Origin: Eledone cirrhosa | Taxonomy: Eukaryota | Direction: 5' to 3' | NCBI GenBank assembly: GCA_964016885.1 | Contig: OZ024747.1 | Coordinates: 28,582,001-28,646,000 of the forward strand | DNA length: 64,000 bases | In this document: positions 1-64,000 of the stretch, piece by piece | Layout of the letters: each line of letters starts with the position of its first letter | Position numbering within the stretch: position 1 is the stretch's first letter | Made by a program: the position numbers and the translations under genes | The notes under the pieces: model-generated | Databases searched by the model: none | What the model was told of the DNA's origin: nothing | The model's input: only the letters and a program-made list of their open reading frames with translations

Positions 1-232
1 ACACATATATATATATATATATACATATATACACATATATAAATACATATATACACACACATATATATGTATATACATATATACACACATATATATGTAT
101 ATACATATATACACACATATATATATACATACACACATATATTAGTCCAGAATTAGCCGTCGAAACGGCTTCAGCTCAGCTGTCGAGGTCCTACTCGTTC
201 CTATATACACACATATATATATATACATATAT

Positions 233-265
<33 letters not shown>

Positions 266-267
<2 letters not shown>

Positions 268-681
268 GTAGGAGGTGAGTTTTATTGTAGTACAATAAAG
301 CAATGCAGATATCGGATAAGAAGCACTCTACAGTTTGTAGGACTGGAGTATACATAATATATAAGATCAAAAGATGGTTAAAGGAGTTCCATGTATTTTA
401 TTATGCGCATTTCAAAAACAAACATCATCATGCAATAATATTTGTGTTTTCATCAGATAAAACAGGAGAACATGATATGAAGGCTAAAAAACACTTGTGG
501 ATAGTGCAGTTATGTTGATTTAAAACTGCACTATCCACAAGTGTTTTTTAGCCTTCATATCATGTTCTCCTGTTTTATCTGATGAAAACACAAATATTAT
601 TGCATGATGATGTTTGTTTTTGAAATGCGCATAATAAAATACATGGAACTCCTTTAACCATCTTTTGATCTTATATATTAT
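266..681. mobile_element. Penelope-like terminal (pLTR) remnant forming a perfect palindrome plus an unpaired tail
   Basis: Arms 354-511 and 524-681 (158 bp) are reverse complements around a 12-nt loop, and each arm contains an HHR. About 85 nt of unpaired tail lies at 266-353. The element is flanked by (TA)n. Confidence 0.75.
572..640 (+). ncRNA. Type I hammerhead ribozyme (mirror copy on minus strand at 395-463)
   Basis: gttttat-CTGATGA(579-585)-long stem II-GAAA(622-625)-tgcgca-TA^ataaaat. Stem I is ttttat/ataaaa and stem III is the palindrome ATGCGCAT. Confidence 0.85.
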
Positions 682-697
682 AGATATATATATACAC

Positions 698-734
<37 letters not shown>

Positions 735-741
735 ATATACT

Positions 742-825
742 TGTCAGAAGTGGGATTCAAACCCACGCCGGAAAGACCCGACTGCGACCTCAACGCAGCG
801 CCTTAGACCGCTCGGCCATCCTGAC
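742..825 (-). tRNA. tRNA-Leu gene or pseudogene with a CAG-type body and a GAG anticodon
   Basis: Reverse complement reads GTCAGGATGGCCGAGCGGTCTAAGGCGCTGCGTT-GAG-GTCGCAGTCGGGTCTTTCCGGCGTGGGTTTGAATCCCACTTCTGACA. It folds into a cloverleaf with a long variable arm. The T-loop is TTTGAAT instead of TTCGAAT. Confidence 0.9.
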
Positions 826-1207
826 TAGATACACTACCGTATATTTTGGTAGATTTATCTACATATATATATAGATATATATATATAGAAAGGATAAAAG
901 GACGATTTATTATTCCTTCATTGCATTTATTGATAGGTGATGCGCGTTTCGCCACTGATCAGCTCAAGGTTCGATCTATATATATATATATATATATACA
1001 TATATACACATATATATATATACATGTATATATATATATATATATACACATATATACACATATATACACATATATATATATATATATATATACATATATA
1101 CACATATATATATATATACACATATATATATACACATATATATATATATATATATACACATATATATATACACATATATATATATATATACACATATATA
1201 TATACAC

Positions 1208-1238
<31 letters not shown>

Positions 1239-1339
1239 CACACATATATATATATATACATATATACACATATATATATATATACATATATACATACACA
1301 TATATATATATACACATATATATATATACACATATATAT

Positions 1340-1681
1340 GGAGGCACATGGCTTAGTGGCTAGAGCATTGGCCTTGCAATCGAAAGGTTGTGAGTTCAAT
1401 TCTCAGACCAGGTGATGTGTTGTTTCCTTGAGCAAGACACTTTATTTCACATTGCTCCAGTTTACTCAGCTGTAGAAATGAGATGATAGGGACTGGGGTC
1501 CCTATCATTCCACTGCAAAGTGGTCGTGGAGGTGCCACGGCAAAAAAGCACCCAGCACTCACTGTAAATGAGGTTGGCGTTAGGAAGGGCATCCAGCTGT
1601 AGAAATCAAGCCAGAATCAGTTCCCGTCCCACCCTTGCAAGCAGGGAAAAGCAGACATAAAATGATGATGATGATGATGAT
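1340..1681 (+). mobile_element. tRNA-derived SINE with an RTE-LINE-derived 3' tail and (TGA)n end
   Basis: Has an A-box-like TGGCTTAGTGG and a B-box-like GAGTTCAATTC. The last ~55 nt match the RTE 3' end at 25399-25461. A near-identical inverted copy lies at 31301-31643. Confidence 0.85.
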
Positions 1682-1857
1682 ATATACACATATATATATA
1701 TATATTGAGTACTTTGGTGCGTTATGGTCCACCTGGTTCCTTACCACATTTCCTTCGTTATACATATATACATATATATATACACATATATATATATACA
1801 CATATATATATACACATATATATATATACACATATATATATACACACATATATATAT

Positions 1858-1902
<45 letters not shown>

Positions 1903-1918
1903 TATATATATATATATA

Positions 1919-2265
1919 TCATTTCTGAATTTGTTTAGCAGGATTCTTTATCTGAAAACGGGTGTTGAAACCGATATTGTTATACTTTGGGAGGGTCATG
2001 TTGCCAATAAGAAACACATGCACCAGTTGCTTTCACTTCAATTTATTATAATAAATTTATAAATTTAGGAATTTATAAATTTCCGGTTGGTTGGTTGGTT
2101 CCACAACCAGATGGTTGTTTATATATTGTCAAAGTTCTTTCGTCACACATTCTGTGACCTCTTCAGTGACTGGAGATTCTTTTCTTTGTTTTTGTGCCTC
2201 TCCTTTGTTCTGTCCTACGCCATCTCGTTTCTGTGTGTGACTTGTGACAACACACACACAGAAAC
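1919..2265 (-). mobile_element. PLE pLTR fragment (same family as 28329-29206) with an HHR at 2128-2170
   Basis: Highly similar to 28329-28640. Minus strand reads gtca-CTGAAGA-g-gtcaca gaatg tgtgac-GAAA-gaac-TT^tgac. Confidence 0.85.
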
Positions 2266-2268
2266 AAG

Positions 2269-2526
2269 TGGAATGATAGGGACCCCAGTCCCTATCATTC
2301 CACTGTAAAGTGGTCGTGGAGGTGCCATGGCAAAAAAGCACCCAGCGCTCACTGTAAAGTGGTCGTGGAGGTGCCACAGCAAAAAAGCACCCAGCACTCA
2401 CTGTAAATGATGTTGGTGTTAGGAAGGGCATTGAGCTGTAGAAATCAAGCCAGAATCAGTTCCCGTCCCACCCTTGCAAGCAGGGAAAAAGCGGACGTAA
2501 AATGAAATGATGATGAAAAATGATGA
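2269..2526 (+). mobile_element. 5'-truncated SINE/RTE tail with a duplicated ~50-bp subrepeat
   Basis: Matches 1483-1681 and ends in tgatga followed by (TA)n. Confidence 0.8.
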
Positions 2527-2615
2527 TATATATATATATATATACACATATATATATATATATACATACACATATATATATATATATATATACACATATA
2601 TATATATATATATAT

Positions 2616-2698
<83 letters not shown>

Positions 2699-2755
2699 CA
2701 TATATATATACATATATACATATATATATACATATATATATACATATATATATAC

Positions 2756-2976
<221 letters not shown>

Positions 2977-2987
2977 TATATATATAT

Positions 2988-3305
2988 ATGTAAGTATGCA
3001 TGTATACGTACATACATATATGTATACAGACGTACAGTAGCATGCACATATATATATAAATTCAGGCTGTTCAGTTTGTTTACAAACGAACAAAGCGACG
3101 TTATAATAAGCGCCGCTAAACTGATACGTGCATGTATGTATGTGTACCTGTATGGATATGTATGTATATATGTATATATATATATGTGCATGCTACTGTA
3201 CGTCTGTATACATATATGTATGTATGTATACATGCATACTTACATTTAAGTAAGTGCCATACTAAGAGTGAGAAATGAAATTTCGTTTTCATTTTGTTTC
3301 AATTT
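2988..3305 (+). mobile_element. Diverged partial relative of the 422-bp HHR repeat with a 5' inverted duplication
   Basis: Shares the blocks tttgtttacaaac, ttataataa, atacgtgcat, tactgtacgtc.gtatacatatatgtatgta and tactaagagtg.gaaatgaaat with the array unit. 2988-3058 is the reverse complement of 3175-3245. Confidence 0.85.
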
Positions 3306-3323
3306 ATATATATATATATATAT

Positions 3324-3871
<548 letters not shown>

Positions 3872-3974
3872 TATATATATATATATACACATATATATAT
3901 ATATATACACATATATATATATATATACACATATATATATATATATACACATATATATATATATATATATACAC

Positions 3975-4183
<209 letters not shown>

Positions 4184-4196
4184 TATATATATATAT

Positions 4197-4265
<69 letters not shown>

Positions 4266-4356
4266 TATATATATATATATACACACACATATATATATAT
4301 ATATATATACACACACATATATATATATATATACACACACATATATATATATATAT

Positions 4357-4395
<39 letters not shown>

Positions 4396-4446
4396 TATAT
4401 ATATATATATATATACACACACATATATATATATATATATACACAC

Positions 4447-4555
<109 letters not shown>

Positions 4556-4628
4556 CATATATATATATATATACACATATATATATATATATATATACAC
4601 ATATATATATATATATATACACATACAC

Positions 4629-4659
<31 letters not shown>

Positions 4660-4676
4660 TATATATACACATACAC

Positions 4677-4707
<31 letters not shown>

Positions 4708-4736
4708 TATATATACACATATATATATATATATAT

Positions 4737-4783
<47 letters not shown>

Positions 4784-4790
4784 TATATAT

Positions 4791-4825
<35 letters not shown>

Positions 4826-4828
<3 letters not shown>

Positions 4829-7800
4829 CGTTCCTTTGTCAGTGTTGAACAAACGAGCAACGGTGGTTGCTAGACACTACGGCTTAATACGGGATGTTTG
4901 TTTACAAACACACCGAGCATTATAATAAATGTTCGGTGAATCCATACGTGCATATATATATGTGTGCATGTATGTATATATATATATACATACTACTGTA
5001 CGTCGGTATACATATATGTATGTACGTGTACATACTTATATTTAAGTAACAGCCGTACTAAGAGTGGGAAATGAAATATCGTTTCATTTTTTCCGTTTAT
5101 CGTTTTCGGTGCACCCGGCCGATTAACCCACTCGATATGCATATTGGGCTACTCAGCCGTTAATATGCATAAGGTAAGTATATACGTTCAACAATCTGGC
5201 AGGAAGGTATACGTTGCTGACGATAGCTAACAAGCTTGAAACTAGTACAGCGTTCCTTTGTCAGTGTTGAACAAACGAGCAACGGTGGTTGCTAGACACT
5301 ACGGCTTAATACGGGATGTTTGTTTACAAACACACCGAGCATTATAATAAATGTTCGGTGAATCCATACGTGCATATATATATGTGTGCATGTATGTATA
5401 TATATATATACATACTACTGTACGTCGGTATACATATATGTATGTACGTGTACATACTTATATTTAAGTAACAGCTGTACTAAGAGTGGGAAATGAAATA
5501 TCGTTTCATTTTTTCCGTTTATCGTTTTCGGTGCACCCGGCCGATTAACCCACTCGATATGCATATTGGGCTACTCAGCCGTTAATATGCATAAGGTAAG
5601 TATATACGTTCAACAATCTGGCAGGAAGGTATACGTTGCTGACGATAGCTAACAAGCTTGAAACTAGTACAGCGTTCCTTTGTCAGTGTTGAACAAACGA
5701 GCAACGGTGGTTGCTAGACACTACGGCTTAATACGGGATGTTTGTTTACAAACACACCGAGCATTATAATAAATGTTCGGTGAATCCATACGTGCATATA
5801 TATATGTGTGCATGTATGTATATATATATATACATACTACTGTACGTCGGTATACATATATGTATGTACGTGTACATACTTATATTTAAGTAACAGCCGT
5901 ACTAAGAGTGGGAAATGAAATATCGTTTCATTTTTTCCGTTTATCGTTTTCGGTGCACCCGGCCGATTAACCCACTCGATATGCATATTGGGCTACTCAG
6001 CCGTTAATATGCATAAGGTAAGTATATACGTTCAACAATCTGGCAGGAAGGTATACGTTGCTGACGATAGCTAACAAGCTTGAAACTAGTACAGCGTTCC
6101 TTTGTCAGTGTTGAACAAACGAGCAACGGTGGTTGCTAGACACTACGGCTTAATACGGGATGTTTGTTTACAAACACACCGAGCATTATAATAAATGTTC
6201 GGTGAATCCATACGTGCATATATATATGTGTGCATGTATGTATATATATATATACATACTACTGTACGTCGGTATACATATATGTATGTACGTGTACATA
6301 CTTATATTTAAGTAACAGCCGTACTAAGAGTGGGAAATGAAATATCGTTTCATTTTTTCCGTTTATCGTTTTCGGTGCACCCGGCCGATTAACCCACTCG
6401 ATATGCATATTGGGCTACTCAGCCGTTAATATGCATAAGGTAAGTATATACGTTCAACAATCTGGCAGGAAGGTATACGTTGCTGACGATAGCTAACAAG
6501 CTTGAAACTAGTACAGCGTTCCTTTGTCAGTGTTGAACAAACGAGCAACGGTGGTTGCTAGACACTACGGCTTAATACGGGATGTTTGTTTACAAACACA
6601 CCGAGCATTATAATAAATGTTCGGTGAATCCATACGTGCATATATATATGTGTGCATGTATGTATATATATATATACATACTACTGTACGTCGGTATACA
6701 TATATGTATGTACGTGTACATACTTATATTTAAGTAACAGCCGTACTAAGAGTGGGAAATGAAATATCGTTTCATTTTTTCCGTTTATCGTTTTCGGTGC
6801 ACCCGGCCGATTAACCCACTCGATATGCATATTGGGCTACTCAGCCGTTAATATGCATAAGGTAAGTATATACGTTCAACAATCTGGCAGGAAGGTATAC
6901 GTTGCTGACGATAGCTAACAAGCTTGAAACTAGTACAGCGTTCCTTTGTCAGTGTTGAACAAACGAGCAACGGTGGTTGCTAGACACTACGGCTTAATAC
7001 GGGATGTTTGTTTACAAACACACCGAGCATTATAATAAATGTTCGGTGAATCCATACGTGCATATATATATGTGTGCATGTATGTATATATATATATACA
7101 TACTACTGTACGTCGGTATACATATATGTATGTACGTGTACATACTTATATTTAAGTAACAGCCGTACTAAGAGTGGGAAATGAAATATCGTTTCATTTT
7201 TTCCGTTTATCGTTTTCGGTGCACCCGGCCGATTAACCCACTCGATATGCATATTGGGCTACTCAGCCGTTAATATGCATAAGGTAAGTATATACGTTCA
7301 ACAATCTGGCAGGAAGGTATACGTTGCTGACGATAGCTAACAAGCTTGAAACTAGTACAGCGTTCCTTTGTCAGTGTTGAACAAACGAGCAACGGTGGTT
7401 GCTAGACACTACGGCTTAATACGGGATGTTTGTTTACAAACACACCGAGCATTATAATAAATGTTCGGTGAATCCATACGTGCATATATATATGTGTGCA
7501 TGTATGTATATATATATATACATACTACTGTACGTCGGTATACATATATGTATGTACGTGTACATACTTATATTTAAGTAACAGCCGTACTAAGAGTGGG
7601 AAATGAAATATCGTTTCATTTTTTCCGTTTATCGTTTTCGGTGCACCCGGCCGATTAACCCACTCGATATGCATATTGGGCTACTCAGCCGTTAATATGC
7701 ATAAGGTAAGTATATACGTTCAACAATCTGGCAGGAAGGTATACGTTGCTGACGATAGCTAACAAGCTTGAAACTAGTACAGCGTTCCTTTGTCAGTGTT

Positions 7801-8417
7801 GAACAAACGAGCAACGGTGGTTGCTAGACACTACGGCTTAATACGGGATGTTTGTTTACAAACACACCGAGCATTATAATAAATGTTCGGTGAATCCATA
7901 CGTGCATATATATATGTGTGCATGTATGTATATATATATATACATACTACTGTACGTCGGTATACATATATGTATGTACGTGTACATACTTATATTTAAG
8001 TAACAGCCGTACTAAGAGTGGGAAATGAAATATCGTTTCATTTTTTCCGTTTATCGTTTTCGGTGCACCCGGCCGATTAACCCACTCGATATGCATATTG
8101 GGCTACTCAGCCGTTAATATGCATAAGGTAAGTATATACGTTCAACAATCTGGCAGGAAGGTATACGTTGCTGACGATAGCTAACAAGCTTGAAACTAGT
8201 ACAGCGTTCCTTTGTCAGTGTTGAACAAACGAGCAACGGTGGTTGCTAGACACTACGGCTTAATACGGGATGTTTGTTTACAAACACACCGAGCATTATA
8301 ATAAATGTTCGGTGAATCCATACGTGCATATATATATGTGTGCATGTATGTATATATATATATACATACTACTGTACGTCGGTATACATATATGTATGTA
8401 CGTGTACATACTTATAT
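4826..8417 (+). repeat. Tandem array of a 422-bp unit (8 full copies + 216 bp), retrozyme-like, with one HHR per junction
   Basis: tacagcgttcc recurs at 4824, 5246, 5668, 6090, 6512, 6934, 7356, 7778 and 8200. Only one difference between units was noticed (C>T at 5476). The array is embedded in (TA)n. Confidence 0.97.
5186..5272 (+). ncRNA. Type I hammerhead ribozyme with extended stem I (first of 8 copies, period 422)
   Basis: acgttg-CTGACGA(5217-5223)-tagct aaca agctt-GAAA(5238-5241)-ctag-TA^cagcgt, with cleavage predicted after 5247. Stem I extends through aagg/cctt, ctggca/tgtcag and gttcaaca/tgttgaac. Confidence 0.93.
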
Positions 8418-8453
8418 ATACACATATATATATATATACACATATATATATAT

Positions 8454-8490
<37 letters not shown>

Positions 8491-8503
8491 TATATATATA
8501 TAT

Positions 8504-10798
8504 ATATTATAATGAAATGACAGGAGGCTGGATTTGTGTAAATCCTTGAAAGGTTTAAATGTAATAATGAACAGCGGCATGGGACTGAATATATCTAACC
8601 ACCATTCGGACTGTGGCTACTCGGTGTTTTTCGCCTACCGCCAACCTGGCCCATGGCTACTTCCCTCTCAGAATATTCGGACCTCGACGAAACTCTACGG
8701 ATTATACCATAACATGTATTGTACTGCACTGTATCAACTGAATTCGCTACCCTATACTTCTGGGCATGTATAACTCCCACTGAATTCCCAGACTCGAACA
8801 CACACTGACTCCATTTCCACATCTATATGCATTATCTGACTGTAACTTGAACTATATTGTATTTCTCCTGTGTCTTGAACTATCCATTTACCCGACTCTT
8901 GTTTGTTTATTTATATCTTTATATATTTATTTGCTGTATTAATGCTTTTCCACATATTCTACCTCTATACATCCATGTACTTTTTACTTCCCTTATTCGG
9001 ACTTTTACTCGCGTGTACCCTTAGCACACGACACTGGAATGTCTCCCCCTGGGAACATTAATACTGCAACCTGAACTATATTGTACTTCTACTATGTCTT
9101 GTTTTCTCCATCTTACTCCAACACCACTCTTGTTGGTTTATTTACATATTTATATTTATATATTGATATATTTATATATTTATACCTTTGCTTTATCAAT
9201 GTGCTCTTCCACGTATTCCTCTTCTATGTATCCATGTATTTCTACTCCTCCTATTGGGACTTTTGCTCACTTGTCCCCATTAGCACACGACACTAGAATG
9301 TCTCCCCCTGAGAACAAAAATAAATATTACCCGACTATATCCCGTACTCTACATCCCACTAGGGTAAATTATAGATCTACATAATACAATTAACGTCTCT
9401 TCAAAAAAGACTCTCTTTAATTAAACCCCGCAACCCAAAACCTTATATAAGTTTTTTTTAAATGTTTGATTTTCAATTTTCTGTTTGTTCAATTCTCAAT
9501 CCTCTTACTCTTTAATTTTATAATGTTATTCTGAATTCCTTCAACTTCATCCTATAAATTTAAACAATATTTTAGAGTTCCAACTTTCTGTCGGACTGTT
9601 GGGTGGGTTTTAATGGCGGCGCACCCTGAGGCAAGGGCCTACCTTGAGTGCTTGGAAAAATAAATTTCCCCTTCTTTCGGTAAATGAAAATACTCGGAGT
9701 GGCTTAATTCGTCCTGGAGCGCGGCCGGTTTTTAACCGCCACATAGTACCTTTAAATTACAGACCAAATCAGAAATATTAGATATATCAACCTTAAAATG
9801 TTAAACTGTTTAACTTTAAATTTTCTAATTTCTTTGATATTAATTATTAATTTTTAACTTCATCCTATAAGTCTAAACAAAAACGTAACGTTTCAATCTT
9901 CTGCTCACACATTATAACACACTGACCCCCACTATATTCACCTCTGCTAAGATACGGGTCCCTGTGAAAATTTTCTCGCGCCACTCCTGGCCTGACTGTA
10001 GTCTGACATTAATATCGACCTTTCTTCCTCTTTCTTTCTATCTTCCTTCTTGTAGCCATCAACCCTTACTCTTCTACTTCTTCCTTTTCTTCCTTCTCTT
10101 CTCCCCTCTTTCTGTCTTCCTCCCGCAGACTTATCTTCCTTCTCCCTCTTTGTTCGCCCATATCTGACCGGTAGTAGTTGTTTAGATACGGGTCCCGTAG
10201 AATAAAAAAATTTCTTCGCGACAACCCTGGCCTGACTGTAATACCGTCCTTTCCTCCTCTTTCTTTCTGTCTTTCTTCTTATAGCTGACATTAACCCTGG
10301 CTTCTCCTCTTCTTCCTTCCCCCTTCTTCTCTCTCCTTCCTTTCTTTCTTTCTTTTGTCTTGTAACTTATGTTCCCATCCCTTTCTGTTTTCCTTTATCT
10401 GACCGGTAGTAGCACACTGTGAGCCTTAGCCACGTCACTCGAGGGCGACCGGCTAAGATAGAGGGTGCAAGATAGCGGTCGCCCTCGGGTCCTCGATTTT
10501 TAGCCCCATGGATTTTATCTATTACATTCACGTATTATATTTTAAATACCTGATGATATCACCGGATTCACACGAAACCCGGTCATTGAAATGATCATAG
10601 TATAATAAACCTTTCAAGGATTTACACAAATCCAGCCTCCTATCATTTCATTATAATATTTAACTCCGTAATAGCACCACCAACTACAAAAACAAAGACG
10701 GTTGAACTGCTTTACGTTGAGTACTCTCTATATTATTACATTACGATTGACCATACGGAATAGACCAGCTCTATACAGTGGTGAACCACAAACCTGAA
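8504..10798 (+). mobile_element. 5'-truncated PLE 3' region (~2.3 kb) with an inverted pLTR piece, internal duplications and an HHR
   Basis: 8504-8557 is the reverse complement of 10606-10659. Diverged direct repeats lie at ~8845-9055/9065-9315 and ~9948-10175/10183-10412. There is a GC hairpin at ~10440-10488 and an HHR at 10546-10603. Confidence 0.75.
10546..10603 (+). ncRNA. Type I hammerhead ribozyme
   Basis: atac-CTGATGA-tatcaccgg...ccggtcatt-GAAA-tgatca-TA^gtat. Stem III is the palindrome ATGATCAT. Confidence 0.85.
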
Positions 10799-10842
10799 TA
10801 TATATATATATATATACACACATATATATATATATATATATA

Positions 10843-11485
10843 TTGGCTTTGATAGATCCATCCACTGAGCTGTTCCACCACCATGTCTGACTGACTGGTA
10901 CTCTACTCCAGCCATCCTCTACATCAAAGGTATCTAGCTCATCACTTCTCTCATCAAATGCATCCTGCAGGGCCTTTCTAAACCTATATTTAATTGAGAG
11001 GTGCCTCCATCTCCATATTTTCCTGCATGTGTTGTTCTCTCTCATGTCTATTTTGATGTCACTAATAACTAACTTGTGCTGGGCAGTGCATTCCTCCCCA
11101 GGGAAAGGCTTAGTATTTATTACAGACCTTTTGTCTTGTTGTCAAACAGATGAATAGTCAATTTGGCTTTTGTGTTCACCTGATTGATATGAGATTAGGT
11201 GGCTGGTTGGTTTCCTGAAATATGTGTTGCAAATGGTTAGTTCATTTGTGTCATAAAATTTCCAGGAGTCTCAATCCCTCTTCATTTCTTGAGCCATAAC
11301 CATAATCACCATGAACTCCACTGAATCCATACTGGTACTGCCCCACATGCTCATTGAAGTTGCCTATCAGGATGATGAGGTCACCTTTATCAGTACCTGA
11401 AATCATCTGTAAAAGTTCTTCATAAAACCTGTCTTTTTGTTCTTTACTCGGTGCTACCTGTGGAACATAGGAAATGTAATTCATA
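10843..11485 (-). mobile_element. Degenerate RTE-clade LINE fragment (AP-endonuclease region)
   Basis: ORF pieces YVPQV...KDRFYEELL...GNFNEHVG...RNEEGLRLLE and TWWWNSSVD resemble the element at 25399-28320. Confidence 0.85.
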
Positions 11486-11514
11486 TATATATATATATAT
11501 ATATAAATATATAG

Positions 11515-12138
11515 TAATAATAATAAATGTCAAGACTAAAATTCAAAGAGGGCTGAATAAGGATAAATATATATCAAATATATAAGAACCCTAGAGCAAA
11601 TATTTATTAAAATAACAAATTAAAGTTTAAGCAAAGAATCGCTGCTTTCACCCTTAACGGGATCTTCTGAAACTAAAAAAAAATCAATTTGTGAACGCAG
11701 AAGTAAATATTTCAAAAAACGTTGCAACCGAAGGAAAACAGGAAGACGATACTTTGGTTCGTGAAGACGTTCCCTGGCAATGAACAGTAAAAAGCAAAGA
11801 AAATAGGTTGTAATGTGGAGCGATGAGAACAATTACGTGCAAAGTCAAAACCACGTTTATGGTATAAATGGAGTCATTAGACTAATGTTCTATTTAGGAA
11901 ACCGAATGATTCTCGGCTTCAGAGTTAAGAATAATTGTTTCTACTTTTTCCATTCGTTGCCAGGGAACGTCTTCACAAACCAAAGTATCGTCTTCCTGTT
12001 TTCCTTCGGTTGCAACGTTTTTCGAAATATTTACTTCTGCGTTCACAGATTGATTTTTTTTTTAGTTTCAGAAGATCCCGTTAAGGGTGATAGCAGCGAT
12101 TCTTTGCTTAAACTTTAATCTGTTATTTTAATAAATAT
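11515..12138 (-). mobile_element. PLE pLTR with an inverted copy; variant HHR at 11624-11674 (minus)
   Basis: Arms ~11600-11784 and ~11953-12138 show a few mismatches. Minus strand reads agttt-CAGAAGA-tccc gttaa gggt-GAAA-gcag cgattct ttgc-TT^aaact. The plus-arm copy has GATA in place of GAAA. Confidence 0.7.
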
Positions 12139-12813
12139 ATATATATATCGTCCAAAGCATGCTAAAAATAGAAAGAAGACTAAAATGATGATGATAAAAC
12201 TGACAAAATATAGACACACACACAAAACATTGAAATATTCCAGGTCTTAATTCACTTCACGCTCAAAAGTAGAGTAGCATATTTTATGATAATGTGAAAT
12301 ATGACAGATAAAACTGTCAAGGACAACATTTTACAAAGTTGTCACTGTGGAAATCTTCAGAGAAAGTTCAGAGTGTCACTCAGATTTTACATTTTTTTAC
12401 TTTTTCTTTTGCTTAATACTTTCATTATCATATCTCTAATGAAAGACACTAGCTAGGATTTTCAAATAATCAGGAATTTAGAGGGATTTAGTAATATAAC
12501 AAACTCACATTTTTTTAGCTGATATTTGGAACATAAAATTATGATGGAAGCTTTTTAAATAAATATAAACATTTGAAAAAAACAGCATTGTATTGTAAAA
12601 ACAGGGGGCGGTTTCAGGTAGTTGGTATCAGAAGGGCATTCACTTATAGAAACTGTGCCAAACAAAGAGGTGTGTCAAGGATGAGTTGACAAGTGAACAT
12701 ATTTAAAAAGGTTTAGGGCAGAGATTTTTCTCTCTAGCGAAGCACTCATCAACTGCTTCAAGTACCTAAAAATAGAAAAATATGAAACAAAATAGGAACA
12801 AAAAAGTAAGAAC

Positions 12814-13053
12814 CTCTTTTGGAAAAAATGGTGCCATAATAGAAAGAGATATTGATGATAAAAGATCACTTAGACATATTCCACCAATGAGAAGTTTTTG
12901 GTCAAATGACAGATGGGACCATAAGAATCTCTGGTTTGTATCTGTTTCAGAAGGAAGTGATTTATAGTTCGGATCTGATTCCGTAATTTTAATATCATGA
13001 TGAAAATAGTCTTCTGTCCGTGATTTAGATCTTACAAGGAAAGCATTAGGCAT
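12814..13053 (-). CDS. SLC18B1: First coding exon of an MFS transporter, SLC18B1-like (80 aa); downstream exons not found in the window
   Basis: ...LLIGGICLSDLLSSISLSIMAPFFPKE followed by a phase-0 GT donor (12812-12813). Acceptor ttttccag at 13122-13123, with an in-frame stop upstream of the ATG. TM1 plus PFFPKE is typical of the SLC18B1 family. Confidence 0.8.
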
Positions 13054-15817
13054 TTTCTGATCCGAGCACTTTTTAACATTCCACTTGAATCAGCTTTGAC
13101 AAATGTTGGATTGAAACAACCCTGGAAAATAAATAAAACACAAAATAAGTAAAAACAAACAGTAAAACATTAAAACAAAAAATTAAAGAAATGGATTTAG
13201 ACTTTCATAATCTCTCTCCTTTTAATCTCTTGATCATCACCACTATCGTCATAACAAGCACTACAACAACCATCACCACCACTACAACCACCATCACCAC
13301 CACCATAACCACCACCACCAAAACTGCTGCCACTATCATCACCACCATTATCATTATCAGGAAATAAACATGTTTTACAATATGTTGGTTTGTGACAGTG
13401 TAAATGCTAATTTGTTCCAAAGTGAAATAACAGCAGGTAGAAGCTGAGATGAAATTTAGTGAGAGTAACTGAAAATCTTTGTTGCTATCTAGATAAGAAA
13501 AGTGACAATGAGAGCAAATTCTATGTATGTGCAGACACCATCTAAGATCAAAGTTCACAAACAGCATTTAACAAAAAATATGTTTGTATATTTTGGTTTG
13601 AAATTAACAGGATGCAAACTAAAATGACTTATAAATATAATTATTGTAGATTAGCAAAGTCATTAGAGGGGCAGATAAAATGCTTAGCAGTATTTGTTCT
13701 TGCTCTTTCCTTTCTAACTTCAAATCCTGCCAAGATAAACTTTCAACCTTCCGAGGTCAATAAAATAAAGTATCAGTAAAGCCCAGGTGTTGCTTTAATC
13801 AACTTTTCCCTTCTCCAAATAAACTAACCTTGAGCCAAAATTTGAAACAATATAGGGTGGTGTACTGGCCGAGTCATTAAGGCATCAGACGGTATTTATT
13901 CCAGCTCTTTACATTCTGAGTTCAAATCCCATTGAGGTCAATTTTGCCTCTCATCCTTTCAAGGTCAATAAAATAAAATACCAGTAAAGTACTGAAGTCG
14001 ATAAAATAAAGTACCAGTAAACTACTGGGGCCGATATTATCAGCTTCCCTTTCCACAAATTGCTGGCCTTGTGCCTAAACCGTTATTATTAATACTTTTC
14101 TTCTTGATTTAAAAAAATGTTAAAAATATTCTAAAATTTTGAGGGATTTAGTAATAACTAACTTTCTCATTAAGTTGATGTTTGGAACATAACTTAACGA
14201 AGGATCTTACATAAAATTATGATGGAAAACTTTTAAATAAATATCACTGAGAAGTGCAATTGCACAAGGTCAGCTTTTGTCACTTCATCCCAGGTCTTCC
14301 TGGGTCTTCCTATGGAGTAGGAAGACCCAGGTAGGAAGACCCAGGTAAGCTGACCTTGTGCAATTCACCTCTCAAAGACAATGACACATGATTGAGATTT
14401 TTGGTGTTATGCCGTAATAGAGAAGACATGCCTTCCCATGTGCAGGGACTCAAACATACATCTAGTAGGCATCTTTTAACCACTATACCCACTTCCATAC
14501 ATGCCCCAACACCCACCCACTTCTGTCCACACCACCCCTACACTGTAAAGTTATGTTGGTATCACAAGAAAAAAAGCACCCAGTCCACACTGTAAAGTAA
14601 ATGTGTAGGTATCACGACAAAAAGCACCCAGCGCACATGGTAAAGTGGTTATGTAGGATCACGTCAAAAATCATCCAGCACACACTGTAAATGTGGTTAG
14701 AGTTAGGGATGGCATCCAGCTGTAGAAGCCTAGCCAGAAACAGTTCTGTATGTTTTATGCCTCTAATGGGACAACCTGTCTAACCCATGCTAGCATGGAA
14801 AATGGATGTTAAATGATGATGATGATGATAATAAACACTTTAGAACTTTGTGTTGTAGAGTCAGGGGCTCTTTCAGACAGTTTAGTGTCAAAAAGGGTTA
14901 ATCAAGGTGTTGATATGGCTGTGTGGTTAAGAATTTCACAGTGAGATGGAACCTAAAACCTTATGTTTGTGAAGCAAAATTCTTCAGCACACAGCCATAC
15001 TAACACTTATCTTAACTCTTTTGATATCAAACCACTAGGAACTGCCCCTGGATCTATGATACAAAACTGATAGCTTTAGAGTGTTTATATTTATCTAAAA
15101 ACTTTCCATCGTAATATTAAATAAAACCCTTTAAGTTGCATTCCAAACACTAACTTAATAATGAGAAAGACAGTTATGTTACAAAATTATTTTTAAATCA
15201 TATACAGTGTCTTTCATTAGAAATATGGCAATGAAAAGGTTAATATAAATTGAAAATATATTTTCTAATAATAACTATAGTCATCCCATCATATTAAGTT
15301 GATATGAAACAAAAGAGAATAACCAAATTCAAACACTATATACAACATTTCTTACATTTTTATTCTAGATGTTTCCTTTTATTCTATAACCTTGACAAAT
15401 TGTAAAACACTTATTGAAGTAATGTATTGGGACATTTGTTGAAGTGTTGGAAATCAGCTTCAAAATGACACAAGGCACAGAGAACAAAACACCCACAAAT
15501 GAATTTAATAAAATAATACTGAAATTGTGAAAACAATAGTAATAATGTGTATTGTAGTGTGTACAAAGAATTCAGTAAAAAAAAACAACTTTTTTATAAA
15601 AGTTTATGAAATGTAAGCTGTAAAAATGCTGAAGTTAATATAAAACAAGAAAATATATATATCACTGCATATCTATGGTTGTGGTTTCATTAGGAATATA
15701 TCAATTTGATGAATCATGCATACACATAAACAGACACGCATTATATAAACATGAATATATAAATAATTATATGCATGAACACGTCATCATCATCATTGTT
15801 GATGGTATATAAAGTCA

Positions 15818-17024
15818 TACAAGGTTTGTCCAAAAAGTAAGAGTACTGATGTTTTATTCAAATGTATATTAGATATAGATTAAATTAAAAGTTATCTCCT
15901 TCAAGATACGACCCTTAGTTCCAATGCTTTTCCCCGTTGATTGTAGCAGAACTGGAAGCCATTTTCTGTGAGTGTTCTTAGTACATCAGTTACAATTTTT
16001 TATATATTTTCCACAGTCACAAAAGGATGACCCTTCAACTTCAATTTCAACTTAGGATGTAGGAAGGATGTAGAAGTGTGAGAAAATTTTTCTTTGTCAG
16101 AACTTCTCAAATTGAAAGTGCTGTGTGAGCAGGCATGTCATCGTGGTGCAGTACCCAATCTCCTGCAATGTCCTTTTGGACTCGCTGGACCTGTTTTCAA
16201 AGTCATTCCAAGACATCATCGGAGAAGGTGCAATTAACTGTCTGTCCTGAAGGTAAAAACTCTTTCTGAATAATACCATGGCTGTCAAAAAGAATGATAA
16301 TCATTGCTTTCATGCTGGATTTGCTCATGCATGCTCTCTTCAGACAAGGAGAGATTTTCGTGTGTCACTTTTCACTTTGTTGTTTTGCCTCTGGATTGCA
16401 CTCACACATCCAAGAACTTTGGCTTAATTTCAAATCTTTTTAGCAAATCCTGACAAATTTCTAGCCAGTTCATTTTTGCTCCACAAACAAGTGTTTGGGC
16501 ACTAGTTTTGCACAAATTTTTCACCTGTGGAAGTGGCCTGTTAAAATTCTTTGAACTGCATTTTTATCCAAGTCCATTTCTTCTACAATCCTAACACTTA
16601 ATTGGTGATCTTTCACCATCATTTCCCACTTCCAGATTTTCTTTATTTGATAACAAGATTGGCCTTCCAGAATGGGGTTCTCAAAATTTTCTCAGCATTC
16701 TTTGTGCTACTTAAAAACCTTACTTCTTGATAAAGTAGTATCTTCATAATTTTGTGTTAAAGAATCAAATATTTTGGTGTTGGGTGTGTTGAGTTTCACA
16801 CAAAAATTGATCACATACCATTGTTCGATATTTTCCTGCATCACAAACATAAATACATTTGTACATAAACAGCAATAACTCATGACTGACTCAATCGATC
16901 ATGTTGAAACAAGTATGTATGTGCAGTCAAGGTCATACCCAACACGCCTATATACATCAAGGTGCTGCATTACCATGTCATACATAGGAAAATTAGTACC
17001 CTTACCTTTGGAACAAACCACGTA
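15818..17024 (-). mobile_element. Degenerate mariner transposon (~1.2 kb)
   Basis: Imperfect TIRs TAcaaggtttgtccaaaaagtaagagtactga / ttagtacccttacctttggaacaaaccacgTA. The minus strand encodes WVLHHDDMPAHTA, similar to the HHDNAPAH motif. Confidence 0.8.
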
Positions 17025-17366
17025 CATACATACATACATCTAAAGTCTGTCACAAGCCCAGAGGCTCATCAGGCCAGTACTTATTCCAGTTTTCATGGTG
17101 TTAAGTAACTGAGAGTACAAGACACCCTCCTGGACAGGATGCCAGTCCATCACAGGTTTGAACCCCCAGCTACTGCCAGTACTCATTTTCAGTTGAATAT
17201 ACTAGAATAATGTGAAATGAAGTGTTTTGATTAAGAACACAACACACAACCCAGTCCAGGAATCGAACCTATGACACTCTTATCACTAGGCCACACACCT
17301 CCACACATACATGTATATATCATTGCCATCATCATTTAACATCCATTTCATGATTGTTATTATTAT

Positions 17367-18530
17367 GGTGTGCAGAAGAAAAGATTGCGTTGATATGAAC
17401 ATGTGATGTGCATGGACAATGACCAATGGGTGAAGAAATGCCAGGAAATCCCAGTGGAAGGAAGCCACAGTAAAGGATGACCAAAAAAGACCTGGGCAGA
17501 GGTTGTGAGAGCTGACCACAAATTACTAAGATTGGAAGAGGAGATGAAGAAATGTGACAAGTGGAGAGATGCTATGCTGAGAAGGACCCGACCAACCCAT
17601 GCAAGCATGGAAAAGCGAACATAAAAATGATGATGATGATGATACACACATACATAGAAGGATATGGAAGATAAAAGAGCCCTCAGCCAGTAACAAATTC
17701 AGAGGTATTTTGCTTGATGCTTACGACAGTAAGGAAGAACAAATAAAGACATTCAATATAGAGGAGCATTGGGAGTTCCTGAAAGCTAATCTACTAAGGT
17801 GACAGACAAGATCTGTGATTGGAGCAGGGCTCCAGAGAGGAGAGTGATTTGGTGGTGAAACAGTAAGGTAGATGAGATAATTAAGGCCAAGAGACAGGCA
17901 TGGAAAAAAATGGAAGAATGGGGGAAGTAGGGAACACTACCTGGAAGCCAGGAAGGAAGCTAGACAACAAGTATACTTAGCAAGGAGGGAAGCAAAAGAT
18001 AAACAATTTAAGCATGTTTTGTGGTGTGAAGGTGTGAGGTGTTTAGGATCATAAGAGTGTGTCAGGGAAAATTGTGAAATCGTTGGAGAGAAGTGTGTGA
18101 GAGATAATAAAGGTGCACTTGCCCTCATGGATGTTGAAAAGAAAGTAGCATGGAAGAACCATTATGAAAGATTACTGAGTGAGGAGAATGCAAGGGAGTA
18201 AGATGGTCTACCCCAAGCAGGCCCAACAGAGGGTCCAGCCGTATAAGTCAACAACAGTAAGTAAGGAAATTAAGGATATGAAGACAAGGAAAGCAGCTGG
18301 CCTGTTGGGGATAGTACCTGGGGTGCTGAAAGCATCTGGAATGGTGGGTCACACCTTGACCACTCATATTGTAAACTAAGTAATGCTAAATGATGTCATA
18401 CCAAATGATTGGTACAGCAGCATCATTGTCAACTGCTACAAGAGTAAAGGAGATGCACTAGATAAAGAAAACTATAGAGGCATCAAGTTGATGGATGAAG
18501 GTAACAGAAAGAGTTATAGCACAGCTGATA
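17367..18530 (+). mobile_element. Degenerate RTE LINE pieces (3' end with TGA tail, then an internal fragment)
   Basis: Similar to 25399-28320, for example MKTRKAAGLLGIVPGVLKASG, and shares the same 3' tail. Confidence 0.8.
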
Positions 18531-18662
18531 TCACAGAATATGTGACGAAAGAACTTTGACGAACTAACCAATAACTAGTATTAAAGATAAAGTGAAAATC
18601 ATATGGTGCATGTGTTTTTTATTGGCAATACAGGCCACATGACCATCCCCAAATACAATATA
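18531..18662 (+). mobile_element. Truncated PLE pLTR tail (family of 28329-29206), HHR 3' half only
   Basis: tcacagaatatgtgacGAAAgaactttgac...ggtgcatgtgtttttattggcaata matches the reverse complement of 1975-2158. Confidence 0.75.
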
Positions 18663-18665
18663 TAT

Positions 18666-18695
<30 letters not shown>

Positions 18696-18700
<5 letters not shown>

Positions 18701-19044
18701 TACCCCTGGCATTCACGGTCCCGGTTATTCGCCGAATTTTCCTTAGAACATAACTAATAATTGTTCGTGGAAACCACCGCATATTCGCAGGATTGTAAAT
18801 ATCTTCTGCAATTTTTTTATGGCTTTTTTCGTGTCAATATATATTTTTTAATGCTAAATTATTAATAACAATATACTGTATATGCCAGCCTATTGGACGC
18901 CCCTTCACATAAGACGTTCCCTTTTTTTAAAATTATATTTTGATGTTTATAGGCATTTTTATGGACCACATCCAATATTCGCAGTTTTTTACTCTTCACG
19001 AGTGCTCTAGGAACGTAACTCGCGCGGATACTGGGGGACAACTG
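18696..19044. mobile_element. pogo/Tigger-like MITE
   Basis: Imperfect TIRs (t)agtgtacccctggcattcacgg / cgcggatactgggggacaactg with TA flanks. Confidence 0.6.
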
Positions 19045-19080
19045 TATATGCAATATTATATTATATTACATATATATAAT

Positions 19081-19272
19081 GGCGGTGGATTGGCAGTATC
19101 GGTAGAGGGTCGGACGCCATACTTTGACGCATAGAGTTACGGCCCTTGCCATTCTGAGTTCAAATCCCGCCGAGGTTAACTTTGCCTTTCATCCTTACAG
19201 GGTCAATAAAATAAAGTACCAGTAATGCACTGGGTAATTGCTGGCCTTGTGCCAAAAGTAGAAATAATTATA
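19081..19272 (+). mobile_element. Second tRNA-derived SINE family (~190 bp), many copies in the window
   Basis: tggcagtatcggtaga...gagttcaaatccc...ggccttgtgccaaaagtagaaa. Further copies at ~23706-23935, 25141-25324, 32197-32990 (about four in tandem), 39724-39810, 43508-43690, 47385-47860, 49743-49870 and 57226-58510. Confidence 0.85.
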
Positions 19273-19306
19273 TTATATTACATATATATATGTGTAATAT
19301 AATATA

Positions 19307-20221
19307 CTAGCATTAAAGCCCGGCGTTGCTCGGGGTCAGTAAGTTACCAAAGTTAGGTTGCACCACCCATTTTATGGCAGCACTTTTTTGTCTGCCAGGC
19401 ACTGGGTGAATGAATTGCAGACCTGGACTGCCGAAGCAGGAGCTGCGCCAGCAGTTACAATTGTAGTTTCGCCTATGGATATTATCTCTGTGCAAAGAAG
19501 TGTTGAAATTTATTGTTTCACAGTACACGCGCGTAGACGATGCCAGCCGAACAACAGAGCTGCGATGGAGTTGTTCTGCATGGTTGTCTAATGTGTGTTT
19601 TCTAAATTTAAAACAGTAGGGAGGGGTGAGATATGGGGGAGAGTTAGCTGCTGTTTCTAGCAGGTTTAGTGAACCCATAGAGTATATTATTGTGTATAGT
19701 AAATAAATTGATACTTCTTTCTTCCACGTTCGTTGAGAGATGTTTTAAAAAAGATTTATCGCTGTTTTTTTTGTTGCTGAATAAATTTATCTGTTGTTTT
19801 TGAATAATTGTTGTTTCGTATAAAATGTAATAATCTTTGTTGTCATTGAAGTAAATAAATGTTTGACCGTTCCACACTCAAAAACAAACGCTCTCTCTCT
19901 CTCTCTCTCTCCGGCGTTCCAAAAGGAAGTTTGTAAGTTTAAGCGTATATAAGAGAAAGTTGCAGCATGTATGTAGTTTTATCGAATTTTAAGGGGAGTA
20001 GAGAGAGGTAAGCAGATTCTATTAGAGGGGTAAAGCGTCATGTATTTAGTTTTATCGATTATTTCCGTAATTGTGGGTGAGTTTGAAATAAATAAATAGT
20101 CGTTGACCTAAGTTAGACCATTTACAACATTCTTACAGACATTCAGTCGAATCGGTTTGAAATTGTGCAAATGTATAAAATTGAAACTTACATACAGACA
20201 CAAAAATCTGCCTTTTATAGA
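19307..20221 (-). mobile_element. Non-autonomous Helitron
   Basis: The minus strand starts TCtataaaaggc and ends with the hairpin cccgagcaacgccggg, a short spacer and CTAG, between A and T. Confidence 0.72.
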
Positions 20222-23200
20222 TAATGATGATGATGATACATAATAATATATAAAACTGTAATGATTACAATATAAACAATAAATAGTATTGATAAGACAA
20301 GATAATCATCTTAACTCAGCAGATCGAAGTAATCGGGGTTAAAATATATCATCACACAAAATCACTTGACACAATTTAACAGATGAAAGCTGTTTATGTC
20401 TCGTGACCATTATACTTTGTTTATGTTAGTAATACCCCTGAGAGAAAGTATGAACACCACACAGTCTCATGTTTCCTCCTCAGTTATTCTTAGGTCTGTT
20501 ACACATGCAAGCATTCTTAGTTCAAATCTTAAGTTAATTTTTATCTTTGTCTCACACAGTCAAAGACATAATTATATACATAAACAAATCCTTGATCTCT
20601 GTTTCTTGAGACTGCTGTAAGTAGAGGCAGTGCTGTCATAAAACATGAGTACACTCAGCAGTTACTTGGGTGAGGGGCTCTCATCGAGTCGAGGTTCAAT
20701 GCTAATTCATGTATGCTGTGGTTGTGTATGTAAGAGTCTCAGTCTATTGCTATACTGGTGATATGGGGAGGGGCACCAGATTTAGGGCTTCAATACTTAT
20801 CTATATATGTTGTGATTCTGAATGTAGGGGCCCAAATGTGTTGCTTTACCTGGGGGAATGGCGGGTCAGAGGTCTGGTGCAAATCTATTTATGCAGTGGA
20901 TAATGTATATAGGAGAACAAATGCATTACTTTGTGTTTATAATGCAATTAAGTTGAGTAGAGGAATGGTGTTCTATGCCTTGCTGCACACATTAGGAATG
21001 TTGTAATAAAAGTGAAGTAGAACTGTTTATATGAGAACAGAAACCAAGACAAAGAGGCTTCACTTTCACGTCTTACACTAAACAAAACCTTACTATATTT
21101 TACATTGGGGTCTGAGAAACAAAGAAGACAGCAAGTGTTGGTGAATAGGAAATGAACGAGGGACACGGTTATCATTGATAAGGTTACAATTCTTTCAAAT
21201 TGATTAAATAATTAATTAATTAATTCCCTAATAAATTGATAATAAAATTGAAGTGAAAAACAACCACCATGTGTGTGTTTGTATTGGCAATATGACCTTC
21301 CTAAAGTTCAACAATATTCCTTGTATGATGCCTGCATGTGAACTGTAATGCTATATGGCAGTGAAACATGGGCCTTGACTGTAGAAGACCTGCAAAGGCT
21401 AGAAATAAATAAAGTGAGTATGCTCTCCAATAGATATGTGATGTCAGTTTGCATGAACAATGTAGCATAAGCAAGCTGAGAGAAAAACTTGATATGAGAG
21501 AAATTGGATAGAGTGTACAAGAGAGAAGATTGCGTTGGTATGGACATGCAATGCATATGAAAGATGTCAACTATATAAAGAAATACAGATAAATCTCAGT
21601 TGATGAAACTCATGAAAAAGGTAGACTCAGGAAGACATGGGATGTTATAGTAAAGACTGACCTTAGGAAACTGAATCTCACAGTAAAGATGATAAATAAC
21701 TATGAGGACTGGTGACAAGCAGTACTGGAGATGACTCGCCTACCAGCATAAATGTTGTGACTGATTCATTCATGCCCCACGTTACTATCATTGCCTAATA
21801 GCTATTTTCACCTTCACTGTACACCCCCCCCCCCTCTTAAATCCCAATACACCAATCATAATTCATTAGAAGCTGATATAATCACAGCACCACCCACCAA
21901 CCACTACCACCACTGAACTATTGAGAGCATCCACTCCCCTCCCAACACACTAGTCATACATGTATGACATCATACTTATCCTTCATATATGCCCCACCTG
22001 TCCAATTCTTCCCCATAGGGTTCTTCAGTTGAGTCAAATACCAATAACCTCTCTAGTACTGGTGCCATGAAAAATGTACTCAGCACATCCTGTAAAGTGG
22101 TAGGTAATAGGGAGGGCATCCAACTGAAGAAACTATGTCAAAAGATCGTCATGAGGGCTCTTCACTTCAATTGAGTCAACAGCAGGACAGCCTCTCTAGT
22201 GTTGGTGATCTATATGATAAACACACCTAGTACACTCTGTAAAGTGGTTGGTGATAGGAAGGGCATCTATCTATAGAAAATTTGTCAAACAAAAGGTTTG
22301 AAGGATTTTTCAGCTCAGTATCAAAGTCATGACAATCTTCCTAGTGCTAATGCCATGATAAAATGCAGTTGGTACACTTTGTAGAATGTGGGACTATATG
22401 TAAGTAAGATTCAGTCATCTTTATCATCGTCAGTCCCCACATCTCCAGCCCATCTAAGAGTTCACTAGCACCAATTAAATATTGACTTGGCTGGGGATGA
22501 TCCATCTAACCCTGGCTATCAAGGAAAAACAAATGTTAAATGATGATGATAATGATAATAATAATGAAATTATTGTGTGCAGTGCTCAGGTGCACTACAA
22601 CTCATCAAAGGTGCATGTATGGTACATAGAATGATGTACAAATGTCAGGAAAGTGAATAGAGTCATGATATACATACAGATACATGTATGCATGGTGTAG
22701 TGTTGGTAAATTTCAATGATGAACATAGAAATGTATTTTTATAGAGAAAAACACAAGTAAGGAACAAGATAGGAAATGTGGTAGTATTGACATTAGAAAT
22801 AAAAACATGAAGTTAGATATAGAAAAAACTGTAAAGATAACAACAGTCCTTAAGTTTTTTTTAATACTAAACCTAAATTAAGGAGTACCTACTGACTAAG
22901 TTATAAAATGTGGCAGTTTTGGAATTAAAAAGAAAAACATAAGGTTGGGTGGAGAGAAAAATACAGTTCTTATAAATATAAAAGTACTCCTTAAACGTGT
23001 TTACACTAAACTTAAAACAACTGCACAAAGATAAATAAAAAACTAATCTGACAAACAAGATATGTTTAATTTGTTATTTAGTCAAATACTGGGATGGATT
23101 TAATTATATGCATCAGTCGTTTCCCATCTTTTCACTAACAAAAGCCCTTTTTATTTAACACTTTTCATACCAACCTATCTGAAACGACCTCTGCCTATTT

Positions 23201-25398
23201 TAAGGTGTATATATTTATATTAAAACCTTCCAGGATCATTTTATGTAAGAATCTTTTGTTTAGTAATGCTCTAAGATTATGAAAAAGTTAAGTTATTTTA
23301 CTAAATTCCTCCACATTTTTTTATTATTTTCAGAATTAATTGAAATACATTCACAGTGTATTTCATTAGAAACATGGGAACAAATGAGTTAAATGAATTT
23401 TTTACAACCCCCTCCCCATCTTGTTATAATTACTCTCCCTCCCAAATTGTTTACAATAACAATAACAATCAAAAGAAATAAATATTTATATTTAGAAAAG
23501 AATAGATATCCAATAGTATGTGTATATTATGTTGTTAACAAAATACTTAAAATTCTGAACTTAGCTCATAGACCCACCCTCCACAGTATGAATCCCAGAT
23601 TGGGGACTGCTGAATCACAGGTTGCAACTTCACACTCATATGTTGGTGATCTCCCTCCTTTTTTATATATCAAACCTTTCTTTTTTATTATTTTTAATTA
23701 TTGTAGGGCGGTGGATTGGCAGTATCAGTAGAGAGTCGGACACCATGCTTTGCAGCATAGAGTTACGGCCCTTTACGGTCTGGGTTCAAATCCCGCCGAG
23801 GTTAATTTTGCCTTTCATCTTTACAGGGTCGATAAAATAAAGCACCAGTAACATACTGGTGTCTGTTTAATCGACTCCCCCCACCAAAAAAAAAAATTAC
23901 TAGCCTTGTGCCTATACTAGAAACCATTATTTTTAATTATTGTGTTTTATTATAATAACTATCTTAATACCCATAAAAAACAATGGACTTTATAGTAAAA
24001 TAAAACATTTAATTTAATAATTTCTTGATTACAATATGCTTGAATTCTCAAGTTTTCCTCATATCACGGTACCAATTTTCATATTTCATTTTATTCATGA
24101 AAACTACAATAATTTTCTTCCACATTTTATTTTTAATCATTATCACACATATATGGCCAGAAAACTCAATCCTGTGTCATCGCCTTTGAGAGGTGCAATT
24201 GTGTGAGGTCAGCTTTTATCACCTCATCCCAAGCCTTCTTAAGTCTTCTGCTTCCATAGCTTTCATTAACTGAGCACCCTGCACCTTTTTAGAAAGCTGT
24301 CAACCTTCATACTTATCACATGTCTATACCACCGCAATCTCTTCTCCTGCACACTGGCATACACCTTGAGCAGCTGGACGTACTCATGCAATGCACCTCA
24401 ACTGCACACACACTGCTGACTGACTCAGACACTTTACTACCACTTCTGGATACACATCCTCATACAGGAAAACATACACTCCTGTCCACTTCATCCCTCC
24501 TGATGACCCCCTAACCTTTTCTTGCTTGTAACTTCTTTCCCACTCTTGTTTCTTTCCTGGTGAAGCACTTATGTCTGATACGTTGAAGTCATTTCTTTTT
24601 CCATTTCATACAAGCATGAACCTAATAACACTTTTTGTAATTGCTCTCCATGTTTGTTTTCACTGTTTTTCGTTGTTGTCCTTGCACTATGCATGTGTGA
24701 GTGTGTGTGTATGTGTGTGAACATGCATGAATCTGAGTGTGTGTGTTACATATTTTTAAACAAAAAATTCAAAGGAAAGGGAGAGATGTTATATAGGCCA
24801 CTTCAAGAAACTGATATTGTATTTGTTTACAAAATATACCCCCAAGACTGCATTACTCTAATGGGAACAACTATGGCTGTTTGCAGTTGTTTCCATCACA
24901 TTTTCCTTATAAACAAAAACATGTTTTAAAATAAATATAAAATACACTTTCATGTTTTTATTTTTACTGTGTCCAGTTATTACTCGGCAGCCATGGTGGA
25001 GGAATGCAGTGTGGTTACTTTTTCAAATCTAGTACATACTTTATTGATCTGTTTTTGTCAAACTGCTAAGTTATGAGACAAATACTGACACAAACAGACA
25101 TGGGCACACACACAATTCTCTCTCTCATATATATATAGTAATTGTTTCTACTTTTGGCACAAGGCCAGCAATTATCCAGTGTATTACTGGTACTTTATTT
25201 TATCGACCCCGTAAGGATGAAAGGCAAAGTTAACCTCGGCGGGATTTGAACTCAGAACGGCAAGGGCCATAACTCTATGCGTCAAAGCATGGCGTCCGAC
25301 CCTCTACCGATACTGCCAATCCAATAGTAATAATAATAAATTTGAAGACTAAAATCCAAAGCTTAAACTTTAATCTGTTATATTAATAAATATATATA

Positions 25399-28320
25399 TC
25401 ATCATCATCATCATCATTATCATTTTACGTCCGCTTTTCCCTGCTTGCAAGGGTGGGACGGGTCTTATTCAGCACAGCATCTCTCCACTCGTCACGGTCC
25501 CTCGTCATCTCCACCGTGAGCTTCAATGATCTGAGGTCTGTTCTCACCACCTCCGCCCATGTTTTTCGTGGTCTACCTCTACCACGTCTTCCTTCAACTG
25601 GCATTTCCTGGCACTTCTTCACTCATCGGTCATCCTCCATGCGCATCACATGTCCATACCACCTCAGTCTCCTCTCCCGTACACTACATTCTATCCCTCT
25701 CAGACACAGTTTCTCTCTCAACACATTTATGCTGGGTCGTTCACGCACATTTACACTGCACATCCAACGGAGCATGCTTGCCTCATTTCTCTCCAGCCGT
25801 CGCATATCTTCTGCGGTAGCTGCCCATGTCTCACTACCATGCAGCATCGCGCTCCTCACACAGGCATCATACAACCGGCCTTTCGTACGCAGGGAGAAAC
25901 CCTTCTTCGTCAACAGAGGAAGCAGCTCCCTAAACTTCTTCCAACCCGTCCTTATTCTAGATACTATGGCCTCGGAACACCCTCCTCCCATGCTAATCTG
26001 ATCTCCTAGGTACCGGAAGCTATCCACCACTTCTATAGCGCCCTCTCGCATTTGAAAAATGTGTCTATCAGTGCGACTTCTACTGTCTAATTTCCCTGTA
26101 CATCTACTGCATACATAGTTCTCCCTACCTGTTAGTTTGCCTGCTATCCCGCTACATCTCTTGTGTACCCAGGACCTACATTGTGTGCATTTTATAGAAT
26201 TTATGCCAGTTCCTTTTCTGCATATCGAACATGGCCATTTCCCTGACGGAATCAGGGTTTTGTCCTCTTTTCTACTCATCAACACTTTTGTCTTAGCTAG
26301 ATTTACTCTCAGTCCTCTTGCTTCCAACTGCTGTTTCCATAGCCGGAATTTATTCTCTAGCTCCTCTACTGATTCTGCCATAAGAGCCAGATCGTCAGCA
26401 TAGAGAAGTTCCCATGGACAGCCAGTCTTAAACTCCTCTGTTATGGCTTGGAGGACTATAATGAACAAGAGCGGGCTGAGGACCGAACCCTGATGTACTC
26501 CTACTTGTATCTGGAATTCCTCACTAAACTCCATTCCTACCCTGACTTTACTGAGAGTACCTCTGTACAAAGTTTGCACTGTCCTTACAAGCCATTCCTC
26601 AACACCCAGCTTCCTTAGGGACCACCAGATGACAGATCGGGGTACCCTATCAAAGGCCTTCTCTAGGTCAACAAAGGCTAAGTATAGTGGCTTATTCTTC
26701 TCTAAGAACCTCTCTTGCATTTGTCTCACCAAGAAGAGGGCATCTGTTGTACTCTTCCCAGGCACAAAACCAAACTGCATCTCATCTAGTTTGACCCTTT
26801 CTCTAATTAGTTGTGCTAAAATCCTTTCTGCCACTTTCATAACCTGATCTATCAGTTTTATACCCCTATAATTGCTCCTCTCCAAAGCATCCCCTTTACC
26901 TTTGTAGCAATTTATGAGAATACTGCTGCACCAGTCTTTGGGTATGACACCACCATATATAGCCTGATTGATTATGCGTGCAACCAGTTTAGTGCCTACG
27001 TCCCCTGATGCCTTCAGCATCTCAGCAACTATTCCCGATGGTCCGGCCGCCTTACCATTTTTCATTTCCCTAATCGCCTCTTGGACCCTATATTCGTCAA
27101 TCTCAATAGCTGGTCCCTCTGTCGGATCTACCAAGGGTAATTTCTCTCTCTCCCATTCGTTCTCCACATTCATCAGTCTCTCATAATGACATTTCCAGGC
27201 CTCCTTTTTCTGGTCATTCGTGACACTAAGTACACCGGCATCATCCCGGACACATTTATCACCAACAACATCCTGATTTGCATTGACACACTGCCTTGCA
27301 ATGTGGAACACCGCACGCCTCTGATCTTCCCGTCGCAGAACATTGGCAAACCTCCTACTCTCTGCCTCCCTGCGTGCTAAGTACACCTGACGTCTAGCTT
27401 CTCTCTTAGTGGCTGTATATTCTTCCCTACTCCCACCCTTATTCCAAGCCTTCCATGCTAGTCTTTTGTCTCTAATAGCCTTATCTACACTGCTGTTCCA
27501 CCACCAGGTCACTCTCTGTCTGGTTGGAGCTCTGCTCCAGCCACAGGTTTCATCAGTAGCCTTCAGCAAGTTGTCACGTAAGAACTTCCAGTTATTATCT
27601 ATGTCATACGTCTCTAAATCGTCTTCTTTTTCGTCATATACATCTTGAAGGGCTTTCCTAAATTTGAATTTTAGTGAAAGGTCTTTTAGCTTCCAGACCT
27701 TTCTTCTCCACACCTTCCTATATGTCTCATTCCATCTCTTGCTTACTGAGATATCACTAACAACTAACCTATGCTGTGGGGTACATTCTTCCCCAGGGTA
27801 TGCCTTGGTATTAGACACTATCTGCCTGTCCCGCTGCCTAACTAGCAGGAAGTCAATCTGGCTTATGTGCTCACCAGATTTGTAGGTTATTAGGTGATTG
27901 GCAGGTTTCTGGAAGTTTGTGTTGCAAATAGTCAATGTACTTGCATCACAAAATTCAAGAAGTCTCACTCCTTCTTCATTTCTTGTACCCCAGTGTAACC
28001 ATCCTGGAGCTGTCCAACATGACCATTGAAGTCTCCTGCTAGCATAACGATGTCTCCGTCCTCTGTCATTGTGGTTGTTTGCAAAAGTTGCTCATAAAAG
28101 CAGTCTTTCTCATCTTTGCCTAGGCCTGCTTGGGGAGCATAGACCGAGATGATTGTCAGTAGTCTCCTACCTACAACTAATCTAAGCTTAATTATTCGAT
28201 TACTAACTCGAACTACCTCTATTGTCTTATTGATCCATTTCTCAGCCAGGAAAATGCCTACTCCCCCAAACCCATCATCCTTACCTACCCAGAATAGCTT
28301 ATAGCTAAGACGCTTGCCTT
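25399..28320 (-). mobile_element. Young 5'-truncated RTE-clade LINE (partial APE + RT + PHD-like Cys cluster), (TGA)n tail
   Basis: 781-aa ORF 25623-27968 with QFGF, FVDLEKAFD, GVHQGSVLSP and LLYADD. A single in-frame TGA at 25623 is followed by in-frame GRGRPRKTW to 25425. Confidence 0.95.
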
Positions 28321-28328
28321 ATATATAT

Positions 28329-29206
28329 TTCGTTTCTGAATTTGTTTAGCAAGATTCTTTATCTGAAAACGTGTGTTGAAACCGATATTGTTATGCTTTG
28401 GGAGGGTCATGTTGCCAATAAGAAACACACGCACCAGTTGCTTTCACTCCAATTTATTATAAATTAAATTTATAAATTTAAGAATTTATAAATTTCTGGT
28501 TGGTTCCACAACCAGACGATTGTTCATATATTGTCAAAGTTCTTTCGTCACACATTCTGTGACCTCTTCAGTGACTGGAGATTCTTTTCTTTGTTTTTGT
28601 GCCTCTCCTTTGTTCTGTCCTACGCCATCTTGTTTTTGTGTGTGTTGTGTGCTTCGTTTGTGCATGTGTTACATCAGGGTGCCTGTGTGTGTTTATATTT
28701 GTTTATTTACATGTTACTGGTTGGTTGTTTGTTCTATGTGTGTGTGTGCTTTCATTTTGTCCTTAATTGTAAGTTGCGATGTTGCTATTCCATTCATGTT
28801 TTCTATTTAATTTGGGTTGGAGTTCATTTATGTTTATTGCCTCTGTGATTTGTCTAAACATTGCGTCTTTTCTGTATGTAGATTCTATTTTTATTTCTAT
28901 GTTCTCTAATTTACCCTTATGTTCTATTTTAGCATGTTGGTGGAGTACAGGTGATTGTTTACTATCTTGAAGCTCTCGCCAGTGTTCATTTATCCGTTCT
29001 CCTATACTACGAGCTGTCTCACCTATGTACACTATATTCTTATCTCTACATTGTCCTTCAGTACATCTTATGCTATATATTACATTTCTAGTTTTACAAT
29101 TAATATGGGAGCTTAGTTTACAGATTATACATTTCTTATCTATACAGGGAGGTCTTTGAAAAGGGTATGTATTGCTAATAAGTGTTTTTATGGAGTCTCT
29201 CGTAGT
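28329..29206 (-). mobile_element. 5'-truncated Penelope-like element: GIY-YIG C-terminus + 3' UTR/pLTR with HHR (28533-28575)
   Basis: The GIY-YIG ORF ends at 28763. About 190 nt downstream is gtca-CTGAAGA-ggtcacagaatgtgtgac-GAAA-gaac-TT^tgac. Confidence 0.9.
28763..29206 (-). pseudogene. PLE GIY-YIG endonuclease domain with an upstream Cys-rich linker (truncated ORF)
   Basis: CIDKKCIIC...CKTRNVIYSIRC...C...YIGETARSIGERINEH...HQH...H...RQITEAINI...LNRKHEW. The N-terminal part of ORF 28763-29473 is merely antisense RTE. Confidence 0.9.
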
Positions 29207-31294
29207 GAGACTATTAAATGAGGAGAATAAATGGGAAAAAGATAGTCTGCCCCAAATCGATCCAATAGAAGGACCAGTAGTGCAAGTTAAAGGTAGTATA
29301 ATAAGTAAAGCAATCAAAGATATGAAGACAGGCAAGGCAGCTGGGCCTTCGGAGATAGTTGCTGAGATGTTGAAGGCATCTGGTATGGTGGGACACACTA
29401 CAGTCACCCGTATAGTTAACCAAGTAATACAGAATGGGGTCATACCGAAAGACTGGCATAGCAGTATCATCATTAACTGCTACAAAAGTAAAGGGGATGC
29501 TCTAGATAGGGAAACTATAGAGGCATTAAGTTAGTTGACCAGGTCATGAAGATCACAGAAAGAGTTATAGCGCAACTAATCAGAGAGCGAATTGATCTAG
29601 ATGAAATGCAGTTTGGGTTTGTGTCAGGTAAAAGTACCACAGACGCTCTTTTCCTTGTACGACAAGTACAAGAGAAGTACCTAGCTAAAAGTAAACCCCT
29701 CTACTTAGCTTTTGCAGACCTGGAGAAAGCTTTTGACAGAGTCCCCCGCTCCATTATCTGGTGGGCTCTTAGAAAACTAGGTGTAGATGAATGGCTTGTG
29801 AGAGCTATACAAGCTATGTATAATGAAACAGTCAGTAAGGTTAGAATTAACAATGAATATTGTGAAGAATTTAGTGTAAAAGTTGGTGTTCATCAAGGCT
29901 TTGTCCTTAGCCCCCTCTTATTTATTATTGCCCTTCAGGCTATAACAGAGGAGTTCAAAACCGGCTACCCATGGGAACTCCTATACGCAGATGATCTAAC
30001 GCTCATAGCTGAATCAATGGCTGAACGAACTAGAGAGGAAATTCGAATCAAAAGGCCTTAAAGTTAACTTGTCTAAGACTAAAGTTCTAGTTTGTAGAAA
30101 GGAAAATAGGGCACAGGTGCCCTCAGGGAAATGGCCATGCTCAGTGTGTAGGAAAGGAGTAGGCAGAAATTCCATTTTATGTTCCAAATGCAAAGTATGG
30201 GTACATAAAAGATGTAGTGGGATCACAGGTAAACTATCTAAGAATATAGACTTTATATGTGGCCAATGCTCAGGTGCAATAAGTAGCAAGTGTCCAAAGG
30301 ATACTAGCTCCTTCCATTGCCCAGATGGTTCTCTAGAAATAGTAGACACTTTCCGTTACCTGGGTGACGAAATCAGCAGTGGTGGAGGGTGTTCTGAAAG
30401 TACAATAGCAGAAGTCAGAACAGGATGGAAAAAGTTCAGAGAGCTTATACCACTATTGGCTGCTAAAGGTTTCTCTCTACAAATGAAAGGCAGATTGTAT
30501 GATGCCTGTATACGAACAGCAATGCTACATGGCAGTGAGACATGGGCATTACGTGCAGAGGACCTGCGTAGACTGGAAAGGAACGAAGCATGCATGCTCC
30601 GTTGGATGTGTAGTAGTAATATACTTGAACGACAAAGCATAAATGAACTAAGTGAGAAATTAGGAATAAGAGGGATCAGATGCTGTTTACTTGAGAGAAG
30701 ACTACATTGGTATGGTCACGTGATGCGCATGAAAGATGACAGCTGCATAAAAAGTGCAGGGTGATCAAAATTGATGGTAGTTACGGAGTGGGTAGACCCA
30801 TAAAATCCTGGGATAATCTGATAAATTCCGACCTCACACACTTACATCTCTCTAAGACAATGTCACTGGACCGAGATCTTTGGCGCTACGCAGTAATACA
30901 GAAGACCCGCCTTGCCTATGTACAAAGCGAAACCTAGTCAGTAGGCTCCTCCTAACCAAATATACACCCCAATCCACAACCCCTACCCTATCCTCCCACT
31001 CCCACCAACAGCACGAGAAAACGAGATTGAGATCGTGTAGGTGTCACGACAAAAAAACACACACAGTCCACGCTGTAATGTGGCCGTGTAGGTAACATGG
31101 TAAAAAGTTCCCAGTTCCACACTGTAAATGTGGTTGGTGTTAGGAAGGGCATCAGCCATAGAAAACCTGCCAGATAGTCCTATATGAGCGAGACACGGTC
31201 ACCCGACCAGCCTTGACTTCAAGTGGGACAACTCCCGTCTAACCCATGCTAGCGTGGAAAATGGATGTCAAACGAAGATGATGATGATGATGAT
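29207..31294 (+). mobile_element. 5'-truncated, frameshifted RTE LINE with a long 3' UTR and (TGA)n tail
   Basis: ORFs 29172-29534, 29546-30061 (LLYADD) and 30069-30764 lie in successive frames. Confidence 0.92.
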
Positions 31295-31300
31295 ATATAT

Positions 31301-31797
<497 letters not shown>

Positions 31798-32169
31798 TTA
31801 TATATATACAAAATTCCACTCAACCAGAGGCTTTAGTAGAAGACACTTGCCAAAGATAGCATGCAGTGGGAGTGAACACTATACATAATTATACCTGCAC
31901 CTATGCAAATAAATATGGTTTTACAATTCTTGAAAACAATTTTGCTGAAAATAAACAATAAATATGACTGTTCTAAATTATATTGTGTTATTTGTTGAAG
32001 TTAATCTAAATTGTTACTGAAGTACCAAGTGATGCTTGTTCCTAGGAGTGCTTGACTATTCCACTGTCTTGGACTCACTATCACCTACAGTAATGCTGTA
32101 AGTGTTTCGGTTTACCTCAAAAATGTTTGAGGCAAATTATATTACCATAATAATAATATTGGTTTCTTT

Positions 32170-32196
32170 TACTACATTTTGATCTTAGCCAAAAGG
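32170..32196 (-). pseudogene. Short U2 snRNA 5' fragment
   Basis: Reverse complement ccttttggctaagatcaaaatgtagta resembles U2 CCUUUUGGCUAAGAUCAAGUGUAGUA. Confidence 0.6.
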
Positions 32197-33113
32197 ATGA
32201 GGGTTTGGCAGTATCGGTAGAGCGTCAGATACCATGCTTTGCAGCATAGAGTTATGGCCCTTTGTGTTCTTAGTTGAAATCCCGCCGAGGTTAACTTTGC
32301 CTTTTATCTTTACGGGGTCAATAAAATAAAGCACCAATAATGCACTGGGGTAATTGCTGGCCTTGTGCTAAAAGTAGAAACATTATTATTATTATTATTA
32401 GAGTGGTAGATTGGCAGTATCGGTACAGCGTCGGACACTATGCTTTGCGGCATAGAGTTACGGCCCTTTACATTCTGAGTTCAAATCCTGCAGAAGTTAG
32501 CTTTGCCTTTCATCCTTACGAGGTTTATTAAAATAAAGCACCAGTAATGCACTGGAGTTAACATAATTGTCTTTCCCCCTCCCACCAAATTGCTGGCCTT
32601 GTGCCTATAGTAGAAATCATTATTATTATTAGGATTTCCAGCATAGTTACGTCCCTTTACGATCTGAGTTCAAATCCCGCCGAGGTTGACTTTGCCTTTC
32701 ATCCTTACGGGGTCGATAAAATAAAGTACCAGTAATGCACTGGGTAATTGCTGGCCTTGTGCCTAAAGTAGAAACAATTATTATTAGGATTGATAGTATT
32801 GGGAGAGCAAAGAAGAATACGCTATGTGACATGTAGTTACATCCCTTTATGTTCTGAGTTCAAATCCCGCCAAGGTTATCATCATTATGGGATCAATAAA
32901 ATATAATACCAGTAACACACTAGAGTCGATTTAATCAACTTTCACTTCCCCCAAAATCGTTGGCCTTGTGCCTAAATCAGAAACCATTATATAAAGAAAG
33001 AAAGAAATTATTATTATTATCATTCTTTTGCCATTTGATGGTAATGATAATGGTGATCATAATAATATAGAAGTAACTGAGTGTGTATGACTGAAACAGG
33101 GAATCTTCTACAT

Positions 33114-33300
33114 CAGACATGTCAAACTGAGGGTCCCCCGAGGGCCACATGGGTCACATATGTGTTGTCTGAGGGCCACACATGACAACTAATTGTGCAC
33201 ATTACAACTAATTTTACCAAGATAAAACATGCTCGTGCTGTAAAAACCTTTGTGTGGGCCGCAGGTATGCTTGTAAAGGGCCGCATGTTTGACATGCCTG
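33114..33300. mobile_element. hAT-type MITE
   Basis: TIRs cagacatgtcaaac / gtttgacatgcctg, with an 8-bp TSD ttctacat / ctctacat. Confidence 0.8.
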
Positions 33301-33419
33301 CTCTACATAGTCACCCAAACATTCAGAAAACGTTGCTAAATATCCCCCAAATCCTACTCTACTATCTGCTGAAGTAAAAAAGAAATTCAATAGCAAGCAC
33401 TGAATAATGTTAATCCTAT

Positions 33420-33800
33420 ATTAACCACCTTGCCAACAACAACCCTGAGCACCTTTTTGAATTCCATGTGTCTAACACATGTGGGTATGCCTACAAAGTC
33501 AGAAAACAGCACAGCTCCCATGACTTTCGGAAACATTTTTTCACGCTCAGAGTTGCTGAAGCATGGAACAAACTACCTGCATCAGTTGTTAGCTGCCGAG
33601 ACACTGCATCCTTTAAAACCTCCATACTTCCTGAGAGTCGCCAATTCTACACCTGATATCCCCCCTCCATACACATGCACACATGTATTTCATGACTCAT
33701 ACACTGTTCATTTTCCTGACACTTGAACATTATTCTATGTACTATACATGTATCTTTGATGTGTTGTAGAGCACCTGAGAACTGTACACAATCATTTCAT
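33420..33800 (+). mobile_element. CR1-clade LINE 3' fragment
   Basis: KVRKQHSSHDFRKHFFTLRVAEAWNKLP is identical to the C-terminus of ORF 61994-63934. Another 3' UTR remnant lies at ~22552-22715. Confidence 0.88.
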
Positions 33801-34296
33801 TTTTCTATTCTATTCTCTATATATATGTCTGAATAAAAGACAAAGATAGTTACAACTGGTATGACTTTGATTATAAGTTGTCTAATCAGTTGCTCAGGAT
33901 TGAGGCGTGGAGAGGAGGAAAAATATATGTGCAATTCTTGTGCAAACAATGTACAATTGATAAAATCAATTTCTGAGAAATACATTTTCTTACATTTTTT
34001 TGTTTGTTTACTTTTATTTTTATTTTTTATTTTTCCTACACATGTCTGTTCTTTCTCACCAACAACCTTCGCACACACCCTATTAAATTGACCACAGCTC
34101 CTGCTACTACATTTAACAATTGTTGCCACCAGACATATGAATGACACCAGACATATAAATGCTTGGAGTTTTGTGTCTGGGAATCCCAGGCACTTATATC
34201 ACTAATATAGCTTGATGATTATAATAAAATATATACCTCTCATGATCATCGTAATCATTATTGTTTCTCTTATTTGTGCAACCAACGCCATAGATA

Positions 34297-37033
34297 TGTT
34301 TCTTTATTAGCCACAGGGGCACAAAAGAAGGGGACAAATACAAAGGGGGAAGTTTACATACAATAAAAACGTGTAAAATGTTATCCCAAATGCAATTTAA
34401 AAAATTAGTCGATTTTCCCCCAATAGGGGGAGACAATTCATATGGGTAACACATACCCCCGAAAAAATGTGCAACCCTCATCTCCAGGAGTACGAAGAGT
34501 TTGTACTCCCTTCCTCTCCTCCTCCTTTTCCTCAACCTACAGGCTGATATAGAGAGAAGGCCCATTCACTCGGGCCATTCTCGCCACTTTCACCCACCTT
34601 TCATAAAACTTGCTGGGGTACAGCACCTCTCTCTCCATCCTGATTCTTCTTCCAAAGTGGTATTTGAAAAAAAGAATCAGTTGTTGGCCGGAGAGAAAGG
34701 TGTCTGACCTCAGCCCTTTCAACCTTGTCCACCATACAACCTCTTTCGCCATAGCTATCACACAAAGGAAAACCGCCTCTCCTTCGTTCTTGAAGGAGGG
34801 TGGCGGTTTGATCATGACAATTGACTCGGTGGTCAACCGGATTGGTCCCAACCGCGACAATAGCCGTTCTACATAGCTCCACAGGTCAGTGACGCCCGGG
34901 CAGTGTATGAATGCGTGCGCGACGGTTTCTTCATTACGCATGCACCTCGGACAGATCTTTTTTGCAGGGTCCCTGCCCGAGCGCCCATGTCTGTAGAGCT
35001 TGTCTTGAACTGGTGGAGCTCCTCGGTAACACTGCCAGGCCAGGGACTTTTGGAAGTTGTCCATGGGTCCCGGGCGGAAGGTCCTACCGAACCGACTGGC
35101 CAGTTCATCTTCCTCTATGCCTAGAGTTTCACCGAGCGCGTCGTCGCACTTGCTGCGGATCAACCCTCTATAGAATGACGAAGTGGAGTTTCCACTGATC
35201 GCCGGGTCCGCCTGCCAGAGGGCTGTGAGCGCCTGAGCACATTCAATATGCCAGTCGCCCATTTTCCTCGGTCTTTGCTTGACCCAGGACTGCAGCTCGG
35301 TCAGCGAGACGAGTCGTGGGAAGGCTCACCTCACGAACGGGGCTCACACCGGTTGTCCGGTGAGGAATACATAGAGATGCCGCAGCCTGAGCGCGTGTTT
35401 GCGCATCGTCAACCACGGCATCCCCAGCCCTCCGTTAGAAGGGTGTTGGCAGCAGATGGATCTTCTCACCAAAGGAGCCCGCCTCTTCCAAGGAAGAGCG
35501 CGCGCTCCATTTTGGCGAGCGTTTTGGCTGGACAATGCACGACGGTCAAGCGGTAGTAGATGGCAGACGCTATAAAAGTGTTCGCCACCTCCGCTCGACC
35601 TTTCAAGGATAGTTTGCACTCGGCCCACTTCGGGTGAGTGCAAACACCTTGGCCGTCACTTCATTCCAATTCTTCTCCACCTGGAGGTCCGGACCAAACC
35701 AGACCCCGAGCAACTTTACCGGTCCTTCCGTCCAGCGTCTGATGACGCCATTGGAAGGCATCAGTTTGCCTCTCCACGATCTGAGTTGCAAACCGATGGA
35801 CTTGTCCCGGTTCAGCTTCGCTCCTGTGAAACTTTCGTATTCCTTCAGTAAGGTGAGGCGCTCGATTTGTGAGGCGCTCGATACCATTACTGTCACGTCA
35901 TCGGCGTAGGCCGACGCCGCTTTCCGCAGTCCCGGTTCCAGAGGGATGCCCTGCAATAGCTCCAACTTCCGCAGTAGTGGCTCGAGAGTCAGTACATACA
36001 GAAGAGAGGAGAGAGGGCATCCCTGTCGAATGGATCGCATAATATGGAACGGCTCCGAGAGGTAGCCGTTCACCTTGACCCTTGAGCAGATGTTGCTGTT
36101 GTGCATTGCAGCAATCCAGCCCCTGAACACGGGTCCGAAGCCTGCCGCCTCGAGCACCGCATCCAGGTAACGATGGTCAACCCTATCGAAAGCCTTAGAC
36201 TGATCCAAGTTGATCAGGGCTCCACCGAAGCCGGGTTTACACCCTACCCTCTCTATGATGTATCGCATGAGGTGGAGGTTGTCGTGTATGGACCTAGTCG
36301 GGATTGTGCATGTCTGCGCTTCTCCCACCAGGTTCTCGACGACAAGCGCCAGCCTTGGCCAAAATCTGTAACTCTGTTTAACAGAGTTATGGGCCCCTTA
36401 TTCTCGTCCTTCCTGACTAGTGTGACTACGCCCCCGGTTACAGAACTAGGAATTCTCCCGTTCTGTTGCCAGTTGCAGTAGACCGCTTCCAGGAGACCGG
36501 AGAATAAGTCCGGCATTGCTACGGAAAATTCGTAGGGTAGACCGTCGAGACCTGGAGATTTGCGTTTGCCGCATTGGCTCAGTGCGTCCCCTATCTCAGC
36601 GCCTGAAATCGGCTTTTCGCAGAACTTTGCCTCGCTGTCCGAGAGTCGCGGTAGGCCGTCGAGGTATGGACCGAAATCCATAGCCCCTCCCAGCGCGCCG
36701 CGCCGCCCGAACAGTTGAGCAAAGTGCCGCTGAAAGGCCGCACACATCTGCTTCGGCTCACGTATCACGCGTCCGTTTTGGTCCTTCAAAGACCGAATCG
36801 TGGACTTGTTGCCACTTTTTGCCTCCGTCACTCGGGCCCAGCTAACAGCTTTGGCTCCCTCGTTTCCCAGAGCACGTATTTTGCTTGACAACGCAGCCCT
36901 CGTGCTTTGCGTCGAAGAACTGGTCCAAGGCCGTTCTCGTTGCTAGCACGCTGGCTATGTTGCCACTTCTACTTTATCTACAAGTTCCTACTCGGTTCTA
37001 TTTCTATCTAACGCTAATTCTTTACTAAAAACT
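34297..37033 (-). mobile_element. 5'-truncated L1/Tx1-clade LINE (frameshifted ORF2) with a 13-bp TSD
   Basis: Motifs KSPGLDGLPYEF, LDQSKAFDRVDH, RQGCPLS, AYADD and CPRC...ETVAHAFIHC. AATAAA lies near the 3' end. AACGCCATAGATA occurs at 34284-34296 and 37034-37046. Confidence 0.92.
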
Positions 37034-38013
37034 AACGCCATAGATAGATAGATAGATAAATATAAATATAGATATATGTAAAAGTACCCAGGTCAACCAG
37101 TCTCTTGGTGCCATGATATGAAACACCCAGTCCATGCTGAAAAGGTAGTTGGTATTAGGAAGGACATCCAGATAGTGTGATGAAAGAACTCTGAGAAAGT
37201 ATATTTATATTTATATTTTAACTGTTGGCTAATCAATGATAAACATTGATTGCCAGCTAAATTATTTATAGAAATATTAAGATATACTGAAGCGAAAACC
37301 AAACCAAACAGTGAGTGTGTTTTACTATATTTTTATGGCAATATTAGAATATGATCCTCTCCAAATATAACAATATTTAATCAAAATATAATTGGGGTAG
37401 TTAAGTACACAAATTTAATGATATATCAACCAAATTTTTCCTTTTATCTATCTCCAAAAGTATTGTTTATCTTCTACTGTAATATAGGACCTTTTGTGTA
37501 ACCAGTATCATGATTAAGTTTATACCCTTCAAGACCTATTTCTGCATTAATTCACACATCTGTTCACAGCTAAATACAGTTACCTGGAAATTGGCATTGA
37601 TTGATTTATGTTTATATGGCAACACTCACTTTTTGATTTCTATTGTTTACACATACATTTGTATGTGTAAACAATAGAAATCTGTGAGTGCATTTATATA
37701 TATATATATGTGTGGATGCAGATACATATATGTATGTGTGTATATATATATGCCCACACTGCAAAGTAGTCGTATAGGTGTCATGATAAAAAACACTCAG
37801 CCCACATTGTAAAGTCATCATGTAAAAGACACGGTAAAAAGCACCCAGCACACACTGTAAATGTGGTTGGCATTAGGAAGAGCATCCAGCCATAGAAAAC
37901 CAGCCAGAAACAGTCCTATATAAGCGAGACACTGTCACCCGACCCACTTTGCCTCTAAATTAGACAAACCCGTCTAACCCATGCTAGCGTGGAAGATAGA
38001 TGATGATGATGAT

Positions 38014-38192
38014 GGTGCTGAACAGTTCCTGGCTTTGGGTAAAAGAAAATACAGGAGAATCCGTTAATTATGATTTTATTCAACATATTCCCCTCTCAGA
38101 TTCACACATTTATTGCAGCAGTCCACTGTAAAGGTAAAAGCTCTCTACCCTTTCATGATACCCTTAAGTCAAGAACTTTTCAGCACCCCTAT
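38014..38192. mobile_element. Internally deleted mariner-like element
   Basis: TIR-like ends ggtgctgaacagttcctggct / agtcaagaacttttcagcacc. Confidence 0.6.
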
Positions 38193-40969
38193 GTGTATAT
38201 GTGTGTGTGTGCGCACTAACATTATACATCTATTGGAACATACTTGCTTCATTTCTTTTTAGTGAAATCTAGAAAGAATTGGAGTGAGTATGCTCCGATG
38301 AATGTGTAATGTTAGTGTGTATGGATGATGTAGCATGAGTTAGCTGAGAGAAAAACTTGATATAAGAGGAATTGGATATAGTGTGCAAGAGAGAAAATTG
38401 CATTGTTAAGGACATATGGTGTGTATATAAAACAGCTGTATAAAGAATTGCAAGGGAATTTCAATGGCTGGAATTTGTGGAAGAGGCAGACCCAGGAAGA
38501 CTTGGGATGAGGCAGTGAAGACTGACCTTAAGAATCTAAACCTCACAACAAAGATGACAAAAGACTGTGAGGGTTAGCTCTACGATTTACTGGTGAAGAC
38601 CCATCCACCAACATAAAATGTGACCTCACCCATCTACGTGTCCTTCCCCCTCCAACAACACTCCCTTGAAGCTATCCTCGCCATCACTGCATCTCCCTCC
38701 TCCAACGGTATCGGAAGTCACCCCTCCTCTCTTACTCATCACCCTGCCAAATCCCACCACACTCGCCATATATCCATAACATCATACTTATATTCCCTCT
38801 ACCCCCACCCGCAGAGCAATAAGGCCTCTTCAGTTGGGACAATAAAAACCTCCATAGTGTTGGTTATCTACACGATAAATGAATGTCGTATACATTGTAA
38901 AGTGGTTGATGATAAGGGTATCCAGCCGTAGAAAACTTACCAAACAAACGGTTGGGAGGATCTTTCATTTGTGTCAATGACATGGCAATCGCCCTAGTAT
39001 TGGTGATATGATAAAATGCGCTCGGTAGAGCGTGGGACCAAATGAAAGTGAGATGTAGACCCCTACGTCTCTGAAGACCTGTCTTACCCTTGCTGGCAGG
39101 GAAAACGGACGTTAAATGATGGTGATGATGATGATGATATATGTGTATGTGTGTACAGATGTATCAGTGTTGTCAATTAACTTGAATGAAAATGCTGAAA
39201 AAACTTACAGAAATGCTGGGAATTGATAGTAAGTACCGGGAAAAACTTAGCATGAATTACATTCTTATATAGTAGCGTTGGAAATTACCTATTCGATTTT
39301 TGTTTTATTTGTTTGAACGGTTTGGGGATTAGTTACACAATAAAAAAAAAAATGGGGCCTTTAAACCAGTAACAAACCTTTTTTTTTTAACAGACATCGG
39401 AATAAGTTAGAAAACTGTCGGAATCAATAATTGTGGGAAAAAAATCAACGAAATATGAATTTTCAGCCCTGCACAATGCGTGGAGATTGACAAACTTGAA
39501 GATGCATAGGGATAGTTAATTACCAGAGTAATAAACTTTCTCCAATGGATAGAGGTAGTTGATAACTTCTGTCACCTATGGGGGGGGGGGGGGGTAGTAT
39601 AGTAGTTAGAATAAGAACAGAATGGAAAAAGTTTAGTGAGCTGCTGTCTCTGTTGACAATAAAAAGTTTCTCTTTTTATTCAATTTTAACCAATATATAA
39701 ATACAATTTTTATTTAAAATATAATTGTTTCTACTTTTGGCACAAGGCCAGCAAATACTCAGTGCATTACTGGTACTTTATTTTATCGACCCCGTAAGGA
39801 TGAAAGGAAATAAAATATATATATATATTCGAAAAATAAACAAGAAAAGAGAAAATTACAATCTTCAGGTGAAAGAAAAAAGAGGTAGGAATAGACACCA
39901 CAACAAGGTACGCTGGTGTCTCCCTCTAATATTTTTTTAGGCAAGCCAACACTCACAATATTGCTACGAGAGATAGCGTGGGTATAACCAAGCACCCTTG
40001 TGAGCATCACCTGATGCCTCCGTAAACGACTCGTCTCCCTCAAACGTTTCGAACGCAACGCAACAGGCTAGAATAAATAGTTTGCAAATAATTCCTGGTA
40101 TTTTAAAATGTTATTCTGTTCGGCTACGGAAGCAATAACCTTCATCTTTACCGTAGCGTCCAGAATGTGGTGTGTGTGGGGGGGGGGGGGGGGGGCAAAA
40201 GAGTTGCTAACTGTAACGTCCCAAATGAGACATCTACCTTTCACTCAGAGACAAAGGGTAAGACAATCTAACCTCTTCCCATCAACTCTACAATCCAACT
40301 GGCTCCAGAAAGGGCATCTGTATTATCCACGCGTGCGATGTTGTGTTGTACGATTCTGGGTTGACTCAAACTTTGGACGTTTATTCAAGAAAATCTCAGC
40401 CATCAGGCACTCCTACAGAATGCAGGTCGGATATAACCAATAACATAATATTGAAATAGTGTATGTGTATGTATATATATGGGGGTGTGGGTAGAAACCG
40501 CAAATGTTGGTAAAACAATCGTTTGATAACATTATCCGTAATTTTAATAAACAGCTTCCACTGTGTGTGTGTGTGTGCATGTTTGTACCCATACATAAAC
40601 GTATGCACATATATATAAATATTTAAGTAATTATTTACCTTGGCTTCTTCTATCTCTTCTTTCCCTCTCCAAATTCTGGTAGTAATTAATATATCACTTT
40701 ACAATCCAACGACATTTAATTACAGAATTTTATAGTAACGGGCAATGCTTGCTGTCGGTTCTTTTTTCTATTATTATTATTGTTTACAAAATGAATGAAA
40801 CAATGACTTTTAAGAATGAATTTATCAGAGGCGTAAATGATCTATGCGTGTGTATGTATGTATAAGTATATAGATATGTGTAAATATATATGATTAGTTT
40901 GACGAAGAGATGCGTTGTTAAAGCTATAATTAAGTTATATCATGTCTTTTTCCTGTCCGTATATTAATA

Positions 40970-41169
40970 NNNNNNNNNNNNNNNNNNNNNNNNNNNNNNN
41001 NNNNNNNNNNNNNNNNNNNNNNNNNNNNNNNNNNNNNNNNNNNNNNNNNNNNNNNNNNNNNNNNNNNNNNNNNNNNNNNNNNNNNNNNNNNNNNNNNNNN
41101 NNNNNNNNNNNNNNNNNNNNNNNNNNNNNNNNNNNNNNNNNNNNNNNNNNNNNNNNNNNNNNNNNNNNN
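40970..41169. other. Assembly gap (200 N)
   Basis: Run of N; contiguity across it is uncertain. Confidence 1.
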
Positions 41170-41219
41170 ATACTTGAAGTGAAAAAAATATTAGCATGTG
41201 TGTGGCATTGGGATTGAGG

Positions 41220-42260
41220 GTAACTACTAGAAGTTAGAGAGAAAGTAGGGATGAGGAGATATTCTGAAAAATAGAAAAGGAGTGTGAGGAGAAATATTAA
41301 AATAGAGAGAGTGTGTGTGTGATAATGAGAAAAACCACTGAAAGATAGTGAGTGGAGATGAGGAGAAATGCTAAGACAGAGACTTGAGTGAAGATAGAGA
41401 GAGACTGGGTGGAAATGAAAAGAAATACTTCGAGAGGGGGGAGTATAAGAGGAGGAGAAATACTATAAGATATAAAGTAAGTGAGGATGAGGAGAAATAC
41501 TAAGACAAAGAGTAAACAAGAAAGCGAAAACTGAAGATAAAGGAGGAGGAGAAAGCAATGGACAGAAGAAGGTTAGACAAAAAGGAATGCAGACGATAAA
41601 GCGGGGTGAGATAAGAGGTATAGAAAGGAGAAGCGTTAATGAGAAGGAATTATATAATATAAATGAAAGAGTGAGGAGGGGAAGGCGAAGAGATAAGATA
41701 AAGAGACTTATATATAAATGTTGAAACGGTGAGTTGCATAAGAGAGTTAAATAAAAAAGTGAAAGAGTTTAGATAGATTGAGAAAGGGGAGTATATCGAG
41801 GTGGTAGAATGGAAGAGAGAGAGCGGGGAACAGAGGAAAAGTAAAGAAATATAAGAGGAGGAGGACGTGGCAGAAGTTTGGAGAAGAAAGAGGAGGAGAG
41901 TAACGAATGGGTGATCAGAGGAGGAGGAGGTCGTGAGAACAAGAATAAGGCGAGAGTAACAAGGAAAAGGGATTGAGAAATATATGAAAAGAGGGGCGGG
42001 TCTGTTATAGGAATAGAAATCACCTAGTTGACCGACCTCCGATAAATAAGTTATAGATGAGGACAGTCGATGAATACAGATTTAGAGCAATGTGATTGAG
42101 ACGGAGTGTAGTAAAAAATGGAGAAGCAATGTGATTGAAAAAGATCATGATGAAAGAAGGAGGAATAATGTGATGGAGCGAGAGGGGGTGAGACTAAAAG
42201 AAGGAGGAGCAATAGAGAAGATAGTTTTTAAAAAATGGAGGGAAAGTAATTGGGAGGTGT
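41220..42260 (+). repeat. Purine-rich (GA-rich) low-complexity region
   Basis: Strong A/G strand bias and no credible ORF. Confidence 0.75.
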
Positions 42261-44380
42261 TATGGAACATGAAGGTTTTTAGCAGAAATACTTTGATTAA
42301 TGTTCTGGGTTGCGGAAAGGATCCTTAAAGAAGATTAGGTTTAGAGTTTCATGGTGAGGAAAGGATCAAATCAGAAAGCACACGTTAAAATATAACGAAG
42401 GTCTATTTTCTTCCGTAAATTAATACAAGCGCTAAAAGAGGGGAAAGTTGCAAGCATACCACATAATTAAGTTGAACGAAAAAATATGCTTCTCCTAAGA
42501 ATGTTGCTGAGCCCATGTCGAGAGGGCCAAAGTTTTTTGGTAAATGCTACATCTTGCTAGATATCAACCAGGAACTTAATTAGTGTAGTCTTGTGTTCAC
42601 AAAATGAAAGCCGCAACTGGTGGTTAGAAGTGAAAAGAGGCGCGAAGCAAGTGCTGGGCGGAAGTTGTCTTTGTATTCATACCGCCGACCCCAAAGGGCT
42701 GGCGATTGACAAAGCACGACCAAACAATTCCGCATCCATGAAATAGTGCCATTGCTTGCTACAGGTTCATTGCTTAGTGGTTAGGGTGTTTGACTCACGG
42801 TCATGATTACATGTTCTAGGCTATTCAGCTGACATAAATGAGTCGTACCTGCATTTCAAAGGATCCACCTCATAGCATATTGTGTCACTCTGAAGCTCCC
42901 TGAGAAATACGTTGTGGGTACACATATCTGTGAATGCTCAGTTAATCTGTGAAATGGACGTTATTTCGCAAGCTGGTTATTCTGTTGTTAAAACCACTGG
43001 AACGTTTATTGTCTGAACCAATGGAGGTTCAACACACACGTGTAAACAGCATTCAGACATATGCCGGCCAACAATACCTCCCTCCTCAGTACTTCTATTG
43101 TCTAACTGAGTCTCAATAAACCATAGTGGTTACTAAATAAAGCCATTGCCAAATTTCCCATTTTGTTTTTTTTCTCTAATTTTAAAATATTTTATTCATC
43201 TCTTTTTAATAATATGCAAGTATTATCACAGATTTCATATTGATCCTGGGGTACTTTTTCAGGCAATGTTGTACAGCCAGATGCCCTCACTAGTACCAAA
43301 GGTTTTAGCTGCCTCTTATGACACACAGGGATATTGTAATCCTATTCTAAACTAGATACACACTGGCATATGTGTATGTATTCTAAATCAAACATGCAGG
43401 AATACAGTGTACCTATTCTAAACAAGATACACACATGGATATGGTGTACCTATTCTAAACTGGATACTCACAGAATATCTTTTTCAGAGAACATCTCTTC
43501 AATGCTATAATTGTTTCTACTTTAGGCACAAGGCCAGCAATTATCCAGTACATTACTGGTACTTTATTTTATCGACCCCGTAAGGATGAAAAGCAAAGTT
43601 AACCTCGGCGGGATTTGAACTCAGACTGTAAAGGGACGTAACTATGCTAGAAAACATGGCGTCCAACCCTCTACCGATACTGCGAATTCAATGCTATAAT
43701 GATATTAATATAGTAGTGATAAGTTACCTTGCATTACTTAGTTATAGCCCTTTATTTTCTGAGTTCCAAACCTGCTGATGTAAATTTTGCCTTTCACTCT
43801 GCTAGTGTAAAAAAAAGTACTAGTCAAGTTTAATCTGTCCTCTGGTTTAACAGCACCACCTGGCTCTTGGGTGACTTTAGCAATTTACAATCTGCTGCAA
43901 GTATTTGAGCCAGGTCTCAAGTTTGGGGATACCATCCTCCCTTCTTTTCACCAGTCTTGGAGACCCTGAAAAATTAAAGGGTCATGATTGCTGCCCTTCC
44001 TTCCTACATGGGGTGCAATTTAGACATGTTATACTCTCTCTATTGCCCAGTTTCTTTCAGTGATGGTCACAACAGAACTAAAATATTGAGCTATCTCCTA
44101 GTTTCTTACACAGAAGCTTTGATAACCTACACAGTTGAAATGTTCAACCATAATTTAGGCCTTAGGGTTAACATTATCTTATCTCTGAACATATTCCTGG
44201 CTATCGGTTGTTCTGCTTCTCTCTATGGTAATTGTTCAAGTTAGAGATATGAAGCTGAAATACAATAGTTATTCTAATACTTTGCACTCTGCTTTGACAA
44301 AATTTCTTCTACACACCACCAATTCTCTGTTCTTTCTAGTCTGGTACAATAATATGTCCCTTTGATAGCATTCAGTTTAG

Positions 44381-45537
44381 GCAAGGCGGGTCTTCTGTAT
44401 TACTGCGTAGCGCCAAAGATCTCGGTCCAGTGACATTGTCTTGGAGAGGTGTGTCTGAGGTCGGAATTTATCAAGTCGTCCCAGGTTTTTCTGGGTCTGC
44501 CTACTCCGTGGCTACCGTCTATTTTGATCGCCCTGCACTTTTTTATACAGCTGTCGTCTTTCATGCGCATCACGTGACCATACCAACGTAGTCTTCTCTC
44601 AAGTAAACAGCATCTGATCCCTCTTATTCCTAATTTCTCACTTAGTTCATTTATGCTTTGCCATTCACGTATATTACTATTACACATCCAACAGAGCATG
44701 CAAGCTTCGTTCCTCTCCAGTCTGTGTAGTTCCTCTGCACACAATGCCCAAGTCTCATTGCCATGTAACTTTGCTGTTCGTATGCAGGCATCATACAGCC
44801 TGCCTTTCATTTTTAGAGAGAAACCTTTAGCAGCCAATAGTGGTATAAGCTCTCTGAACTTTTTCCATCCTGTTCTGACTCTAGCTACTGTACTTTCAGA
44901 ACACCCTCCACCACTGCTGATTTTGTCACCCAGGTAACGGAAGGTGTCCACTATTTCTATAGAACCATCTGTGCAATGGAATGGGCTAGTATTCTGTGAG
45001 CACTTGCTGCTACTTATTGCACCTGAGCACCGGCCACATATAAAATCTATATTCATAGTTAGCTTACCTGTGATCCCACTACATCTTTTATGCACCCATA
45101 CTTTGCATTTGGGACATAAAATGGAGTTTCTGCCTACTCCTTTCCTACACACTGAGCATGGCCATTTCCCAGATGGGACCAGTGCTCTATTTTCCTTCCT
45201 ACATACTAGAACTTTAGTCTTTGTTAGATTAATTTTAAGGCCTTTTGATTCTAGGCCATGCTTCCATGTTTGGAATTTCTTCTCTAGTTCAGCCATTGAT
45301 TCAGCTATAAGCGTTAGATCATCAGCGTATAGGAGTTCCCATGGGCAGCCGGTCTTGAACTCCTGTTATAGCCTGAAAGGCAATAATAAATAGGAGGGGG
45401 CTAAGGACGGAGCCCTGATGAACACCAACTTTTACGCTAAACTCTTCACTATATTCGTTGTTAATTCTAACCTTGCTGACTGTTTCTTTATACATGGCTT
45501 GTATAGCTCTCACAAGCCATTCATCAACACCTAGTTT
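44381..45537 (-). mobile_element. RTE LINE fragment (RT C-terminus), same subfamily as 29207-31294
   Basis: ORF 44400-45296 is nearly identical to 30069-30764, and GVHQGSVLSP is present in 45322-45513. Confidence 0.92.
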
Positions 45538-47931
45538 ATAGTTTTGTCAGCATTAGTTGAAGCTTCTTGCTAAAATTTAGGTTAGGATCCTAGTTGGTTA
45601 AAGTTTCTGGTTTTTATTCAAGCAGCCCAAGTTCAAATCCTGGTTTGGGAACAACTTTCTTTCCAGTCTTAAAGGGCCTGTTGAATCCATGGACATTTTT
45701 TGTAATAGTCAGTTTATATTATTCTCATTTCTAAGTTGAGGACATCTAGAGCTGTTGTTGGGCCCAGTAATTGTGTCAGAGGCCTAGTCTGACAGAAATA
45801 AGTTTTGGTGCATGAGTAAGCTGAGTTGCAGCACTCCTTCATTAGCTTGCAGTTGAGAGAGGGGGGGAAGAGAAACGAAGAATCAGTCCCAGTACTTGAC
45901 TGGTACTTTATTTATCAACCACATAAGGGTGAAAAGCAAAATTTACCTATAAACCTTGGTGCATATTTCAACCCCAAACATAAAAAGCTGAAACAAATAT
46001 AGCAGATCATTCTGTTGGACACAGTACTACTGCTATCTATTAGATTTTAAACAATTTGGTTTTACATTAAGAGTCCTAACCAAAGAAAATTAATAAATAT
46101 TATTGTTAAGAATGTAGCACAAGTGAATTCAAAGGTCTTGAGTGACACAGCATTACTAATAATATTTGTTTAGAAAATGTTTCACAATGTTATATTTTGT
46201 GTTGCTTTCTCCCACCCAACTTTCTTTTTTTAACCTTACATTGTAAACAAGATCTTATCTAATTTTCATTTATCTCAAGTAATTATTTGATGTCACTGCA
46301 GTTTATTCATTAGCCAGTAAATATTCATGACATCGAAGTGATTAAGAATTTCTGATTTACTTTTCATTAGAATTTTTGTCAGTGAAGTTCAAAAGTTTAA
46401 ATAAACTCAAAATAAGGGGGTTGTTTACATATCTTGGTTAATCAACCTCTAACAATTACCATCATTTTCATCATAATTTTTAGGTCCACTTTTCCATCAT
46501 CACATGGGTTGGACAAGACATTCTTCAAACAGAATTTTACAGCCGGATGCTCTTTCTAACACCATCCCTTACTTTAAGTAAGATACTGAACTTTACATGT
46601 TTTTTTTTTCTTTTTCTTTTATAACTTCCAACAACTTAACCCTCTTAATATCAACCTGGCCAAAACCAACTCTGGTTCTATGAAACAAAACCATGTATTT
46701 TAAAGGATGCCTATTTAAATCAAAATCTTCCAACATAATTTTATATAAAAAAAACATATGTAAGTTACTATCTTATATATAGCTAATGATTTTAATAAAT
46801 CCCTCAAAATTCTTCATTAATTGAAATAGAGTATAGCTAGTTACGACTATTCAACAGAATTCATAACATAATCGGCTTGTCTCCCCACAGCCCCAGCGGA
46901 CAGAATAGAGAAGGCATTTCCCCGGAGACGGCAAATCTATACTATTCTCCAGTTTAGTGTTTGCAACAGGAACACAAAGATTTTCATTGTTAAACATTGT
47001 TAATTGAAATAGAGTGTATTTGATGAGAAATACAGTTATAAAAAGATTATGTGGTTGTTTGGGGCCTGCTATATTGCTGGTTACTGGTTGGCAAACAAAC
47101 TAGATAATGCTCTTTGCTGTCCCATTTCTTCCAATCTTTCCCAGGCCTATATACACGTATATAGTATATGGTATTTACATATATGTGTTTTGTGTTACTA
47201 TAGTAATGCTAGAATATTATCAAAGATCCTTTTGATCAGTTAAAGTGTCAAGATATGAATCTAACATTTAACTGTATTTAAGAACATATTAGAAGTCATA
47301 GTGACTTGTCATCTAGAAGACTTGCGTTTTAACATATTTCACTATATCTACCATGAGATGCAAAGTCATAATAACAATAATAATGGCTTCTAATTTAGGC
47401 ACAAGGCCTGCAATTTTGTGGGTTGGAATAAGTTGATAACATTGAACTCACTACATGACTGGTACTTTATTTAATCATCCCTGGAAAGATAAAAAGCAAA
47501 GTTGACCTCAACAGGGTTTGAATTCAGAACATAAAGACCCATAACAAAATCCATAAGATATATTGTCTGGCACTTTAACGAGTCTGCCAATCCACCACAC
47601 TCATACTACTACTTCTACTTCTACTAATACTAATTTCTTTATTTTTAATAATTTCTTTATAATAATAATAATAATTGTTTCTACGTTTGGCACAAGGCCA
47701 GCAATTACACAGTGCATTACTGGTAATTTATTTTATCGACCCCTGGTTTCTATTATAGGCACAAGGCCAGCAATTTTTGGGGAGAGGAAAGTCGATTAAA
47801 TCGACCCCAGTGCATTACTGGTGCTTCATTTTATTGACCGTGTACAGATGAAAGGCAAAGCTAGAGTAATGGAATAATTATATTGTGTTGTTTATTACAT
47901 AATTAAATACATATATGTGTGTGTGTGTATG

Positions 47932-47962
<31 letters not shown>

Positions 47963-48061
47963 GAGCAAGACACGGTCACCCGACCAATCTTGCCTCAAGT
48001 GGGACAAACCACTAGCGCGGAAGATAGACATTGAACGATAATGATGATATATATATATATT

Positions 48062-48815
48062 ATATTTAGAGTATACACTCGAAGAGTCATTTACAATTAA
48101 TTAGCTCAAAGAAAGAAGCATTTCTGAGCCGTGCAATACAAGTTAATATAAATTAATATATGATAAACACCTAAGTGTTTGCATTGTAAAAGACAAAAGT
48201 TAGCTAGAATGAAACAAACTAATTCAAATAAATATAGCCTGCTTGTATCGATTTAAAAAATTATAAATCAATATACACAAACTCATATTGGCAAATAGCC
48301 GTGGTACCTAGACAAATTTAAATTTTAAAATTCAAACCTTTTCCGCAGATCAATCTGAACCTCAAAATCAAAATAGGTTTCGCAAACGATGGAATAAATT
48401 ATAGTTAAAGAAATGACAAGACAAACATATTAAAAAACACAGTCTTATTAGTATCATGCTTAGGGAGTAGTAGAAGAGGGTTTGACGTTTCAGGCTTAAG
48501 ACCCTCTTCAGGAAATGGAGAGTTTGGAGAGAGAGAGAGAAAAATTTTAAGTAGGGGGGGGGGGGTAGTAGGCGAATGGTCAGGCATTCACGAGTTGAGG
48601 CCAAGATGTGTGTCATGTGTGTCATGTGTGTCCAGGTGTGTCATGGGTATTGTTATGCATGTGCAGATAGAGTGCATTTCATGGGTGTGGATTATTGCTG
48701 CTTGTGTGTGGTTGGTGTATCGTTGATGGAACTGCGTGTGTCTGTGTTTGTGAATTTATGTAGTTTTTTTTGTGTGTGTAGGTGTCAGTGAGTTTTTTGT
48801 ATTGTTTCTGTGTGC
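48062..48815 (-). mobile_element. PLE 3' UTR/pLTR remnant with a minimal HHR at 48481-48516
   Basis: Minus strand reads tttc-CTGAAGA-gggt cttaa gcct-GAAA-cg-TC^aaa, with palindromic ACGT stem III and an imperfect stem I. Flanks are TA-rich. Confidence 0.6.
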
Positions 48816-51800
48816 GTATATACACATATACATAGTCAAAACGCGATGGGGAAAGACTTAAAGACGGACAGATAGATAGATAGATACTACAAAGAAAAAT
48901 ATCAAACCTGAATTAGCCATTGCTAACCTAATTATATAGAACTAATGCCCCCTTAGCATAAATGTGATGAAGTATATAGTGATGAAGTTCCACTTCATTC
49001 CAATTACTTATTTTATTGATCCGTAAGGATGAAAGTTAACGTTGGCTTTGACAGGATTTGAACTCAGAATGTAAAGGGACATAACTCAAAACCACAAGGC
49101 GGGAGAGCTGAAAATTGAAGAGAAACTGGAAGTACGTCACGTGTGACAGTGAGTTCAAGGGACGTAACTGCAACTGACATACCTTCCATGTGCCAGGTGC
49201 GTTGAATTATTTCTAAATAACTTCAGTTTTATCAAAATAATTTACTTAATCTTATTTCTTTTAAAATTGTTTTTATCACTTAATATTCGCTTGTGTCTAT
49301 TTCATCTTTCATTAGATTTTTTCTGTAATTAATAGTTACTTCTGTCTGTTAATAACTTCAATTATAAATTGTCATCTCATTTAATTTCATGGTCTTAAAT
49401 GAGTTTAGGAAGACTTAATTATGAGTTCTTGTTTTTTTTTTATAAGAGCGGTACATTGAATACCATAGTCATCCAAAAGTTTTGATTATCTTAATTTCCT
49501 AACTCTTTAAATAAACAGTGTAACGGCTGTAATTATTTGAACTTGCAGTAACGCCCTGGTTGTGCTGAAGGTTTACATTTTGTGTCAGATACCACTTGCA
49601 CTTACATAGTAAAAAAAACTTAGAACACTCATAAAATGTTAAAAATATCCTTTATAATGCTTAGATCGTATGAAACACTGGGTCATATGCAGTTCTAAAA
49701 TCTCTTTAAAATAAACCCTGACGAACTGTAGACATAAACAATAATTGTTTCTACTTTTGGCACAAGGCCAGTAAATACCCAGTACATTACTGGTACTTTA
49801 TTTTATCGACCCCGTAAGGATGAAAAGCAAAGTTAACCTCGGCGGGATTTGAACTCAGAATGGCAAGGCCATAAACAATAATGAGTTTAAAAGCGAAAAC
49901 TAAACATCATAACCGTAGTTTATTATATGAAGAATATAAGTTGTCACTTTTACACTGTTTGTTTATTTTCTTTGAAGTATTATTTTTATTACAATTGTAT
50001 AAATTTACAGTAGAATGACGTTGCAAGAAAGCGCTACTACTTAATGCGAGTTTAAACAGCAGTTATGAAGTTACCGGTTCGATCTAACTGCGTGGCATCT
50101 CACAAAGTTCATTAGTAAAATTGGGTGGATGGAAACTGGAAGCTCGTTGGGTTGATTATACTTGTAATTGTAAAGTTCTGCTTTGTCACATGTTGTGTGA
50201 TGCTGATTCTGCCTAAGAACTGTGACTTTGTGGAATACTCAGCCATTTATACGTTAAATTAACGAGTTGTATGTTCAGTTAATCTAACAACCAGAAGACT
50301 CGTCGTCGAAATTAATGGAGATAATGGGATCCTGAGTAGCCTACATGTAGGAAAATGAACGCCTTTAAGTAAAAGTGGTTTATCTGTCGAAATGATTCTG
50401 ATGTTTTGGCTCTTAGTTGCATCATGTGATCACATAAAGTTTCCGCCACAAGACTGGTGGGATGTCATTTTTCTCTTTCTTCTTGCAAGGACTACCAAGG
50501 TATAAGTTTTATAGCCAGTGTGGCTAAAATATTAACATCATTCTTCTACAAACATTTTAAAAAGAGGGTGATCAACACAAGCAACCAAATTTGCACAGAT
50601 CAAATATTCACCTTAAAAAGGGTTCTGAAATAATGCTGGAGCTTATCAATCACAGCATACTCTGGAATATCATGATCACCAATGAGCTGCTGAACTTAAT
50701 TAGATCATACTGCAGCTCTACACAAGCAAAGATTTTCTCTTATGGCAATTTCTTTGAAATTCAGTCAGGGCTGTTCTAGAGAACGGGTCGCCAGTGGCAG
50801 ATAGTGATATAGTCTCTCTAGCAAAGCTGTTCTGCTAGAAAACGGGTCACAGGTGGCAGATAGCAATACAGCCACCAGATATGATGGCTAGTTACAATAC
50901 AGGTTTGCAACTTCTGGACGAATAAGCAATCCTAAACCAATAGTGGTAAACTACTAAAAGAGATGGAGTAATTAGTGACACTTGTAGCTCCCAAGAAAAC
51001 TCACAACCCAATGACGTAACTACAAGGCGAGTAAAGGTTGCCTCTAAAAAAGCCTAGTTTTCGCAGGTTTGACAAAGTACCAGATTGGTGACTGGCGCAA
51101 ATAAGACCACTGAAATTGAAACATAATGAGGAAACCAAAAATGAACCATACTACATCGTCCTTTGCATGGGTTAACAAGGTATGTGTTCAGGCCTTAGGT
51201 GGAGTGGCCTGTTCAAAAAATATATTGCAGTCTCCATTTCATGCCGTAAGAACTAGCAATGAGCCTGCGACCTGTTCTGGGAGGTGTGGGATGGAAGGAC
51301 AAAGTTTATTTATCCCGAGACCCAGAAAGAGGGTCTGGAAGGGAGAAAATCTTAACTGTTGTCTGGCAAGGCTGTGTTTTACCTCCAACACTTCAGTTAT
51401 ATCATCAACTGCATTACAGAGTATACCTTGAAAGATTTCCCAAGCATTGCTACCAGCCAAGACATCAATGTCACTGACCTTGATGCAGACTACCTCACAA
51501 TATTTAGCAATAACTACATTCAGTTGTAGTCAATGAAAGTAATGAACTTACATAAGCTGGAAGTGTTTGGCCAGTTTTACTTTCACTGTATCCTCCATGA
51601 TTGTGCGTTGGATTTTGTGTTAAACTCCAAAATTTGTCATCTCTTCTAGATCAACTGCCTCCAACTGCTCAAATATCACCTTTGTTGGTTTTATTATACA
51701 CTCTGCCACTCACAAGGCGAACACATTTAAGATAGTCATACCCAAGCCACTTTTGGGATGGTGTATACAGCCAAAAAACATGGATTACCATAATTAAATT

Positions 51801-52091
51801 GAACCTTGAACTAATATCTGGTCCTTGAAAATATAGTACCCACCATTAGAATTGTGACCGGCTGACAATTTACATGTTAGATATCTGGGGTCACAATGTA
51901 GAGACAGCCCTTTGTTTTCACTAGTTGGAGCTGTCTCAACCCATCTTCAGTAAACACTGACTCAAGCACAAGTATTTATTGATACCCCTCTAATGTAATG
52001 ATCTGTTATAATTTTTCTAATGCTTTTTACATTGTAATTTCTAAGTTATAATTCTTTTTCAGCCAAGAATAATATTTTACAAAATTCAAAA

Positions 52092-52532
52092 ATGGCTGAA
52101 GCCAAAAAAGATGTCAGATCTACAGAGTCAAAAGGGAAAGAAAAACAGAAGAAACTCCGTGAATTGGTGGATCAGGAGGAATATATACTGAGAAAGCGGC
52201 TTCCACGGACATTTCCAAAGCGACCTAATGATGTATACATTAGCAAAAAGACTAATTTCAAAGCCCAAATGATTCGTTGTCAGAAATTTCTGGATAATGG
52301 CAACAAAGTGTATATCCATGCTCTTGGAGCTGCTATCAACAGGGCAGTGAACCTAGCATTACAACTACAGGTAAATGGCTTTGGATCTGTGGAAATCTCC
52401 ACTAATACTTCTACTGTTAACCTCACAGATGATTTGGAACCAACTAATGATAACTTAGACTATAAGACATTATCAAGAATTAACTCAGCCATCCACATCA
52501 AGGTTTTTCGGCCGCCTAAGTTAAAAGAATGA
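52092..52532 (+). CDS. POP7: Ribonuclease P/MRP protein subunit p20 (Alba-like), 146 aa, single coding exon
   Basis: RKRLP...PNDVYISKKTNFKAQMIRCQKFLD...IHALGAAINRAVNLALQL...TSTVNLTDDLEP...RINSAIHIKV. Acceptor ttctttttcAG at 52061-52062. AATAAA lies just after the stop. Confidence 0.95.
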   Translation: MAEAKKDVRSTESKGKEKQKKLRELVDQEEYILRKRLPRTFPKRPNDVYISKKTNFKAQMIRCQKFLDNGNKVYIHALGAAINRAVNLALQLQVNGFGSVEISTNTSTVNLTDDLEPTNDNLDYKTLSRINSAIHIKVFRPPKLKE

Positions 52533-53482
52533 CTTAAGGAAATAAATTAACTTTTTTTTTCTCAAAAATATTTTTTTGTTTTTACCAATGTATATATTTC
52601 ATGATCATCATTTTACATGTTTTTTCATGCTGACAGGGGTTATGCTCATCGTTAAAGACCAAGTCAGTACTTAGATGGAGTTATTGTCACAGATAGGTCA
52701 GAGACCATGTTCCACATACATTCCAGTTTTAGCTTGGTTTCTACAGCTAGATACCCTTCCTTATGTTAACCATTTTACAATGTACTGAATGTATTTTATT
52801 GTAGCACCAATACTACTACTACTTTACAGAGAGTACTGCATTATGTTATATTAGAAATGTTGAGTAGCGAGTCCTCAGTCTTGTGAAATTCAAGGCAACC
52901 ACTCTAGTACTTGTGCCATGATAAAATGCACCCAGTGCATTCTGTAAAGTGGTTGATGTTTACTGTAAAAACCATGCCAAATGTGTATGAGGGAGTTATT
53001 GTCTCCCACTCATCTAGGAGGGCTATAACACACTGGCTGTATGTCTGGAGAAAAAGTTTAAAATGGTCTTGATCATACATGCGTTCAAATAGAACAGATC
53101 TGTGGTTAAGCAACTGCCATAGGTGTGTTTAACCAGAGCTGATTTGGGACTAAACAACAGCAGCTGTGTTTAACTCTTGACACCCTGTAAAGATTTAGCA
53201 GAAAATAGGTTTGTTTATTCAGTATTTTTACTAGTTGATAGACCATTGTGGAAATTTTTAATGTGATGCTGTTTTGTATTTGCAGCCATAGTGCTGTTTT
53301 TTTACTTTTCAAGAATATCATGCTAATGTGGTGCATGATTTCAGAGCTGAATAACAACAGCTCTCTTCCATACACCATGCCTGAGTGGACTGCTATAAAT
53401 AAGTTGTGAGTGTGAACAAAGACTAGAAGATGTTTCATTACATACTATTTTTTATAAATATTTTATTTAAATTCAGTAACTT

Positions 53483-53632
53483 TTATTTTGGTAGTAATAT
53501 ATCAGTTTCACATATTTTCTTCCATATCAACTTTAATCTGGCAGTCTCTTCTTTATCTGAGTGAAGTGGCAGGAAGGAAACTAGTCCATTATATAGTATA
53601 CTGTCATCAGACTGACTGTCCAAATGTTTTAC
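53483..53632 (-). CDS. UQCC1: UQCC1 (Cbp3) last coding exon
   Basis: ttgtttag|VKHLDSQSDDSILYNGLVSFLPLHSDKEETARLKLIWKKICETDILLPK*. 150 nt, phase 0. Confidence 0.88.
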   Translation of the reverse strand, partial: VKHLDSQSDDSILYNGLVSFLPLHSDKEETARLKLIWKKICETDILLPK

Positions 53633-54931
53633 CTAAACAACACAAAATGAAACATAAACATTAAGATATAATTGTTAAATTATTCCAAATACTAGCAGGA
53701 CCTGTGGAAATTCCAGACAAAAAAATTAAGAGGAGTTATTTAAGAAATGTTCGTCTAGCTGTATATTATCTCTTCTGATGTCTTAGTCTACCTTGCTCTA
53801 AAATGGTATGTCCCTGTTCTTCATTCATTTCCTCACTTCTCTGTACACACACACACATTTCATTACAATTGTGTATGTGTATATGTATGCATTTATATGT
53901 ATGAGTATATAAACACACAAACACTTACACAAGTGTAGCTAATCTTGGAATGCTAAGCACTATAACATTTCACTACTCCCTTCCTCAATCATTATGTAGT
54001 TATGTGTATGTAATAATAATTTTGTATAATGTGTCTATTTATGAATATGTATGAGTAAATGTGTGTGTGTTTACACTTCTGTTATGTGTATCTGTTTATG
54101 TATTTACGTGTAGATGAGTGTATGTAACTAAAGCGTAACATACATTACAAATGAACGAAACCCAAGCAGAATTATAAGACGATTTTAAAAAAACAAGGAA
54201 AACTGCAATAGATGCAGGTAAGACTTTGCAGGTGGTTGTTTTGTAGCCACGTGGTTTTAGGTTCAGTCCTATTACATGACACCTGGTCGATCAATGCCTC
54301 ATGAATGAAATTTCTTATACTGAAACTGTACAGAAGCCCATTGGATATGTCTGTTTATGTCATTTAAACCTCTCGCCTTAATTCTCTCACTTTCAAAATC
54401 TTATAGATTTGATATTATGTGAAATGAAATGTTTACCGTGAAAATACAATAGTAAATATCGAGTAATGTAAATGCTAAAGGGTTAACTGAACAGGTTGAT
54501 ATAAAAAAATGAGATCAATAAAATATGTACCAGGCTTTTAAAAACAAATACTGGGGTCCAAATGATGCCTTAATGTGACTAATCAAATGGGATTACCAGA
54601 TGTTTCACATTAGTACTTAGTCCTAGTGACAGCTGGAGTGGTGTATTTACATGGTTATAATTTGAGTGACAGAATTTGTTTCCATACAGATGCGTGTGTG
54701 TATATGCATATGAGTATATGAATATGTGTGCGCAAACAGATACACTTACAAAAATACAATCACAGACATACAGCGTAGTTTTTTCACCATCCCCTTCCTT
54801 CCTTTTACACACACATACATTTATGCAATCAGCAGATGTAGAGAAAGAGGAGTAGTACGAGGTAGTCAAACTACTCCTCTCTCTTTACGTGTTGTGACAG
54901 AATCGCAGAAATTTATATATAGATGCATTAC

Positions 54932-55045
54932 CTGTTTCCTAACATACTCTACTGCAAGTTCTAGATTCTGGGGCTCTGTATATTTGGATGAAAACAAGTT
55001 TCTCCAGAGGGCATTGGCAAGGACTTTGTCATTGGACAGCAATCC
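54932..55045 (-). CDS. UQCC1: UQCC1 exon
   Basis: AG|GLLSNDKVLANALWRNLFSSKYTEPQNLELAVEYVRKQ|GT, 114 nt, carrying the Cbp3-family LA.ALWRN and EYVRKQ motifs. Confidence 0.95.
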
Positions 55046-56485
55046 CTGAAATCACAATTTTAGTCTTTTAGTGACATAGAGAATACATGTGTGTAAACCT
55101 AAATGTAGTAAAAGTAAAGGTGACCAGAGGCTACAGTGTTGGTGGTTGAATGGAGACAATATAGGGTTTCAGAGTATTGGCTGGTGCCATGATAAAAATA
55201 CACCCAGTACACTGTAAAATGGTAGTGTTGCTACAACAAAAAACACACTCGGTAACACTATAAAGTGATAGTGGTGGTGCTATGAAAAAATACACCTGGT
55301 ACATCTTGTAAAATGATTTGGCGTTAGGAAGGGATGTAAAATGAAGAAGATAAGTGACATTGAGAATACATACACGTGTGTAAACATAGTTGTTTAGACG
55401 TCATAGTGAAAACAAGTGTGTATCAGCATAAATATAATCATTTGGTGAAATAAAGAATGTAGATGTGTATGTAAACAAAGACAGATGTGTAAACAGTCAT
55501 GTAGTGACATAGAGGATAAATGTGTGTATAAACATAGATATAGTATGCCCCCATCCCCCTCCCACTGTAAAGTGGTCGTATAGGTGTCACGGCAAAAATC
55601 ACCCAGTCCACACTGTAAAGTGGTCGTGTAGGTGCCACGGTAAAAAAGCACCCAATACTCATTGTAAATGAGGTTGGTGTTAGGAAGGGCATCCAGCTGT
55701 AGAAATCAAGCCAAAATCAGTTCCGTATGAGCAAGACATGGTCACCTGACCTGGCATTGCCCACAACAAGGCAACCTGTCTGACCCATGCTAGCATGGAA
55801 GAATGGACGTAAAACGGTGATGATGATAGTAAAGGTATGTAGATTAGTGGCTAGCCCACATTGGTAAGGTCATGTATTTAATTCCAGGACTGAGCAGCAC
55901 AGTCCTTGAGAAAGACAATTTATTTCATCTTACTTCAGTCCACACAGTTGTAATTCAAAGGACCAGCCTTGTCATTACTGCATCTCCCTGAGAATTACAT
56001 GAAAGGTATGTGTGTTTGTGAAATACTCAGTCACTTACACAGTAATTTTACGAGCAGGCACTTCTGTTATTCCAACAATGGGAATGCTCATAGTTGGAAC
56101 TGATGGAGGTGCAACAGAGCCATTTAGTAACACACAAAATATGTGTGTGTTAACATAGTCATCTGCTCTTGTTGGATCTCTGTCAGTTCTGCTGCTGAGT
56201 ATTCCAATTATTTGATCAATGGAACAGCCTGCTTATGAAATTAATGTGCAAGTGGCTGAGCATTCCACTGATATGTATACCCTTAACTCAGGGACATTCA
56301 ACATGACAGTGTAACAAGGTCAATTCTTGGAATCACAAGTACAACACATTTTTTTCAGCTGAATGGACTGGAGCAATATGAAATAAATTTTGTAACATAG
56401 AACTTGGAGTTATTTGGTATGAAATGGGTTAATAGTTTTATTAGTTATAGAGGAGACTATAAACAATACAAGACATAGTCCTTAC

Positions 56486-56557
56486 CTCATCATAGGAAAA
56501 TAAGGCAGCATTAAAGTGGAACACAAGATCGTGGATGTCATCTTGAGATTGAGAAGA
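56486..56557 (-). CDS. UQCC1: UQCC1 exon
   Basis: AG|SSQSQDDIHDLVFHFNAALFSYDE|GTAAGG, 72 nt; joins the next exon to give YDEG. Confidence 0.92.
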
Positions 56558-57814
56558 CTGAAAATATAAAAAAATTCCTTCAGTATTTACCAAGATATCA
56601 CATTAATATTAACACTGTGACAATACTTTTCTTGAGCTGCCAAATAATATTTTCCCCTCTATCAATTCAATTTGAAAATATGGATGGCCAAAAATACTAC
56701 TACTACAGTCCATTCTACTGTAACTGAGCTGGAAGGAGAGATTGGTGGAGGCATGGGAAAGGAAGAGAAAAGTGCCAGTTGGTGGAGGATCAGGTGTATA
56801 GGATTTGGCAGTCAAGGGTTTGCAAGAGAAGAGCTATGTGAAAGCAGCAAAGCAGGCATCTAGATGTTATGGCTGAAGAGAATTTACTGGTAGTATCAGT
56901 AGTATGTAATTTGGGACACAGACTGAGGTTTGATCAACCTCAATGTGGTTATCTGGATGATGGTGTATGTTGTAAAACCTGCAACAGCCAATGATATGCT
57001 CCAGGATACAACCGAGTACAATATGTCAGGTAACACAACACTCCAGATATCAGCAAGATACAACATTGATGGTGTGTCCAAGATTTTGCATCCGTGGGTA
57101 TGTGAAGAACTACTACTAGTAATGATACTAATAATTAATAATAATAATAATTTCTAATAAAATTAATAATGATAATTCATTAAATTAATGACAATAATTA
57201 ACAATAAAATTGATAAAAATAATTAATTGTTTCTACTTTTGGCACAAGGCCAGCAATTACCCAGTGTATTACTGGTACTTTATTTTATCGACCCTGTAAG
57301 GATGAAAGGCAAAGTTAACCTCGGTGGGAAATTAATGGTTTCTAATTAAGGCACAAAGCCAGCAATTTGGAGGAAGGGGAATAGATGAAAGGCTAAGTTG
57401 ACCTGAGTGGGATTTGAACTCAGAAACTAAAAAGCCAGAAGAAATACTACTAAGTATTTTGTCTGACTTTCTAGCAATTCTGCCAATCCATCACCCTAAA
57501 GATAATGATTTCTACTATGGGTTCAAGGCCGGCAATTTGGGGGAGGGGAAAGTCAATAAAATCGACCATCAGTGCATGACTGGTACTTTATTTTATCGAC
57601 CCCGCAAAGATGAGAGGCAAAGCTAACTTCAGTGGGATTCAGACTCAGAATGTAAAGGGCCATAACTCTATGCTATGAAGCATGGTGTCTGACACTCTAC
57701 CGATACTGCCAATCTACCGCCCTCATCACTCTAAAGATAATAATTAATAGAAATCCATGATAATTAAAAAAATTAATTAACAATATTTGATGAAGGTTTA
57801 TTAAATGTTCTTAC

Positions 57815-57926
57815 TCCAACAATTTTACTTGTTCGTTTCTTTACATCAGTCCAAAATGCTTTTACAAAGTTTTTCCGTACAAATTCTCCTTCGAGTTGAC
57901 TCTGAGACAGGCGGGATAGAATCATC
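57815..57926 (-). CDS. UQCC1: UQCC1 exon
   Basis: AG|g-MILSRLSQSQLEGEFVRKNFVKAFWTDVKKRTSKIVG|GTAAGA, 112 nt; completes the W codon split with the previous exon. Confidence 0.92.
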
Positions 57927-59088
57927 CTGAAGAATATCACAAAAGTTATAAAGGTAAACATAATAATAATAATTGTTTCTAATTTAGGTACAAGGCCAAC
58001 AAATTTGGGGAAAGGAAAGTTGATATCGACTCCAGTATGTGACTGGTATTTTATCAACCCTGGAAGGATGACAGGCAAATTTGACTTTGATGGGATTTGA
58101 ACTCAACACAAAGAGCTGGAACAAATACCACAAAACATTTGTCCAATGCTCTAATAATTCTACCAATCCAACACCAGTAATTTTGGGGGGAGGGAAAAGT
58201 CAATTAAATCAACCCCAGTGCATTACTGGAGCTTTATTTTATCGACCCCATAAGGATGAAAGACAAAGCTCACCTCAGCGGGATTTGAACTCAGAACAAA
58301 AAGTGGTGTAACTATATGCTGCAAAGCATGTTGTCCAGTGCTCTACCAATCTACCGCCTACATAATGATAATATTTATTATTATTACTAATTTTGGCACA
58401 AGGCCAAATCATCACAAGGCAATAATCATCAACCCCAGTGCTTGACTGGTACTTTATTTTATTGACCCCAAAAAGGCAAAGTTGACCTCAGTGGGATTTG
58501 AATTCAGAGAAAGAGCTGGAATTATATATATATATATCAGAGATCACGATGATGATCATAGAAGCACAAGGCCACAATATATTGGTTCATACTTTTGGCC
58601 ATAATGAAAAGATGATGGGTACAGGGATGGAGTGGGAGAGAGTGACAGGCAGACAGAGGAAGGGGGTAAAAGAAGGAAGAAATAATGAAAGGAAAAGGAA
58701 TTTAAGGGAGAGACAGAGTAAGGTGAGGTCAGTTTAACCACATTAGCAAGACATTCTTGAAAAGTACAACAGAAATACTACAACTGCATCACACGAAAAA
58801 TAAGTCTTAAATTTAGTATTGCAAATTTTCACAATAATCTATCTCTTAGTAAAGATACTAGAAGCTTTTGAATTAACAAACCTGTTTTTAAACATTTTCT
58901 GCTAAATCTTTACAGGATGATCAGAATGAAGTTAGTTTAATAGAGTGAGAGGGTGAGTGACGTCAGTTTAACATAGATGGTAAAAGAATGAGTGTGATCA
59001 ATTTAAGAAGAAAGAGCGAGAGAGTGAATACAGTTAGTTTAAGAAGTACATAAAAACATTTTGGAAAATGGCAGAAAGAATTCCTTAC

Positions 59089-59146
59089 CAAACATGGAGT
59101 TCTATGAGTAAGTACCATGACAGGTAGGTATCATCTAGTTGGAAAT
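59089..59146 (-). CDS. UQCC1: UQCC1 exon
   Basis: AG|at-FQLDDTYLSWYLLIELHV-tg|GTAAGG, 58 nt, with the DT..SW.....LHVW motif. Confidence 0.93.
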
Positions 59147-59453
59147 CTGAAATAGTAATGATTACTATCATAAATATATATATTTATTAACATCATCATT
59201 TTTCTCTTCAGAAAATAAAAATTACACTGCACTGACACACATTCAGTTAATGACTTTCTCCTTCACTTCAAATTGCTGGTCTTGTGCCACAAGTAGAAAC
59301 AATTATTACTATTGTTATACATCATCACTATCTACTCATATCATTATCAGCATAAACACCATTGATTTACTTGAACACCAACCCACATCCTTACTTATTC
59401 TTACTGTTCAATTTATTACTTGATATTCACTCATTTTATTTATTATCATCATC

Positions 59454-59678
59454 TTAACCCTTTAGCATTTAAACCAGCTGTATCCTGCCAGAATTCTCTC
59501 ACCTCTTTATGCTCAAACTGGTTGTAGCCAACTGCTCATACTGATGTTAAGGTATTGTTCTCAAAATAAATATCAAAATCTCATAGCTTTGATATTAGTG
59601 AAATAATTATGTAAGATAAAGTATTTACCACAAACATATAACAGTAAATATAGAGTAATGTAAATGCTAAAGGGTTAA
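59454..59678. mobile_element. piggyBac-like MITE
   Basis: TTAA-CCCTTTAGCATTTA ... TAAATGCTAAAGGG-TTAA. A related end lies at ~54468-54486. Confidence 0.78.
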
Positions 59679-60239
59679 ACCCCATCTCTACTGTTTCTTA
59701 TCATCATCATCATAAATATTATCACTATCAGTTATCAATTCACTAGAAGTTTCTTTATCAGACCACCAAACACATTCTTATTTATTTATTTTCTATTAAT
59801 TGATATCCACTCACTTGCCCACTTGATTTATTTTATTTATTATCATCTTCTATTTACTATCATAATCTTCATCTTTGTCTATTCATCACCGTTAATTCAT
59901 TAGAAGTTTCTTTATCTGATCACATTCTTATTTATGTATTAATTGATATCCACTCATCCATTTAATTTATTTTACTTATTTATCATCATCTTCAGTTCAT
60001 CACCATCAATTCATTAGTAGTTTTCTCAGCTGACCATTCTAATTTATTTTTCTATTAATTGATTTACAGTATTTCTGGTGGTACTTCTTTACCATTCATC
60101 AACACTCCCTCTCAACCCTTTATTCTAGATTCTTTCACACTATCTATTTCTTTTTCCTTCCCGCTTTCTCTTGTTTTTCTGTTCCCCACCTTGACTTTCT
60201 CTTTATCCTTTCTTTTCCTTTATTCTTTGCTCCTTCTCT

Positions 60240-60650
60240 TCACGTTTCTCCAACAAATCACAGATGGAAATCCATTGGGTGAAGTTAACTTCATTCAATT
60301 GATGTGGTACCCAAACAATGAGCCTGCTGCCATAACCAAATTGATGCAGATGGTTTTTAACACTTGATTTGGATACTTGGAGAATATCGGCAATCATCCT
60401 GGTCATATAATGGGGGTCAGTATCAACTAACTCATTCCATTCTGTCACTGTTAATCTCAGTTGGCTAACCAGAGTGAGGTGCATTTCAACTGAAAAATTT
60501 CCTGATCAAAAACCACTTCTGGCACACACATTCCGTAACATACATAGCACATATCTTCCTGCAAGGTTTTGCCACATGCTTGCCTTTTTTTAAAATAAAA
60601 AAGCATGAGGTTCTGATAATGTTTGTTTTGGTTCTCCATTTTCAGGGTGA
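60240..60650 (-). mobile_element. Mariner transposase remnant
   Basis: IADILQVSKSSVKNHLHQFGY...WVPHQL (HTH plus WVPHEL-like motif). Confidence 0.8.
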
Positions 60651-60825
60651 TCCCAAACACACAAAATGCAACCTGTCACATTATGATTGAACCTGAAACC
60701 ATGATTACGAAGTGAACTCTTTAACCAAGCCTGCACCTATATATGTTTAAAGATTTACAGTATGATAAAGACAAAGGGAGAAGAGAAAGGAAATAGAAAA
60801 GTTATCTACATAATAACCAACTTAC

Positions 60826-60898
60826 CATTAATCATTTCTATGTAATCAGGAATTTCTGTAGAACACATATACATAGAATATGAAGACTTTGCTAATCT
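60826..60898 (-). CDS. UQCC1: UQCC1 exon
   Basis: ttttttccAG|RLAKSSYSMYMCSTEIPDYIEMIN-g|GTAAGT, 73 nt, phase compatible with the next exon. Confidence 0.88.
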
Positions 60899-61043
60899 CT
60901 GGAAAAAAGAAAAAATTCTTGCATTAATCCTTTTCATACCAAACTTATGATACAAAGCTGTTTATGTTTATATAAAACTTTCCAGCATAATTTTATGTGA
61001 GGACCTGTGTTAAGTTTCAGAAAACCCATTTAATAATGAGAAA

Positions 61044-61077
<34 letters not shown>

Positions 61078-61656
61078 GAGGGGTCAGATGCAGTGTGTAG
61101 GAGAGGAGATTGCCTTGGTATGGACATATGATGCATATGAAGGATGACAGCTGTATAAAAAGGTGCAAAGCGCTAAAAAAAAAATACGTCCGAATACCCT
61201 ACACCTAGATATACTTCCCCAATTTCCCCATGCATATCCCCTACCCAAATCCCCAATCCACACTATAAAGAGGTCATCTTGATACCACTGCAATGAGCGC
61301 CTAGTCCACACTGTAATGTGGTCGTGTAGGTATCACAACAAAAAGCACCCAGCCCACATTGTAAAGTGGCCGTGTAGATGTCACAGCAAAAAGCACCTAG
61401 TCTGCACTGTAAAGTGGTCATGTAGATGTCAGGATAAAAAGCACCCAGTATACACTGTAAATGTGGTTGGCATTAGGAAGGGCATCCAACCATATAGGAA
61501 CCTAGCTAAAATCAGTTCTGTGAGTAAAACACAGTCCTCTGATCTGGCTTGTCTCACAATGGGACAGCTTGTCAAACCCATATGCAAGTGTGGGAAATGG
61601 ACGTTAAATGATGATAATATATACAGAGAGAGAGAAGGCTAGATGGAGATACTTAC

Positions 61657-61755
61657 ATATTTGGGATATCTCATTTTCTCAGGTAAACCAAGCTTCCTGC
61701 GTACCTTTAATAACCAACCACTACTGGCTGACCTTTCAGGAGAAACATAATTTTT
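61657..61755 (-). CDS. UQCC1: UQCC1 exon (most 5' exon visible; start lies beyond the window)
   Basis: ttttcAG|KNYVSPERSASSGWLLKVRRKLGLPEKMRYPKY|GTAAGT, 99 nt, phase 0. Confidence 0.8.
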
Positions 61756-61823
61756 CTGAAAATAGAAATGGTAAAAACTAAATATATATATATAGTGTAT
61801 ATCTCTGTGTGTGTATGTGCATG

Positions 61824-61855
<32 letters not shown>

Positions 61856-61864
61856 AAAGTTTAC

Positions 61865-61878
<14 letters not shown>

Positions 61879-61895
<17 letters not shown>

Positions 61896-64000
61896 AATGA
61901 AATTATTGTGTAAAGTGCTCAGGTGCACTACAACTCGTCAATATAGTACATAGAATAATACACAAATGCCAGGGAAGTACATGTTTGTATGTGTTAGCTG
62001 TAGTGTTGGCGGATCTCGGGAAGCATGGAGGCCTTAAAGGATGCAGTGTCTCGACAGCTAACAACTGATGCAGGTAGTTTGTTCCATGCTTCAGCAACTC
62101 TGAGCGTGAAAAAATGTTTCCGAAAGTCATGGGAACTGTGCTGTTTTCTTACTTTGTGGGCATGTCCACGTGTGTTAGACACATGGAAATCGAAAAGGCA
62201 CTCAGGGTTGTTGTTGGCAACATGGTTAACAATTTTGTGGGTGTTTACCAAGTCAGTTGCCAGGCGTCGGAGCTTCAATGAATCCATGCCCAGGGAAGCA
62301 AGGCGCTCAGAGTATGGTAGATGCCTGATGGAGGGTATTCGCTTGGTTGCATGTCTCTGAACAGTTTCCAGGCGGTCAATGTCCTGAGCAAGATAGGGGT
62401 TCCAGACTGGTGATGCAAATTCTAAGTGTGGTCGCACCATAGCTGTATACAGCCTTAAATAGATATCTGGAGAGCGGCTGACAAAGGTCTTGCTGAGTGA
62501 TGCTAAGACACCCTCGGCCCTCTTGACAATTTTAGAGACGTGCCTCGTCCAACGCAAATCGCTGCTGACCGTCATGCCCAGGTCACGTTCACAGGAAGAC
62601 TTCTTGATATTAGTGCTGTGGAGGGAGTATGTGGACGCTGGGTTTTTACTCCCAAAATGCATGGTGGTGCACTTGTCCACAGCTAGCTTGAGTTGCCAGT
62701 CTGAGATCCACTGTTGCATTGTGTCCAGGTCAGACTGCAAGCAAGATCTATAGTGTTCAGGATCTGTCCTTTTTATCTCAAGGTACAGCTTGATGTCGTC
62801 TGCGTACTTTAGTACTGTGGCATTCCTTAAGTTGGCATCTATGTCATTAATATATGCCACAAACAAAAGGGGGCCAAGAACAGATCCCTGAGGTACACCA
62901 GATGACATCTCATATGGTGAGGAATGCTGTCCCAGAACCGTGACTACCTCTCTTCGACTGAGAATGAAGGACTTCAACCAGTTAAAAAGATCATCCTTCA
63001 CACCCATTGCAGAGAGTTTTGCCATAAGCCTTTTCTGTGGCACAGAATTGAAGGCCTTCGCAAAGTCAAGATAAACAACATCCACCCATGAGCCACCATC
63101 AGTGATCCAGGTGATGTCCTCAAGAAACTCTATAAGTTGATCACAGCAGCTGGAGTTGGGGATAAATCCAAATTGCGAGGGCCGGATAAGACTGTGAGAG
63201 CTCCAGAAGTTCCAAAGTGTTTCTCTGACACAGGATTCCATCAGTTTGGCGATGCAACTAGTAAGACTGACTGGACGATAGTTCACAGGTGATGTGCGGT
63301 CACCCTTTTTGAACAGAGGAATGACACTGGCAGTTTTCCACTGTTCTGGAGTAGCACTGTTGTTCAGACAGAATTGGAAGAAGCGTGATAACTGGTATAG
63401 AAGGAAGTACCCACCACGTTTAAGAAGCAGGTACGTAACACCATCAAGACCAGGAGAGGCATGGTTGCGTTTATTTTTTAGGTGACGTCGCAGCATTGCA
63501 GGTGTAAATTCCATGGTTGTAATAGAGTCCGGTGTCATAGGTGGTGGAGATGGTACACTCTGGTCTTCAATGGTGAAAATGCCTGCATAGCATTCAGCAA
63601 TGAGCTCTGCGCATTCCTTGGGGTCGTCAGTAACCTGGCTTGTGTTGGGATTGCGAAGAGGACCAACTGGAGAGTGAGGCCTCTGCTTTGAGTGAACATA
63701 CTTCCAGAACACCTTACTGTCAGGGCTGGTTGCTATGCGCTGCTCAAATTGAAGCACTGCCTTTTTTGTCACCTGTTTGAGGTGGTTGGACGATCTATTT
63801 CGCCTCTTCCTATTAATGTCTGATTTGTGAAGTTTGTACTCACGTTCAGCATTGCGCCGTTCTTTTCTGGCAAGACGGACTGCTGCAGTCTCCCAAATTG
63901 CGCTTTTAGGATGTTTTTTCCGCTTACGTGGCACCGATGCTGCACATGCTGTCCATATTGAGCTCAGGATGTTCTGGAGTACAGTGTTGACATCTCCAGA
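61879..64000 (-). mobile_element. CR1-clade LINE, uninterrupted RT ORF, short 3' UTR and (TTA)n tail, inside a UQCC1 intron
   Basis: 646-aa ORF 61994-63934 with NYRPVSLTS, YLDFAKAF, GVPQGSVLGP, YADD and VRPHLEFASPVWNPY. The element continues past the window end. Confidence 0.95.

Follow-up and report, generated by a model that had tools for sequence, protein, structure and literature searches.

The 64,000-nt stretch of Eledone cirrhosa DNA analysed here (contig OZ024747.1, positions 28,582,001 to 28,646,000; hereafter, the window) contains insertions of a hammerhead repeat that is very probably a non-autonomous element, a non-LTR retrozyme, inserted by the reverse transcriptase (RT)/GIY-YIG protein of a Penelope-like element (PLE) that targets (TA)n. 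Mobilisation by such an enzyme had been proposed in an earlier note on this DNA. The proposal is now supported by the restriction of the 3' ends of the repeat to two sites in the unit and by the presence of a PLE family, PLE-1, whose ends are of the same two kinds, separated by 60 nt, and which likewise targets (TA)n. We strongly infer the mobilisation by a PLE enzyme from the insertion footprint; a pairing with a specific helper element is not part of the claim.

The longer insertion in the window is a single-armed array of subfamily A (4826-8417, forward strand), which consists of 8.5 units of 422 nt with one difference among all the full units, and which lies between (TA)n tracts at 3672-4825 and 8413-8511. 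The array contains no open reading frame (ORF) of at least 150 amino acid residues and is therefore non-coding, without an LTR layout; because an ORF for RT and GIY-YIG is absent from the repeat unit, the repeat was not classed as an autonomous EN+ PLE. A motif scan predicted a minimal type I hammerhead ribozyme with a short palindromic stem III once per unit (5212-5252, forward strand; predicted cut after 5247), and the motif recurs every 422 nt in 8 copies, that is, at 8/8 unit junctions within the window. An Rfam search of the window at the gathering threshold did not report the hammerhead and reported only a tRNA. We numbered the unit from the base following the predicted cut (position 1 = 5248). 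The units of subfamilies A (422 nt) and B (466 nt) have a GC content of 0.37-0.39, and the predicted fold of the unit RNA is much more stable than those of shuffled sequences (z = -7.4). When 203 units from many chromosomes were compared, 136 were equal to the reference (some units were counted twice where the stretches overlap). The hammerhead repeat is young and has thousands of junctions in the genome, in (TA)n tracts. Four contig sets compared with it yielded short or partial matches only, which carry no information about its expression.

The shorter insertion (2988-3305) is a two-armed copy of subfamily B, which has arrays of its own and is identical to subfamily A in 352/476 aligned columns. 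The left arm (2988-3058, reverse strand) has its 3' end at 2988, which corresponds to unit position 216 (end 1) and adjoins a (TA)n target tract at 2526-2989. The right arm (3059-3305, forward strand) is 5'-truncated, lacks the hammerhead and has its 3' end at unit position 275 (end 2). The earlier note had described an inverted arm that ends at the same nucleotide as the array and a forward copy that runs about 60 nt further as a tail, and all of this was confirmed. When reverse-complemented, 2988-3058 agrees with 3175-3245 at 70/71 positions, and position 3245 in the forward copy aligns to unit position 216, at which the subfamily A array also stops (8417). The forward copy extends from there to 3305 (3307 when the TA microhomology is included; unit position 273-275), after which (TA)n resumes, so that the tail between end 1 and end 2 occupies 3246-3305 (forward strand; 59 nt in A and 62 nt in B). 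Since 2-5 nt of TA microhomology blurs each junction of both arms and of the A array, 'the same nucleotide' is to be understood as one site, with a tolerance of a few bases.

To examine the ends beyond the window, we searched the genome with one A unit (of 1,217 candidate places, 39 were scored and gave 337 matches) and, among the 150 matches listed, analysed 37 distinct loci (the window and 36 others), which were picked for holding a full unit and not by their ends. The 66 tallied 3' ends lay at unit positions 215 (1 end), 216 (27), 219 (3), 270 (1), 271 (2), 272 (1), 274 (1) and 275 (30); all 66 were thus within 215-219 or 270-275. This tally takes in two arms of 14-17 nt read by eye (L035 and L067) and the B arm of L041, and it leaves out an end at an N gap (L048), a rearranged duplicate pair (L059; 418 and 216), internal extra ends (L053; 265 and 266) and an older insertion (L050). 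When the four readable ends of L059 and L053 were added, three of which were off-site, 67/70 ends were on-site. Exact junction patterns in the whole genome gave 1,399 matches for end 1 and 3,426 for end 2, a ratio that is not a measured bias because the two patterns cover the subfamilies unequally. Further, older subfamilies were observed at L050:619-1254, L104:2923-3836, L167, L169, L181 and L188; where such copies were readable (L050, L098 and L188), they too stopped at end 1 or end 2.

The two kinds of ends are not combined freely. Two head-to-head arms with both ends readable were found in 29 of the 37 A loci, and in 28 of these 29 pairs one arm stopped at end 1 and the other at end 2 (binomial P = 5.6e-8 if each arm chose its end independently); the long arm of a pair can be either one. 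In the sole exception (L041), an A arm is fused into a B arm, and this locus is best read as the result of two events. The A-type arm at L041 (1719-4609) changes to B-type at its 5' end within homologous DNA and faces the B arm; this switch may represent recombination or a template switch between the subfamilies. For subfamily B, we read 52 stretches by eye, two of which are probably duplicates of one event. Both ends were on-site in 27 pairs, with one of each kind in 26/27 (L075 has two end-2 arms); the other stretches comprised 7 pairs with an off-site or unclear end, 13 single arms with on-site ends and 5 cases truncated at the boundary of the sequence retrieved.

The inner junctions and the 5' ends, in contrast to the outer 3' ends, showed no fixed position. 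Among 27 inner junctions, the arms overlapped by 1-10 nt in 14, carried 2-40 inserted bases in 11 and were blunt in 2. Their positions were scattered, and fixed inversion breakpoints were thus rejected. The histogram of ends and breakpoints suggested in the earlier note therefore upholds the part concerning the 3' ends, which in both subfamilies cluster at two sites, neither at random nor at the best TA microhomologies, and not the part concerning the inversion breakpoints. The 5' end of the array in the window, which is at the hammerhead cut, had suggested run-off on cleaved RNA; this is not a rule, since the 68 5' ends analysed are spread across the unit and only 2/68 lie 10 nt or less from the cut. 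Flanks duplicated over 9-10 nt were found at L031, L036, L038 and L139 (4 of the 24 loci printed, most of the others being uninformative pure (TA)n). Target duplications of >4 bp at dispersed copies, by which retrozymes are recognised, are therefore present in the hammerhead repeat, and so are the features of PLE-mobilised insertions, namely two fixed 3' ends, a tail at one end only, an inverted 5'-truncated copy and a (TA)n target.

PLE-1 is abundant in this genome (65,698 candidates) and is represented in the window by a 3' part with GIY-YIG, hammerhead and tail (28330-29194, reverse strand) and by a short 3' fragment (1921-2260, reverse strand), both ending at PLE-1 end 2. Its longer copies encode an RT (a weak match, E = 2e-4, below the Pfam cut-off) and a GIY-YIG domain (above the cut-off). 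In the PLE-1 loci examined, 33/33 arm ends fell at one of two sites, separated by 60 nt (8 ends at one and 25 at the other, one of the 25 being a sequence variant), and 5/6 two-armed loci had one end of each kind. The target is (TA)n, as for the hammerhead repeat. Copies of PLE-1 are 93.5-100% identical (median 97.7%, 351 pairs), indicating that its activity overlaps that of the hammerhead repeat.

The earlier note had also suggested looking for a full-length PLE whose pLTR matches the repeat unit, and none was found among the four hammerhead-bearing families compared, which are part of the PLE families of this genome, or by a pattern search. When units A and B were locally aligned with the four hammerhead-bearing 3' regions, nothing was clearly above 100 shuffles: the scores against the PLE-1 pLTR and two other families were no better than those of the shuffles, and the score against the PLE-2 pLTR was marginal (2/100 shuffles were as high). 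The pattern search, for this hammerhead preceded by a different sequence, covers only partners differing at all three excluded bases and gave 96 matches without a dominant upstream family. A low-stringency blastn search with part of the unit against PLE loci matched only more copies of the repeat, and a profile of three PLE-1 ORFs detected in the retrieved DNA pieces of PLE-1 and one related family, PLE-2. The predicted folds around the PLE-1 ends had no obvious resemblance to that of the repeat. We also observed a PLE-2 copy at L056:1-660 that has a GIY-YIG end and a hammerhead, and other PLE-2 copies that carry the PLE-1 end-1 sequence.

Two further hammerhead elements, unrelated to the repeat, are present nearby: family a, a palindromic element (266-681), one arm of which has a tail of about 88 nt, and family b, a young element (3324-3671) with two arms and a tail of about 65 nt on one of them. 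The earlier note had stated that the inverted copy lacking the tail is a layout shared by the PLE remnants nearby. The layout is indeed shared, and assignment to an RT/GIY-YIG family holds only for 1921-2260 and 28330-29194; no protein-coding part of their own was found for 266-681 (15 loci) or 3324-3671 (20 loci), and the three tblastn matches at these loci (L195, L225 and L226) were all to the separate PLE-1 family. Both therefore look like further non-autonomous elements. The family at 266-681 (L212-L226) forms a single long palindrome, whose centre is shared by most of the 15 copies, unlike the scattered inversion points of the retrozyme, and seems to move as a ready-made palindrome. The copies of the family at 3324-3671 (L192-L211; 524 candidates) are 99-100% identical and have several hundred non-coding bases upstream and the 65-nt tail. 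At L033:1500-2232, an array of units of about 85 nt, which consist of the family-b hammerhead alone, abuts the 5' end of an A arm. The window also contains a 2.1-kb element (8501-10662) that has internal duplications and whose two ends, in inverted orientation, share a 57-bp direct match, for which the PLE-1 ORF profile gave no PLE-1-like protein match, and a 540-bp imperfect palindrome (11600-12138; 83%), which terminates in (TA)n. A tRNA with a long variable arm lies amid (TA)n tracts (742-825, reverse strand). An intron-less open frame of 164 amino acid residues (52038-52532, forward strand), which is not repeat-like, presumably encodes a protein resembling an RNase P/MRP small subunit.

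The two end sites have distinct positions in the predicted fold of the unit. A 6-bp hairpin (3237-3252, forward strand, in the B insertion) is predicted to hold end 1 in its 4-nt loop, and its stem is unchanged and its loop variable in 7/7 aligned copies. End 2 is just past a second predicted hairpin; in one A unit, the end-1 hairpin (5455-5470), the second hairpin and end 2 (5522) occupy 5455-5522 (forward strand). Two-sided changes were found in 4/88 pairs among the 7 close copies, and with covariation this thin the fold is a prediction. We suggest that the PLE endonuclease would make a staggered cut in (TA)n and that each 3'-OH would prime reverse transcription at an internal position of the RNA, one within the small hairpin loop (end 1) and the other just past the hairpin that follows (end 2), with TA microhomology over a few bases fixing the exact priming base in each case. 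Both cDNAs would pass the hammerhead site, up to several units, and since they would run through that site repeatedly, the template would be a circle or an uncleaved multimer. The two cDNAs would then be joined head to head via microhomology or a short fill-in, giving the inversion. The insertion at 2988-3305 would be such an event with two short arms, and the array at 4826-8417 would be an end-1 arm alone. More tentatively, one two-headed PLE RNP might prime both cut ends on a single circular RNA, using a separate site for each, and roll round the circle from both sides. Inverted copies and tails at one end only might then be the normal product of twin target-primed reverse transcription, and the retrozyme might be recognised by RNA shape and site spacing alone, without sequence kinship to its helper PLE. 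We consider this extension possible, with the odds somewhat against it.

Three other explanations for these insertions were considered. Random ends over the unit, due to TA-rich microhomology alone, had been named in the earlier note as the finding that would count against PLE priming. Under such an explanation, the ends would be placed wherever TA in the unit pairs with the target, or slippage in (TA)n would trim the arm. Both end sites do end in TAT, and the junctions are blurred as described above. However, unit A has 22 alternating-TA runs of at least 3 nt, and all 66 tallied A ends use the same two of them (5 and 3 nt), which excludes chance as the cause of the coincidence of ends, while the longest runs (14, 10, 6 and 6 nt) received 0/66 ends. 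Two control sites that offer longer TA microhomology were examined in the whole genome: the 6-nt site at position 359 gave 0 matches, and the site at position 192 gave 146, a count that speaks for this explanation; among 100 listed of these 146, 98 have the non-A base, and they may reflect slippage in older copies. Furthermore, microhomology cannot yield one end of each kind per insertion. As the main cause it is refuted, with almost no probability left to it, and it sets only the last few bases.

According to the accessible part of the discussion in bioRxiv 10.64898/2026.07.22.740005, arrays may grow later in place by unequal crossing-over after a PLE has inserted single units or pLTR-like monomers. 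Such growth agrees with L055 and L108, in which the arms differ in private variants and those of an arm of 14 or more units are missing from the other arm and from its own first units; the difference points to some putative local expansion, and not every long array therefore derives from one template. As a general explanation it is unlikely, because the identity of 136/203 units to the reference across many chromosomes leaves little time for it, both arms exceed one unit in 20/27 junctions, and both arms carry one common private variant in L052, L106 and L107. The multi-unit arms on both sides argue that arrays were inserted ready-made. A LINE-type, non-PLE RT with twin priming, or rolling-circle insertion of DNA, might also mobilise the repeat. 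In its favour, the unit matches no PLE pLTR compared, and some RT ORFs in the window are, we assume, LINE-like. Against it, twin priming by a LINE begins at the 3' terminus of the RNA and leaves pieces that do not overlap, whereas the arms of the repeat overlap, start at two internal sites separated by one tail length, carry no poly(A) and lie in (TA)n targets, as those of PLE-1 do. The same features fit the PLE layouts described in the accessible text of PMC8557442 and PMC3846280. We consider a non-PLE mechanism very improbable, and insertion by a PLE enzyme remains our preferred reading.

As to which enzyme moves animal retrozymes, the parts of the literature available to us have so far argued by co-occurrence and pLTR homology. 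The hammerhead repeat provides insertion footprints at base level at thousands of near-identical sites. Since two exact priming positions are named, the claim is testable in the existing in vitro PLE assay, and the rule of one end of each kind constrains the origin of the PLE tail and inversion.

Animal non-LTR retrozymes were defined by Cervera and de la Pena (2020; PMC7229834), who proposed, in the portion accessible, that RT acts on circles to give tandem cDNA and that PLEs are strong candidates for its source. The tandem units of such retrozymes measure 150-450 nt, or as much as about 1 kb in vertebrates, with GC <50%. The present repeat resembles them in its tandem non-coding units, size, GC content, one type I hammerhead per unit, strongly self-paired RNA and vicinity to PLEs, with the B unit slightly exceeding the 450-nt upper size; it differs in its minimal PLE-like hammerhead, theirs being of the canonical invertebrate form. 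Li, Clavereau and Pollet (2026; bioRxiv 10.64898/2026.07.22.740005) back a PLE origin by co-occurrence and pLTR homology and suggest local tandem growth. As far as their accessible text goes, the retrozyme papers argue from co-occurrence, shared ribozyme type and Xenopus pLTR homology, whereas our argument is from insertion ends, with no pLTR homology found in the families compared.

Among EN+ PLEs, the sections available of Craig (2021; PMC8557442) and Arkhipova (2013; PMC3846280) describe an inverted copy, a one-sided tail, duplications of 8-10 bp and non-autonomous Chlamys elements. The repeat is like EN+ PLEs in its inverted 5'-truncated copy, tail at one end only, two RT starts, AT-rich or microsatellite targets and target duplications of that size; it differs in having no RT or endonuclease in the unit and in its tail of about 60 nt (also 60 nt in PLE-1 here), compared with the 30-40 nt usually quoted. 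The Chlamys MRC1 elements (PMC8557442) are likewise non-coding PLE dependants, with pLTRs and multicopy head-to-tail insertions; in the text available, however, MRC1-type elements are without canonical hammerheads and have a 3' end that generally resembles an autonomous family, while our repeat has a hammerhead and no matching partner was found in our searches. According to the accessible text of Frangieh (2024; PMC11167929), the purified Anolis PLE protein, a predicted dimer, cleaves AT-rich DNA on both strands and initiates reverse transcription at two internal positions, which define the tail. Those start sites are alike on both strands in vitro, whereas in the insertions described here each of the two ends uses a different site. 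Our literature search, which had most subscription papers outside its scope, found no publication in which the ends of retrozymes are mapped to the start sites of PLEs. The link between retrozymes and PLEs has already been proposed in print; the repeat described here is a new family of a known kind, and its footprint provides good evidence for that hypothesis, together with a strict rule for the pairing of ends.

Follow-up and report, generated by a model that had tools for sequence, protein, structure and literature searches.

Paired fixed 3' ends in the insertions of a young hammerhead-retrozyme family of Eledone cirrhosa suggest copying by a Penelope-like element

Among the described systems, the closest to the DNA analysed here are the metazoan non-LTR retrozymes, which, in the available part of their account (PMC7229834), are non-coding tandem arrays of 150-450 bp units with a GC content below 50% and one type I hammerhead per unit, dispersed through genomes that also hold Penelope-like elements (PLEs), and with a highly self-paired monomer. 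The family described below is alike in all these respects; but whereas cleavage and circles have been demonstrated for the retrozymes of that source, for the present family they are predicted from its sequence. The same account names the PLEs only as candidate helpers, and in its available text we found neither fixed 3' ends, nor (TA)n targeting, nor paired arms, the words "inverted" and "target site" being absent from it. For the retrozymes of Xenopus and other vertebrates, treated as PLE derivatives, the accessible part of a recent work (Li, Clavereau, Pollet 2026, 10.64898/2026.07.22.740005) reaches the same conclusion as ours, that retrozymes depend on the PLE machinery; the evidence there, however, is co-occurrence and pLTR similarity, while here it is the anatomy of the insertions, with no pLTR similarity found in the loci searched (45 + 3). 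The retrozymes of animals are a known class, for which a PLE link has already been argued on the grounds of co-occurrence and sequence.

The EN+ PLEs, for their part, resemble the present element in having two fixed 3' ends with a "tail" between them, 5' truncation, an inverted partner copy, tandem copies, AT-rich or (TA)n targets, and a hammerhead in the repeat, as far as the sections of the sources at hand describe them (PMC11167929, PMC8557442, PMC3846280). Inverted 5'-truncated copies in (TA)n targets, often with the tail at only one end, are reported in the part of PMC8557442 at our disposal; and in the anole Poseidon element, whose protein is predicted to be a dimer, two internal start sites of the reverse transcriptase (RT) define the tail, both target strands being cut and extended (PMC11167929). 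The differences are several. The present element lacks an RT or nuclease ORF and has up to 16 units per arm; its tail measures 59 nt, versus the 30-40 bp given in the available parts of those three PLE papers, which also describe the tail as optional or often one-ended and the two strands in vitro as not differing in their start site; and 3-5 nt of microhomology to the target are present at both of its starts, whereas the start site of the anole element is non-homologous to the cut DNA (PMC11167929).

The window—that is, the whole stretch of 64,000 nucleotides that we analysed—contains the following features, the unit positions being counted from 4826:

2990..3307, no strand assigned: older relative, about 74% identical and two-armed, its minus arm running to site A and its plus arm to site B, both in (TA)n (sequence comparison)
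3672..4825, no strand assigned: left-hand (TA)n microsatellite of the target (Tandem Repeats Finder)
4824..4827, plus strand: 5' junction, where unit positions 421-422 share TA microhomology with the (TA)n flank (sequence, genome-wide junction counts)
4826..8417, plus strand: retrozyme array, 8 full 422-bp units followed by 216 bp, inserted as a single arm of the A type (Tandem Repeats Finder, sequence, end positions)
4944..5029, plus strand: the unit's long TA-rich hairpin, at unit 119-204, also a (TA)n target (fold, subfamily comparison)
5033..5048, plus strand: small hairpin (unit 208-223) whose loop contains site A, with 6 pairs in helix 15 (98.6% of cells paired, 12 units)
5042..5100, plus strand: 59-nt tail from site A to site B (unit 217-275; 35 of 68 arms end at 265-275)
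5098-5100, plus strand: site B, TAT, unit 273-275 (arm ends)
5211..5253, plus strand: first complete type I hammerhead, predicted (sequence, positions, pair counts)
8413..8417, plus strand: site A (unit 212-216), where the array has its 3' end; its TATAT matches the (TA)n target, and reverse transcription putatively starts here (31 of 68 arms end at 215-219)
8418..8511, no strand assigned: right-hand (TA)n microsatellite of the target (Tandem Repeats Finder)

Tandem Repeats Finder returned the array as 4824-8417, with a period of 422, 8.5 copies and 99% matches; and when the units were cut from 4826, seven of the eight full ones were identical, the second carrying a single change (C229T), while a ninth copy matched over 216 bases, which result bears out the eight near-identical units plus 216 bp described in the sequence-only reading. 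Since the TA just before the predicted cut fits the unit and the (TA)n flank alike, and the next CA also occurs in interruptions of the flank, the 5' boundary of the array can be placed only to within about 2 nt on either side. The GC content of 0.37-0.39 across 5001-8000 fits the retrozyme range (units of about 150-450 bp, GC below 50%). The array contains no ORF of 400 aa and neither RT nor GIY-YIG domains, the 422-bp unit itself being too short to encode an RT. The TA-rich hairpin differs in length among the subfamilies, and at one locus (L163) a Penelope-like copy sits within that tract of an older unit. The window also holds a 48-bp repeat that may resemble a cephalopod repeat.

A type I hammerhead had been proposed for each junction, with cuts after 5247, 5669, 6091, 6513, 6935, 7357, 7779 and 8201; and the predicted motif, as defined in the accessible portion of PMC4209133, indeed lay at 8 of 8 junctions, its core ending at precisely those positions, every 422 bp. 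In the first copy, the 5' strand of helix I (5211-5216) is followed by the CUGACGA core from 5217, a 4-bp helix II, GAAA, the palindromic ACUAGU of helix III, GUA with the cut predicted after 5247, and the 3' strand of helix I (5248-5253), so that the features of the metazoan type I are present: the CUGANGA core, GAAA, NUH, helices I, II and III of 6, 4 and 1-2 bp, and a palindromic loop. The Rfam hammerhead model, suggested earlier as a check, gave no corresponding match: no hammerhead family reached the gathering score in the window, and none appeared when 5000-6000 was scanned up to E=10, which gave 76 matches. The miRNA-type Rfam matches on the TA hairpin lay far under their thresholds and were discarded. 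Because the G10.1-C11.1 pair at the base of helix II is missing, with a U-U mismatch there instead, and because helix III is a single pair, the activity of the ribozyme may be low. An internal loop lies within helix I (unit 383-385). According to the part of PMC7229834 at hand, the amphibian HHR_Amex1 has a like single-pair helix III with a palindromic tetraloop, HHR_Amex2 a like U-U mismatch at the base of helix II, and both work best as dimers; the predicted motif joins the weakening features of the two.

The linear unit folds at -150.4 kcal/mol (z -7.4; 0 of 100 shuffles as good) and the circle at -146.0, versus -99.3 +/- 6.1 for 60 shuffles and -119.1 for the opposite strand, part of which strength is due to the self-complementary TA-rich hairpin; the fold of the 111-nt junction taken alone was not significant (z -1.6; 14 of 200 shuffles). 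Among subfamilies about 78% alike, the hammerhead core is constant except at N7 (C/U), while one helix I pair varies as U-G, G-U or U-A. Nine of 147 pairs were changed on both sides, with 87.8% of the cells paired; the covariation score was reached by 0 of 500 shuffles and the count of doubly changed pairs by 29 of 500, in a shuffle control that ignores kinship. The constant core and the covariation in helix I are listed here as support for selection on the putative ribozyme.

A genome search with the unit gave 337 matches from 39 of the 1217 candidates scored, most of them 100% identical and spread over many contigs, and the 36-nt hammerhead had 1830 exact matches genome-wide. As judged from these sequences, the array belongs to a young, dispersed, non-coding family of the retrozyme type and, with a predicted hammerhead in each unit, would therefore constitute a new member of the non-LTR retrozymes; the same dispersal, near-identity and hammerhead per unit support the earlier view of a recent retrozyme-type insertion and not an ordinary satellite. 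An assembly artefact was rejected for the family, there being 36 other loci with different flanks and variants confined to single units. Sequencing runs from two further studies (X6, X7) contained parts of the unit, among them a difference-free piece of 320 bases and one with an opposite-strand joint; in two other runs, presumed to be RNA (X1, X2), only short low-complexity matches appeared, which have no bearing on expression either way. One variant (C396T) is present in 13 consecutive units of one arm (L055/L110), and at another locus (L052) a 4-nt insertion occurs in all units but one of both arms; we list these runs as support for a single-unit bottleneck, in which a new variant would pass through one unit and then be re-multiplied.

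We read the ends of 68 arms, from the window and 36 other loci, chosen for the best scores and the presence of one full unit or more, and hence not a random sample. Thirty-one of these arms ended at site A (about 216), 35 at site B (about 275), one elsewhere and one in an N gap; both the A and the B ends pass into TA repeats and both have microhomology to the target. The family has two fixed 3' termini, and the end of the window's array at unit 216, whose significance the sequence-only reading passed over, is one of them. Among the 37 loci were 28 sets in which two arms lay inverted to each other, and these paired one A with one B end in 26 sets, one end being unreadable in one of the remainder and broken in the other: that is, 26/26 of the readable sets, for which the probability under independent choice by the arms is 0.5^26 = 1.5e-8. 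Two insertions that look one-armed (L035, L066) hold 14-17 nt of an opposite arm of the complementary type. In the older subfamilies, scored by reading, 17 of 20 clear two-armed cases were A+B, this count leaving out the unreadable, single-armed or broken sets (L113, L116-L120, L122, L123, L127, L128, L130, L132-L135, L137, L138, L140, L144 and the second set in L131). The exceptions to the pairing are L136 and L041:8837-9720, which are A+A, and L139 together with a young/old chimera in L041, which are B+B.

The longer arm can be of either type (medians of 1220 and 1244 bp, p=0.50). Of the 27 arm-to-arm joints, 16 overlap by 0-8 nt and 11 contain inserts of 2-40 nt. At L055 the two arms carry different variants and a variant also switches inside an arm, so that one circle serving both ends cannot be general. 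The target-site duplications of more than 4 bp that can accompany non-LTR retrozymes are masked here by the microsatellite flanks, L035 having similar compound repeats on either side. L1 twin priming has the RNA primed from either end of the cut target, which yields an inverted part, the first primer sitting on the poly(A) end and the second at variable places; here, in contrast, the sites are both fixed and internal, and neither arm is dominant. A counted one-of-each rule was not found in the papers cited here, and older subscription papers on Penelope tails, the supplementary figures of PMC11167929 and the supplements of 10.64898/2026.07.22.740005 may bear on its novelty.

The genome contains an autonomous PLE with a 775-aa ORF (RT + GIY-YIG) in many intact copies of 98-99% identity, and a second intact family with a 938-aa RT + GIY-YIG ORF; the protein of either family seems to depend on an upstream frame as well. 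In the 775-aa family, 9 of 9 two-armed insertions, all in (TA)n, combine a short with a long end at a distance of about 55 nt. A blastn search for a partner similar to the unit, in 45 loci around GIY-YIG matches and in three copies of the 775-aa family—a small part of the 10597 GIY-YIG candidates—gave only nested retrozyme copies or matches at chance level. One locus (L049) possibly joins a retrozyme arm to an 8-nt end of the 938-aa family, which configuration a fold-back of the target explains equally well.

Among the traits of a PLE-mobilised sequence, we found two fixed 3' ends, random 5' ends, an inverted 5'-truncated partner copy and an AT-rich or microsatellite target, and we consider it likely that the element is a non-LTR hammerhead retrozyme which is non-autonomous and owes its genomic copies to a PLE acting in trans. 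Our best reading has a Penelope-like RT/GIY-YIG protein cleave (TA)n and prolong the two DNA ends along an RNA, probably a circle, from two fixed sites. In transcripts of the array the hammerheads, paired via the palindromic helix III, would release 422-nt monomers, and these would be closed into circles by a host ligase; the PLE protein, a telomerase-like RT with a GIY-YIG nuclease, would, to go by the junctions, bind around unit 205-280 and cut both strands of a (TA)n microsatellite. The free DNA 3' ends would then pair over 3-5 nt, one at A (212-216) and the other at B (273-275), as the pattern of ends suggests, and be extended through up to 16 units without a stop at the cut site. The two cDNAs would be joined at arbitrary points by the short overlaps and inserts seen at the joints, giving back-to-back arms; and where one arm was tiny or lost, the long cDNA would be caught on target TA, leaving a one-armed array such as that in the window. 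For the more specific proposal that a dimeric telomerase-like RT holds both (TA)n ends, with obligate A and B starts over 3-5 nt of telomerase-like pairing, and rolls many times round a ribozyme-made circle, we judge the case to be evenly balanced.

The sequence-only reading had the array begin at the first base 3' of the cleavage site, which position is correct to within about 2 nt, and had taken that start as the mark of an RNA end produced by self-cleavage and reached by the reverse transcriptase, which meaning the other copies contradict. That account fits the window locus and could hold for this single event, although the window's arm itself runs through eight cut sites; but elsewhere the tabulated 5' ends were random, the result that had been named beforehand as refuting. 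The 5' ends of the 68 arms are scattered without departure from uniformity (KS p=0.50), and a start within 2 nt of the cut occurs in one of them, the window's own, versus 0.8 expected. Junctions of (TA)4 with the unit start at the cut number 9 genome-wide, versus 16, 14 and 14 at three control TA-C sites of the unit, and of the 8 further loci with this start, 7 hold no other hammerhead. We reject the cut-site start as a family trait, find a general origin of the insertions from such ends hardly credible, and conclude that this array starts on the predicted cut by chance. The lack of a pile-up at the cut fits circles and uncleaved multimers equally. The same PLE insertion from A and B might have used as its template an uncleaved linear transcript of several units from an array already in place, with a hammerhead that is slow or active in some other stage and with no circle formed. 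The weak helix III and the U-U at the base of helix II agree with such a template, as do the independence of anole PLE insertion from cleavage in vitro (PMC11167929) and the absence of cleavage in vitro from 8 of 9 predicted Xenopus retrozyme dimers, in the part of 10.64898/2026.07.22.740005 available; the variant switches within arms (L053, L055), too, could come from the source array. Yet the filling of 13 consecutive units, or of both arms, needs passage through one unit and re-multiplication, arrays cannot lengthen through linear copying alone, and two-sided changes preserve the helix I by which the monomer closes on itself; coral, mussel and axolotl retrozymes of like anatomy, moreover, occur as circles, according to the accessible text of PMC7229834. 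We therefore regard the linear template as unlikely.

A single priming event followed by fold-back of the first cDNA, with the inverted second arm self-primed and the unequal ends due to nuclease resolution, was proposed earlier for PLEs, in the portions of PMC3846280 and PMC8557442 at hand, and is compatible with a few near-palindromic joints (L040 290/298, L058 20/17, L062 390/374, L065 345/358), with joint inserts that resemble short local copies, with a weak correlation between arm lengths (Spearman 0.43, p=0.03), and with the matching flanks on either side of the A+A cases. Most joints, however, link unrelated unit positions; at L055 the two arms have different units beside the joint, so that neither arm copies the other; microhomology to the target is present at A and B ends alike; and both PLE ends are RT start sites in vitro (PMC11167929), all of which makes this explanation quite improbable in our view. 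More improbable still, to the point of being a slim chance, is growth in place of an inserted monomer, as in a minisatellite, by unequal exchange or slippage: a local amplification is suggested in the available part of 10.64898/2026.07.22.740005 and could account for the shared-variant runs (L053, L055), but the arrays are identical to one another across many contigs, do not measure whole numbers of units, are fixed at the 3' end but random at the 5' end, and often hold several units in both inverted arms.

The element itself would hardly surprise specialists, the insertion pattern being the part of note, inasmuch as the mode of insertion of retrozymes and of PLEs, with their tails and inverted repeats, is called open in the accessible literature (PMC8557442, 10.64898/2026.07.22.740005), and in so young a family the ends of dozens of near-identical insertions are open to counting. 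The pairing of one end of each kind, which the retrozyme shares with an active autonomous PLE of this genome, leads to a sharp prediction for the in vitro assay of PMC11167929, for which a 422-nt RNA and an intact candidate protein are available. If the more specific proposal of a dimeric RT with obligate A and B starts on a ribozyme-made circle is correct, the family would be a natural read-out of the Penelope insertion cycle, the tandem arrays would share one mechanism with the PLE tail and the inverted pLTR, an element of about 70 nt acting in cis would be defined for RNA-templated insertion at (TA)n, and the rolling-circle retrotransposition of animal retrozymes would gain direct support.

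The tandem array described by the sequence-only reading is real: Tandem Repeats Finder returned a 422-bp period in 8.5 copies over 4824–8417 of the window, comprising eight near-identical full units from the first base at 4826—of which only unit 2 deviates (C229T)—and a ninth copy that stops after 216 bases. Every unit junction carries a hammerhead motif—CUGACGA, a 4-bp helix II above a U-U mismatch, GAAA, the palindrome ACUAGU, and the GUA triplet—and all eight predicted cut positions agree with those proposed earlier. Helix I (unit 386–391 with 1–6) extends into an 18-pair stem, so that the monomer would close on itself. Since Rfam gives the motif no score and the 111-nt junction alone folds no better than its own shuffles, the motif is a predicted ribozyme on the basis of anatomy and conservation; the whole 422-bp unit folds better than its shuffles, to which result a TA-rich hairpin contributes in part.

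The motif matches the metazoan type I hammerheads as characterized in PMC4209133: a helix I of 6 bp, a helix II of 4 bp, a helix III of 1–2 bp, and a palindromic loop, which loop is there held to favour cleavage by pairs of motifs. Closure of helix III in the monomer was computed to cost about 5.4 kcal/mol, and the pairing of two palindromes to contribute −6.8 kcal/mol. Among 12 natural units of the young subfamily (that of the window unit) and the older ones, the core was invariant save for N7 and single decayed copies, one helix I pair varied among U-G, G-U, and U-A, and 9 of the 147 predicted pairs had changed on both sides. The conserved core and the doubly changed pairs back a ribozyme, as support rather than proof because the shuffle control leaves relatedness in. 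The array hammerhead is without the G10.1-C11.1 pair; cleavage in vitro is often not seen for predicted retrozymes, eight of nine being inactive according to a 2026 preprint (10.64898/2026.07.22.740005).

A 36-nt stretch of the hammerhead has 1830 exact matches in the 3.0-Gb genome, and a unit search in which 39 of the 1217 candidates were scored gave 337 matches. We fetched all 36 other loci named among the matches listed (L numbers below denote fetched loci); their units are almost all identical to the window unit, which places the activity of the family in the very recent past. Likewise dispersed in the genome is an older subfamily (about 78% alike), with a copy among the following features of the window:

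2990–3307: older-subfamily copy
25626–28091 (−): LINE-type RVT_1 open frame with PHD finger
61997–64000 (−): LINE-type RVT_1 open frame
2301–2407, 14540–14699, 55563–55668, 61306–61467: recurrent 47–49 bp repeat unit, dispersed SINE-like family

The window also contains, within (TA)n at 265–672, a two-armed palindromic insertion of a different family, with unequal arms and its own type I hammerhead motif at 579 (+) and 456 (−), which motif recurs in L102 and L108. Another two-armed palindrome, the third, occupies (TA)n at 3321–3671; its right arm is about 70 bp longer than the left, and related 78-bp tandem copies flank L033. Between TA repeats at 742–825 (−) lies a tRNA-Leu-like sequence (Rfam tRNA, 53 bits), perhaps a pseudogene or retrocopy, whose anticodon loop has GAG, an anticodon unusual in animals.

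Across the 68 arms examined, each being one run of units in an insertion, the 3′ ends are fixed. Thirty-one lie at unit 215–219 (site A, which a small conserved hairpin holds in its loop), another 35 at unit 265–275 (site B), while of the remaining two one is broken and one falls in a gap; both sites terminate in TAT or TATAT, followed by (TA)n. The majority of loci are two-armed, with the 3′ ends outward and the 5′ ends meeting internally. Such sets combine A with B in 26 of 28, the other two each having one unusable end; no A+A or B+B set occurs among those that are purely young. The seemingly one-armed L035 and L066 carry, in opposite orientation, 17 nt and 14 nt of an arm of the complementary type, and the longer arm may be of either type. 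In older subfamilies, by our own reading, 17 of 20 clear cases were A+B, two A+A, and one B+B; a young/old chimera, additional to those 20, was B+B. The arm-to-arm joints overlap by 0–8 nt (16/27) or contain a 2–40 nt insert (11/27). At L038, L051, L057, and L063 the (TA)n to the left and that to the right of the insertion share one higher-order pattern of interruptions, which goes back either to a compound repeat already present or to reiterative copying at the junction.

The 5′ start positions of the 68 arms are compatible with a uniform distribution. One arm alone, the window array, has its start no more than 2 nt from the predicted cut, against 0.8 expected; the unit start preceded by four TA pairs is found 9 times in the genome, versus 16, 14, and 14 times for three other TA-C positions; and one-armed insertions often start at a unit TA (L034, L046, L053, and the window array). 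Microhomology with the target is therefore the best reading of the array's start at the cut. The headline claim of the sequence-only reading, that the start at the self-cleavage site is meaningful, is thus refuted—the random 5′ ends among other genomic copies that it had named beforehand as adverse are what we found—whereas its observation is confirmed and its interpretation partly supported.

For the Penelope-like element (PLE) of an anole, PMC11167929 describes the cutting and extension of both target strands, two internal start sites of reverse transcription that bound the tail, and a protein predicted to dimerize. In the order of steps that we propose, cDNA extension of both 3′ ends at a break would yield exactly the outward-pointing arms observed, and the one-of-each pattern suggests that each DNA end is given a different start site, one A and the other B. 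The second arm might alternatively arise by fold-back priming, as set out in PMC3846280, which process accounts for a few near-palindromic joints but fails where the sequences adjoining the joint differ between the arms. As to the template, the longest arms reach 16.6 units, one arm of L055 has 13 successive units that all carry the same private change, and in L052 a 4-nt insertion recurs throughout both arms; these runs of shared variants favour the repeated copying of one monomer, which would be a circle, with uncleaved linear multimers as a serious rival. Differences between the two L055 arms and switches of variant inside arms tell against a simple one-circle model and suggest that templates can be exchanged. 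At L041:4219–7109 a single insertion has young-subfamily units that give way, close to the joint, to old-subfamily sequence, which points to template switching between co-expressed subfamilies. What the sequences display directly are the ends, the targets, the pairing, and the conservation, from which cleavage, circles, the acting enzyme, and the succession of steps are inferred.

GIY-YIG candidates number 10597 in this genome, and those ORFs that were sampled combine an RT with a GIY-YIG domain. One PLE family, with dozens of intact 775-aa frames at 98–99% identity, has a hammerhead of its own and a CxxxxCxxC motif ahead of the nuclease, as described for the Neptune and Nematis clades in PMC8557442; its two-armed insertions in (TA)n have a short end and an end about 55 nt longer (9/9). 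The retrozyme unit resembles neither this nor any other sampled PLE family in sequence, so that the helper is inferred at the level of class, as a PLE. In two young PLE families (L159:1092–4753 (−), where the upstream frame has 476 codons stop to stop, and L097:4309–7740 (−)) an upstream reading frame and the RT frame share about 90 nt, the latter frame lacking an early ATG, which arrangement suggests a programmed −1 frameshift in a PLE with GIY-YIG nuclease (EN+). At L163:3094–7457 an older retrozyme unit has a two-armed autonomous PLE inserted in its TA hairpin, so that the retrozyme would carry the target of its putative helper.

Dependence of retrozymes on PLEs was proposed in PMC7229834 and argued from phylogeny in the 2026 preprint; in the literature searched we found no prior account of PLE-type ends on a retrozyme or of counted end pairing, though supplements and subscription papers may hold one. 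The array shares with the non-LTR retrozymes, as PMC7229834 presents them, the features testable from sequence, and to judge from these it is a new member of that group: an ordinary kind of element, the record of whose insertion is unusually clean and testable.

Follow-up and report, generated by a model that had tools for sequence, protein, structure and literature searches.

A dimer-type hammerhead motif at each junction of an octopod non-LTR retrozyme array with a Penelope-like insertion footprint

The window, a stretch of 64,000 nucleotides of the Eledone cirrhosa genome (contig OZ024747.1, positions 28,582,001 to 28,646,000), contains a non-coding 422-bp unit repeated in tandem (4826..8417, + strand). 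The array consists of 8 full units, with one substitution among the 8, and a further 216 bp. It sits between two (TA)n target tracts (3672..4825 on the left and 8413..8511 on the right), and a type I hammerhead motif spans all of its junctions (8/8, identical copies), the first copy being located at 5186..5272 (+). The array starts at the predicted cleavage site of this motif. Genomic insertions of the family have two fixed 3' ends, and the array stops at the shorter one. The 59 nt that separate these ends (unit positions 217-275, 5464..5522, +) are referred to below as the tail. An older, diverged fragment of the same retrozyme family (74% identity), which ends at unit position 275, lies at 2928..3307 (+). 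Metazoan non-LTR retrozymes are recognised in the available text of PMC7229834 by tandem non-coding units of 150-450 bp with a GC content under 50%, by one type I hammerhead per unit and by dispersal in multiple copies, and each of these traits was found here. The 422-nt unit is highly self-paired, and its circle is predicted to fold at about -146 kcal/mol. In two sequencing runs presumed to be of RNA, coverage was seen on the TA-rich part of the unit only, which is neutral as to expression.

Several other features of the window were recorded. A tRNA-like sequence at 742-825 (-), with an Rfam score of 53 bits, has the anticodon loop GAG, an unusual leucine anticodon in eukaryotes, and is probably a pseudogene. 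An uninterrupted open reading frame for the RNase P/MRP subunit Rpp20/POP7 is present at 52095-52532 (+), with 88% identity to Rpp20 of Octopus bimaculoides and 82% to that of Argonauta. Broken LINE-like reverse transcriptase frames, as judged by eye from translations, occupy 25623-28091, 29160-30764, 44400-45365 (-) and 34537-36942 (-), and other repeat families contribute two more hammerhead-like motifs, at 10550 (+) and 48511 (-). Another short repeat, perhaps a further non-autonomous element, was seen at about 1580-1760 of the window and at several other loci, and the junction clusters show it repeatedly ending at TA tracts.

The preliminary description of this DNA had ascribed to the motif an interrupted stem I of about 24 bp and a stem III reduced to A-CUAG-U, and both were found in place. 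Stem I has 24 pairs (22 Watson-Crick and 2 G-U) in four helices: 5186-5193/5265-5272 (8 bp), 5196-5201/5259-5264 (6 bp), 5204-5207/5255-5258 (4 bp) and 5211-5216/5248-5253 (6 bp). Its 5' strand (5186..5216) is interrupted by the bulges AU (5194-5195) and GG (5202-5203) and by the UAU (5208-5210) of a UAU/U internal loop that follows the proximal 6 bp, and its 3' strand (5248..5272) would be the 5' end of the cleaved monomer. The core segment (5217..5240) comprises CUGACGA (5217-5223), a U.U mismatch (5224/5237), the 4-bp stem II AGCU/AGCU with the loop AACA (5229-5232), and GAA. It is followed by a further A, CUAG and the cleavage triplet GUA, that is, by the palindrome ACUAGU and A17 (5241..5247), and the predicted cut falls between 5247 and 5248. 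In a monomer, stem III is a single A-U pair around CUAG; in a dimer, the self-complementary ACUAGU would give 6 bp, with a computed duplex energy of -4.8 kcal/mol.

All nucleotides conserved in hammerheads according to the available text of PMC3088659 are present (C3, U4, G5, A6, N7, G8, A9, G12, A13, A14, A15.1, U16.1 and H17). The core is flanked by helices I and II, helix I is the open stem, as in type I motifs, and a helix III of 1-2 bp with a self-complementary loop is of the dimer type. The triplet GUA is a natural hammerhead variant (PMC1636495). The standard pair at positions 10.1-11.1 is replaced by the U.U mismatch; a mismatch at this place served as a rejection filter in PMC3088659, but the same U.U is tolerated in the cleaving axolotl motif HHR_Amex2 (PMC7229834), so this pair appears to be usual but not essential. 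In an unconstrained fold, part of the core pairs with the palindrome, which makes an inactive register. Neither this register nor the mismatch had featured in the preliminary description.

The 87-mer of the motif, whose borders were chosen post hoc, folds at -27.9 kcal/mol (z of -3.0, with 10/1000 shuffles as stable). A loose pattern of the core has 12 other matches in the 64-kb window. The z value was only -1.1 for a 121-nt window around the motif, and Rfam gave no hammerhead match to it, either at the gathering score or at E values up to 10, as if it were a chance hairpin in satellite DNA. We give that explanation hardly any credence, since all core nucleotides are correctly spaced with both stems, the motif recurs in over 23,000 copies, one proximal pair of stem I changes on both sides, and the insertions carry the footprint of a retroelement, as described below.

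In a pattern search of the genome, the exact 31-nt core gave 2,710 matches, and a degenerate core, in which two positions were Y and two were N, gave at least 23,483, compared with 0 for the reversed control in either case. The retrozyme subfamilies range down to about 75-80% identity. In two older arrays, L054 and L078, which belong to subfamilies about 80% identical overall, the core had 0/31 majority differences from the window unit, as compared with 18/94 and 10/85 for the body in L054 and 12/94 and 12/85 in L078, a contrast that is biased in that loci were selected for exact matches to the core. Variation was concentrated at the free position 7 and in loop II among the matches listed, and the central TA of the palindrome, when left free, was kept in 99 of the first 100 matches listed. 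Loops 1 and 2 lie at the canonical distance and vary in sequence: loop II is AACA or AAUA among subfamilies, and loop 1 is UAU here and UAA in a large young subfamily, its third base being A and not U.

Pairing in stem I was counted in 24 hand-picked rows of 114 distinct variants. The proximal helix was 96.5% paired in these rows, and one of its pairs flipped between U-G, G-U and A-U (10, 9 and 4 of 24 rows). The distal 18 pairs were 88% paired, and no recurrent two-sided change was found among them in the 24 rows (one single cell). As two of the distal pairs are mostly open in other copies, the stem of 24 bp is specific to the subfamily of the window. Nevertheless, duplex energies of -21 to -25 kcal/mol were obtained for stem I across 7 natural copies. 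Apart from this family, 36 dispersed hammerhead-like motifs that share ACUAGU (control 0) were noted at loci L091-L120, and all but two of them are unrelated in stem II to the 422-nt family.

Most metazoan type I motifs have a helix III of 1-2 bp with a palindromic loop, and cleave in multimers but not in circles (PMC4209133). The axolotl motif HHR_Amex1 has a one-pair stem III with a palindromic tetraloop; its monomer was 6% cleaved in 1 h, and its dimer was cleaved much better (PMC7229834). Axolotl motifs with either a one-pair stem III or the U.U mismatch showed weak monomer and strong dimer cleavage in the same work, and 8/9 Xenopus retrozyme dimers were inactive in vitro (bioRxiv 10.64898/2026.07.22.740005). 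In a bare two-junction RNA of our element, the double hammerhead was favoured over two active monomers by 16 kcal/mol (15.7-16.4 kcal/mol in 7/7 natural copy pairs). This advantage was lost once natural flanks were added: the double form was then favoured over two active monomers by only 4.5-6.2 kcal/mol (4/4 windows) and, at +9 to +11 kcal/mol over the free ensemble, was no cheaper than one active monomer, which stood at about +7.8 kcal/mol. In a circle, one active monomer stood at +8.5 kcal/mol over the free ensemble. Nearest-neighbour energies omit tertiary contacts and Mg2+ and treat a lone pair badly, and thus neither prove nor refute dimer dependence. The preliminary description had proposed that multimers cut themselves while monomeric circles stay stable. 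Dimer-type cleavage between tandem copies is indeed likely by analogy with HHR_Amex1, but the energies with flanks do not establish it, and the model is not new, as the literature already gives it as the norm for type I hammerheads of animals (PMC4209133, PMC7229834).

The lower cost of the flanked active monomer would fit a motif that cleaves adequately on its own, aided by a loop I/loop II contact or by a protein, the palindrome being inherited and either proteins or the inactive register shielding the circles. The canonical geometry, with a 6-bp helix I and a 4-bp helix II (PMC4209133), the cleavage of coral and mussel motifs as monomers (PMC7229834) and the protein assistance of a PLE hammerhead (PMC11167929) point in the same direction. 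However, the invertebrate motifs active as monomers have a stabler helix III, the one-pair type reached only the 6% mentioned above, and the main subfamilies seen retain the palindrome. We regard adequate cleavage by the monomer as unlikely, and prefer a motif that cuts slowly by itself and better in a pair.

Cleavage may be slowed by the long stem I. During transcript growth, the local stem I would be the first to form (predicted p about 0.9). The strand swap faced a nested-path barrier of 19.6 kcal/mol, compared with 10.1 kcal/mol when the distal stem was held open; both barriers are upper bounds that ignore pseudoknotted branch migration. Another role had been assigned to this stem in the preliminary description, that of holding the monomer ends together for ligation, and this idea is poorly supported. 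The distal 14 pairs are predicted to be formed in the linear monomer (p of 0.63-1.0), but the proximal six only with p of 0.40-0.61, and self-ligation of axolotl and mussel monomers reached 3% and 1%, in contrast to over 80% and about 30% with RtcB (PMC7229834). Closure of circles by a host ligase is more likely than self-ligation, and the long stem I is an ordinary helix that closes a self-paired monomer, not a special ligation device.

Genomic insertions of the family stop at one of two unit positions, 216 or 275, with (TA)n beyond; 4,340 and 3,935 such junctions, respectively, were found in the genome, compared with 9 and 0 in the control. Among 45 ribozyme-centred loci of contig C1, a strict pattern detected 18 and 28 of these ends, respectively, together with 13 outward-facing pairs, each of which had one end of each kind (13/13 pairs, from 11/45 loci, three of the pairs being in one duplicated locus). 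In a looser BLAST map, a few ambiguous cases of ends appeared in old copies. An inverted arm and a one-sided tail are the signature of Penelope-like elements (PLEs; PMC8557442), and their tail lies between two start sites of reverse transcription (PMC11167929). The retrozyme insertions show the same footprint: two fixed 3' ends that delimit a tail, an inverted 5'-truncated arm, and a microsatellite target.

We considered that insertions begin at the cleavage site, which is true for the array at 4826..8417, but no sharp peak was seen there genome-wide and the 5' ends were scattered. By hand count, 8/40 distinct 5' junctions from the first 100 of 365 rows were at the cut site, as compared with 11 at unit positions 410-412 and 7 at 405-407. 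As junctions at the cut site are about as common as those of each of the two other clusters, the start of the array at this site may be due to chance and TA microhomology.

As many as 35 intact junctions are retained in arrays of the family. At L060-L061, about 35 units that each carry 12-25 private differences form an old, in-place array of 15 kb. Two of 14 arms (L209 and L078) have a two-unit ABAB period, with lag-1 differences of 15 and 10 and lag-2 differences of 2 and 2.5. We rejected these as a sign of dimeric RNA circles, since the marker of one array was found at just one other locus and local DNA duplication is simpler. Some arrays thus likely also grow at the DNA level, the ABAB arrays by local duplication of a dimer.

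Taken further, the long runs of intact junctions, the ABAB arrays and the lack of a sharp 5' peak at the cut site could mean that the ribozyme is nearly silent in vivo, with its junctions trapped as local hairpins by the long stem I and with arrays made from uncut multimers and DNA-level duplication. The early local stem I, the high barrier to the strand swap, and the finding that cleavage is not needed for PLE insertion in vitro (PMC11167929) would agree with that. We nevertheless consider a silent ribozyme very improbable. Between subfamilies the body has diverged and the core has not, albeit in a biased sample, and rolling-circle copying of a circle also yields intact junctions and scattered 5' ends.

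The window also contains a fragment of a Neptune-type PLE with a GIY-YIG end (28763..29479, -), which represents a candidate helper family. The hammerhead-like motif of this PLE was seen in two copies, at 28571 and 2166 (-). Genome-wide, the Neptune-type family has about 30,700 end motifs, a 60-nt tail and the (TA)n target; the retrozyme has a tail of 59 nt and the same target. One end of each kind was again found in all pairs of the Neptune-type family (17/17 pairs in 50 loci, one pair being doubtful). No sequence homology between the retrozyme and the local Neptune-type family was found among the BLAST matches listed, and none of 8 long loci had an intact Neptune-type open reading frame, the longest open frame being 552 aa. 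As a control for tail length, a second PLE family gave no end within about 1.2 kb in 16 loci. At two loci (L141 and L150), retrozyme ends and Neptune-type ends were nested in one TA tract.

A link between retrozymes and PLEs was proposed in PMC7229834 and PMC7761336, and was argued in bioRxiv 10.64898/2026.07.22.740005, in the part of its text that was available, from co-occurrence and pLTR homology only; that part contains neither 'tail' nor 'target site'. As a tentative proposal, the retrozyme might be copied by the abundant Neptune-type PLE, with which it has no detectable shared sequence, through recognition of RNA shape, with reverse transcription starting at two sites about 60 nt apart and always one for each end of the broken DNA. 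In this proposal, the long stem I would act as a kinetic lock, slowing the strand exchange needed for double-hammerhead cleavage and thereby preserving the templates.

Taken together, these results make it probable that the motif is a type I hammerhead at each junction of an octopod non-LTR retrozyme array, which likely cuts slowly singly and better as a strand-swapped pair, and whose copies are likely pasted by a PLE. Two neighbouring copies would likely exchange strands of stem I and pair with each other through ACUAGU, and so cut better. If the element follows axolotl and newt retrozymes, cleavage of read-through transcripts would give 422-nt monomers, these would be closed into circles by RtcB or another host ligase, and the single weak motif would leave the circles mostly intact. 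A PLE enzyme would then likely paste copies into (TA)n, with reverse transcription starting at two sites 59 nt apart, one per DNA end.

In the literature searched, which left most subscription papers outside, we found no publication on an octopus hammerhead ribozyme, on octopod retrozymes or on a retrozyme tail footprint. The ribozyme design itself is already published, and the present motif adds a cephalopod example. The strict rule of one end of each kind, together with the matching tail length, provides direct insertion-site evidence for the mobilisation of retrozymes by PLEs, and this young element of 422 nt, present in thousands of copies, would be a convenient substrate for in vitro PLE assays.

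Among known systems, the axolotl retrozymes Rtz_331 (HHR_Amex1) and Rtz_353 (HHR_Amex2) and the newt satellite (PMC7229834) are likewise tandem non-coding repeats with one type I hammerhead per unit. The octopod motif resembles HHR_Amex1 in its one-pair helix III with a palindromic tetraloop and HHR_Amex2 in the U.U at the base of helix II, but it joins both weak features and has the triplet GUA, a 422-nt unit and a mollusc host. With the canonical metazoan type I hammerhead (PMC4209133) it shares a helix I of 6 bp, a helix II of 4 bp and a helix III of 1-2 bp with a palindromic loop of 2-4 nt, and differs from it in being unpaired at 10.1-11.1 and unscored by the Rfam models. Mussel and coral retrozymes (PMC7229834) are also tandem repeats of invertebrates with a highly self-paired predicted fold; their motifs, however, cleave as monomers, and their units are 220-390 nt long, in contrast to 422 nt in the octopod. 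Finally, with Neptune-type PLEs and their non-autonomous derivatives (PMC8557442; PMC11167929; bioRxiv 10.64898/2026.07.22.740005) the octopod retrozyme has in common partial tandems, an inverted 5'-truncated arm, a one-sided tail and a microsatellite target, whereas it lacks an open reading frame and its tail is 59 nt long, as compared with the usual 30-40 nt.
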